From assembly GCF_052425735.1 (NCBI RefSeq), contig NC_135763.1, positions 28,706,001 through 28,770,000 of the forward strand: a DNA stretch of 64,000 bases. Reading direction: 5' to 3'. Below, piece after piece: positions 1-64,000 of the stretch. The notes under the pieces were generated by a model. The model saw nothing but the letters and a program-made list of their open reading frames with translations, did no database searches and was not told the origin of the DNA. Both the position numbers and the translations under genes were made by a program. The DNA is from Oculina patagonica (lineage: Eukaryota). Position 1 is the first letter of the stretch. Each line of letters starts with the position of its first letter.

Positions 1-1322
1 GGAGAGGACCTCCCCTGACCCTTTGACTGCTTCTTTACAGAGGATCGGGTCAAGGATATAGACTGCATGTGTGATATTTGTTTGTTTTGGGGAACATTTG
101 CATACACATCTATCAACCAAAGTAAAATTTCTGCTTTTCTCAGGAGATTTTGTCTAAGGTTGTAGATTTGAGAATTTGACGTAAATCAAAACAACATCCG
201 ATGATTTCACCGCTTTGCTTCACCGAGTGCATGTTCACATTGCAAAAAAAAAAAAAAAGATTTCAGTCAGCCAGAGGAAAACAGTGGTTACCATTCTCGG
301 AATCAAGCTGATAAAATATATTTGTCTTAAGTTATTGTACATTTGTCCTGTTTAATGAAAAATTATGACTGGAGCTTCGCCTACTCAAACCCGGACTTCC
401 TGTTGTTTGTGATGAATTTTTTAGCATCTTGATTTTCATCTCTCTGTGGCAGTCAATGCAAATTCTTTATCCGCATTCAATAATAGAAATAAGCCAGCTA
501 AATTTATAGAAGAAAAGAAGGCAGGACATTGAAATACATCGCGATCAAAGTGTTTATAAAATTCTCACGTACGTTTGTAAAGGCATGCTACATGAAATTC
601 GAGAAGTTCGGTTCGACACCGCACAAGAGCTTATCATGCAATCGGGCCTGACATTATCAATGTGAGCGATACACAGCAACTGTAAAAGCACTGTTCTCTT
701 CCTGAGTCCCTTTTAGTCCAAACTTTCTTGCAATAAGTATTCTGATTTCACGACAAGGATTTGATTGACTTCCCACGACCAAAAATCAAATAGACGAACG
801 ACTTGCAAAAGCCCGCCATTTTGTGCTCAAACGCTCCGCGCACAGTGGTAGGCATTTGCAATATAAAACAGCCATAGGAAGTGCCATTTAAAATATAAAA
901 GGAACGTATGTACTGTACCTTTCTGGAAAGACAACAATTAAATTCAGCACAAAACTTCCGCTGAAATCCTCTAGCAACCCTTCGAATGCAGTTACTCAGA
1001 TTCTTTGAACGAGCGCAATTCTCCGGAGACTGGAACTAGAATCAAAATTACCACTGGGGGTGGAGTAAGGTGAAATGTTATGTCAATTCGCCGTCCACCT
1101 CATTTTTGCCGTCGTTCTTAGAAAATCATTTACCTTTTTTTGTGGCCGTTTCTCGTTCTGCATCTGCATTTATTTCCTTATTAAATCCAGTTAACTCCAT
1201 AGTAAAGTAAAAGAACAACATAAACAATGCTGCAATCAGACAACCTCATTCCCAGGGCTTTTCCCTTGATCTCCAAAAATACCAAGGGAAAAGGCATGGG
1301 ATCGAGGTTGGCTGTCAGACAT

Positions 1323-2183
1323 CAGGGGCGGATCCAGGGGGGGGGGGGGTGGATTGGGTGGCTAGCCACCCCCCTTGATCCACCAGAAAAATGAAAATAA
1401 ACATATTGAAATAGAAATAAGGACAATGTCCATCCACCTTTCATAGTCAGGCGGCCGTTCAAAGTTAAGAAAGGCCATTTTTCCAAAATAGGAGATTTTC
1501 GACAGCCTGTTTTATGAACTTCAGGCTTAATGTAACAAAACATTAGATTTCTTTTAGCTTTAGATTTTTTTTAGATAGCTTTCAAGGGTTGTTTTAGCCT
1601 TGCTGGAATGATTTTTCTTCTTCATTTACATTTTTTAGCGAGTTTTTTTTTTTAGCGACCGTTTTTTCGCATCGAAGCAATTTCACAAGCAAGCAAAGTC
1701 GCCAAAAGTGACTAAAAATTTCCACGCATGTGGATAAGCAAAAAAAACACAGATCTGTTCTTTCCTGTAAGTTCGTAGCCTGTCAACTTTAAATTTCAAT
1801 CACTGTTCATTTTATAACTGAGAACTAGATTTTTTCTCTGGAATATAACTAAGTTGAGGGGAAAAATATGGTTTCAGTGGTTTAGTAACTTAGTTGACAG
1901 CTGTATAAAGCTGCTCAGAATCTCAGAAATCACGTCTAAAAGGCTTGAACTTTTCAAAATTTTCTGAGGGGGCATGCCCCCAGACCTCTCTAGGGGCAGG
2001 GAGCCTACGGCTCCATGAAATATGGGCCTCAGACCCAAAATAATTTGCACTCCCACTTTCAACAAATTGCCTAAAAGCTTGAACCCCTCCCTCCACAAAA
2101 AAAAACTGGGGCTTGAACAATATAGTAAACAAAAATATTGGTAAACAGCCACCCCCCTTTGAAAAATCCTGGATCCACCCCTG
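1323..2183. mobile_element. Non-autonomous TIR DNA transposon (CAGGGGCGGATCCAGG termini), 5-bp TSD
   Basis: TIRs CAGGGGCGGATCCAGG / CCTGGATCCACCCCTG; GACAT on both flanks. Confidence 0.8.
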
Positions 2184-3140
2184 GACATTGTCTAATACTA
2201 GAAATTGCACAATTGGAAAGTGGTTTAATTCTCCTCGGGATCCATTCTTTTGTTTTGCAGTAACGTTTAGGCTTGTGTCCTACAGCGGGGGTGGGTGGGG
2301 GGTAGGGAAGGGTGTTCATTCTCTGATCAGGACAGATCAGACACGAACAGTACATTTTCACGCGATCTGTAACCAGTGGTTTCATCTTTTCATCATTGGA
2401 TGTAATCCCAGTGTGTGACCATGCAAATGAAAGCTGTTCAGTAGTTCCCTTATTCAGTACATTTTTCACAACATGAATGGTAAAATCTAGGTAATTTTGA
2501 ATATCAATTTTGAACACTGGCAACCTTACAAAAGTGTTAAAAGGAAAAATGTCCCTGGAAGAGAAAAGCTTATATTTTAATTTTTTTTTTTCGTCAGGGA
2601 AGTACCTCCAAATGTAAAACCCAACCCCTGCATTGTATCATAGAAACTGTTTATTTACATAACAGGCTCATAACACCATGTAAAGAGAAACTCACGAAAG
2701 ATGTAAAAACACATTTTAATTCTCCCTTTTTCTGCTGTCTTGTTGATGCTGTCTGTGGTTCTTTAAAACTGTATAAAAGCTAACAAGATCTTTACAATGA
2801 GCAACAATAAAATATTATTTCACTAGTCACAGATAAGAATAAAGAATCTCAACTCTTCTTAACATCTTAAGATAAAATGAGAGAAGAAGGCTTGGAAGAA
2901 TGAATAGGCTGATCAGTTTAGCAAGTGCAAAAAGAGAAAATCGCTGCCTTGTTTAATGCACATAGAAACAATAAAAGCAGCCCCCATATTAAAATGCAGT
3001 AAAACCCTAGACAACTCTTACACTAAATAGAAATTGCATATACTTGTAGTTGCAAGAAAACATGATATATGTATATATACTGTACAATCAGTTCAATTTG
3101 TCCTGAAGTCGTAAAAGTCATAATATTAAAATAGTGTGGA

Positions 3141-5727
3141 TTAAGCTGTAACTTCCTCTTGATGATCTCCATTGGTGGTCTTCTGTTTTTTCAAGTATTC
3201 TTCACCCTCCTGAAATATTGTTCGAAAAAGAATGTAAAAATAATGCAAACTTGACAAAATGGGTCTACAAATGGGTAGCTTATGTGGGGGGGGGGGGGGA
3301 ATAAAAAAATGTTTTGTTTCGTTTTGTAATGAGCTACAGCAGTGTTGATAGAATTGTTTTGAAAATGATTAGGATTTATTAATGCATAAACAAGCGAATA
3401 TTAACGTTAAAAGCCGACGTTTCGGCGTCATCCTGACACCATTCTCAGAGATGCCAACCTAAAAAAATCTAGATCCGGGAGACCACCAATTTTGCGAGAA
3501 GATACCTCTTCTCAACGCCCAAAACGGCACAAAAAATAGAGCTTCGCCGAGTGATCCACAAAAATGCGTCAAATATTTTTAAATTTTCTCCTAGATTTGG
3601 CCAAAATAAACGTGAAAACACGCATTTTTAAGAACTTTCCTTCGTATCCGGGAGATTTGACAACCCGTAAGAGAGACCGGGAGATTCGGCCTGTATTCGG
3701 GAGACTACCGGATAATCCGGGAGAGTTGGCATAGATGCATTCTCAAGGCAAAGTGAATAAATAATGCGATATCAGTTTCTATAGCACAAAATAAGTTCTT
3801 CAACACGATGTACATGTAAGCACATTACTTAATTTCTGATAAATCCATTAAAAAGCATACTGTTTTTGATGTGGGCATATTTCTTTGATGCTTACTTCTT
3901 AATTCAAAAATTGGAAATTTGCAAAGCACATTTTTACCAAAACTATAAATCATTTTAATAATAAAAATTTTTTTAAATAAATACATTTGCTATAAATATT
4001 CCTGGAATTTAACTTCTGTAATAAAAGCCTGGACGGGTGAAATATTAAAATAATTTCTAGCCTTTAATATCATCTCGTGATCCGAACGCCGTTTGTAAAT
4101 TTTAAGAAACATGCAATTATTTAGTCACGAAAAATGTCACGACTTTGAATCGGATATTTACTAAGCAAACAAACTTGACAGACGATACTTGAAATGCGAA
4201 GACTCGCCTTTTAAATAAACTTACGTTGTAGAAGTACATACTTTCAAAAGAAGTTAATTTTACACCTCCCCTGATGTGAAGGGTGTATTTTAATAAACGA
4301 TCGCGGTTTCATTTCGAAGTCCAAATTTTTAACCGGAAGACGAAGTCAAGTTATCGTGCGCGCCAGGTTAAACCATGTTCCGCTTGAGTTTATGAGTTCA
4401 AAGCGTGGCGTCTCACAGCGAATTCAATAGCTATTTGTCTCGTGCACAACAAGAACCATATTGACATTAAAACAATAGGCTTCCCTTTGATTAAAATAGA
4501 AACAAAGCCATGCATGACATCTCAAAATGGCGTGACAAACATGCATGTACATTTCTGACTTGTCGATATCATTTTCGCTTCACAAGACACAAATTCGCGT
4601 AGAAGACGCTGGAAAGAGTACAAGATGTAAACATTCCACGCGGTGATTATGCAAAAAGACTCGATTTTCTCTGTAAGCGGAAATCATTAACATAATTTAA
4701 ATTTCCATGTGACAATAGCAAACAAAAGTAACACGGACTTTATTGAGAACGTTTCTTCAGAACAACAGACCGGTACCCGAAATCGACTTCAATTTACAAA
4801 CTTTTTTCAAAACAATTCGTGCGCCAGTTTTCTTAAACCTACCTCGATCGTTTCTTGCATAGTTCCCTTTCGCTTCAGATCGGGTTTTTCGTCGTCTTTA
4901 TTGCCGTTCTGTTTATCTGCCTCGCTCTCTTCGATAGCCGCTTTCACTGCTTCGCTTTCTCCACGTGTTCCACCGTCTACAGCGTGCCCGGCGTTCTCCA
5001 GAAACTTTTCGCCCTCCTGACAGAGAAATGCACCGTTGATTAGCGAAAAAAAACGTCTCAAACAGCAAACCAAAGACAGATCCTAGAGAAAACTGGAGAT
5101 GATCTCACCGAAGCGGTCACGACCATCGTCCCGTCGCGTTTGACAGCTGGTTTATCTGAGCCGTTCTCTTCGCAGTTTCCGTTTTCTTCTTCGTCTTCTT
5201 CTTCTTCGTCGTCTTCACCGCTTTCCTCTTGTTCGCCTTCGTCGTCTGCTTCTTTCAAAGCCGCGGTCTCTGATCGCGTTTTCCCGCGTTCTCCATCTCC
5301 AAGGAGATCGCTTCCCTCCTAAAAATGTACATCACGGGTACAAAAACAAGTCAGGTAGCTTTGACTTCTGAATTTTAAATCCTTGAAAGAAAGCGAAACT
5401 GAACAACTTTCGAACTTTTGATCGTACCTGTGCGGTCGCTGCCATTGTCGAAGTTCTTTTTAGTTTGGCTGCAGCATCTTCGTCTTCGATTTCCTCGAGT
5501 TCTTTTTGCTGCCCTCTAGTTTTCGCATCTTCGTGAACTTTTCCATGTTCTTCAAGAAACTGTTCTCCCTCCTGAGGCGAAAAAAAGAGAAATAATCATT
5601 CATTTAGTCCCAGAAGACCCTCGGATTAAAGATTTTCCGGTGTTCGCGCGCTTTCGATCTTGCTTCTCACCTTAGCAGTGACAGTCATAGTGGAATCTCT
5701 CTTGAGCTCGGGGGCTTCTTCGGCCAT
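3141..5727 (-). CDS. Uncharacterised acidic repeat protein, 217 aa, 5 exons (5671-5727, 5428-5571, 5109-5318, 4843-5016, 3141-3209)
   Basis: ATG at 5727 (MAEEAPELKRDSTMTVTAK), four phase-0 GT-AG introns, TAA at 3141-3143. The motif KRx[ST/GT]MxxTxx|EGxx[FLY]L recurs at each junction. CCAAT-type motifs lie upstream (5896, 5937). Confidence 0.85.
3446..3737. mobile_element. hAT-like MITE
   Basis: CAGAGATGCCAAC / GTTGGCATAGATG termini, CATTCT duplicated on the flanks, internal CCGGGAGA repeats. Confidence 0.7.
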
Positions 5728-7370
5728 GTCGCGAAAATGAACTGTCGAGAAGTTAGGGAAAGAAAGAATAAAACCACAGCTCTAACACCGAACAAAGCCG
5801 ACAGCAGAAAGAGGCAGAAAGTGAAAGGTGCCGCTTACAAGAAGAATTGGGAACAAAATAAACTTCAAAGCGCGGAAACGCAGGCGCGCTTCGCATTGGC
5901 TGGATACTTGTCAAAAGGCACAATGCCCGCAGCTCTGATTGGTTGTTCCGCATTTGAAGTGCTTTCACGTGTCTAAAATTGGCTTTCTCCGCGTTCTCAA
6001 ATTTCCTGTCAAAATTTTTTAAAAGCTTTCAATGAAAACACGAAAGACTGCTTGTCTAAAGAAACATGACATTTTGATGAACTTTTTGCCATAGCCTTCG
6101 CGGGAAATAAGAAAAAGATGAGGAGAGGGGGTAGACAACAGAATCCTGCATGAATTAGATAACAAAACATTGAAAATTGAGTATTTCTATGCAAAGCACC
6201 TGTGCTTGTTTTGTACTAAACAAAGACTGACCGTTTCGGGGCTATAAATGGAAAAATAGGGACTAAAGTCTTCTGTTGTGCGCCAATAAACAGTTATGAA
6301 TGCGGCCATCTGGCAGAGATATGATGCGGCCATCTGATTGGCGGAGAACATGAACAATAACACACGTGTTGTGAATCAAGCGGCGATGACGTCAAACTTG
6401 ACCCTTACAAAAAGGGGGCCTGGGAATTAAAGAAAGTGCTTATAAACATGTGTATAAAAGTGGCGCTAAACATTGTTAGAACTTTTATTTATTTCAAGGG
6501 CTGGCCCAAACGCTTAGCTTGTACTTCGAATGTCAAAGTAAAAGAAAAGAGAAGAGAAGGAAAGAAAAGAAACGAAAAAAGAAAAGAAAAGAAAGAAAAA
6601 GGAGGGAATACAAAAGAAACGAGAAAGGGAATGGAATGAAAAAAGAACAAAAATATAGAAAAGAAATGCGAAGGAAAGAAAAGGAAAACAGAGAGCAAGA
6701 AAAAGGAAAAAGCCACAATGCCAAAGGGAAAAACGAGCCATTTTATTGTTAGGTAGTCTGGTATAAAAGGGAAAAGCCCTGGGAACGAGGTTGCGTGAAA
6801 AGTAGGACCCAGATCTTCTCTTGGCCTCGTTCCTTTGTTCCCGTGAAGCTTGAGAACAGTATCTGGCACGTGTCAGGAACGTGTGCTTAACATGAACGTA
6901 CGAACGAAACAAATGTGTACCAGGAGCCCTTGATGGGCTCCTGTGTGTACCTATAGACTCTTGGTTTTAGGCCATCGTAACTTGATTAAAAAATATAACA
7001 CAAACAGCGGTGATAAACATGAAAAATCGCACATTTATAAACTTGACGTTTCGTATGCTAAGCTACATACATTTTCAAATAAAAATGCGATTTTTCATGA
7101 TGTTTATCACCGCTGTTTGTGTTATATTTTTAATCAAATGTGTACCTATTGAATGTGCGCGTCTATCACCGAACAAAGCTTGTATACTGACCGCGTACTG
7201 GGCTACGACATACAAATCCCTGTTGATTATACAAATTTAAGGGCAAGCCAGTTAAATATACGACTAAACTTGCTGTCATGCTGTATTTAAATATGCCAAT
7301 TATACAGCACTCTTTATAAAGCACGTGGCAGAGTTTGTTGAATCTGCCACAAATAGCTGACAGCCCTTAA

Positions 7371-8519
7371 GGTCGCGGGGGACACCTTAGGCTCATCATT
7401 ATACATAATTTAAAGCGTATACACGAAGTACAACGACTCACATCGACAACTTTACGAGATATTTATGACTGAGTAAAAATATGGGCTTGTTCTCGTGATT
7501 TGAAAAATACGCCTGTTTCTTAGATTTTTAACAAATTTAAAACAACACTTAAGCACTATACGTTGATATGGATAGTAGGAGGTCTATGAGCTAATTTTTA
7601 TTCAAATTTGAATATTTCTGCAACTGATCAGAGTAATCACAATAATATTCGGCATAAACAACCGTGTCCTTTTTAAAAACGCATTGTTCTCACCATAAAA
7701 GCGTGGAATATAATTACCATAATTACATCTCTCCTTTGGAAACTGGTCGTGTTTTGGTCGGGACACCTTCGGAAATCTCAAAGTTTGGACTTTTCCGACA
7801 ATTTTGTGGCAGGGAATACATCGCGGATATAGAACTTCATGACTTGCCACTGCAGATAAATAAACTATGAATACTGTAGTGTGTCATAACAGAAGCGGAA
7901 TTTTATAAGAGCGCTTTTAGAAACAGGTAGAACGCATTAAACTCAAATTTGCGCACTTAAACTGCCATTACTTGCTGGCAAACTTTAAATTAAAAAATCC
8001 GCTTCTGTTATGACAACCTAGAGGTATTGACTGATTTGTTTTTGACAAGATCACAGTGTGCTGTCTCCTACTCGTTTCGCAAACTCTGCCACAAAATCAT
8101 GTTCTTCCCAATTTGGCACTAATGAAGCTATAACATCGCTGTTAAGTGCAGTCTACCAAATAAAAGATGACATTCATAATTTTTCATCATTTATTTATGT
8201 CTCTGTAAAATTTAAGCTTAATTGCACCAATAACAGCCGAGAAATACCTTATTATAGGAATATAACGAGGCATTTTAACAACGCGAACAAAATTGACGCG
8301 TAATAAAATTAACGCGAATTTAAGAAAAGTTCTGGTTAAATGCTTACAGTAAACGTGTTTATATTAATTAACATCAATAAAATTAACGCGATTTTTTGAA
8401 ATTCGCGTTAATAACATGTATCGTTAATTCCCTATAATAAGGTAAGCGTTTTAAAAGATGCAGGTCAAGCATAATTTCGCCTCATGAATTTATTCATGCT
8501 GTAGGTATCCCCCGCGACC
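7371..8519. mobile_element. Kolobok-like non-autonomous element (TTAA TSD) with a nested TA-targeting MITE at 8245-8444
   Basis: TTAA-GGTCGCGGGGGACACC ... GGTATCCCCCGCGACC-TTAA. Inner element TACCTTATTATAGG / CCTATAATAAGGTA. Confidence 0.75.
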
Positions 8520-9042
8520 TTAAAACATTTAAACTTCCGCTGAGTTGGACTGGGATCGAGCACTTTTTGTTTTGTGACAGAGCCCGTGGTACAAAATTTG
8601 CTGTACAGTGGAATATCCAAAACAAAGCAAAGTTTAGTTTTCTAGCGATTTTTTCACGTTTTGGAAAACGTGGTAACTGTTTTTGCCAGTTGAATTTTCT
8701 GCGATTTCTCAGTTATCACTTGAACCCTGTCTAGACCCGCTTATTATCCAGTCTATCAAAAACATATACAACAGACACAAAAATATAAGTTTGATTTAAT
8801 AAAGTATACTTTATTAATAAATATCTGTTGACGTCTACGAAACTAGGGTCGAAAGTTATCTATACAATTTAGATATTTGAAATTGTTATGTCTTAGATCT
8901 TCAGCGATGATCATTCTTCAAAATAAAATCTTTGTTTCTTGGCGGCCTGTAGATAAAAAGAGGCAATGAGTAATAACAAGTCTTAGAAATGGTGCAGACT
9001 GCCATCTTCGCATTCAATAAATTAATTCTGCCCAGTTTGAGG

Positions 9043-9495
9043 CCCGGAGGGGGGGGGGGGTACTCCCATGAATTTCGGATAGGGGTGTGCCGCCAAGGTT
9101 CTTAAACCCTGACCCTATTTAAGGATAAAGAAAGCGAAAATTGATACCTTTTTAAGGCCCAAAACCGAAAAATGACACCCTATTCAAGGGGAGGGGAAGC
9201 GTTCCGTGACGACCCAAATAACGGCTAACCGCGCACGGCAAGACACAAATCTTTATAAAATCGCTTTACTAATACCTGAACAGAAAATTCAGTTTTAAGA
9301 TATCTTTTTTTCGTCTAGCTGGGCGTTTATTTTAGCTAAAAGAATTTAGGTACCCTATCTAAGGATCACACCGGGAACACATTGCCAAAAGGAGCAAAAA
9401 TGATACCCTATTTAAGAACCGAGAACCTCAAAAACCATACCCTATCGGGCGGCACATACCTATATAGGCCACATATGGGAGTACCCCCCCCCGGG
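9043..9495. mobile_element. Non-autonomous DNA transposon (CCCGG..GGTACTCCCAT termini)
   Basis: CCCGGAGG(G)nTACTCCCAT / ATGGGAGTA(C)nGGG inverted ends; internal ACCCTATTTAAG repeats. Confidence 0.7.
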
Positions 9496-10212
9496 GGGGT
9501 TGAGGACACAAGTATCGTTATTTCTCGAGAACGTGCCCACGAGAAATAATTGAACCCGCGTTTTCATCTTTATTACGTCACTAGGCAACGTGACGGGGGA
9601 GAGGGAACTGACGTGACGTTTTTCCGGAGTACATTTTTTAACAGTTGGGTAATATAACAATCGAAAAGAAAATCTTCGAAAGCTTTAATTTAGCAAAGCT
9701 GCACTCGGGAGAAGTATTGCGATAGCATAAAAAGCCAGTCTAATATTAAAGTCTCTGACAAACGCAAAAGCTAAAGAATCGTTTCGCGTGACCATCGTGT
9801 CACGCAAAGCAGTGTTATCACAAGTTCGGAAGAGAGCGGGAAAGAATTCCTCAAAAACCTGGAAACGTAGGCTTCAAGAATTAAGATTCTTTTGAAGTAA
9901 ACGTACTTGGGCCACTCAATTAATGGGAGTTTATACCCTTTAACACAAATCCCCGCAGTTAACCGATACTTTTACTGCTTTTATTCACATCAGCCTGTCC
10001 TCATGTGATGTCACGCTGCTAAGAAATCCCGCGGAATATCGCGGGCTCGGTCAGTTCTCGCAGAGCACACTCCATTTCAGTGTAAGAGTCACTAAGTGTC
10101 GCACGATTTCTCTAGCACCCTCGCAAGATAGGCGGAATGCTTCAACTCCACGCGAACAAATAAAAGGGAACAAACAAATAAAGTAATCTCAAATAAACGT
10201 ACATTAAAAGCG

Positions 10213-13200
10213 CTATGTGTAGACCGCGTTGATGCTAAACGTTTCTTCATTTTTGTCCTCAGAGTCGTTGATGAAGATGAATACTTCAGCTTTTCCTGGG
10301 AATTGTTGAGGAGTGAAGCGGAGTCCGATACTGTGCGATTCCCCAGGACCAACCTGGAAATAAAATAAAACAGCGAGGAAATTAAAAAAGAAACGGCCAT
10401 TTTACAGGCAATCGTACCGGCTAGAAGCGGTTTTTCCCGTTCACTATAATACTGGGTCTTACGTATTCACAAAGCCGCAAAACGAGCCACAAATTTGCGC
10501 TTTAGCTTCTCAAAAGGTTAACGAATGCTTCTCGTTTAACTAATATGTCAATGCTGTTTTCATTGGAGCGGTTTTCAATTGAGTGTCCGCGCCATTTCCC
10601 CCATCCATCCCACCCTCTCTTATACAAACAATATGCGACCTACAACCGCCTGATTTGCTTCCGAGGACTAAAACGACGATGAAATCACTTCATTATTCAC
10701 TTCACACGCGAGAAATAAAGCATAGATAACTGTTGTTACCTCAATAATGTTTTCCTTGAACTGTAGTAGATCCGGTCTGTTACACTTTAAATGGAACGTC
10801 TTTTTCGTTGGATAAGGATTGGCGAATGATACACGCTGGTATGAACAAGAAAGAAGAATGTCAGTTTGCACAACTGGGAAGAATGACTGAATGAAAACCC
10901 TCCAGGCGCTTATGTTATTTTCTGATTGGACAGAAGGAATCGAGAAGGAACGGTATAAAATTCCATTTTCCAGCCTATTGTTTTCCAGATATTTCAAATC
11001 CCAGTCCCTGTTTTATTGTTTAGGGAGGTGGTCATAACAAGTGTACTCAGTGAGGACCCACCTTGTAAGGGGTAAGGGGGCTATGTAAGATACCACCTGT
11101 CTGATTAACCAAATGGACGAAATTTATTGGCTTCAAAAATTTAGTTTAGACTTTCATATTTGGTGTGCATGAAGCTTGCGTTGCTGGAGAAATGGCACAA
11201 GAAGGTTTGAATCTTTTTCTTAATCCCTACTCCTGATAGAGTGGGGGCCATGCAAACAAGAATCCATCTTAAGGTGGGGAAGCGGGGGGGGGGGGGGGGG
11301 ACATGAAGAGACCACCTGTCTTTTTGCAGAGTGGCGGGTCCTATCTGAGTACAATAGTTTTGACCATTTCCCTTATTTCTTTGTGACCCAAGTCTTATTT
11401 CAGTTCCCAGTGAAAATCTGCCCAAATCCCAGTTCCTATTTTGCCCATTTAGGCCCCTCCGGGAATCCTTCGGGTATCTCACTTCTCACAGCGAAGATTT
11501 GCTGAAAATAGCAGTCGTTTGCCGACTATGAGATACAAACGAACGTCGAGAATTAGCCAACGCGTTGTTCAAAATGATAAAATTTTCAGAAAGATAGCAG
11601 ACTACATAAAATTCTTACCTTGTTTGAACCTTTTCCCCCGCCAACTTGGATTTGAAGTTCAAACGATTTTGAAATGACGGGCAATTGACACGAGGCACAG
11701 ACCAGCCAAGTTCGCACAAGCTGATGAAATTCCACATCTGAGGCGCGCGGTTAAGGGAAAGCGTTTACTAAAAAGGCTAGAAACAGGACGTTTACCTCTC
11801 CTCAAGTCGAAAAAGTTAAAGCAAGCCGGGTTTAACTGATTTATTTGGCAAAGCCGAAACCAAAATGCAAGTAAACTTGAACTTCGATTTCTAAATTTCC
11901 CGCGCTTTTCAGGATTCCGCGCTGGAACAAGAATCAAAGTCTCTTCGAGATACCGACTTTTTTTGCATGAAGTATGAGTCGAAGGTTTATCCTGTGCATT
12001 GTTCTTCGAACTTATCATTACGGTTGCTTTGTAGTTTAGTTTAACAATTTCCTATCTTCGCGGAGGAAATGCAGCCATATAATTTTGTCAAAAATGGCTC
12101 GTCCGCGCCGGGTATTTATACACATATTCCTCAACATTACACAAATAAACAGTGCAAATTTCACCGAGATCTGACAATTCTATACTTTAAAATTGCAAGG
12201 ACCTTTCGAGGCAGTTGATTACGGCAGCGAAATTAGCAAATGAAACAGCAAAATATGCGTTCGACGCTTTGTTTTTGTGACGCCATATTTGAATTGTTAT
12301 AGGTAGACCGCTGTTCAATGTGTTCAAGGCCGTATCGTTACGATTGCTCCACGAAAGAGCACGAAAAAAATACGGATATTTCCGACTACTGTCGGAGAAA
12401 ACATTGCGTAAACAAATCGATACACTCAAGCTGCGTTTTTTCTGACTCGTCCCCAGTCGTCTTCATATAGCACGCGGCAATCTCTCCCTCCGCTGTATAT
12501 TTGCCGCGTGCTGTATGAAGACGACTGGGGACGAGTCAGGCGTTTTTTCGCTCCCCGCCCCCACCCTCTTGCTTCTTCTGTTTTGTGCTGGCGTCCAGGT
12601 CTCTCGCCGTTCTCACCGAGCGCTCATCGATCGAAAAACACGAAAAATAGAGGGCTGTGGACAGTCTATGCGAGGGTCGGATATCAAGACAGCTTCTTCG
12701 TGGGCTTAAGAAGGATTAAACAAAAGCCATATATACAGTGAATGCTATCGAATTATATTTGAAGATGAAATACGAAGGAATTTTGCTGTCTTTGACTGGA
12801 ATTCCACTCCAACTGCGTAGATACGATCGCATGTTGTAAAGCCGATTCATGCAACATTGCTGTCAACTTGAGGTCACGTCCCTAACGACCTAGGCTGATG
12901 ACGAAATAGAATGGGCGCTTGTAGCGACCAAATTTGGCCTAAAAAAGAAGCCTTAAAAGAAGCCCCCATCTCTTGCATTTGTTTTAACTTCAATAATATC
13001 TTTGAAAAGAGCAAGTTTTTTGGTATGGTTTATTTTTGACGTTTGTAATTTTTAAACGATGTAAGTGCTAGTGGCTATTTATTCGTGTTTTAGTTACGCA
13101 ATCCATTGTTTGTGCGACGCTTTTTATAGATCGCCTTTCAGACACACGTGCGTTGAGATAAGAAAGCTGACATGTCACTTTTAACATTGTTATATAACGT

Positions 13201-16200
13201 TTGTAAATGTGACAAGTCACGTTTTTTCCACGAGATCGCGTGATCACCCACAGCGGAAAGTAATCCCTTGAGAAATTAAAATATTCCCTTGAGAAATTAA
13301 AAAAGTCCCTTGAGAGTAGACAAGAATGTTCCAAATTTTGCCCCACATAACTGCTATTCTCCTATTTTCGCTTGTAAACAAGCAAAAAAAGTCGCAAAAA
13401 TGACTAAACCAAGTCCCACTCCAAGAGAAGGGTAGTCATTTTGGTCAGAAAGACCTGTATCATTCAAAGTTATTACGTCAAGTTTAGTGATCCTATTCCT
13501 CAGCGAGAGAAAGTCAGTCATGTCAACTCACGATGACTAACTTGCAAGAGAATACAGTAGTGCTAAAAAAATTAGAGTTAAAAATTACAATCGAGTCTCC
13601 AGAGAGTTTTCTGTTGTTGTTGCAGCAAAGGATACCAACTACGTTAACGTACATATAACGCATGCTCCCGGATGTGTGGGGTCTAAGCGTAAGATGAACT
13701 TCATGGACAGCATTGGCCATTAACATGATTGGATCCGTCGGCGAAATCTGCCATAAACAAAGAATAAGTACAGTAGAATTCATTCAGAGGATACTGGGTG
13801 GAGAAGTTTCAGCGCTAGTTTACAAATTGTCAGGAATTTTTTATTTTCATTTTTTTTTCTCAGTGTTTAAAGGTCTGCTGATAGTGTAGTTCTTACTACA
13901 CACACACATTCTTAATAGGCCATTTCCGAGTTACCCTTTGCCTCTGTTTCAAAACGAGTCTACGTGCGAAAACTTTCAAATGAAAATGAGTTTGATTTGC
14001 AATGAAAATGTACCCGTAGGTGAAACTCATTTTCATATAAATGGTTTCGCAGTAGACTCGTTTTGAAATTGAGGCAAAGGGTAACTCGAAAATAACTTAT
14101 TGCCTGCGCGCCAAAAGGCACATACATAAACTCAACTTTAACTTAGTCCACACAGCGGTCAAACGCCGCGCGCGTGCGCATTTCCTACATGCGGAATTGC
14201 CGCCAAAAGTTTTCATACAGTCTTAAATTTTTCAAAAGCTTTTGCTTTAATAAAGCCAAAAGTTAACGCCGTCCCTGGAAAGTTAAGGTTTATACGACGC
14301 TTATGGATTGGAAATTTGATAATTGATCTCCACTGAGTTTCCTAGCTTGAAATTTTCTTTCACCGTGCTATTTCTATAACAATTTTTTGCAAACTGAAAG
14401 TTTGCACTCTTTCGAGTCAAATTCTTGGAGGTGACGTTGTTTTTGCGTTAAACCGCTGTGAACATGCATTCAGCAACATTAAAATAAATAAATAAGTGGT
14501 GATCCGATTAATCCATGAACTAAACAATAAAATAGCTATATTAAAATCATTTGACGGCGTTAAATGATTATAATTTAGCAGTTTTACTGCGAATTTCAGT
14601 TTTTCAACTTGCCTGTAATTCCTCAGGGTGCGATGAAAAGCACTGCACAAGGCGACTAGACTGCGTTCCACGTAAAATCACTGACAGGCGACTGCTCTGA
14701 CCTTGCACAGCGCTCATGTCAATTCTAAGACAACAAACAAGAAAGTATGAGCCAAATAAATTGAGATAAAGTACAATGAAGACTTAATTACACTGGGCAG
14801 TATTTCTTTTTAGCGCAACTTGCCTTTCAACTTTGGAGTGGTACATGTTGCGATTTTATAGGGGGGTACCCTGCGGGCTACCCCCTATTAAGGGGGGATA
14901 GAAATATTCCTAGCCGCTTAATGCAAACAGAATCCGGGATAAGCTCCAGCAAGTATAGGCCACTCGGCTCGAGGCTTCCCTTTCATTCATTTAAGTGCTA
15001 AGCGAATTACAATGCTTAAAAAAAATTAATAATAATAAAAATACATTGCTACATATATCATGGCTTATAAAAAGTGGCCATCGGCAAATCGTTCCACAGG
15101 CGGGGCAATGACTGAAAAAGCTCTGAGTCCATTGGTCTTTAAGTTGTAGGGCTCAATAGCCAATCGCCAATCGCCAAACGCAAAAACCCGCAACAGTTCT
15201 GTCAGACAACTGGGAGCTAAATTAATTAATCTTAAAAATAATTCTCTGCTCTACTGGTAACCAGTGTAGCTCCTTAAAGGATCCTAGTCAGCCTCCGCCA
15301 TTTTCGATGCCATCGAAGTTATGAAAACTGTTATGGTGAAGCGAAGTCTTATTGCATTGCTGTAAGTTGTTTTACTGAAAGTCTTTTTAATTATCTTTAG
15401 CAGTTTCACAGTGATCTCTTTCGTTTAGACACGCTCCGCGTAAAGTATAATACCAAAACTATCGTATGTTAACAAAAACAAGGGCGTGACTGACTAGGGT
15501 CCTTTAAGAGTGTTGGTAGCTGGTATAAAGGGCGAAGTTTCGTAATATTGAAAATCAAGATTGGATAAAGCAAAAAAATTGTGCAGAATCTTTCCTACCT
15601 TTGTAATGAATGTACATAGAGCTGCCATGTTTGACAAGGTTCGGCGAGGAAAGGATCTCTACAGGAAAATAAAGCAAACAAGAAATCAAAGGAAAATCAG
15701 CATTAATGTTAACTCTTTCACACAAGATTCGATTGAAACTTTCAGGATCTGAGAGAACTTACATGTACAAGAGAACGAAAAACCTCTTGACAGAGGGCGA
15801 AGGTCCACATGCGATCTTGAGAAAAACATCCTGCGGTTCACCTGTCGGCTAAAAAGTTGAAAAGCGAACACATAAGTTTTATTAAATTAGTAAGATTATA
15901 AGATTATTTGCGGAAAGTGCTGTGGCCTAATAGTAAGTGCGCTGGCCACGAGTGTTAATTTTAAAAAGTTGAGCCCGCGATCTAAATCAGAGGCATTCTC
16001 AGGCAACATGGAGAATCTTCGTGCCGACAACCTGACGTGACTACTTTCGGATGCTCCTGCTATGTCCTGATTGGACAACTAAGAATCGGAAACACTTCGG
16101 GGAATCTTCGGAAATGTCAATCCGACGTCGAAGATTTGCAATAGATACTTCCATTAGATACTTCCATTAAACAAGTGCAGGGACATCCTCTAAGTGACAA

Positions 16201-19200
16201 GTTATTTGTTTTGCAAGAAGTACGGTCTCACCATTTTCCTGGCTTCACAAACGGCATTTACGTCGCTGCATCGTACGTGAACTTGAGGTTGCGTATTTTC
16301 GTCCATCACCGGCGCTCCTGCATAAAGAAAACTCCACCAGTTGGCCATTTAATACTTACTTTACAACACTTCGAACAAGTCAGAGATAACCGTATAAAGC
16401 CTAAGTAAATTGGATTCCATACATCGAAAATCGACTTTTGATTGGAAGCATTTGAATTCCTGATGACGTGGTGAACCGAACGAAAGGCCACGCACAGAAG
16501 AAACAGATTAAAAATGAAAAAAAAAAATTGCAAACGAGACACTGTTGCGGACACAAATGTTTTCATGTTTGCCTACACGCACAACATTAGTTGCGGACAC
16601 AAAAGTTTTTAGAAACATTATGTCCGAAAGAAATATTTCTCAGTAAGTTTTCGCAGCATGGACTCAAAACATTTGGTTTGTGACCCACTCGTTTGCTCAC
16701 CCAATAAACATCATGAACAACAATGTGTTCCTTTCTTTTCAAATGACTGGGAAAATACTGCCACTGCCAGTTGCCCAACAATCCAAACCACGTCTGTGAT
16801 GGAGGTTACACTTCGGGTTCGGGTAACGCTTTCAGACGTCCACGTTTTCGATGGATAGAATTGGGGTTTTAGGGATAGCAGACAACCGATTAAAAAGTAT
16901 ACGTTTTCAGACAATAGCGACCTTCAGATTTGACTACGAGTACAAGATTGAGTACGAGTACGAGTTTTCAAACCAAATTCATGCGCCTCCTATAATCACT
17001 TATCACACCAATCTTATCCCTAACGTTTATTTATGTGTTAGTCAGCAACAGGAAAGAGTTATAGTTCGGGGGAAACAAGTGTGTCGAAATTCCAAAGTCG
17101 TACTCGATCTCGTACTCGTAGTCAAATCTGAAGGTCGCTTATATTGTGGTCGGGACGTAAGCTGATTACTCTTCACGCGGTCAATTTCGATTCAAGGCAA
17201 GGCAATGTTTGTGATTGGTTGTTGCTCATTTTTGATTTTCGCGAGCAAGTTTAAACCAATCAAAGACAAATACGCCGTGCTACGTCACCAGTATGGTATT
17301 TTTTGAGTCCGATCTGCGAGGGGCGAGTGTTTTTTTTACTTTCGAGATGTGAAAGCTCATTACAGGCTTTTACTGACCTGGTAGGGATCGCCAGGGAGGT
17401 AGTCGGATGGTCTTCTTTAAGAATGACTGTTCCGCGTGGTAGAACCTGAATGTCCTGTCTATCACATGAGGTCGAGGCTCCACTTGTACGGTCAGGATGG
17501 CCACAGGACACTCGTCCTTGTTCATGAATGACACCTGGGGGGAGGGGTAAAGCAGATAACATTTCAGTTCCTGATAGAGTTGACTGTGAATATTTCATTC
17601 CTTTTTTGACTTATGGATCGTCAAATTGGGAGCGACCAACACGAGAGAGGAAGAAAAAAATTCTGTAAGGCCGTATACGGGGAGTAGTGAAATCTAGCAT
17701 TCTACCATTTTAAAATGTTTCTCTCAGGAGCTTAATTGTCTAAACTGGTACATGGAGCTTAAACATCAGTGTAACTTCTTTACAACCTAAGCTTTAACTT
17801 TCCCTTGTAATCTTTTATACAAAGGCAAAAACAAAGGCCACCGATGGTGCGACAAGAACCTAAATCTTTTACCGTTCATGTGCACTTAACGGCACCATCA
17901 AAGCCGTTTTTACCAGTAAAGAAACTTCGTATGCATTTCGTTTGCGCTTCCGCTTGTTTCGCTCTATAATTGCTTCAAAAACTTCATGCCACGACCTTAA
18001 CCAATCAGAGCAAGCACGTCGCACAAGCTTAGCCAATCGTGACGACTTAGTACAGGCACGTTTTCCCGCGATCGGCGCCGGTTGCGTGGTTTCCCGCGCT
18101 TGGCACGCTTCGAGTTGTGATTGGTTCATTGCGTTCTTTGCATTCACTGTGATTGGTTAGATGTGATTGAATTTTCCGACAACCGTTCAAACACTGCCTT
18201 AACTGCCAGTACCTACTGTTTTGATCTTAAAGACAGGCACAGTTTTTTCACCTTAATTTGACGTGGTTTCAGATTGTTTTCCTCTGAAGTGCTTGTCTTT
18301 AGATAAGTCTGTGTCTGCTGTTTGAGCGGGTGAGAAGGACCCTGTGGAGGTGAAAGGGGAATTGATTAAAAAGAATTTCTCCTCACAATGTCAATGAGAA
18401 AAAAAGAAAATCATCAACCATAGGACTGTCTTTACCTGTTCAGGGACGCTTTGATCCGCTCTGAAGGTCTGGAACTTAAACGGAATGTGCACGGTCTCCC
18501 TGGGTCTTAGGAACACTTGTGGGTAGGGGCTGGTAGAGGCAGTGTCAAACATGTTCTCTTCTAGAGCTGAAAAGGAACATTTCATTTTTTTATCCTTCTG
18601 ACACAAAACAAAGGGCACAACGGATAACATGCGGACTAATGTGTATAACAACGCAACTCGAGTTGTCAAATGCCCAAATCAGGGCAAACCATTTCGTTTT
18701 TACTCCAAAACAGATCGTAAGTCTCTTGTGAAGAAGATAGCTTGATGACATAGGGAATTTATTTCTATATTTGCAGTGACATGTCTTTTTCATGTATCTT
18801 AATTAGTTGAAAGCAACCGAGAAAGGTTAAACCAGAACTAAGCAAGCCGATGTTACCTGAACGAGTCTCTGTTTTCCTCTTAAAATGTCGCCACTCTCTG
18901 GTGTCTGTTACTACTCTGTGAAAAACAACGAAACGTTCTCCTTTTAAGCATTTTCAACTTGTAATAAATGACTGCAATGTTCCTTTGGCGAAGTAAACTG
19001 GTACGGCAATTCAACGGCATATCAAACTTGAGTGCTTAGCTGCCAGATTTTATCAACTACAAAATGGTATGTTCCCTACAGACTACAGTACAGAGATTGG
19101 AAATGGAACAGTAGTTTATTAATCTTTAAGTAAGTTAATGCTAGACAATGCAATACAAATAAAGATTGAACCATTTTCATTTATTCGCTACAGATATCTT

Positions 19201-22200
19201 TATTGTAGTGAAAAGGGTAGTCAAAAAGTCAATAAAATTACTGGTAGAAGTTTATGACTTGTTCATGGCTGAGAGAAAGCCAAGATTAAAATGATAGACT
19301 GATTTTCTAGGCTTGAAGACTTTACCTTACAAAACTACTGGATAAAAGGACTGGTTTATAAAGACAAGACACTAAGTTTACATACCTGAGTTCGTTGTCA
19401 TCGCAGTGAATGGTAATAGTTTGTTCTGTGGAGTAAGGATTTCTCAACACAAACTCAAAAAACTCTGCTGTGCCGAATGACGGATAGATTGTGTGACTAG
19501 TCGTGATATTACCCGCCAATGAAGAGATGATCTTTTCATGTCTAAGCTTCTCTCTGTAAACGGGAACGAATGAAAATTAATACAACATACTGGTAAAAGC
19601 CAAGCAAAAAAAGATTTTTGAGAGAAGAGAAATTTCCTTTGCACTAATTCAGGGAGTTAAGTCCCGATTTTGAGCCACTATTGCGTTATGCGAAGTAACC
19701 TTCGAATAAAGAAAACCTCATTACGAAAGACTACAAGAAAAAAATTCCTAAGACAAACTAAACAACAAAGGCTGAATTCAATTCAAAATAATCTAAATTT
19801 TCCGAGATCGGCCACCATGGGTGAAGAAGTAGCTTCTTTAAATGACAGGAGCTATTTATTTTCTGGTCGACCTGGTCTGGGCGAAAAGAGGCACTGCGAA
19901 ACAAATGCTCCCAGCTCAGCTTGCCAAAAAAGCCGCATTTTTTGTCACTTAGAGAGCTGTCTTTTAAAAAGAACACTTACCAGGCTTGTACTAAAGAACT
20001 AACCAATAAGTCACTTTGTTTCATAGCTAATTATGAGACCAGTTCTAGCCCTCGCCTCGCTACGTAACGTTCTTTTTCATGAACGTAGCACTTCGTGATA
20101 GAGAGACAGGGTCAGAAATTAACTAAACATCCTTTGCAAATGTAATGTGTATAGAAATACTTTGAAGTGAAGAAGATTTCAAGATGATTTTACCAACCTG
20201 TAAAGCTGAATAGTTTTGAGGTCTCTTGCTCTTTGTAGCTTTTCCTCCTTTTGAATCTAACAAGAAGAGTTTAATGTTTTTGTTACACTGTACTGAAACT
20301 TGATGTAGAGTGCCTAACAATAAATGAAGCAAATATGTATTTCCGGGAAACAGTCAACTAACTTACTAAACGAAAACACAGTCAACTTACTATTAAATTT
20401 CCTGTCGAATTATCAGCTCCTTGAATTTGCCGAACTGCCTGCATTCTTTCAAGTTTTCTAGGAGACAAATGTGTACAACATGATGAAAAAGTGTCTCAAT
20501 TTTTTTTCAGCAGAAATACTTTAACAAATGACTTTTTTTAATCAGTAAAAGAGATTTTTGGCAAAGAAAAACATACTACACATTTTCATAAATTCATTCG
20601 CTCAAGTTTCCCAAGTTCACCCAAAATTCACCGTGGACATGTAGATCATCGACACGTAGGATTTGACGGTTGACTTCAGCAACCTCGCATGAGGTTTTTA
20701 AGCGTACATCTTTCAAGAATTTGTTTCCCATAGAATTTAATTATTTGGCAGTAGACTCGTTCACACAGTCTTTAGTTTCTAAAATAAGACGGCCTAAAAA
20801 CCGTAACAAAGTTCTGCTCTGTTCTCAAACAAAGTACATGTAACAAAAAAAGGATATCACATCATTGTCTAAATGTATATATGTAGTGGTTCAATTTTAT
20901 CATTGGTTTAAATTTTATTTTCCTTTGTTTAAAACAAAGGAAAATTAAATTTGAACCAAGGATAAAATTGAACCACAACATACATTGTAAAATTCCCTTG
21001 TCCGCTTCAACCACTTTAAGTTAATGGAAAGTGACTCAGACAAAAACTTAAACAAGCAACTAATTAGACATACAGACCTTTTCCTGATGGCATCAGCTTC
21101 TCTCACTGGTTGATCATCTTTAGCTATTTTTTCCTGTCTACTAAACAGAACTGCCGCAAGTTCTGCATCACATTCAGCCATTTGCTTGGCTTTGAGTTTA
21201 GTCATCTTGTTTCCTTTGAAGAAAATTTAAACGAACTAAATGTTATAAGGCCTACATCATAGTTGGCGCCTCTTAAAATATTGAGCCTAAATTTTAAGGT
21301 CGTGGTTAGGATTCTGCCTCAATCTTTTGTAATCTTAACCTGGTTTCCGTTTACTGGAAACCAGAATGAAAGAACATCAATCGAGGAATTCGTCAGCCAT
21401 TCACGAAGAATTGCCGACTGGAGGGCCACTCGGTAGACACAAGCAAGACAAAAGTGTTAGCCACCGAAATCAACACCTTTAAACGCCGGGTGAAAGAGGC
21501 CATTGAGATAAAAAAGAAAACCTTTGTTAAGGTGATTCCACGGAATTGCATTGCGCATCCTTGCTGCGCATAAGTTTTCGCGTCATTTAGCGCGCGCACA
21601 CAGAACACTACGAGATTCCCTTCAGGCTAAGCTCATTAGGGAAATAAATGGTCGTTTTCTCTTAAACGAGCACGGTGACCCCCATTTTTAATGCATTTAT
21701 TTAAATGTCATACGGTTGTCTACAATATATCGCGATTTAAAGAAAAGTTAAAAATTCTACATTGAGATATTTTAATTTTAATGCCGTAAAAAACAGGTTT
21801 TAAGGTAGTGCCGTTAACGTGCGCACAAACCAAAATCTTTAATTTCTTTCATTATCTTAATTCCTGTACAATAAGAATAGTTTTTAATATAAGATCAAAG
21901 TCTATTTTGTTGAACTAGACTAATACTTTAATGCAAAAATGATTTTTTTCTAGAAACAAAAGTTCCCAATTCGGATTTCTAGGGTTCCTAATATGTACCT
22001 CGCGGGTCGTATATTTACTATAATGCCCATCCATTTCACACAAAAACTAGCGCGGTGACCCCCATTTTTTATTTCATTTTTTTAATGCTCATAACATAAT
22101 TGTAACCTGGACCAAGTTTCAGAAAATTTTTAATACTCCTTCTATTTCAGTGGAATCACCTTAAATAGAGACAATGGTTTTGAATTAGATCCAATTTAAT

Positions 22201-25200
22201 GAGAATAGATATGTTACTTCACCATTTACTGGTTATTTTCATTTCGATTGAGAAGATATATCAAACACAAGAGAAAGTGCTTCACCACATTTCCAAACAA
22301 CTTTTATTTTGTCACTAATACTCTGCTACGTGTCATAATTTTAGCTCTCTTTTACGGTTTGGTTATACAATGAATAACTTTTCTCGTGTTTGAAATGTTA
22401 CTCTAGAGGGTATACATCCTGTTGAATGTCCAAAGAAGTTTTCTTTTAAGCCTTCTGTGCTTTCTTGTGCCTTTTACATGTGATTTTTTTTCTTAATTCA
22501 GTACATGAAGTGACAAAACTATATTTCACCAAAGCATTCCCATATGTGTCACACACTGCATAAGACATAAAAAAACAAATAGACAGGTCTTAACCGCCAC
22601 TAACCTGTCAGTCCATTGGCTGTTCCTGATTCTCTCACAGTTTCTGATATCACAACAGTAGAATGCTTCTTGGGAACTGTACCTGAAGTGAAATATATAC
22701 CAGTGATACAGAAATCACAATGATTGTATTACAATGTGTGGCATTGTAAACTTTTGTCAGGGTATATGTCATGTTACAAAACCGAGTTAAAGTGAAACTA
22801 AAGAAATATTCTCTTTATCCCATCCCCCTCCCTCATTTTGTTGTCATCGCTATTGTCATCACTATCATCATCACTTCATCATCATCATCATCATCGTCAT
22901 TATTTGTGATAAACAGAGAACTGGACACAAAAGGAAACCAACTTACCTAGCTTGCCTTTTGGTCCTTCACTGGGGTGCCCAATGTTTGCTATGCGAAGAT
23001 GAAGCTTGGCTTCCACTGCAGACTTGATACCAAATGGCCGAATGGTCCCAGTGCGAGTCTAAAGATGATGAAGGGAATTTGTAGAAAACAAATGCCATAT
23101 TAAAGTTGTGAATTCCCCTCCCAGATAAAAGCCCCCCACTCTTACTAACTTATATTCTCAGAACATGGTCAACTTCAAATAGAAAATAAGGATTCAATAA
23201 TACAAGCAGAGTGCAGAACAAAATGTTTAATAAAAAAAGATAAAAAATTATGAAAAAAATATTGGAGTATCTGCTCAATGTTTTCCATACAAGTGTATAA
23301 CTTATAGCCCTGTGTACAGCATTTCTCTTCAACTTCACTTGTTATAAAAGGTGTTGTTACTTAAAATTTGAATGTATTGATAATACTATGAAAATATTAT
23401 GAAAAACCAATAATCATTTCATAAAGAGTTCCCCTTACCATGTCTCCAGCTTGTGTTGGTGACTCTTCTGAAATCTCACTGGAAACAACGTCCAATTCAT
23501 GCGCCACAATCACAGCTTCACGACCTTGACGCAACAAGCGCTGGAAAGAAATTAATGGATTATAGCGGCAATGCACTTAGCATTGAGCTAACTAAACTCC
23601 ATGCCACTCAAACAGACACAACAAATAAATGATTACAAATTAAAAATAATCATAACATGGTTAAAAATCCTAACTGGCAGGAGGCAGATTAGATGGCTAT
23701 TAACAAAGTGTGATTGAAGGAGTTGAGCATGGGACTTTTGTGAAACAAGGATTACAAGAGGCAAAAATACTGATAATAAAAGGGATCAAATATGTGCCAA
23801 CTTTGATGTAAAAATTGCCAGGAAATTTGATGATGATTATTGCAGTGCTGGAAATTACTGTCGGTCATCGGACATTGTCCGATCAAATATGCTAAAATAT
23901 CCGGCCAATTTTGCAATATGTTCGGACATGATGTCCGAGAACTTACAGTATGTGACTACGTCTTGGAAAATTTTTAACATGTTTGATTTAAAATGTGAAG
24001 TAATGTCCGACCAATTTTCTAATATGTCCGTTCAAAATAAAAGTTTGGAAGAACACATGTCCTGTTAAGTAAGAAAAATTATTTCCAGCACTGTTATTAG
24101 TACTCATTTGTTCTCATTTGCAAACAAAAGCCCATTTTGAGACTGTCTTACAAAACAGAGGCATGGATAACCAGTCAAAGCCTGCTATGTGCTCAAAATC
24201 TGAATTCTCTATACTGAATGCCATACATTTCTTTAAATGTTAGTTCTGAGAACATGGTGTAACATTAAGAAAATGCCCCCTAGTTGATACTTTTCTTTAT
24301 TCTGATCTCATGTCTGCTTGACATTGCGTTGATATGGTCAAGAAAAAAGTTAAGTCTTTGTTAGAACCTAGTGGCCCATCATGCCGCAGTTAATTCCCAT
24401 CACACCACAACTAATTCCGGTTTCAGTACCAGAAAGTGACTAAGAGTATTTCCACTCCATTCCCTGGATGGAATGCTAGTCCATTGCAGGGTTACCCTCA
24501 GCATTAAATTTGCCAGTTCCCATTTATTCATTTAGGTCCTAAATTTTTTAATTCACTTCCACCTGAAATTTCGGGCTCTTCATCACTGGCATCTTTTAAA
24601 AGAAAACTTAAAGCATATATTATTGATAACTATTAACTCCGTCTTCTATTAAGTCTTGTCATTACTTCAGTACCTGAACCAGTCATCTGTTTTGCTTGTG
24701 AGGGAACCTAAGCTTACAAGCCCCATGGTTTTTTATTAGGTTCCCTCACCATTTTGTTTCTAATCTTATATTATATTGTAGTGTTGTATATTAATTATTA
24801 TCTTGTATATTGATTTTGTATTATCTATTTTTTCATAATTATATTTTTTGTTTGTGTGGCAAAATAAATAAATAAATAAAAAAAATAAAAAAATTCATCT
24901 GGGTGGAGAGAGGCACTGTGATAGAGTGTCCTCCAGCCCAAGAACACAACACAATGACCCACACCTGTTGATCCAGAGTCCACTATGCTAATCATTACGC
25001 CACCACACCTCTCACTGATCCCTCTTACAGGCTTCATTAGCAGTATAAATTTATTACCTTTAGCGGCAGTGTGGTAGAGCCAATAAGGAGGAGTGAGTCG
25101 CCATCCCAGACATCAATGTGTAATGCCTGCCCTAGAAGATATTGACTGAACACACGGCCCTCTCCAGGTTGCATATATGAAGGGTCCACCATATAACGCA

Positions 25201-28200
25201 ACTGAAAGACAAAAAAATAACCAATACTTCATGAACTAGGGAAATATTTGCAGAATTTATGGTTCTAGAAACAGCCATACCCAACCCTTGGCAAGTCGTT
25301 GCAAATACCAAGGGGGTGGGGAAGTTTGTTATTGGAATTTTAAGGTGTTTAACACACTGATGCGCATCTTACCATCAGTCCTGGAGATTCATCTGAAAGT
25401 GATCCATCTTTGTTGAACTTTTGTAACACACAAGGAATGCCTTGGGATTGACTGTCAGTGTCCTTGAGGTACACCCTAGGAAATTCAATTGTAATAGTAA
25501 CATATCAGCACTAATCATTAAATTTTTCCATAACCTGCTATTGCTGCATATAACACTGTTATCAAATGTATTTGCTAAAAACCTAACATGCCATGTCGAA
25601 GCCCTACTGTGCAGCAAGTCAAAATAAAGAGCAGTAACATTAATTTGTATTTATAAATTTATACAAACCTTTCAGTGGTGACTTGAGGAAAACGATAAAA
25701 TTGGAATGAGAAAAAGGTAGTCCTGTTGTAGCACCTTAAAAGAATAAAAAAGTAATATTTGAAATTAAAGTAGAAGAACATGCACTTGTAATTGAGAGGG
25801 AAGGAGAAAGCAAGGGAGGAAGGGTGGGAGGAAGGATGGAAGTGAGGGAGGGTGGAAGGAAGGAAGGATGGATGGGAGGGAAGGAGGGTGGAAGGAAGGA
25901 AAGATGTGGAAGGATGGAAGGGAGAGAGGAAGGAAGAATGGAAGGGTGGAAGGAAGGATGGAANNNNNNNNNNNNNNNNNNNNNNNNNNNNNNNNNNNNN
26001 NNNNNNNNNNNNNNNNNNNNNNNNNNNNNNNNNNNNNNNNNNNNNNNNNNNNNNNNNNNNNNNNNNNNNNNNNNNNNNNNNNNNNNNNNNNNNNNNNNNN
26101 NNNNNNNNNNNNNNNNNNNNNNNNNNNNNNNNNNNNNNNNNNNNNNNNNNNNNNNNNNNNNNNNNNNNNNNNNNNNNNNNNNNNNNNNNNNCGAAGGGTG
26201 GAAGGATGGAAGGGTGGAAGGAAGAATGGAANNNNNNNNNNNNNNNNNNNNNNNNNNNNNNNNNNNNNNNNNNNNNNNNNNNNNNNNNNNNNNNNNNNNN
26301 NNNNNNNNNNNNNNNNNNNNNNNNNNNNNNNNNNNNNNNNNNNNNNNNNNNNNNNNNNNNNNNNNGGAAGGGTGGAAGGGTGGAAGGATGGAAGGGTGAA
26401 AGGAAGAATGGAANNNNNNNNNNNNNNNNNNNNNNNNNNNNNNNNNNNNNNNNNNNNNNNNNNNNNNNNNNNNNNNNNNNNNNNNNNNNNNNNNNNNNNN
26501 NNNNNNNNNNNNNNNNNNNNNNNNNNNNNNNNNNNNNNNNNNNNNNNNNNNNNNNNNNNNNNNNNNNNNNNNNNNNNNNNNNNNNNNNNNNNNNNNNNNN
26601 NNNNNNNNNNNNNNNNNNNNNNNNNNNNNNNNNNNNNNNNNNNNNNNNNNNNNNNNNNNNNNNNNNNNNNNNNGGAAGAAAGGANNNNNNNNNNNNNNNN
26701 NNNNNNNNNNNNNNNNNNNNNNNNNNNNNNNNNNNNNNNNNNNNNNNNNNNNNNNNNNNNNNNNNNNNNNNNNNNNNNNNNNNNNNNNNNNNNNNNNNNN
26801 NNNNNNNNNNNNNNNNNNNNNNNNNNNNNNNNNNNNNNNNNNNNNAAGGAAGGACGGACAGATGGAAAGGGAGGGAGGAAGGGAGGGTGGAAGGGAGCGA
26901 GGGTGGAAGGATGGATGGAGGGAAGGGAGGGAGGGATGGATGGGAGGAAGGATGGAAGAGAGGGAGGGTGGAAGGATGGACGGAAGGGAGGGAGGAAGGA
27001 GGGAGGGTGGAAGAATGGGTGGATGGATGGNNNNNNNNNNNNNNNNNNNNNNNNNNNNNNNNNNNNNNNNNNNNNNNNNNNNNNNNNNNNNNNNNNNNNN
27101 NNNNNNNNNNNNNNNNNNNNNNNNNNNNNNNNNNNNNNNNNNNNNNNNNNNNNNNNNNNNNNNNNNNNNNNNNNNNNNNNNNNNNNNGATGTAAGGGAGG
27201 GAGGGTGGAAGGAAAGATGGNNNNNNNNNNNNNNNNNNNNNNNNNNNNNNNNNNNNNNNNNNNNNNNNNNNNNNNNNNNNNNNNNNNNNNNNNNNNNNNN
27301 NNNNNNNNNNNNNNNNNNNNNNNNNNNNNNNNNNNNNNNNNNNNNNNNNNNNNNNNNNNNNNNNNNNNNNNNNNNNNNNNNNNNNNNNNNNNNNNNNNNN
27401 NNNNNNNNNNNNNNNNNNNNNNNNNNNNNNNNNNNNNNNNNNNNNNNNNNNNNNNNNNNNNNNNNNNNNNNNNAGGTAGAAGGAAGGAAGGAAGCACGCA
27501 AGCAAGCATAGAATTAAGCGGGTAAGGAGGAAAGCAAGGGAAAAAAGAAGGGAGGGAGGGGGTAAGCGAAGGAAGGAAGGCAGGGAGGGAGGGGAAAAAC
27601 AAGCACGTAAGGACGGAAGGATGGGCAGACAGACGTTAGTAAAGAAGCAAAAAAGCAAGCGGGCAAGGAGGAAAGCAAGGAAGAAATGGAGGGTCAGAGG
27701 AGGAAAGGGAAAGAAGCAGGGAGGTAGGGAGTGAGGAAGAAAGAACACAAACAAAGAAGAAAACAACACAAATCAGTGCACAAGTTAATCAACAGCCCTT
27801 TAAAACTTGCCATACCTCGACAGTGCAAGAAACTGGATGATAATTTCATTGCCAAGAAGTTGATCCATTCCTTCAGTGTCTAAGTGTAACGGCAATTCCT
27901 CTTTGGGATCAATTACTTGAGGAGGGCTGCCACGACGATCAACAATTGATGGAAATCCAGCACTAGAAAGTCTCGCATAGGCAGCACGAGTCATTGTTGT
28001 TGGTCCACTAAAATAAAACATAAGAATACCTTAGAATACTGTACTCCAAAGCTTGTGATCCTAACAATTTTTTTTAAGAAAACTCTGCAGGAAACCTCTG
28101 TCATGCAGACAATTCTTGTAAATTGGGTCAGGCACCTTTTTGTAGTGGAAGGTATTTATTTAATGTTTAGAATTTGAAGACTCAAAATCTATCCACAAAT

Positions 28201-31200
28201 AAAATTTCCCATCACTTACCTTGAAGGGATTGTGCCTGTTCCAGTAAGAATGAGAGGGGAGTGTACTGTACTGTGCGGCACTTCAGAAAGATGGGTCACT
28301 GGAGTGGGAGCACTGGGACGCATGCTAGAAGAGGTGTACTGCTAAAGACAAAAGACAAGAATGTAAGGGCATTACAAACCAAGCAATCACCAATTAAAAA
28401 ATAACATATTCTTGCACACAGTATATACGATGCACACACACACATACACACATAAGCACCTCCGGATCTGCCATTGAAGAATCGCTTTAAGATTTCTACT
28501 TATTAAAAAAATCGAACAACCGTAATAATTTTATCTAGTACTCTCCCATTAATAAATGCCAAAACCCCTTCATTGAACATCGCCATTTAAAAGGGTCTTT
28601 GTAATAAGCCCCCCCCCCCCCTCCCCTACTCTAATAAGTGCTGCTTACTCCGATGCATCCACTTAACTATATGCTCCCATCTTATGATATAACTAACAGT
28701 GAACCGAGTTTAGTTAGGTTGTGAGTTGGTAATGATTTGTTTTGCTACTTTAGAGTTAATTTAATCCAAAACGGCCTATAAAAACCAAATTCCAGTTTGC
28801 CATTCGCCTAGTTTGTGAGCTTCAAAAATTTCAAAACAAAACAAAAAGTATTAAAAATAAGTACCCCATCCTGAATAAGGGCCCTCCCTTAATCCACAAA
28901 AATTTGATAATGACTCCACGTCCTAATTAAATCTTTTTACAGTAAATTGTCTTCTTTTCTTTGTGTTACCTGGATATTTGCTCACAGGAAACTATCACTT
29001 GCCAAAATTTACCTGAAAGAGTGGATCTCGAGGGGGTACCACTGGGTATTCCTCTGACATCCTACAACAAAAAGACATAACATTTTATTCTTCTCGGGAC
29101 AGAAAAGAGACTGTTGTGAACATTTTTAATGTTTTTTTTACTAATCAATAATTTCTTTCAAACTATTTTTCCAAATTATCTAGAAAGGATCCAAAATCTT
29201 TGGAATTCTGAAGTATACCATTCTTTCTGTTTTAAATCTTTGTCTGACATTCTGGATCCAAAAAAACCTTATAATCACTTATTAGAGGTCTATCTTCTTT
29301 TAGCCTGTCTTCAACCTCTTTACTACGCCCCCGTAGTAAAGTCTGTCCCAGTTTTCGCTCGCCAAATAAATTCAAGCTGTGTTCACATTAAACCCGAGAC
29401 ATGCAACATGTTTCACCTAAACATGTTTCTAAATGCATTGTTCGCATCAGGTGTCAGTTTCAAACACGTTTTATGCTTGGTTGTGTACTTTGTGCGGCTT
29501 TTCGGTACTTGCAATAAATCTTGTTCACTTTAACCGAAAAATGGAGCTCGAAATAACACTAACATTTCCGTTCATTCTTTGGTTTAATAGTGTCAATTTT
29601 CAAGCCCTTCGCAGGAGAAGGACTTTCCAGTGTTAGCAAGGAGACAGCATTGCGCTATCTTCGGTACAAGAAGAATTGTTTGTGAATTTTGGCTTTGCAT
29701 TGCAAAGCTGTGCACTTGTATCCGTTTTTTGTTAAGTTTCGTGGCGATGTTCTCCGAAATATTCTTTCTACCCATCGCCGATAATTGCCGTTGAATCGCT
29801 CCATCAGCTCATATTTCAACTAAACATTCTGGTTCTTTTGGGCACTCGCAATCTGATACTCGCCGAGATACCGAGACCCTTTCGACTTTATATAGCATTC
29901 TTTTTTTTTTCAAATTCAAGCCCGAGAAGCTGCGATTCAAAAATCCGAGCGCGAGACTTTTACAGCGCTCTGTAGCTCTCTGTCTGCTCTATGCCTCATG
30001 CTAGATAAATCGAAACGGTAATTCACGAGCATTATTTATCCAAGGAGAATATTAATAAGTACTATCTTAGATTTCTACGAAATTTGCAAAAGTATAAATA
30101 CCGTTATCCAAGCCTACATTAGCGATTGCAATGTTGAGCAGTTTATCATGATTTTTCTTCGTTTTGTTGTTGTTGCTGAGGTTGTTATATTACAGATCAT
30201 TCAGATTAAACTTTTGCTTTCGCGAAACTCAAATTGCAAATTTCGAGATTCCGAGACCAGCGAGGACAAGATTCCGGGATTTGCCGAGACTCATTATATT
30301 TCAAGGACCATTCTATACCCCTTCCTCTTCGCATGTCCGCCATTTTTAACGGGTTTTAAAAAACCGTTTCGTCTGATCAAGACCGAAACTACCTCGTGAG
30401 GTAGTTTCAGTCACGCTCAGAATAAACGTTTTGATCATGATTCGCACAATGCACCGTCTGATGTGAACACTTTTCATGACGGAACATGTTTCATTCCTGA
30501 TCAGGCTAATCTTTTTTAAAAACCAATTTTTCTCGATTTTCGTGGGAAATTTTATCTACTTTTAAGGTAGAAGAGGTTTAAAAACCTCTTCTCTTCAACC
30601 TCAGTTTGGCATTATGAACTGCCCCATCTTCTTACATTGAGATATGAACACAAGCCATCTAAGCTACGAGATAACAAAATTTAAAATTATTTTTTAAAAT
30701 TAAATTTCAGGACAGGAGCTGTGGCAGGAAGCCTGCTGTCGATTTTTTAAGTTTTCTATACAATCTTTGCACAGTAAACTGATATCTCTAGCATCTTAAT
30801 TGGGATATATTGACCCGAAAATAAATTTAGTCTGGCAAAGTTGAGAGGATTATTGAACAGGATAATTACCTTTTGAAATGTAGCAAAAATATAGACGTCT
30901 GTTGATATTGTAATATTGTAACCCTCGAATGCATTGCTTGAAGTATCAAGAAGCAGGTTTCAAGGGGAGAGGGAGAGAATGCACAAATAAGACAAATATT
31001 TAGCTAGGAGCTGCTCTAAGGTCCTTAAATTTTTTTTTTAGGAAATCAACTAAGGACATATCCATATGATGAAAAGATTACGTTCAAAAATTAATATTCC
31101 AGTTTATACGTCTGAATACGGACACACTTTCATAATTAATCTGTGAACACTGTTCATATTGCATCCAGATTATTACTTAAAATATACCAGTAAAAAACGC

Positions 31201-34200
31201 AGGACCCCTGCGTCGGACAGTTCGATTTTGGGTAGAAGAGTTGGGTAGCCGCCCTCGCAAGGTCGCACATAGAGACCTTACAAACTACACTTCTACAGAA
31301 CAATGAAACAAACAACGGGAACAATGCGCCTAGCCCACAAAAATAGCAACAGTAAATTTGCAATAAGCAATACGAGAGCTGCTAGAGTGAGACTAGGGCA
31401 GGAAACTTAGGCCGTCCGAGACGGGTAACATTTTAAAATGAATGAAATTAACACGACGTACACAACAGGAACAAGTTTATATTAAAAACTAGTAGTAATC
31501 AGAGATTAGGGGAGTGCGTTCGACGTATCTGTAAGGTAAGGTAAGCAGGCAGTGGCAAAAAACCGACATGGTCGGCCTACTAGTAGTATGCCTTATGTCA
31601 AAGTTAGTTTCCATGCTTACTGATACCTCACTAAACGCGAGGAGGATAAGGGTGAGAAAGATTGTGCGACGAGCCAAAATGAATGAAATATTACACAAAA
31701 ATAATTATTTATTTCACTTGACCTGTTATCGTTTGGCACTAACGAGATTTAAACTTCCACAAACTTCGAATTCTGAAAATAATTTTACTTTGATTTAAAA
31801 TTACACAAAGTACTTAAAAATACAGACAATTCACACAGTAATCCACTACACGCATATTACATTCACACAACGATTTCCTCGTCAAAACGTCTAGTGTTTC
31901 TTGGAAGAACGGTATATCACACATTCAAAGAAGTGATAAAACAATTTCGATCCGTATTATACCCACTCTCGATGCATTCAATTCTAACAATTTGTAGTTT
32001 TGTGCAACATATAATTGGAGGAAAATACGCTGGTTTACCTACGAACGAACTCCGTACGAAACTACGCATCGACTTACTCGATTTCCACTCTTTTTACGAC
32101 GTTCGGTGGCTGAAGACAACTCTGCTACCTTGGATGATAACCTTCTAATGTTCTCCATGACATTTTGCCAAAATTACAATTTTGGAAACACTTCTTTAAC
32201 CCTTTTTTTCAAGCAAAATAATGTTTCTAAGCTCCGTTTGGGACGCCATCTTGTTTTGCATAAAATCGAGGCCATGCATCTGTGGCTACCAGTTTCCCGG
32301 CCGAGATTTGCCCCTGCAAAAATCAATCGGGGCGACCAATTTGGAGTCCATACACCTGCGCGCGCATTACGGCTCGATTCATTCCGCATAACAGTGCACA
32401 GGCCTACCAACTCAAAAGACACAGGACGCAAAACAGAATTAGGCTTGCGCTCTCCTTCGTCGAACGCAATAAGGTTAAAACTGTTAAAAAAGACACTAAA
32501 CGTTTTCGATCAATCAGAGTGAAGTCCGAATATGATCATATTGATCGAAAACGTTTAGTGTCTTTTTTGGCAGTTTTAACCTTATTTTTAATATATTTAT
32601 ATCGGCGAAATGTACATAGGAACAAGTTTATTTTAACTACAAAAACAGTTTGGATGCAGGGGACCACGCAACGAAGAAAAAACTGCTTGGCTTCTCTGCT
32701 GCCGGATCTCTTGTTCAAGAAATGCTCGTACCAGACGTCACTCTAAGTGCTTATAAAACCAAATTGATTGCAAGGCTGGTACAACGGCAGGAGGGCAAGA
32801 TTTATTGGCCTGTAGGCGTGCGCTATAGAGGGAATCGGCCATTGCAACAATGGCGTCTGCCAATAAATCTTGCCCTCCTGCCGTTGTACCAACCTTACAA
32901 TCAATTTGGTTTTATTTTAACACTTGTAGGCATATAATCGTAAACGCAAACAACGTTCGTGGTACTTTTCCCTAACGTAGGGGTTAAGTGAACGAATCTT
33001 ACCACTTCGAGCGTCCTTCACAGTTTCAGTGATACCGGCAAATTTCCACTTTGATAAAATAATGATTTTTTCCTAGGAGTCAAGAGCGTCTGGACTGTAT
33101 CGAAAATTGGGCCCAAAAAAATGGAAATTAAGGTCATGGAAATTAACGCTCCAATTAATTAACGGTGCGAAAATAAACGTTAACAAAAATTAACGCAACA
33201 ATCAACGCGAATTTTTGAAATTCGCGTTAATTTCATGAAGCATTATTTTCCTAAACACGGTAATTTCCATGTGAGTCCAGCGGTATGGCATAATTGCAGG
33301 GACATGTTCTTATCAGGCGATCTTTGTCTATCGCTTGTGGAGTGTATCGACAACGTCTTTGTTTCAATTAAAAGAGAGGTCACTGGAAACACTTGGCAGT
33401 ACTGACAAATATGTTCCTTCCAAGAAGAAACGAAACGAAGAGGAATGAAACACGATCGCCCCTAAAAACGACTGCGTGGGAGGCCATTCCGATCTGGGAA
33501 TTATTTCAAAAGTGAAAGCGGAAATGAAAATATTATAATGTTATGCAAAGTGGTTGGCCTAGCATGTCACACCTCGTCAGAAAACATGAACGTGCAACAT
33601 AACAATTGCCGATTCCCTCTATAGCGCACGCCTACAGGTAATCACGGTACTTGTGTTCATCAAACCATGCGCGAGACTCAGCAACGATGCACATTGCTTA
33701 GTCTCGCGCATGGTTTGATGAATACAACTACTGTGATTACCTGTAGGCGTGCGCTATAGAGGGAATCGGCCATTGCAACAATGGCGTCTGGCTGTGTGTA
33801 TGAGACAGATCCAAATGATCCAAGTGATGAAAGCAGTGAAGAACCCGAGACTGGAGTGTTAAACAAAGATTTCGCTGCCCTAGCAATTTCTCCGAGACAA
33901 GATGGAGAATCAAGAATCTCCAACGGAGAATGGATGTCAGATCATCCATGGCAAAGCTGCAAACCGGATCCTAATCTCGAAATGAAAGACTTTGTTGCCA
34001 TTTCAGCTTCGTACAAATTAGACGATGATTGGATTAAGTGTCAGGGAAGGAGACAGGTTGTGGATCTGTCTAAGATCTTCTCGAATCTCCCCATTTTCAT
34101 GCAGTTAGAAATGCAGGGAAGTATAAATGGCAGTAGACAAGAGCTGGAACAGTTAGTCGTCAAAAAACACGAGAACTTTGAGTCACCGCACACGAGAGAA

Positions 34201-37200
34201 ATAGCTGTAAAAAATGTACTCATCCTAACCTCTTTCCAAAAGGACAAAAAATCTTTGCCCGACGACAGACGCTTAAAGGCAACATCCGCCTCTTCGGATG
34301 ATGATTATGTCGGGGCAATATACAATATTGATTGTGAATATATGCTACAAATGAATGTGGCTGAGTCCATGATTCCATGGTTTGATATTCAGCAGTGTGA
34401 TACATTCTATCCCCCAATGATACGAAAGATTAGCTATCCAAACAAGGAAAAGAGGTGGATATTTATACCATCTTTCCGCCGTGCAAACATTGCACTGACA
34501 GATTGGCCAGAAGATGATGTTGTGACCCCAGAATCCACCATCAGAGTACTTGTAGTAAGACCATCAGAGTTCGATAAATATGTGAAGCGCTGTGGGCGCA
34601 GTTTCCCTATTATTTGCCTCCCACAAGATGAAATCGGTGCAGGGTATGCACGATACTGGATCCAGAAAATTGCTCTTCGTTTGAAGCTGCAGTTCATCTG
34701 GATGATTGATGACAGTGTCGAGTGCTTCTACGAGTATCATCCCACTGTAGAGCCACCTTTAGGCGAGAATAAAGATGGCAAGCGGAGGCCGAGCTACAAA
34801 GACCACAGACGGCGAAAATTTGGACTGGTGTTCAAGCGTATTGAAGACTTTGTCAAGGAAGCAGACGACAGTGAAACCCCTATTGCAGCGATGAGTCCAA
34901 GGCGATGGAATCCGCTGTGTCGCCCTAAACAGCCATTTGTGTGTAAGCCTCCACAAGCTGCTGTTTACCTGAACCTCAGAGCGCTTAAGAAAAAGAATGT
35001 GTACTATCGACCGGAACTAAAAACCCTTGAAGACATGATCTTTGGATACGAGTGTGAGAAGAAGGGTTTGAAAGTTTTCATGGATAACCGCATTCTCTTG
35101 AAGGACCACAAATGGAAGGACACTGGAGCTAGAAGTCCATCGGTAAAGGATAAGTGGAACAAATAAACGGCAGCAACTGATTAAGAACATCAAAAAAGTA
35201 ATAGATGTGGAATCTTGAATGACTTTAAAACTCCTAACAGTTTTCTGATCATGTTTTGTCATCTTGTACGTCAAACAATGATTTATAATTGCAAAGAAAT
35301 GACCCCTGCTGGACATGGCCACTTTAAATTGATGAAAAATCCGAGTGGGGTTTCACTGTATTTTATGTTACAATATTTGTTTGTTCACTTACAAGTTATC
35401 CCAAATTAGTGTCACAGTATTAATTACAATAACACTAAATTAATGTGATTTAAACATTTTATTGTATTTTGTATCATATTTACTATGTTGAGGCTCCAGG
35501 ATAATGGACCTTTGCATCTTCCATATTTTTATAACACTTTTTTAGACTTGCCTTCCTCATTAAAAGCCACATCCTCACATCTAACCTTCCTAACAAGGCA
35601 ATAGTTACAGTAAAACAAAGGGAAGAAATCATTTCTTCAAAATACAGTTTTTTGTGAGAACCCATGTAGCCATCTGCATAAACACTACCAACCAATTTCT
35701 GGTTTCAGTTTCAATATTTTTTCCTATAATTTTTTTCTTGGCCTCTATGTATCCACTTACCATGTGTATTTCAGTTTTATATATATTTTTTTTAAAAAAT
35801 TGTGGTTTAATATTGTTGCCTGTGGTTGATTCCAGATCAGGAGTTCTGGGTTCAAGCCTTGGCCATCTCTCTTTGTGTTGTGTTCTTAGGCAAGACACTT
35901 AACTCTCTCAGTGCCTCTCTCCACCCAGGTGTATAAATGGGTACTAGTGAATAACATGTTGGGGGAAACCTGACAAAATGCTGGGGGACCCTGCAATGAG
36001 CTGAGCTAGCATCCCATCCATGGGGAGTAGAAAAACTCCTAGTTGCTTCATGTTATGGAAACTTAGATGAGGAAATTTGGCCTGGTGAGCCACCTGCATT
36101 CCCCAATCCATTAAATGAAAGCACAGTTTAAACATAGTTAATTTAATGTTTGTACTGTAGAGCCTAATAGGATAGGCTGCTAACTGCTTTATAGCTTGAA
36201 ACACGATTTCTACCCAGAAATCCTGCTAGATTTTTTTCTCCACATGAGTTTTTTTCTTGGCAGGTTTTTTTCTGATCTCTGTCAAAATTAATTCTCTTTA
36301 TTTTTAAGTAGTTGCTAAAGTTTCTTGTATTAACACAAGCTAAAGGACGCTTGGGACAAAATTGCTGTCACACTTTTTGTATAGAAATAATTAAGATCAA
36401 AGGACTTGAAACATGTACATTACAATTGAAGCTAAGTAAATACATCTTGTAGATACATTGCTAAAATTTAGGCACCTAAAATAAATTAATTTAACTTGAC
36501 GCATTTTTGTTTTTCCTTGTGTCAGCAATATAATAACTTACTTTACTGGCTTTCAGTACACAAGAGGACACAAAGCCAGGCCATGCTGGCTTCAAGCTAG
36601 TTCAGTTGCAAATGAAACAATTCTTTGCTTTAATTGCATGTACAGGCAGTAAGTCAATTTGTCCTCTTTACCTTGGAAGTTTGGAAGTACACACAACTTA
36701 AAGTTTTAGCTTTTGAGTAATATTTACACACAGACAATAAGGTTTTCATAGTATACATAGCAAAAAAGGTCAATTTATTTCATACTATTCAGAAATTTTC
36801 GTGCAAACAGATGGATCATCCATCCAGATGAACTACACTTCTTAGTTTCAGTCTAGTTTGTCTTCGTTGCTGATTTGAAAGATTAACTTTTACTTATGTA
36901 ATTTCCGTGGGTTCAAAGTACACGTTTCGTGTCACCTGATCATGTAGGCTCCTACCCAGACGTTCTTTTGGTTCGTCACACAATCCTTGCTTCCTAACGT
37001 TCGCGATTCGGCAAGGGGAGATTGCGTGACAAGCCAAAAGAACGTATGCGTTTATAGATCAAGAGGCTACTGATTATGCAATCTAGATAGCGATTTCCCA
37101 TCAAGACATTAGCATCGGGGAAAAAAATACGGAACGCTAGGAGGTAGATAGGCGAAAAGGGGTATGATTTCTTTATTCTTTTATTTACGTTTTGATCACA

Positions 37201-40200
37201 TTCTTATTAACTGCAGTGGTTTCGCGGCATTTCAAGCTGTAATTTTAATGTACGAGATACGCCCCCCTTTTATGTGTCACTATGTATGTATTATGTTGTA
37301 CAATCGTAGCCAGAATATATAGTTATAATAAAATTATCCTTTCAGTTTTTTACGTGATTCCTACCACAATACAAGTTAGAAAGAAAGAGTAGTTGGTTTT
37401 AGTTGTAAAGCTCAGCTCCGCGAATATTCGAGACTTTCTCAAAGTCGTTTGCTTCTCATTTACATTCTTGAAAGACGAATATTCAGAATATTACGGGGAC
37501 AATTCGTCTGGACAGATAATCCATCTGTTTGTCTGCACACGAACAAATAATTACTAGATGAACTAAATGTTGTTTATTCAAGTTCATCTTTAATAGACGG
37601 ATGAACCGTTTCTAGTATATACATTGAGAGAGTTACAAATTGTATGCAAAATGAAGTATGAGGTTGTATGGAAATCTTGCCAAGCAGACTTTGGATCAAA
37701 AATAGTCCATGCTGAAACTTTTAACTCCCACCTTTACAAAAAACATTCGATTTCAGTTGACTGGAAAGAACACTTCAAAATTAGTGATTTGTCCGAGTTT
37801 TGAGAATTAAGTCTGGCATAATTGCATTCCACAAACCATTGCACAGTTCGATTTGTTTACATTTTACCAACCAATGCCGCAAAGTGTTCGTGACGTCCTG
37901 CTAACAACTGTCATTCAAATTTGCAAACAAAGAACCAAGGGACGCGTAACGAGCGCAAAGAGCATCTGGAGAGTCTAGAGTTGCAAAATAGCTATTTCAT
38001 TCTAGTTTTAGGTCTTTTAGACTTACGCATTAGCTTTTCTTCTCGCCCCATAGATATGGCGCGTTTATACTGTCAAAATTCAACTTCACAAATCGAAAGT
38101 CATCTTTCCAAATCGATCACCATTACTCCAATTCAATCAACAAACCTTTTCTTAATCGAATGACATTTTCTCATAACAGATGGGTTCATTCGATCGGATA
38201 CTTTTCAAATTGACCAGCTTTCTTCTAAATCGAGCAAATTACATCCTTCACATAAAATAGATTAGGTTAATTCGATCAGATACTTTTCAAATTGATCAGA
38301 TACCTTTTAAATCGATCACGATACCAAGATGCTTTGCTGGTAGGGTGACCCTATTCGGTGGAATGATGGAACGGCACGGCGGAATGGCGGAATGACGCGG
38401 AATTGCGAAACATTACAAAAAAAGACGCAAAAGCAACGACAAAAACAAGCAAATAAAAGTAAAATTATAACTGCTAACTTTCTCAGACGGCGATTTATAA
38501 TAAGGCTCACAATTTCTGGTACTCTAACTGGTGGATATACGTTGCCGTGACAGAAAAACCCACTTGTTTACAGCGGCTGCCAACCGTAGAAAACCATTAA
38601 ACAATAAATATATCCCATATAACGAAGGATTCTTTATATATCTTCTTAATCCTTTGAGGACGTCGATCTCGAGCCTGGATTTCGAGGTAGGATACTCGAG
38701 CGGGATCGAGTGAGGATTTCGTTAACTTACCGAATTCTCGTCCCGCTCGAGACAATGAAACGTGTATAAAGCCGAGTACGCTAACAAACCAATTAGAAAA
38801 AAGAAAAAAACGAAAGGGCCTGAAATTTACTGAGTTCGCACTGAGAAAAAGGAAACCCACAACAAGGGGGTTTCCAGATGGTCACCCATCCAAAAACTAA
38901 CCCCGCCCAACAGGGCTTAACTTTGGCGATCAGAAGAGAACCAGTGCTTTCCTTCGCGCTTATGGTAGCAGTCCCAGACAAAGCAAAGCAAAGAGTTACA
39001 AGATCATGCAAATAAAGAACAGAAATACCTGATGATTAACTGGATTTATACTGTTATAAACTGATTTACGCGCTCTTTCTAATACCACATGGAAAGTAGC
39101 GGTTCTCATCTGATCGCCAAAGTTAAGCCCTATTGAGCGGGGTTAGTATTTGGATGGGTGACCATTTAGAAACCCCCTTGTTGTAGGTTTCCTTTATTCC
39201 GTTATTCCGTGATTAAGGATATTCCGTCATTCCGCGTTTTAGAATATTCCGCCATTCCGCCGTGCCGCTCCGTCATTCCTCCATTTCTCCGAATAGGGTA
39301 ACCCTACCAGCAAAGCATCTTGGGTATCGTGATCGATTTAGAAGGAATATGATCAATTTGAAAAGTATCTGATCGAATTAACCTAATCGATTTTATGTGA
39401 AGAATGTAATTTGCTCGATTTAGAAGGAAGCTGGTCAATTTGAAAAGTATCCGATCGAATGAACCCATCTGTTATGAGAAAATGTCATTCGATTTGGAAA
39501 AGGTTTGTTGATTGAATTGGAGTAATGGTGATCGATTTGGAAAGATGACTTTCGATTTGTGAAGTTGAATTTTGACAGTATAAACGCGCCATACATAGAA
39601 ACGTCGTTTAAGAAAGATACGGCTATGTCCTCGGAGGAGCTGACGGAGCCAGGGACTTCAGCTGAGTCCTCTGATGAGGAAGGCCTTGTACAAAAATTTG
39701 GAAATGTATCAATTTCTGGGAGTAGTACCGAGGAAGAAAGCAGTAAAGCAAATCAACAAGAAGATCTTGAGAGAACACCTGAACAGAAAAATGTTACCAC
39801 GAAAAGAGAAAGTGGCCCAGTAAGAAGAGGTCTGGCGTATCCGGATGTCTCATCAGAAGAAAAGATCGGATCAGCCGAAAAGGACGATGGAACATGGCTA
39901 TTGGAACATCCATGGGACAAGGGGAAAGATGCCCACCCGGATCGCATCAATAAGTCTAAAGTTTACACCGTGAAAGAAGAGTGGATGACTGGTGATAAGA
40001 TTGATCTAAAAAAGATCTACGCGAGACTACCTGAATTTATTCGTCAGATGAAAGGAAAAACATGTAATCAGGAGCTGGAACGCTTATTACATGTAGATGA
40101 GCAAAACGTCACAATTGAAAACGGATGTGTGTGTATAAAAAATCTAAAGCTGGAAGCAATAAACTGCACCCCGCATATACAAGAAATAGTTCATAAGAAG

Positions 40201-43200
40201 ACAAATGTCCCCCCAAACGACCAAGGATCTAATCGTCCTGACGGCGATAAGAGCTTTAAGGCTTTTTCTTTGGCGGAGACGCAACAAAATAACCAGCCAT
40301 CAGAAGAAAACTACTGGCGCCTCGATTGCGAATATATGTTAACCATGTATTTGCCTGACAACTCGTCACAGTGGTTTGACATTCACGATCAGGTAGAAAA
40401 ACGTATTAGAGCAATCAACTCTGAGAAGAGCGATAAAAGGTGGATTTTCATTCCATCTTTCCGCCGTGCACAGATTGCACTGTTAGATTGGCCCGAAGAT
40501 GAATTTGTGACCCCAGACTCCACCCTCAGAATACTGGTAGTAAGACCTTCAGAATTTGAAGAGTATGTGAATTACTGTGGACACATGTTCCCTGTTATCA
40601 GCCTCCCACAAGATGAAATCGGCGCAGGGTATCCCAGACTCTGGATCCAGAAAATTGCTCTACGTTTGAAGTTAGATTTCATCTGGATGATTGATGACAG
40701 TGTTGAGTGCTTCTACGAGTATCATCCCAAGATGGCTCCACCTGAACGCGATGATGGCACAAAGAACTACACTGACTACAGACGTCGAAGATTTGGACTG
40801 GTGTTCGAACGGATTGAAAAGTTTGTCAAGGAGACAAAAGATGAAAACCTGCCTATCACAGCCATGAGCGAAAAGTTGGTCAAGGAGACAAAAGATAAAA
40901 ATCCGCCTATCGCAGCCATGAGCCCAAAGCGATTTATGGGCGGAACTAAACTGGAAGAGCCATTTGTTTGCAAACCTCCACGAATTGCTGTGTTTCTCAA
41001 CATAGCGGCACTGAAATCAAAGGAGGTATACTATCGACCTGAACTTCAAGCACTAGAGGACATGATCTTCGGATATGAATGCGAAAAAAATGGTCTTAAA
41101 GTTTTTATTGACAACCGCGTCCATCTGCAGGACAAAAAATGGACAGATACTGGAGCTAGGAGTCCTTCTGTCCAGCAAAAGCAAGCTTAGCTGGCAGCCT
41201 TACGTGAACAACTTTATTTGGGTTTTAAAAACTGGACATGAAACTTAAAAACTGTATAAAAATAAATACATTTTAGATACAATATAACTGTCGATGACAT
41301 ACCCCCCCCCCCCCCCCCCAAACAAAGGGTACTGCACTTATGAGCAGGTCTTAATAGGATCAGTGCAGCTGGTAATTGGTGAAATCAGTAAGCTGTTCTC
41401 TCAATAATAGTCCATTGTGCATAAGATTTAATTGGATACTGGCTATAAACCACTAGTCTGGTGGCAGTTGCCACGCCCCCCCCCCCCCCCCCACTCGCTA
41501 CCCCTCCCGTAACACAGTTCTGTGTATTGAGCGGAGACTGGGGTTTTGTGAACATTATTTTACTAGTAACCAGTTATAAGATATGTGGGTATAATTCACC
41601 CTGGTGAAAAGCCCAACCAAAAACCCTTATGAATGTAAATAAGTCCAGGGCTTAAAACAGGGATTTTATAGCATAGATGTTACAAAACATCTGTTTTTGA
41701 AGTCTGGTGCCTTACATCCTTTAAGATTGCCATTGATTGCTTATTTGTTAAAAAACTGACTAAAATAGCCATTTTGGGGATCTGTAAATATTGTGGTATT
41801 TTTACTGTACAAGAGAAGCATCCCAGTGATAAGGCCTTGAACAGTTTTAAAAAGACTGTTAGTCTGTGTCTTGCAGTGTTTGCAACTTATATGACTGGAT
41901 TGCACCAAAATTTTCAAAGAGCTAAATTCATTTCTCTAAAGAATTTTAATTTTAAGTAATTGTATAAATTAGGGCTTGTAACACTGTAATTGTACATTAA
42001 TTTTAGGGCTTGTACGGTAACTTGTAGTATCGGTACAGGTTTAGGTAATCTTAAATTGATGTGCATTTGAGCATATTCACATGGAATTTGCGCACTACTG
42101 AAAGAAGTGGTTTAGTGCATAGAAACTAAAGATCCTGGCTCATAGCCATAAAAGAATTCAAATAGGTTTTGGATTTACCTTTTCAAAGCGCTTAATGTTC
42201 CACCATTCATATGCTGTTATCCAAAATTGTTTCACCTTAGGACACTCGTAAAACATGTGTTCTAGTGTCTCATGGGCATAATTATTGCACAACTCACATT
42301 ATTGTGAGGTTTTAATGTTCATTATAAATAGTGAAATGTAACTTTGCAAGTATTAAGAATAAAATACTAAAAAAATAATTCTTACACACAATTGACTCAT
42401 TCTATCAGTGAAAAATAATATACAGTTGAATCCCGATAACTCGAACCCTCAGTAACTCGAACTCCCGCTAACTCGAACCTTTTTTGATTCCCCTTCAGGT
42501 CATTTTCTTACTAATTTTACCTTCGATAACTCGAACTCCCGTTATCTCGAACCTTTCTCGATTTCCCTTGAAGGTTCGAGTTATCGGGAGTCGACTCTAC
42601 ATGTATTAGTTATTTAATTACCTATTCCCAGGTGGAAGTGGTGGCCTGGATGCCACCCCAGGTGTTAGGGGCATTCCTGGGTGACCACCTTCCGATATAT
42701 TGCCGACAGAACTGAACATCCCTCCTGCTGTATCAAAGGGACTTGGAGAGGGTAGGCCAGGGGATGTAGGCACAGTCAGCATCTGGGATCCTTGAGTCGA
42801 GGAACGAATACTGCTTCCTCTTCTACGCTGCTGTGTGAACAGGAACTTCAATGTTCCACCAGACTTGGGTGCCTAGAACATAAAGCACTTTTATTTAGGT
42901 CTCACAATCATTAAACTGGCTGATACTTTGATGGATCATTTCTTTATTTTTATTTTTTAATTGAAATGCAACAATACATACAGAAAAAAATAACAATTAC
43001 AGTACAACAGCAATAGTACACGGTTAACACTACTTACAGTACTTAAACTACTAACAATCTTTAACAATACCTAAACACAGCTTACAAAACACTACTTAAG
43101 CTACTAGCAATTACAATAACACCACAGGGCAAAGAAGAGAAGAAGGGAAATTAACATTACAGGTAGAGACAATGTACTTTTGATTGTCAAAGTAAGACAA

Positions 43201-46200
43201 AAGCATGTAGTACACTTAAGATATTTAAAAAACAGTAATCTATGTTCCTACCATGAGATTAGAAGTATAAAGTTAAGTAAGAAAAAACAACACGGACATA
43301 ACGATGTATCCCGCAAGAGGTTTGCATTTCATTACTGTTTATTTACAGAAGGGGAACTCAGAGCCACCTTAAATTTTCCATTTTAGTTAAGGTGGTTCTG
43401 AACACCTTCAGTATTGTTTCTGTATCTGCTATATGTTATTATGCTTATGGCAATTTGGTAAAAAAAAAATGAGATCACCAAGCTGGTTTTTGAGTTATAA
43501 GCAATTGAAGCTAAAATTGTCAGTAAGAGTGTTTTGAACCTGTTAGACTAACGGTAACCTGTTGTGCCAGTAAATGACTATAACTTGTTCATTAAGGATT
43601 GGGTATAACTATTGTAGAATTGATCCATATAACTGCTAGAAATCATTACTATGTAGCCAGCTTAAGTGCTTCTGTGTTCCTGCAACTAAAATAAATAATT
43701 CTGGTTCCTAAAGTTAAATTGTTTAACATCATATACTGGTAAGTGGATAATTAATAACAAAACAAAACCTTCTTTCCAGAGTGCTGCGGAAGTTTCTTAG
43801 TGTAGACAAGTCTGTCACTGGGGAAACCTTGAGAGCCTCCAGCAAATTCTAGTGTTGTTTCTCTCTCATCATGGGTTCCACCCTCAAATGGCAGCCACAT
43901 TGCCCACCGCAATGTTACAGTTTGGTTCTGAGACCTCATCAGACTACCAGATAAGGATGGCTTAAAATAATAATAAAAAAATTACCACATCAGTAAATGG
44001 CTAAGAATCCTAAATTCATGTCAGTAGTACATACGGGCAGTGACTAAAATTAACCAATCAGATTGCTTCATTGCTGGTCCAATATTTTCTTAGTACTAGT
44101 CTAGATCGAATTATCCCACATGGCTAGTGACAAAAAACACCAACTATGTACAATCTTGACAGAAACAGACCTTTTTACGCTTTGTCTCAATCAATGGCTG
44201 AGCAAATGGTTCAGACAAAAAATCAACTGCTCCAACCCAAAGCCAGCAGAAATGGATGAATGATTGTAACATCACAAAATATTAATGCTGAAGATATTAA
44301 ATGGCAAGAGACGTACCAGCTAGCTTCGAAGTGCACAAAAAGCACCAGCCTGAAAGAGTTTCAATTTAAATTTTTGCACCGAAGAATATCAACAAACGAT
44401 TTCTTGTATAAAATAGGAATTAAAGATGACTCTAAGTGCTCCCTCTGCCGTGAGGTGCCAGAAACATTAATTCATATTTTCTGGAAATGCCCTACAACGG
44501 AATCCTTCTGGGCCGATGTGACGGCTGACGCAGTGCAAAATTAATCCAAACAACAATTCATTGGAGTGTACTGATGCTATAATTTAAAACCAGATTCATC
44601 TCAATACTACAATCAAATCAATTGTTGACAGACATTTTATTTGCCATACAAAGGAAACTATCCCCCACATAGATGGTTTTCGGCGATATCTTAAACTTGC
44701 ATATGAAACAGAACAGATAACCAAAACCACTACTCCGAAGAAATGGGAACTTTTGAACAATTTCATTTAAAAAGGTCAAATAACCACAAAAAACTTGTGT
44801 ATCCCCTGACATTCCACTTTCTACCCCCACTTGCCTTGGCAATGCCACCAACAGCCCTGCATTTTTCTGCCACCATATTGATTTTGTCCTTTATTTTCCT
44901 GCTCCTTTATCATTTTTGTGCTTATTATTTTCTTATGGCTAAGTAGTGTAGAGATTTGTAATACATCGTTTCATTTTGTTTCATTTAATTATTACCTTGT
45001 AAATTTTTTCCTTCCTTGTTTGTATTGTATTGTTGTAAGCATTGTTGTGAGCATTAATAAAAAAAAAATAAAAACACCAACTATGTACAATCTTGACAGA
45101 AACAGACCTTTTTACGCTTTGTCTCAATCAATGGCTGAGCAAATGGTTCAGACATAACATACTCCAGTTCAAAGATAATAGCAAAGAGTGGATGATGAAC
45201 AAGTTCCTTCAGCTCCAGTCGACTTCGAAGGACCAAAGAAAGGATTTTGCCTTAAAAAAAGAAAAACAAACAAACCTTATTTCACAGCTAAATCATTTTG
45301 ACCTGAAATAAATTTTAAAATACAACACATACAGGTGCAATGATTTATTAAATGTACTTTGAAAGATAACAAGGGTGAAACTTGTCTGATTCATAGTTGA
45401 AAAACAAGTGTACCCCAAACACAGATACAACTACTGGTAGTTAAACATACAGTATTGATGTTTGAGGGGAGATGGGAACAGGTCTGGAGAACTTGAAGAA
45501 AACCCTCAGAAGGAGGCTAGAAAACCAACAACAAAATTCAACCCTTTGGGAGACAAGCATTTAATACCTTTAGAACCACATGTCAATCCCTGCCCCCCAT
45601 CACAGGAACATAGATTCCTTCATTTGGTAGTTGCCCTCAGGGTAACATTTCTCAGGACTGGTACATTTGTCTGCTTAAGAGTTTTTAAACTATTTAACAC
45701 AGGTTCAGTCTGCAAACTCTATCCAGGGCAACAGGTTGGTGTAAGAGAGTTTGCTTGGAATGTACCTCTTAAAGATGATTGTGATGCAGGTGACTTTCTT
45801 CCTGATTTCCCCCCTTCATATTCTGGTTCAAGATAAACTATGTGAGGCTCACTGACAAACTTCCAGCCATTATGCACTGAAACCTGTTCAATTACGCAAA
45901 CAAAAAACAGCATAAATTATGGAGAACTATATTAAAACGAAAAAAAAAATTAAACTAAATTAAACCAACCTTAAGTCTCCTCTCTACAATTGAGATCTGA
46001 AGCCCATCATCAGGAATGATATTGTTCTAATAAAAGAAAAGGATTTAAAAAGCAAAGTATTAATAAAATGACAGCTTACGCAATGTACATGCAAAATTGA
46101 CAACATTTATTTACGGTAATTTTATTGTTTTGATAATACCTTATGAAGCCTGTCATGGTTGAGTATTTGTCGCAATTCATCCTCAAACTCCTCAACTGAT

Positions 46201-49200
46201 GGATACAGCATAATACTCAACTGTGAATAGAAATGTGTACAGTAGAATGACGTTAAGTAACATTTCATTAACAAACATGACTGCAAAATTGAAAATATTT
46301 GTCCAAAGATTGCCTTGTACACTGTATGTACAATTCAAAATAGCTAGACAAGTATGTAGTGGTTTTGGAGTTGGAGCCTGAAAAACGTTCAGGTCCCAAC
46401 AGGGTTTAAAAATAAAAACCCATGGCATGTGCGATATTGCTGCAGATGCTTTTACTACTTAGCAACAGTATGTATAAACCCACCAAGAACTGGTCAAAAT
46501 TTGCAATTTGACTGTGTTATTTACCCATTAAGTGATAAATATGTATAAAAAATCATCACAAAATATGTATTATTAATTTTGTGTTCACTGCAGTGGAAAA
46601 AAAGATTACGGAGGATGAAATTTTTGTGGTTAATAGAAATATTATTTGATATATTTGTCTTCCAAGGAAAAACCTGTCATATAACGAAAATATTACAAAA
46701 CAGTATGGGCTACAAAAAAGCAAAATAAGACAAAATAAAGGATGTCAATTGCTACCTTGTTTATAAAACTTGGAGTTGTCTTGGCTAACCTGGGTTTCTT
46801 TAAAATGTCAACTATTCCAGAGCCTAGTGGAGTAATAATTAACAAAAGAGTTCAGGACATGGTTGAAACACTCACTACCACAATTAAATAATATTTTAAC
46901 ATCACCTTTTGCAATTGTGTTTAACATTTTTCATTGGAAGGGCTCGAGACTTACTTTTTTGCTTGCTAGCCTATTGGCTAGTGACAGCTTTGATTTCACT
47001 AGCCAAAACCAATTCTCTACCAGCCAGAATTCTCAAGCTAACTAAGGTTTGCATGCATGGGCAGAGGCACTTTTCTGTCTTCACTGGCTCTGTTATCATT
47101 ATCTTTAGGGTTAATGTTAGGTTTTTGGTAATTTCGACTTGCCCATAGGCTTTCATCATTTTATATATGACGACAGTGTATTTGTGAGTTCTGTTCTTTA
47201 GGATTCGATTTTGAAGTATGGTTTTCTTCGAATCAAATTTATGAAACTTTAACTTGTCATTTTGGATAGTGAAAGCTCAGAACCTACTAGCTAAAACTGC
47301 ATTTCTACTAGCCTGTGGCTAGTTGGCTACCGTTAATCTCGAGTCCTTATTGGAATAATAAAATGTTGAATTACCATCAGGCTGTGGTTCCAATATTCCT
47401 GGCACAAAGTCATCTCCACTCATGACGGCATTTTCAGGAATGAGATGAAACACCTTCTCCAGCGGCGGATGGATTTGAAGAACAAAACTCAAGCTACATA
47501 CCTCTATTGGAAGCAAACTGGGTGATTCTATTTAATAGACAAGAAAAACAAGCCACACAAAATCTAAATCAAAACTGTTATTAGATTTTATGTGCACCCA
47601 TATTTTAATATTAAGCATCCTCTTCATTAAATTGCCTCCCAGTCAATATTCCAACGAGAACCACTATTCTAGAGAATGTTTTCCCTCTTAATATAATCTA
47701 TTGTCAGGAAGTTAGTTTTTTTTTAAATACCTGCTCTCTTTTAAGCCAACCCTCCCCCCTCACCCTCCCCTCCCCCCCAGATGGCAGATTGCAACAATGT
47801 TTTACACTTTTACACTTTTAAAGGTATTAATTTATGTTGTGGTTCAATTTTATTGTTGGATCAAATTTTACTTTCCTTTGCTTTAACTCATTATCATATT
47901 GGAATTGATGTTCTTTTTTGTAATTGCAATAAAAAAATAAAAATAAAAAAAATAAAAAATATATATGTTGCAGTTAATTTTTGATCTCAGTTAATTTTTT
48001 ATTTTAACTGGTTAGTTTTTTTCTAACTAGTTTTTTTTTTTATTCTAGGTTAATAATTATTAGAGACCTTACGGAAAGACAACTGGAACGGCGACGCCAA
48101 CGTGAACTTGGCCTTGAAGAGCACTGAGCATGCGTACAACCATCAATCACATTTATATGACGTTCTGGGTTGCCGGGCCCGACGCCAAACTCATGCTTTT
48201 GCCGTCGTCGGAGAACGCGAAGCTTTAGCGTGAAAGATTTCGCACAAAATGGCCAGGTAATAAGCCTATACTTCTAAAATGAATCACTTTCTTGTAACAA
48301 CTAACAGTAAGGTTTGTCTAAATTGTGTTTCCGTGTTTACGTTTAATGTAATAATTCAATTTCCACTGTTTCTTAAAACATAGCTCTGAGAAGTCACCCA
48401 TGAAGTGGACAGCAGACCACGACAGTGTCTTTGTAAGAGAAATAATTGCATTCACACCATGGATAAAAAAACACGGGTCAGCTGAAAGAGGGGAAATTTG
48501 GGGAAGAATTGCCGACTCTCTCAACTCGTTTGAATCACCACAATTCCGAGTAACACAACGTTCTGTGCGCGACCATTACACGCTGTTGGAAAGAAAACAT
48601 AAAAAGAAAGTCCAAGAAGAAGAACGAGCGAGTGGAATATGCCCAGAAGAATCCCAACTCGACAGAGCTCTTGAGGATATTATCAGTCAGTTTAAAGAGG
48701 CTGACGTGGAACATGATCGCATTTCTGGAGAGAAAAAAGCAAAGCAAGAGGCCGAGGTAAGCAAGGCTGAAGAAATGCGCAAGATGGCTTTGGAGACGTT
48801 TAAAGAAACACAGAAGAGAAAGGAAAGCGGCGATGAGCAGACTACCCCGCGAAAGAAGAAAAGAGCAAGTGGCTCAGATGCCATCGGTTTTTTGAAAGAA
48901 AAAACGGAAATGGAAGTAAAGTTGAAAGCAGAAGAAATGGAGTTAAAGCGAAAAGAATTTGAAAGCAGAAAGCAAGAGCAGAAGGAGAAAGAAGTGCAAA
49001 TGATGCAAATGCAGCAAATGCAGCAACAACAGCTCCAACTCCTACTAAAACAACAGGAGCAACAGTCAGCGATGATGATGGCTCTAATGGAAAAGTTCTT
49101 AAATAAGCCGTAATTAAGTAAACTGGATGTAAACTTTGGTTGTTGGTAAACTTGCTTAGAACTGTTTAAGCAAATGAACTTCATATATTCATTTCATTGC

Positions 49201-49723
49201 TTAAAACTGTTTTTTACCATTCATCCACATCATTTGTAAGGCTTTGACTTTCAACGGTTTTAGAGTTTGAACTAAGTTCATAGTCACGCTTAAATTATTA
49301 TCGTTTTTTGATATATTCCTGAGTAAGTTTCACAAATATTTATTGAAATGTAAAAAAATTCCAAGCTCAAGCAAAAGTTTGAGCATGATTTATTGCGGTA
49401 GACACATAATGTTTAACTGTTGTTTACACAACGAATTTATTTCAATGCTTGGCAGGAGATAGTATTGTCAGTTACTTTTTTTCTTGTCAAAGACACATAT
49501 TGTTAGAAAAGTTGAAGTGACAGATTGTTACCAGTATTTATGTTGCTGAGGTGGTTGCATACAATACAGGTGTGTTTTGGCTTGTTTTGAATAAAATTAA
49601 AAGTACTGATAATCTGACTCTGTGTAAATGGAAAATTGTCTAAAGGAAAATAATGACATAAAATACAAGAACCACTGCCTAGCTCAGCATGACCAGGCAT
49701 TATAGGTTAAAAAAAATAGAGGG

Positions 49724-49787
<64 letters not shown>

Positions 49788-52700
49788 GAAGGAGGGGTTT
49801 AGGGAAGGGGGGGGGGCAAAGTGTGTTGGGAGTGGTAATTAATTATTTTGGCAGAGTGAATCCCCTTTACTGATTTCCAAATAAAGACCTGTTTCAATTT
49901 TTTAGGTGGGATAAATTTTTATGTAATAGGGGTTTTTAAAAATGAATAAATTTGAGCCTACATTAATAGGTTCTTATATGCAGGTTTTTTACTCTACTAC
50001 AAATTTTGAGCACTTAGTAAAAAAAACCGAAGTGACTTTTTGTTGCCTTTTATTTTCCACTCAGGATCACATCAATCCTGACATACAGACTGCATGCCAC
50101 TTATTTGATTTCTTCCTCTTTTTAAAGATGAAGAAATCAAATAAAGTTAAAAGCATTTACCTAGACTAACCAACTTTGCCTAGCAACTGAAAAAAAAGCA
50201 TTGTTTTAAATAAGCATATGCTTATAAATCCTTTTTTAGGAACATATGAAATAAAGCGTAAATTGATTGGCTTGAGTTGCTGGGGGGATAGGTGCCCATA
50301 AATATGAGCAGTCTCTTCAAATTATAGGTTGTCACCTACATAAAAGCATTTCAAAGCTTCTTTTTTTAGTTTTTGAAACTAAATGTGAATTACAACAAAT
50401 AACATACATTTGAATTGTGGGTGAGAGATTCAAGTGAAGAACAACAATCAGTTATTTATTCAACTTCAAAGAAAGCCCCAAAAAATTCAGGCTTCAACCC
50501 AATTTGAACTCATTATCCCTGCGATACCAGTGCAGCATTCTACAAAGAAAGCTATGAAGCCAACTGAGAGCTTGTTATTTTGTGAGTTAAAATATAGCCA
50601 CAGAGGATGAATAAATGAATGAGAAATATCATATATTTATATATCATATATTTGAACTGTAAGTTGACAATTTCAATTTTTTGACACATGGCTTTTGTTT
50701 CTGCTAAATAACAATCTTAATGGCAAAAACTTAACACTGGGACATAGTTAATTTATACATCAAAATATCCCATTTAATGAATTTTATCTCATTCAAATAT
50801 TATTCTATCATACTGTAACAAAGAATATGATAACAGCCTCCTGCTGAGTCAAGGAAACTGCACATTCAAAACTAAAACAACTTATCAGTAATTATTCACA
50901 GCCAGGCAGGGGGATGGAGTGCAGTTGACCTTAAGATACCATTAGGACCTTTCACCTTTATACTTATTGCTCATTACACTGCCTCCCTTACCCTAATTAA
51001 AAAATTCTGGCTGTGGTCCTGTAAAACACTGGGCATAAAAAGCCCTTCCATAATCCTTAATAATGTGAACCTTTCAGCAAAAATCTGAAAACTACTGTTT
51101 TTTTGTTAGCACAAAGTGCACAGTGCTTTAAAAAATCTCATCAAGTATACATGTAACAAGAAAGCTTCGACTAAACTTTTCACTTTTGACAAAGTAAGTT
51201 TTTCCTTAATGTGTTGTTACAGAAAAATATCCATACCCCTCCCACAGAAGGTTTTTGGTTTGAATCCCCCACCCCTCGAGAAATTCCAGTTATGCCTTAT
51301 ACTTTCCTTTACATTTTAAAATTTTGGCCTTTAAACCCCCATCCCCACCCCCTCAGAATTTCTAATGATCCTGCATGGGGTGGACATGGACATTTTTTGA
51401 ATCTACACAATGCCACATGTGAGTTTTATGGTTTTTTTTTTTGGTTAAGTTTCCACTATCAGACAAAAGTTCAAACATTAACCAACATACACAAAATTCG
51501 GACATAAGGTTTCCGTCTACTGGCTAAATAAAATACTCCTCTAGAGTAGGTGGATCAACATTGAAGTACTCCGATGTTGTTGATCCATATAAGCATGAAT
51601 GTGCATTCTGAATTAGGGCACAAGAAAGGTACATCTTACCAACAGCACTTAAACCTATTTTTAAATTCTTTTTAAAATCCAAGAATTTAAAATAGTTCAC
51701 TATGTCTCCGAAGAGCCACTCAACCGATACCCTTACTTGACTCATTGATTCATTCCATGCCAATTGATCAGGTGTAAGTCTTGCACCTTTAAAAGGAGCT
51801 TGTAACTGTGGTCGTAGTGGGTAAGCTGGATCCCCATAGACACACAAAATGTCCCCATTGGGATTAAAAGAGTGTTGTTGCAACTGTGTTAACAGCCCAG
51901 ACATCATGAGCATAGAACTGTCATGTCTTTTACCTTCAACAGGTCCATATAAGTTGGCAATTAGCCCGTTGGGTGCTGCAACTGACTGGAACTTAATGGA
52001 ATGAACTTTTTTGTGGCCGTTATATAAAACACGTTGATTTTTTCCTGGCCTGGAAACGGCCCTGACTGTCCCATCTACAAAACCCCAGCAATTGCGAAGA
52101 CCAGCACCTTTTTCATGTATTGCATTGGTAAACAACTCCAAATTTGCACGAGAAAGCCATGGTTGGTTTAAAGTTGAAAGTAGGTAATTCCATCTTGAAT
52201 GAATGAAGTTCATTACCTCGTTTGTTGCCATACACAGCTGTGGTATCGGCCTAGCAAATAAAGGCACCATATCAGCATAACGACATGGATATGCAAAGCG
52301 CTTTAGGAACATACAAAATGCCTCCACTTTGTCAACTATCACACCATTATAGCACTTAAATTGTTCGGGTAGTTCCAAGACTTCTGTTAAATTGTAAATG
52401 TCATTTCTGTAAAATCTGAAGTGGGTCTGGCATTCATCATCACAAAGTTCATCAAGATCAAAGTCATCGAAGCTCCAGTAAGGTAGCTGAGGATTCTTTG
52501 GTCGGTTCAAATCATACAGAAGCACAAATTCAATATCATCCAAAGGCTTACAATCATAAGCTAACACAAGAACATCTCTAATGTTGGGCATTTTAGTTGA
52601 GCCGATACCGTAAAGTCGAGAACGACAACCGCAAGCTCTCTCCCCAGTCCTTCGGCGTCGGCGTCGCCGTCCCAGTTGTCTTTCCGTAAGGTCGTTATTA

Positions 52701-53041
52701 GAAAAAGTAGAACACCTCCCCTCCCTTGATATCTTATACCACCCCCCCCATCCTTACTAACCCTCCCCTACTATCTGCTCTTATCCCCCTCCCCTAAGTA
52801 CTATCATTTATTTATTTTTCTTTTTTACTAACCTGCACTAGATTTGAACTCTCAACCTCTGGATTTGCTGTCCAACCCCTTATCCACTGTGCCACGTAGG
52901 AAACGTTGGGTGAACCACTATTTTTTAAAATATATGATACCCTAACCCTAACCACATTATTTAACTAGTTAAAAAAAATAAACTTGTTAGAAAAAACTAA
53001 CTAGTTAAAATAAAAAATTAACTGAGATCAAAAATTAACTG

Positions 53042-53073
<32 letters not shown>

Positions 53074-53137
53074 GGGTTATTGACCAAGCTTGTTCGGTCA
53101 AGATGGCAGGATATTGGCCTCGTTCTTTTTTTGCGTG

Positions 53138-53170
<33 letters not shown>

Positions 53171-56100
53171 CACGCAAAAAAAGAACGAGGCCAATATCCT
53201 GCCATCTTGACCGAACAAGCTTGGTCAATAAAGGATTTATTATATGACTTTTTTCGAGCACTGAAAAGGAAGCCAGTTGCATGCACAATCAATGGCGCGC
53301 GCTAAAATCATTTCATTGGTTTAAAAGTTTAATGAGTGACTGTCAAATTCTTGAATGAATCGAGACGAAGAAACACGATGCGACAACATCGAAATTTAGT
53401 TCTTTTTAACCAGCAAAAGGATATCGAAATTGCTTAAATTTTCGAATCAACGTTGACTTTGAAGCCTTGAAACAAGAATGTCCATTCCATCTGGCCACCA
53501 GCTTTTGAGTATTGGATGTTTTGCAGAGTATTTGCTCGCTTCTGGCGCTTTTATAGTTGTGCAAACCTGCCGCGACACGAGCTGAAATTGTGAATTGTTG
53601 AAAGCGTTTGGGACTTTCCACTTCACAGGAAAAGCTTGAACTTTTCTACATCATTAATTTAAATGTTCGACCCACCCATTATTCGACGTGAGCGTTTATA
53701 GAGGCTTCGGTGAAAAGATGTTAAGCTTGCAGTGCCTGGTGCGCCGTGCCGTCCGCTTTATGCAGTTTTGAAGATGTTACACAAGTTTGCCGAGTACTTC
53801 TTCAGGTATGCAACTGTCCTCAGTCTCTCCCTTTTCCGCCAAACAAAACTGATATCATGTCTTGAAGTCGCTTTGCGAATTAATTTTTGTATTAGCCGGT
53901 TTTTGCGGCAAATAAAATTCACGAAACTCGTTAACATTTTGTAGTTTAATTTGTTTGCTTTCATTCGCTTTAAAACCTATTTCTTTGTTATCGGACTTCC
54001 TTTCGCTAGAAACAGACAGAAAATCTTTGTGTTGTTTCGGAAAATAGCTTCATAGCGAAAAAATTACAACGAAAAGCTTTTTCAAGTAGCGTCGGAAAAA
54101 AGTTTTTCGCTTGCGGGAGCACAGCGGGCGATCCCGAGCGGTCAAGATGGCTCCATCTTGACCGCTCGGGTAGCCAATCAGAGCACGAATTTCGCTTCAT
54201 CTTGACCGCTCACGGAGCTAGTCATATAATAAATTACCATACTCAAAAACGAAAGAAAATAAAATTTAAACCAAAGATAAGATTGAACCACAACATTCAT
54301 CTGCCGCATTAATTATAATTGTAGTTCTTGTGAAGAAATTATTCAACATGACACGAGCCCCCGACGGGAATAGAACCCATGGCCTCCCAGATACCGGTTG
54401 GGCGCTCTAAGCAACTGAGCTACGAGAGACTCGCTGTGAGTTTTTTTGTTAAAATGACTTGTGTTTCCAAACAGGACTAAAACATTTAAAAGGTTAACTA
54501 CTTTATTTCTTCTGTATATACCCTAACTGATCAATATACATGTATGATTAGAAATGAGCCCCCCCCCCCCTCCAACCCATAAGAACTTAAATAAAAATAT
54601 ATTATATTACAATACTGTATAAGGCTCATTTTTCTGTTTATGCTATTTAGCTTCAACAATGCACAGCACATTAATTTACAAACCTTCAATTGTTTCAGAA
54701 AGACAGAGCAGAGCAGCAGGTGAGCCATGGTACAAAGGATTGCTAATAATAAAAACAACATTAAATTAATATAAATTCTTATTAAATAAATAAATGTGCT
54801 GCTCTAAAGAGTTTGAACCTGGTGATTTTTTGTGTCCTTTGCCAGGCCAAGACACAAGTTGAGAAATTAGAAAAATATTTGATTAGTAACCTTTGTAAGT
54901 AATAATTAGAGCAGTTTTAAATTGAGTGTCGTAAAACGTGCGCGAGCGAGTCAGGATTGGTTTTGGTTTTACTTTTGATTTTCTGAAAAGTGGCGAGAGA
55001 GTTTTAAACCAATCACTAAGCGTAGTCATGCAAAACCAAAGCAAACACAAATTACTTTCGACACTCAAGTGAAAACCGCTCTATAAATTAATAAATACTC
55101 TAGGGTGTGTCTCTCTCCAAGTGTATAAAGTGGCAATGGCACATAGCTTACATGTAGCAACTCTGATTACTCAAAATGTGTGGTTCCAGAAAATGTCCAT
55201 ACTCCCCCACAGAATGGATTGGAAATTCCTGGGGGTGGGGTGTTTCAGAGGGGTGGGGGGATTTATGAAAAATCCCTTCAGTGGGGGAGGTATGGATCAT
55301 TTATGAAACTACACAATGTATTAAAGACAACAATGATATGGCTATGCAGTATAACATACCTTTTTGGTGCAGGTTCTCGTGTAGTTGTTTCATATAATTC
55401 AGAGACTCTGTCGAAAATTCTTATTAGAGTCCAGCCACATCCAATACTCTGACCATTCACTGTTATTAACAAAAATTTAAATAAATGTAAAGTGGAATGG
55501 TGACTTGGATAAAGTGAAAATAAATGAAGAAGCGTTCTCAAGTCGAATACTCGGAAAAAGATTTTCCGAGTTCCCCCAACGGGAGTCGAACCCATGACCT
55601 TCCAGCATACCGGTTGGACGCTCTAACCACTGAGCTATGGGAGACTCGTGGTGAGTGAGGTCATATACTGGGTTCTTATGTGAGACACATGTCCTGCCAA
55701 CTGCAGGCTCAATATGTCGAAATTCACATTTATCATTTCGACATATTGAGCCTTGCAGTTAGCAGGACATGTGTCACACATAAGAACTCAGTATATGACC
55801 TCACTCACCACGAGTCTCCCATAGCTCAGTGGTTAGAGCGTCCAACCGATATTCTGGAAATCTTTTTTCCTAGTATTCGACTTGAGAACGCTTCTTCATA
55901 TATTTAAAAATTTAAATAATTAATTAGTACAATAAATCTTAACTTAAATAATCAGTCTACCAATCACACATGGGTTCACACATGTGTTTCCTTGCATTTG
56001 CGTTTGTGTCACACGTGTGAGACAGATTTAACGCAAGTGCCAGCGCAAGCAAGTTAAAAGTGACTTGTCCGCCATTTATTGGGTAAAAAGACTTCAAGTG

Positions 56101-59072
56101 CTACTGTGATCAAATTTTCACCTCTTGATATTTTAGTCGTTTTATGGAGATTTTAACGAAAGATTCAAAGTGGCGTTTTCTGTTTTCAAATATCTATATT
56201 AGTTCCGGAGATATTCAAGCTTAAAAAAATCGCAAAATATGCAAATTAGGAGACTGATGACGTCATCTACTCAACCCAATTTTATGTTAAGTACAAAAAT
56301 TGAATTATCTCAGTCATTTTTTTTGCAGAGACCAATGAAACTCGGCAGACTAATAGTTCTACAGAAAACACACTTTCAGTTGGAATAAAATTACGTTACC
56401 ATGGCAACCCACTCTTTTCCAGTCCCCTGCAATTTATTTTTAATATTTTATTTTTTTTAGTTCGGAAAAATGTAACCCAGCCAAGACGACTGCCAAATTC
56501 TTTCATATGCTTACCAAATCACCCATGTAAAGCATTATTGGCAAATATCAAAAAAGAATGCTAGAATCTGCCAGAAAAGCTTTTAGCATCCAGGGGATCT
56601 GGAACCTAGTATGTCACCATGGTAACCAAATTGTTAATTTCAAATTGTGAAACACAACTCTCAGAAGGTTACTGCAAAAAATCAGAGACTTCTTATGTTT
56701 CCTGTAATTGCGTTGTACATCTGAACGTCGCTTTGCTTTGCGTCACATGCGTGAACAAGGCTTAAATGTAGATGTACCGTATTTACTCGAATAAGCACCG
56801 CATTTGGGGTTAAAAAGTTAATAAGCGCCGCAGTCCCAATGCGGTGCCTATTTTAAGAATTTTGTTTAACTTACAACGGCCATACAAAGCAACTCTAAAA
56901 CAAGCTTGAACATTTCTTTGCATCAAAAGCGATGTTTTACAGTTATGAGTGATTGTTTCATCGCTCTCCCATTAGTTTTTCTATTCAACACTCTTACAAT
57001 ACATAGTTCTGTAAATGTTGTGAAGGCCGCAAACCTTGCCACGACAGCTAGCGCCACTTCTGTCTCAGCAAGAGACAAATACTGACAATCAAAAGACGCT
57101 CTTTTCAATAACTGTAAAAGATAAGATTCTTTGTGGCATCCAAATTTTAAATAAGTGCCGCCCTCAAACAAGCGCCGCCCTCGAATAAGCACCGCACTTA
57201 AGGCGCGAAAAATCAAAGCAAATCTTTTATTACAAACTGAGTGACTTCCTTACCTTCCCCTATAACTTCAACTACCCCAACACATGTGATGTCATGCAAG
57301 GACGAGTAGAAATAAACAGCCTGTTTTTAATGGAAAAAAAAAACAGTTATCGCCATATTTCTCTATACACAGTAGCATATAACTGTATTTTAAATGAATT
57401 AACTGCATTTTGTTTTAAATTTTATTTCCATGCACAGATCATCTCTGATCAAGATATTCCAAAAGATTCAATCTTGAGTAAAGCAGAGTCAAGACACAAG
57501 ACAATAAGCATACATTTAATACAGAATACAATTACATGTATTACAAAGAAAGATCAGGCTAGAGAGAAAAGCCATGCGACAAGGAACGACACATTGGCTA
57601 TTCAAATTAAAGAAGCATGAACTGTAACAAGGAAAAAGTAAAATGAATGAAGAAAATTATTCGGAAAATAAGATTTCTGAGTTTCCACTGGGGACTTCAG
57701 GCATTTCTTTCCTGTCATGGTAATTTGACTTGACAACGCTTCTTTGTTTATTTTAGAAGAAAACATTGTCCAACTACTGCCGGAATTAGCTTGGCACACC
57801 AGGCTCAAAATCAAATATAGTTTTCTTACATACCTCGTCACAAACAACCTTGTGTCTGCCATTTTCTTTTCCACTGCTGGGAAAATATGGCCCTAGCCAC
57901 GTGCTTCCAAAAAAGCATTTATTAGCAGCATCATACAGTGTTAATCGCAATTGGAATTCTACATCCTGGGAGTTGGCATCCTATGAAAATACATGGTAAT
58001 CAAACGTTTACAACTTCATCATCAAATAAATAATCATGGTTGCCACAGACATCAGTTTTTAAAATTCTTTGACTTTTCCCTGACAAAAATTTATATTTCC
58101 CTGACCAAATAAATACAAAACATCAGACAATAGCAGCAGCCTCCAGTCTTAAAAAAAACATAACTGAGATTACATTGACCTGAACTTTTCCTTCCAGCTT
58201 GAGTGCGTTAAATTAGCGGTGTTATAACTTCAAGTTTCCCTGACATTTCTTCCAAACATCGATTTTCTCTTACTCAAAATAAAATTCCCGGAAGTTCAAT
58301 AATTTTATTTCCCTGACCATTTCCTCATTTGTGGCAGCCCAATGGACACCAGCTAAACATTTTAAAGAGCACCACTCGCATAGCTGGCAATATCCCTATA
58401 TCACAACTATAAGTCTTGATGACTCTCATTCTCATTTAGCCAAGGAGTTGTAGGTTTGATGGTTTTAAAGACAACTTCTTTAGCACCTTTGGTTCAGTTA
58501 TTTGTATTGATCCCCACCCTACCCCACTACAGCTGATTACCCCACCCCACTATAGCAGATAGTTCGCTCATTTATTGCAAGTGATTAAGTTATAAGTTTG
58601 TTGTTGGTTAAAAAATTTCAGACCAGTTTGATTTGCATTTTCTGGTGTCTTGTATTCATAATCATCATATAAAGCAAATGCAAACAAAATCAAACTAGTT
58701 ATAAATTTTCAAACCAATAACAAAATACATCATGATGTTGAATGAAATGATGCTGATGACCATTTTCTTAAAAACTTAGCACAATCATCCATGCATCAAC
58801 TTTAATTTTATATACCAAGTAGACAAAATGGGGCATACATGTAAATAACTTACTGACCAAAAAAATTAAATAAGCTTCTTTAGCTATGGCTAGGACAACC
58901 AACTTACAAATGCTTGCGGTAAAGGGACTCCGATCACAGACTTGAATAAAAGACGGAATGGAGCGTTAGGCTTTGTTTGCGATGCTGACTTCCTCCTGCT
59001 TGGGTGGACTGGAATAAGACGATTATTTTCGAAGAATTCTGGCCAATTTTCCTCATGGTCCTCGTCCGCCAT
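10213..59072 (-). CDS. NPHP4: Nephrocystin-4 (ciliary transition-zone protein), 38 coding exons, 1415 aa
   Basis: Hand-assembled exons in transcript order: 58908-59072, 57834-57980, 57254-57320, 55360-55459, 54684-54742, 47375-47527, 46756-46823, 46140-46220, 45970-46026, 45766-45883, 45108-45250, 43769-43960, 42622-42872, 29013-29061, 28220-28341, 27816-28007, 25669-25734, 25373-25475, 25058-25201, 23439-23540, 22947-23058, 22605-22682, 21078-21213, 20391-20457, 20198-20256, 19386-19553, 18857-18915, 18436-18566, 18252-18341, 17378-17534, 16232-16317, 15763-15848, 15599-15658, 14613-14724, 13636-13747, 11619-11737, 10740-10835, 10213-10353. All phases match; total 4248 nt. Recognisable NPHP4 peptides: [62 protein letters not shown]-terminal [22 protein letters not shown]. 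Confidence 0.93.
13914..14101. mobile_element. Palindromic MITE
   Basis: AATAGGCCATTTCCGAGTTACCCTTTGCCTC ... GAGGCAAAGGGTAACTCGAAAATAACTTATT. Confidence 0.7.
16916..17139. mobile_element. MITE with AGCGACC termini (PHIS-like)
   Basis: AGCGACCTTCAGATTTGACTACGAGTAC / GTACTCGTAGTCAAATCTGAAGGTCGCT. Confidence 0.75.
23843..24093. mobile_element. hAT-like MITE; related copy at about 61505-61702
   Basis: CAGTGCTGGAAAT / ATTTCCAGCACTG termini with GTCCGA/TCGGAC internal motifs. Confidence 0.65.
24370..25012 (-). mobile_element. tRNA-derived SINE interrupted by a CR1/L2-like LINE 3' fragment (about 24531-24892, + strand)
   Basis: The SINE core GGGTTACCC..CATTAAATT..CCCATTTATTCAT|CTGGGTGGAGAGAGGCACTGTGA is split by an insert ending in (AATA)n, with ATTCAT duplicated. 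Confidence 0.6.
25790..27765 (+). repeat. Degenerate (GGAA/GGAT/GGGA)n polypurine tract with many N gaps
   Basis: Directly visible. The long ORFs over it are artefacts. Confidence 0.95.
29319..30591. mobile_element. Unclassified ~1.27-kb insertion with hairpin termini and an 11-bp flanking direct repeat
   Basis: TCTTCAACCTC at 29308-29318 and 30592-30602. Ends are TTTACTACG-CCCC-CGTAGTAAA and GAAGAGGTTT-AA-AAACCTCTTC. Confidence 0.55.
32468..32586. repeat. Hairpin H1: 47-bp arms, 25-nt loop
   Basis: 32468-32514 is the reverse complement of 32540-32586 with 2 mismatches. Confidence 0.9.
32753..32915. repeat. Hairpin H2: 57-bp arms; loop is a copy of the glycosyltransferase-1 start region
   Basis: 32753-32809 pairs with 32859-32915 (2 mismatches). 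32809-32859 is identical to 33740-33790. Confidence 0.92.
33608..33770. repeat. Hairpin H3: 77-bp arms, 9-nt loop, ending 10 nt before ATG 33781
   Basis: 33608-33684 pairs with 33694-33770 (4 mismatches). Confidence 0.92.
33781..35166 (+). CDS. Intronless GREB1-C/TAGT-like glycosyltransferase paralogue 1 (461 aa), nested antisense in NPHP4 intron 13
   Basis: Long ORF with good start context (ACAATGG). Motifs [57 protein letters not shown] follow the order of the GREB1 C-terminal/TAGT fold as I recall it (PIFxPxxGR, HVLVVKxxE, GVGAA, xDDS, EDxxF). Confidence 0.8.
   Translation: MASGCVYETDPNDPSDESSEEPETGVLNKDFAALAISPRQDGESRISNGEWMSDHPWQSCKPDPNLEMKDFVAISASYKLDDDWIKCQGRRQVVDLSKIFSNLPIFMQLEMQGSINGSRQELEQLVVKKHENFESPHTREIAVKNVLILTSFQKDKKSLPDDRRLKATSASSDDDYVGAIYNIDCEYMLQMNVAESMIPWFDIQQCDTFYPPMIRKISYPNKEKRWIFIPSFRRANIALTDWPEDDVVTPESTIRVLVVRPSEFDKYVKRCGRSFPIICLPQDEIGAGYARYWIQKIALRLKLQFIWMIDDSVECFYEYHPTVEPPLGENKDGKRRPSYKDHRRRKFGLVFKRIEDFVKEADDSETPIAAMSPRRWNPLCRPKQPFVCKPPQAAVYLNLRALKKKNVYYRPELKTLEDMIFGYECEKKGLKVFMDNRILLKDHKWKDTGARSPSVKDKWNK
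35815..36105 (+). mobile_element. tRNA-derived SINE
   Basis: GGGTTCAAGCC B-box-like motif followed by TGTGTTCTTAGGCAAGACACTTAACTCTCTCAGTGCCTCTCTCCACCCAGGTGTATAAATGGGTAC. Same family as 24370-25012. Confidence 0.7.
38853..38973 (-). ncRNA. 5S rRNA-like sequence (variant, pseudogene or SINE3 head)
   Basis: Reverse complement GACTGCTACCATA...GGTTCTCTTCTGATCGCCAAAGTTAAGC...GGTTAGTTTTTGGATGGGTGACC...GTTGTGGGTTT. About 120 nt, box A/box C-like motifs, followed by a T5 run. Confidence 0.7.
39072..39190 (+). ncRNA. 5S rRNA-like sequence (variant, pseudogene or SINE3 head)
   Basis: ATACCACATGGAAAGTAGCGGTTCTCATCTGATCGCCAAAGTTAAGC...GGTTAGTATTTGGATGGGTGACC...GTTGTAGGTTT is colinear with metazoan 5S rRNA; the 5' end is diverged. 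Confidence 0.7.
39625..41190 (+). CDS. Intronless GREB1-C/TAGT-like glycosyltransferase paralogue 2 (521 aa from ATG 39625)
   Basis: The first ATG of the 39559-41190 ORF is at 39625 ([10 protein letters not shown]). Shares [53 protein letters not shown] and DTGARSPSV with paralogue 1. AATAAA near 41260. Confidence 0.8.
   Translation: MSSEELTEPGTSAESSDEEGLVQKFGNVSISGSSTEEESSKANQQEDLERTPEQKNVTTKRESGPVRRGLAYPDVSSEEKIGSAEKDDGTWLLEHPWDKGKDAHPDRINKSKVYTVKEEWMTGDKIDLKKIYARLPEFIRQMKGKTCNQELERLLHVDEQNVTIENGCVCIKNLKLEAINCTPHIQEIVHKKTNVPPNDQGSNRPDGDKSFKAFSLAETQQNNQPSEENYWRLDCEYMLTMYLPDNSSQWFDIHDQVEKRIRAINSEKSDKRWIFIPSFRRAQIALLDWPEDEFVTPDSTLRILVVRPSEFEEYVNYCGHMFPVISLPQDEIGAGYPRLWIQKIALRLKLDFIWMIDDSVECFYEYHPKMAPPERDDGTKNYTDYRRRRFGLVFERIEKFVKETKDENLPITAMSEKLVKETKDKNPPIAAMSPKRFMGGTKLEEPFVCKPPRIAVFLNIAALKSKEVYYRPELQALEDMIFGYECEKNGLKVFIDNRVHLQDKKWTDTGARSPSVQQKQA
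42421..42599. mobile_element. Tc1/mariner-type MITE (TA TSD)
   Basis: TA-CAGTTGAATCCCGATAACTCGAAC ... GTTCGAGTTATCGGGAGTCGACTC-TA. Confidence 0.75.
44218..45069 (+). mobile_element. 5'-truncated L1/Tx1-like LINE (ORF2 C-terminal zinc-finger region, 3'UTR, poly-A tail)
   Basis: [13 protein letters not shown]...[18 protein letters not shown] (zf-RVT-like). A-rich tail at 45056-45069. Flanked by an 85-bp direct repeat (44133-44217, 45070-45154). Confidence 0.85.
46939..47347. mobile_element. hAT-like MITE (AGGGCTCGAGA termini); sister copy at 61933-62420
   Basis: AGGGCTCGAGACTTAC / GTTAATCTCGAGTCCT. CTAGCC repeats are shared with the copy in the AP2M1 intron. Confidence 0.7.
48400..49113 (+). 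CDS. Transposon ORF2: Myb/SANT (trihelix)-like DNA-binding protein with coiled-coil, Q-rich C-terminus (237 aa)
   Basis: MKWT..D..F.RE...W..IA..LN...F....SVRDHY..L pattern, NLS-like PRKKKR, located inside the Harbinger TIRs. Confidence 0.8.
   Translation: MKWTADHDSVFVREIIAFTPWIKKHGSAERGEIWGRIADSLNSFESPQFRVTQRSVRDHYTLLERKHKKKVQEEERASGICPEESQLDRALEDIISQFKEADVEHDRISGEKKAKQEAEVSKAEEMRKMALETFKETQKRKESGDEQTTPRKKKRASGSDAIGFLKEKTEMEVKLKAEEMELKRKEFESRKQEQKEKEVQMMQMQQMQQQQLQLLLKQQEQQSAMMMALMEKFLNKP
49727..49784 (+). repeat. (TG)n microsatellite
   Basis: Directly visible. Confidence 0.95.
51524..52591 (-). CDS. Harbinger/IS5-type DDE transposase (355 aa)
   Basis: Motifs [42 protein letters not shown]. 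Catalytic D/D/E present and no internal stops. Confidence 0.93.
   Translation of the reverse strand: MPNIRDVLVLAYDCKPLDDIEFVLLYDLNRPKNPQLPYWSFDDFDLDELCDDECQTHFRFYRNDIYNLTEVLELPEQFKCYNGVIVDKVEAFCMFLKRFAYPCRYADMVPLFARPIPQLCMATNEVMNFIHSRWNYLLSTLNQPWLSRANLELFTNAIHEKGAGLRNCWGFVDGTVRAVSRPGKNQRVLYNGHKKVHSIKFQSVAAPNGLIANLYGPVEGKRHDSSMLMMSGLLTQLQQHSFNPNGDILCVYGDPAYPLRPQLQAPFKGARLTPDQLAWNESMSQVRVSVEWLFGDIVNYFKFLDFKKNLKIGLSAVGKMYLSCALIQNAHSCLYGSTTSEYFNVDPPTLEEYFI
53077..54232. mobile_element. Non-autonomous repeat with a ~155-bp palindromic end (53077-53231)
   Basis: TTATTGACCAAGCTTGTTCGGTCAAGATGG...CCATCTTGACCGAACAAGCTTGGTCAATAA. The same CATCTTGACCG motif recurs at 54140-54210 before ATATAATAA. Confidence 0.65.
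55484..55906. mobile_element. Foldback repeat with outward-facing tRNA-like halves
   Basis: Arms about 55524-55724 and 55734-55899. Contains TAGCTCAGTGGTTAGAGCG (A box) and GGTTCGACTCC (B box, minus strand). Flanked by an AAAATTTAAATAA direct repeat. Confidence 0.7.
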
Positions 59073-61888
<2,816 letters not shown>

Positions 61889-61932
61889 GTAATACAATTT
61901 TGTTTTCCTTTAAAAAACAAACTAACTAAGCT

Positions 61933-61934
61933 TC

Positions 61935-61967
<33 letters not shown>

Positions 61968-62420
61968 AAGGCTAGTAAAAATGCAGTTTTGGCTAGTAGG
62001 TTTTGGCCTTTCACTAGCCCAAATGGCTAGTGAAAAAATCAGGCATTAGTGGCAAGACACCGCATTTATTAAAATCGTCTCTCAGAGAATAACTTACTTG
62101 TAAGTAAACTGTTGAAATTATAGAATGTGAACCTTTAAGCAAAATTCTTGTTGACAAAAACGCATGTACATGTACAATTTTTATAGTGAAGAGCAAAGCC
62201 CAATTTTTTAAGGAATAAAACGTGAAGATTTAAGGAACATTTTACGGTTAAAGGTTTAAACATTATTGGACATTGTTTTCACCTCCCCCCCCCCCCCCCC
62301 CTTTAAAAGAAGAACTATGCTTAAAAATTGTAGCTGGTAGAAAATCAGTTTTGGCTAGTGAAATCAAAGCTTTCACCACCCACATGGCTAGTTAGCAAAA
62401 AAGTTAGTCTCGAGTCCTGG
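61933..62420. mobile_element. hAT-like MITE
   Basis: CCAGGGCTCGAGACTAAC / GTTAGTCTCGAGTCCTGG. Confidence 0.75.
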
Positions 62421-62913
62421 CTTCTTTTCAAGGATGGCAGTATGTTGATGATGACAACTATGCAGGAAGGACCAAACATTGGTATGACTGTCCTTACTAC
62501 GGTTGCTGAGACACTGGACTGTCCAATGCGTTTAGTGCTGTGTTTCTTTTGTTCTGTTTTCTAAAAATCTTGATGTTCCCCTAGGCTTCTTTATTCTCAG
62601 GAAAACAAACCTCAATAGACCAGTCATTACATGGTTTGCATAAATATGTTGTGGTTCAATTTTACATTCTTGGCAGCATGCAAAGAATGTAATGTAATGA
62701 AAGATCGAGCAGACATGGACTACTAAACCTTGTCTGCCCCCGATTCAAACGGGAGTCAGAAGGCGGAAGGTCTTTCACAGTATCGACTACACGCCTCTGG
62801 AATACTATACCCAGCATCATAAGGAACAAGCCTAGTTTAGTAAGTTTTAAGAAGGCTACGTTTGAATTTTTAAAAGATACATACAAACATTTAGATCATT
62901 TTACTTTTTAGTT

Positions 62914-63810
62914 ACCGTAAACACCCGCGGATAAGCCGCACCCGCAGATAAGCCGCACCCTGAGTTTAACAACTCAAATGTTGGAAAAAAAGTTTTTTGA
63001 AAGTAAATCAAAGAAAATCCAAAGTCGAGTCAAAAATCCAAAGTTGAGTCTTTAGGAAGTCTTCTTCATCGAACGTAAACTCAATGAACATTGAAACAGA
63101 AAAACTTCAGTCTTCCCACAATTTGAGCACTTTAATATAATGAAAACCAACTTTGACATATGGTTGATCTTTTTCTGGTATATGTTGACAGGTATTTCTT
63201 CATTCAACGCAGTTTTTCCGTAGATTTTTGTGTCACAACAACAAGAACTTGCGTTTGCCGAACGTTCGTAGCTTAGTAACCAGGCATTTGATCGGACGCG
63301 AAATATGGGACTAGGGCGGCCGACTAGGGCGAGAACGTAAAGCAAAACAAGATGGCGATGGAGGCGTTCGGGTTTCGTGGCTATCATATCGACAAATTAA
63401 AGAGATTTGGGAGCCATCTATTGGATATAAACTCGTTGCATGAAGAGAGTTTCGTAATCAGTTCGACAAATTTTCTATCAAAGTGCAAAATGAGAAAGAA
63501 ACAATTGGCCATCTTACTCGTGAATACTCGTGGTATTTTCTCGCTCGTAAAGTATCAAATATTACTGTTAAAGTTATAGGCCATTGTCGACACTGCAAAC
63601 AGTATAGGAGCTGTCAAACTTGCAAAAGCAATGACCGGTACTCTCTTGTAGTTTTATGTTTTATTAATTTACATAATTTTCCATAAATTAGCATCAGTTC
63701 ACGAAAATTTACGGCACATTTTCTGAATGTTCCCGCAGATAAGCCGCACCCCCGCTTTCGAGCGAAAATTTTTGGAAAAAAGGTGCGGCTTATCTGCGGG
63801 TTTTTACGAT
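62914..63810. mobile_element. pogo/Tc1-like non-autonomous element inserted in a CR1/L2-like LINE tail
   Basis: TA-CCGTAAACACCCGCGGATAAGCCGCACC ... GGTGCGGCTTATCTGCGGGTTTTTACGA-TA. The flanking sequence resembles a LINE ORF2 end and 3'UTR. Confidence 0.7.
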
Positions 63811-64000
63811 ATTTCTTTTATATCAATTTCGTCATTTTAGAGTAATTTTTACCTAGTTTTTATATTATAGTGTATTTTTAACTAAATTTTGTAATTTTAG
63901 ATTGTTAGATTTCTAGCATTATTTTTAGTTCTTGATTGTATTTTATATTAGAGGGCCACTGGTTTGTCAGTTTTTTACTGTTATGCGTTTACCCTCTATA

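What the first reader, a model, noticed from the sequence alone, without database searches (positions are those of the whole stretch)
32753..32915. Hairpin whose loop is an exact 51-bp copy of the downstream gene's translation start
Seen: CCTGTAGGCGTGCGCTATAGAGGGAATCGGCCATTGCAACAATGGCGTCTG occurs at 32809-32859, clamped by 57-bp inverted arms, and again at 33740-33790 across the ATG of glycosyltransferase 1. Its first 31 nt are also complementary to the H3 left arm (33608-33638), so the H2 loop and the H3 right arm compete for the same partner. Inference: (a) on the host (minus) strand the loop displays an antisense guide to the start codon region; (b) on the + strand it could open H3 like a strand-displacement switch; or (c) it is a captured fragment in a Pack-type MITE or a template-switch scar. 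Perfect identity implies a recent origin or constraint.
Basis: partly seen in the sequence, partly recalled or inferred. Interest (0 to 1): 0.75.

Follow-up and report, generated by a model that had tools for sequence, protein, structure and literature searches.

The report
Retroelement scar holding copied gene start
The hairpin is a tiny, recent insertion of a Penelope-like retrotransposon in the coral Oculina patagonica, and its centre was filled with 48 bases copied from 931 bp downstream; it looks like a template-switch scar, not a regulatory device.

Summary
The 51-mer occurs exactly twice in the window, and in the whole 529-Mb genome (up to 3 mismatches allowed), and it sits between 57-nt inverted arms.

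The arms are not MITE ends. Positions 32638-32913 are a 276-bp insertion of a young Penelope-like retroelement (PLE) family. Full copies of this family encode a reverse transcriptase and a GIY-YIG endonuclease. An 8-bp target duplication (ATTTTAAC) flanks the insertion, which lies inside another repeat. It has the usual PLE layout: an inverted copy carrying a roughly 115-nt "tail", then a sense copy.

Both copies stop within 1 nt of each other, at the predicted cleavage site of a minimal hammerhead ribozyme motif in the element's RNA. At least eight other insertions end at that nucleotide, and two of them form perfect palindromes with no filler.

The "loop" is 48 nt of filler plus 2 and 1 nt of junction microhomology. 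Its source is the last 36 nt of an abundant 173-bp palindromic MITE (H3) plus 15 unique bases that include the ATG of a TAGT glycosyltransferase gene. The loop's complementarity to the H3 left arm follows directly from that MITE's inverted repeats.

I found no evidence of function. The scan's earlier notes on this locus are cited below.

The parts
32630..32637 (.). Left copy of the 8-bp target-site duplication ATTTTAAC.
   Evidence: Removing 32638-32921 gives a sequence that aligns straight across the junction with five paralogous copies of the surrounding repeat R.
32638..32752 (-). PLE 'tail': the extreme 3' end of the element RNA (sense on the minus strand). It is present only on the inverted copy.
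   Evidence: It is 98-100% identical to the same segment in more than 20 other loci, whose flanks are all different. All left copies reach this end and no right copy does. Tails are a known PLE feature (PMC8557442, PMC11167929).
32753..32810 (-). Left arm: the inverted PLE copy, running from the second reverse-transcription start site to G1.1 of the predicted hammerhead cleavage site (GGCC at 32807-32810).
32811..32858 (+). The 48-nt filler, an exact copy of 33742-33789. Junction microhomology is CC on the left and G on the right.
32859..32913 (+). Right arm: the sense PLE copy from G1.2 to the element end ...GGTTTT. It carries two private G-to-A differences at 32892 and 32897.
   Evidence: Every other family copy differs from the window at these two positions.
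32914..32921 (.). Right copy of the target-site duplication ATTTTAAC.
33603..33775 (.). H3: one copy of an abundant, roughly 173-bp palindromic MITE-like repeat. Its last 36 nt are the first part of the filler's source.
   Evidence: At least 737 candidate copies; the 40 scored are 87-93% identical, and the flanks differ at every locus.
33740..33790 (+). Source of the copy: the MITE terminus (33740-33775) plus unique sequence (33776-33790) that includes the ATG at 33781.
   Evidence: Here the sequence runs on into its native context on both sides: the MITE to the left and the 461-aa ORF to the right.
33781..35166 (+). Single-exon ORF of 461 aa with a TET-associated glycosyltransferase (TAGT) domain. 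It donated 10 nt of the filler.
   Evidence: PF20691, E = 1.1e-13; ORF listed.

Best explanation
H2 is a 276-bp insertion (32638-32913) of a recently active Penelope-like retroelement. Both strands of the cut target primed reverse transcription of the element's RNA, which gave two short cDNAs in opposite orientation. These are the two arms, and the left one also carries the roughly 115-nt tail. Both cDNAs ran to the 5' end of an RNA that had been cut at the element's own minimal hammerhead ribozyme site (...GAAAUAUU|GGCCAAU...). In other insertions two such ends annealed through the self-complementary GGCC and formed a perfect palindrome. Here the polymerase first switched template and copied 48 nt of nearby nucleic acid: the end of MITE H3 plus the first 10 nt of the TAGT coding sequence, 931 bp away. 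The template could have been DNA or nascent RNA. The ends were then joined with 2-nt and 1-nt microhomologies. The result is a neutral scar.

Shown: the element's identity, its boundaries and target duplication, the family architecture, the common end point, and the origin and uniqueness of the filler.

Inferred: ribozyme cleavage in vivo, priming on both strands, and that the filler was acquired during integration rather than later.
For: Family identity:
- 32640-32810 is 98-100% identical to many loci with unrelated flanks.
- A 33-mer from the arm occurs 230 times in the genome.
- The full copy L053:265-4584 carries RVT_1 and GIY-YIG ORFs. Its homologues have the RT plus GIY-YIG architecture in many invertebrates.

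Architecture:
- Every copy with both ends inside the fetched locus is an inverted, 5'-truncated copy with the tail, followed by a sense copy. Truncation points and target duplications vary, the latter from 8 to 13 bp.
- This matches published PLE structure (PMC8557442). A purified PLE protein cleaves and extends both strands in vitro and starts reverse transcription at two sites (PMC11167929).
- The target duplication and the empty site were reconstructed from paralogous repeat copies.

Hammerhead motif:
- The motif has CUGAAGA, an extra A, a 7-bp helix II, GAAA, a palindromic UA and U17. The minimum-energy fold gives helix I and helix II.
- The same motif sits behind the ORF of relatives with 86% and 76% protein identity. 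The 76% relative shows two compensatory changes in helix II and G-C at 10.1-11.1.

Same end point at G1.1 in other insertions:
- Perfect palindromes L058 and L059.
- L069, L060, L061, L062 and the tandem units of L067.
- The left copy of L002.

Fillers at family junctions: fillers of 9 nt or more occur at 5 of about 17 junctions, including another of 49 nt in L026.

Filler origin: it is unique to this locus and identical to the source.
Against: - Rfam hammerhead models do not reach threshold. The best hit is HH9 at 12.9 bits, E = 2.
- The covariation rests on three sequences; 56 of 500 shuffles do as well.
- In the anole PLE, ribozyme cleavage was not needed for insertion in vitro, and no RNA-seq reads ended at the cleavage site (PMC11167929).
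- GGCC is a palindrome, so microhomology alone could favour this joint.
- A template only 931 bp away in cis is more typical of DNA repair or replication template switching than of a reverse transcriptase jumping between RNAs.
- The one other long filler in the family (L026) has no identifiable source, so capture of nearby sequence is not shown to be a habit of this family.
- There are no RNA data for the locus.
Confidence: 0.55

Rival explanations
1. The element is the same, but the filler came later. The insertion first formed a perfect palindrome like L058 and L059. The palindrome centre then broke or stalled a replication fork. Repair by polymerase-theta end joining or by microhomology-mediated template switching copied 48 nt from 931 bp downstream in cis.
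For: Perfect-palindrome versions of the same mini-element exist at two other loci. The junctions have 2-nt and 1-nt microhomologies, and GCC is present on both sides of the insert. The template is nearby, in cis and in the same orientation, as is usual for repair-templated insertions (general knowledge, not tested here).
Against: This needs a second rare event in an element so young that its left 171 nt are identical to the family consensus. Fillers are already common at this family's primary junctions. Templated insertions made by end joining are usually shorter and copied from closer by (from memory, not tested).
Confidence: 0.3
2. It is a regulatory RNA device. Either the loop displays an antisense guide to the TAGT start codon on a minus-strand transcript, or on the plus strand it opens hairpin H3 by strand displacement.
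For: The complementarity exists. The hairpin is very stable. Cnidarian small RNAs can act through extensive pairing (from memory, not tested).
Against: All parts are accounted for by transposable-element sequence and one copying event. It occurs only once in the genome, and the related TAGT gene is not shown to have an equivalent. In the predicted fold the loop is partly self-paired across the copied ATG region. No Rfam family reaches its threshold. The poly(A) run gave one read over the 3 kb. Any minus-strand host transcript would already be antisense to the whole gene.
Confidence: 0.04
3. It is a Pack-type MITE or DNA-transposon derivative that captured a gene fragment during gap repair after excision.
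For: It has long inverted arms and a foreign insert between them. The neighbours H1 and H3 are true palindromic MITE-like repeats.
Against: The arms are not terminal: the element extends 115 nt further on the left only. Target duplications vary from 8 to 13 bp. The full-length relatives encode a reverse transcriptase and GIY-YIG endonuclease, and no transposase.
Confidence: 0.02
4. It is an assembly or sequencing artefact: the 48-nt insert is not in the organism's DNA.
For: No contig listed in the read-laying output spans the junctions. Palindromes are known to cause trouble in assembly (PMC8557442).
Against: An assembler has no obvious way to place a 48-nt copy between two arms with clean microhomology joints. 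The rest of the element has a textbook structure with a target duplication. k=31 contigs are expected to break at these high-copy arms, so the lack of a spanning contig says little.
Confidence: 0.04

Closest known systems
Penelope-like elements (canonical EN+ PLEs: RT with C-terminal GIY-YIG) and their complex inverted or tandem insertions with a 'tail'
   Same: It has RT plus GIY-YIG ORFs. An inverted 5'-truncated copy lies next to a sense copy. There is an extension at one end only. Target duplications vary in length, partial tandems occur (L005/L067), and a minimal hammerhead motif lies in the repeat region (PMC8557442, PMC4209133, PMC11167929).
   Different: The tail is about 115 nt rather than the 30-40 bp described. 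This copy is extremely short at 276 bp. Its two halves end at the predicted ribozyme cleavage site and enclose 48 nt of local host sequence. I did not find that combination described in the papers I read.
L1 twin priming and 5' chimeras made by reverse-transcriptase template switching
   Same: Two cDNAs are primed from the two strands of one target, which gives an inversion. They are joined by microhomology, sometimes with extra copied sequence (from memory).
   Different: The retroelement class and endonuclease are different. Here the truncation point is a defined ribozyme site and the copied sequence lies in cis 931 bp away.
Templated insertions at repaired breaks (polymerase-theta end joining, MMBIR/FoSTeS) and centre-break revision of palindromes
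   Same: Short microhomologies at both joints, a template nearby in cis, and a position at the exact centre of a palindrome.
   Different: The 48-nt length and 931-bp distance are at the upper end for end joining (from memory). No independent evidence of a break was found.
Pack-MULE / Pack-MITE gene-fragment capture
   Same: A fragment of a host gene lies between inverted repeats of a mobile element.
   Different: The carrier is a retroelement, and its repeats are neither terminal nor the ends of a transposase substrate.

Membership tests
Penelope-like retroelement (EN+ PLE) | Reverse transcriptase ORF in the autonomous copy. | tested here: met
   L053:775-2094 hits PF00078, E = 1.2e-10. 2784 homologues were found at E <= 1e-10, and most of the 120 listed carry RVT_1 plus HTH_animal, many also GIY-YIG.
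Penelope-like retroelement (EN+ PLE) | GIY-YIG endonuclease C-terminal to the RT. | tested here: met
   L053:2239-2580 hits PF01541, E = 4.8e-8. The same architecture is seen in homologues. In L053 the two domains lie in separate ORFs, so that copy is probably defective.
Penelope-like retroelement (EN+ PLE) | Pseudo-LTR architecture: inverted and/or tandem 5'-truncated copies, with a tail at one end only. | tested here: met
   All sampled copies have it. The tail is about 115 nt, longer than the published 30-40 bp.
Penelope-like retroelement (EN+ PLE) | The window copy itself is a discrete insertion with a target-site duplication. | tested here: met
   The 8-bp ATTTTAAC is present on both sides. 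The reconstructed empty site matches five paralogous repeat copies across the junction.
Minimal type-I hammerhead ribozyme of metazoan PLEs (Cervera and de la Pena 2014) | Core CUGANGA ... [quoted passage not shown] | tested here: met
   The sequence at L053:4511-4556 and its fold, checked against the features listed in PMC4209133. One exception: 10.1-11.1 is G-U here and G-C in the 76% relative.
Minimal type-I hammerhead ribozyme of metazoan PLEs (Cervera and de la Pena 2014) | Structure conserved with compensatory changes in relatives. | tested here: inconclusive
   Two compensatory pairs in helix II and 100% of cells paired, but only three sequences; 56 of 500 shuffles do as well. Rfam models stay below threshold.
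Minimal type-I hammerhead ribozyme of metazoan PLEs (Cervera and de la Pena 2014) | Self-cleavage activity. | not testable with these tools
   This needs an in vitro or in vivo cleavage assay. The only indirect support is that genomic copies end at G1.1.
MITE / Pack-MITE (DNA transposon derivative) | Inverted repeats at the element termini, a fixed-length target duplication and a transposase-encoding partner. | tested here: not met
   The left terminus lies 115 nt outside the left arm. Target duplications range from 8 to 13 bp. The partner encodes RT plus GIY-YIG.
microRNA or other hairpin RNA gene | A match to a curated family at its gathering score, or evidence of expression and processing. 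| tested here: not met
   All Rfam hits are generic long-hairpin matches well below gathering, for example mir-548 at 52 bits against 90. The poly(A) run gave 1 read. The small-RNA runs were not examined.
Repair-templated insertion (TMEJ / MMBIR) | Microhomology at both joints and a template nearby in cis. | tested here: met
   CC and G microhomologies, with the template 931 bp downstream in the same orientation. This fits a repair polymerase and a reverse transcriptase equally well, so it does not tell the two apart.

The most novel reading that the evidence does not exclude
The two arms are run-off cDNAs of hammerhead-cleaved PLE RNA, and the filler is what the PLE reverse transcriptase copied after jumping from that 5' end onto a local transcript. 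That transcript could be the 5' end of the TAGT mRNA or an antisense host transcript. If so, this family's insertions that end at G1.1 are a genomic record that PLE ribozymes cut in vivo and that the cut RNA serves as a template. No RNA-seq reads ending at the cleavage site were found in the anole system (PMC11167929).
Probability: 0.25. Interest if true: 0.55.

Novelty: new member of a known kind. Interest (0 to 1): 0.3.

Why it matters
For the finding as submitted, it matters mainly as a caution. All three "designed-looking" hairpins upstream of this coral glycosyltransferase gene are transposable-element products, and the striking copy of the start codon is a by-product of integration or repair.

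The wider interest lies in Penelope-like elements. The role of their hammerhead ribozymes and the origin of their inverted structures are still open questions. This young family offers a clean set of insertions whose inner ends coincide with the predicted ribozyme cleavage site. It includes perfect palindromes, one copy with filler that can be traced to nearby sequence, and tandem units. That makes the idea that ribozyme-cut RNA is reverse transcribed testable by a simple census and a cleavage assay.

Tried and rejected
- **Rfam, window 32000-34200.** Only sub-threshold generic hairpin hits.
- **Rfam, full element.** Nothing at E <= 0.1. On the 221-nt repeat region there was only a weak HH9 hit.
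- **Read laying.** The k=31 contigs break at the high-copy arms. No listed contig spans the filler junctions. The putative RNA run X4 has flat, DNA-like depth. The poly(A) run X24 gave one read. So there is no information on a transcript start, on expression, or on independent confirmation of the junction.
- **'Empty-site' joints in X1 and X2.** Joints at 32636>32927 and 32635>32948 first looked like alleles lacking the insertion. I withdrew that reading because the element sits in a repeat with at least 329 candidate copies, and paralogues give the same joints. Presence/absence polymorphism is therefore not shown.
- **Source of the other long filler (L026, 49 nt).** No second copy in the genome and no local partial source.
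- **Folding the full 163-nt hairpin.** Over the size limit, so I folded 129 nt instead.
- **Look-ups of the coral's own PLE proteins.** Not on record.
- **Ribozyme scan of more distant PLE loci.** My scanner found nothing in L081, L082, L083 and L085.

Full report
**1. Observation**

The 51-mer occurs at 32809-32859 and 33740-33790 with no mismatch. None of 100 shuffles of the window gave two or more matches. A pattern search of the whole 529-Mb assembly, allowing up to 3 mismatches, finds only these two places.

The 57-nt arms (32753-32809 and 32859-32915) are 96% complementary. The first 36 nt of the loop are 97% complementary to 33603-33638. The stem-loop folds at about -84 kcal/mol on the plus strand and -87 kcal/mol on the minus strand.

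Protein names returned identify the organism as the stony coral Oculina patagonica.

**2. What the arms are**

A genome search with the hairpin returned 109 scored matches from 375 candidates, many of them 100% identical over the left arm and the sequence upstream of it. A 33-mer from the arm occurs 230 times in the genome.

Aligning about 25 loci shows that the shared segment runs from about 32638-32640 to 32810. It has a sharp left boundary, and the flanks are unrelated at every locus. On the right side all copies end at ...CAATTTGGTTTT, and each copy has its own target-site duplication of 8-13 bp.

The longest copy examined (L053:265-4584) contains two ORFs. One has a reverse-transcriptase domain (PF00078) and the other a GIY-YIG endonuclease domain (PF01541). 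Its homologues show the same RT plus GIY-YIG architecture in corals, molluscs, amphioxus and echinoderms. That combination defines canonical Penelope-like elements (PMC8557442).

I mapped all sampled copies onto a reconstructed sense sequence. Each insertion with both ends in the fetched locus consists of two parts. The first is an inverted, 5'-truncated copy that carries an extra segment of about 115 nt at its outer end. The second is a sense copy that lacks this segment. The truncation points vary. Partial tandems also occur (L005/L067).

This is the published PLE insertion pattern: pseudo-LTRs, an adjacent inverted 5'-truncated copy, and a "tail" at one end (PMC8557442). A purified anole PLE protein cleaves and extends both target strands and starts reverse transcription at two internal sites, which explains the tail (PMC11167929).

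**3. The window copy as an insertion**

The element occupies 32638-32913 and is flanked by ATTTTAAC at 32630-32637 and 32914-32921. It lies inside another repeat with at least 329 candidate copies. When the element and one copy of the duplication are removed, the remainder aligns without a break across the junction to five paralogous copies of that repeat. This confirms the boundaries.

The left 171 nt are identical to several other copies. The right arm has two private G-to-A differences at 32892 and 32897.

**4. Why both arms stop where they do**

In the window, the inverted copy ends at GGCC (32807-32810) and the sense copy begins at GCC (32859). Both therefore stop within one nucleotide of the same position in the element's RNA.

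In sense orientation that position lies directly behind a sequence with the hallmarks of the minimal type-I hammerheads described for metazoan PLEs:

- UGGCC, then CUGAAGA;
- one extra A;
- a 7-bp helix II closed by UCU;
- GAAA, a palindromic UA, and then U17 followed by GGCCA, which pairs with the upstream UGGCC.

The sequence is and the criteria are in PMC4209133. The minimum-energy fold gives exactly helix I and helix II, with the two core strands unpaired.

The same motif lies about 240-260 nt behind the ORF in two related elements from other samples. The relative with 76% protein identity shows two compensatory changes in helix II and G-C instead of G-U at 10.1-11.1, while the core is unchanged. 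With only three sequences this is supportive, not conclusive, and Rfam's hammerhead models stay far below threshold.

The predicted cleavage (U17|G1.1) would leave an RNA that begins GGCCAAU..., which is the inner end of the arms.

Other insertions end at the same nucleotide:

- Two loci carry the same mini-element as a perfect palindrome, joined at ATTGG|CCAAT, each with its own target duplication (L058, L059).
- L069 has one extra T at the joint.
- L060 and L062 end there without a partner copy.
- L061 joins that end to the 5' part of the ORF.
- The 95-nt tandem units of L067 begin there.
- The left copy of L002 ends there.

Several of these joints cannot be explained by the GGCC palindrome acting as microhomology. 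I therefore infer that ribozyme-cut RNA was the template and that the cDNAs are run-off products.

**5. What the loop is**

A genome search with H3 shows that 33603-33775 is one copy of an abundant, roughly 173-bp palindromic MITE-like repeat. There are at least 737 candidates. The 40 scored are 87-93% identical and have different flanks everywhere.

The 51-mer therefore consists of the last 36 nt of this particular MITE copy, including its private substitutions, plus 15 nt of unique sequence that contain the ATG of a 461-aa single-exon ORF with a TAGT glycosyltransferase domain. At 33740-33790 the sequence continues into its native context on both sides, so that place is the source and the H2 loop is the copy.

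The loop's complementarity to the H3 left arm is simply the MITE's own inverted repeat. Two bases on the left (CC) and one on the right (G) are shared with the PLE ends, so 48 nt are foreign.

**6. Mechanism**

Fillers of 9 nt or more are present at 5 of about 17 inversion junctions in the sampled copies. One is another 49-nt filler whose source cannot be found. L002 holds a rearranged piece of the element itself. Template switching at the joint is thus a habit of this family.

I therefore favour acquisition of the 48 nt during integration, after run-off at the cut 5' end. A later break or fork stall at the centre of a perfect palindrome, repaired with a nearby template in cis, fits the microhomologies equally well and remains a serious rival.

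If the right-hand cDNA was extended, the template had plus-strand sense, for example the TAGT mRNA. If the left-hand one was extended, the template had minus-strand sense. I could not decide between these.

The read data gave no transcript information and no independent junction-spanning contig. Joints that first looked like empty-site alleles are ambiguous because the flanks are repetitive.

**7. Function and verdict**

Nothing points to a function. No Rfam family reaches threshold. The structure occurs once in the genome. In the predicted fold the loop is partly self-paired across the copied ATG. All three hairpins upstream of the gene (H1, H2, H3) belong to repeat families.

The finding is a real and well-explained transposable-element scar. 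Its residual interest lies in what this family may reveal about ribozyme processing and template switching in Penelope-like elements.

Noticed in passing
window 32468-32586: Hairpin H1 (47-nt arms) is also a member of a dispersed palindromic repeat family. All 40 scored candidates (of 69) matched, at 70-94% identity.
   Followed up: partly
window about 32618-33120: The PLE sits inside a copy of another repeat with at least 329 candidate copies at 78-93% identity. Most of the sequence between H1 and the gene has very high k-mer depth in DNA runs, so the gene's upstream region is largely a pile of transposable elements.
   Followed up: partly
L005/L067 (G000:C8:23929558-23929911): Tandem 95-nt units run from the predicted hammerhead cleavage site to about 38 nt into the tail. 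This retrozyme-like array suggests a third reverse-transcription start site 38 nt into the tail.
   Followed up: no
L026/L057 (G000:C5:15386406-15386454): Another PLE inversion junction carries a 49-nt filler that has no second copy in the genome (up to 3 mismatches allowed) and no partial source within 1.5 kb.
   Followed up: partly
L053, minus strand, roughly L053:50-120 in plus coordinates: A canonical-looking type-I hammerhead (CUGAUGA, 5-bp helix II, GAAAC, palindromic CCAUGG helix III) lies just outside the PLE copy. It probably belongs to a retrozyme or to another PLE.
   Followed up: no
window 32892 and 32897: Two G-to-A differences from the family consensus are confined to the 55-nt right arm, while the 171-nt left part has none. 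This could reflect reverse-transcription errors, cDNA deamination or chance.
   Followed up: no
window 33769-34711 (run X4 contig): A contig from a differently labelled organism covers the TAGT ORF at about 96% identity, with an 18-nt deletion around 34394-34414. It is an allele, a paralogue or a sister-species copy.
   Followed up: no
L053:2616-4394: The 'full-length' PLE copy has about 1.8 kb between the ORF end and the 3' repeat that is absent from the inverted partner copy and from L056. The RT and GIY-YIG domains lie in separate ORFs, so this copy is probably defective.
   Followed up: no
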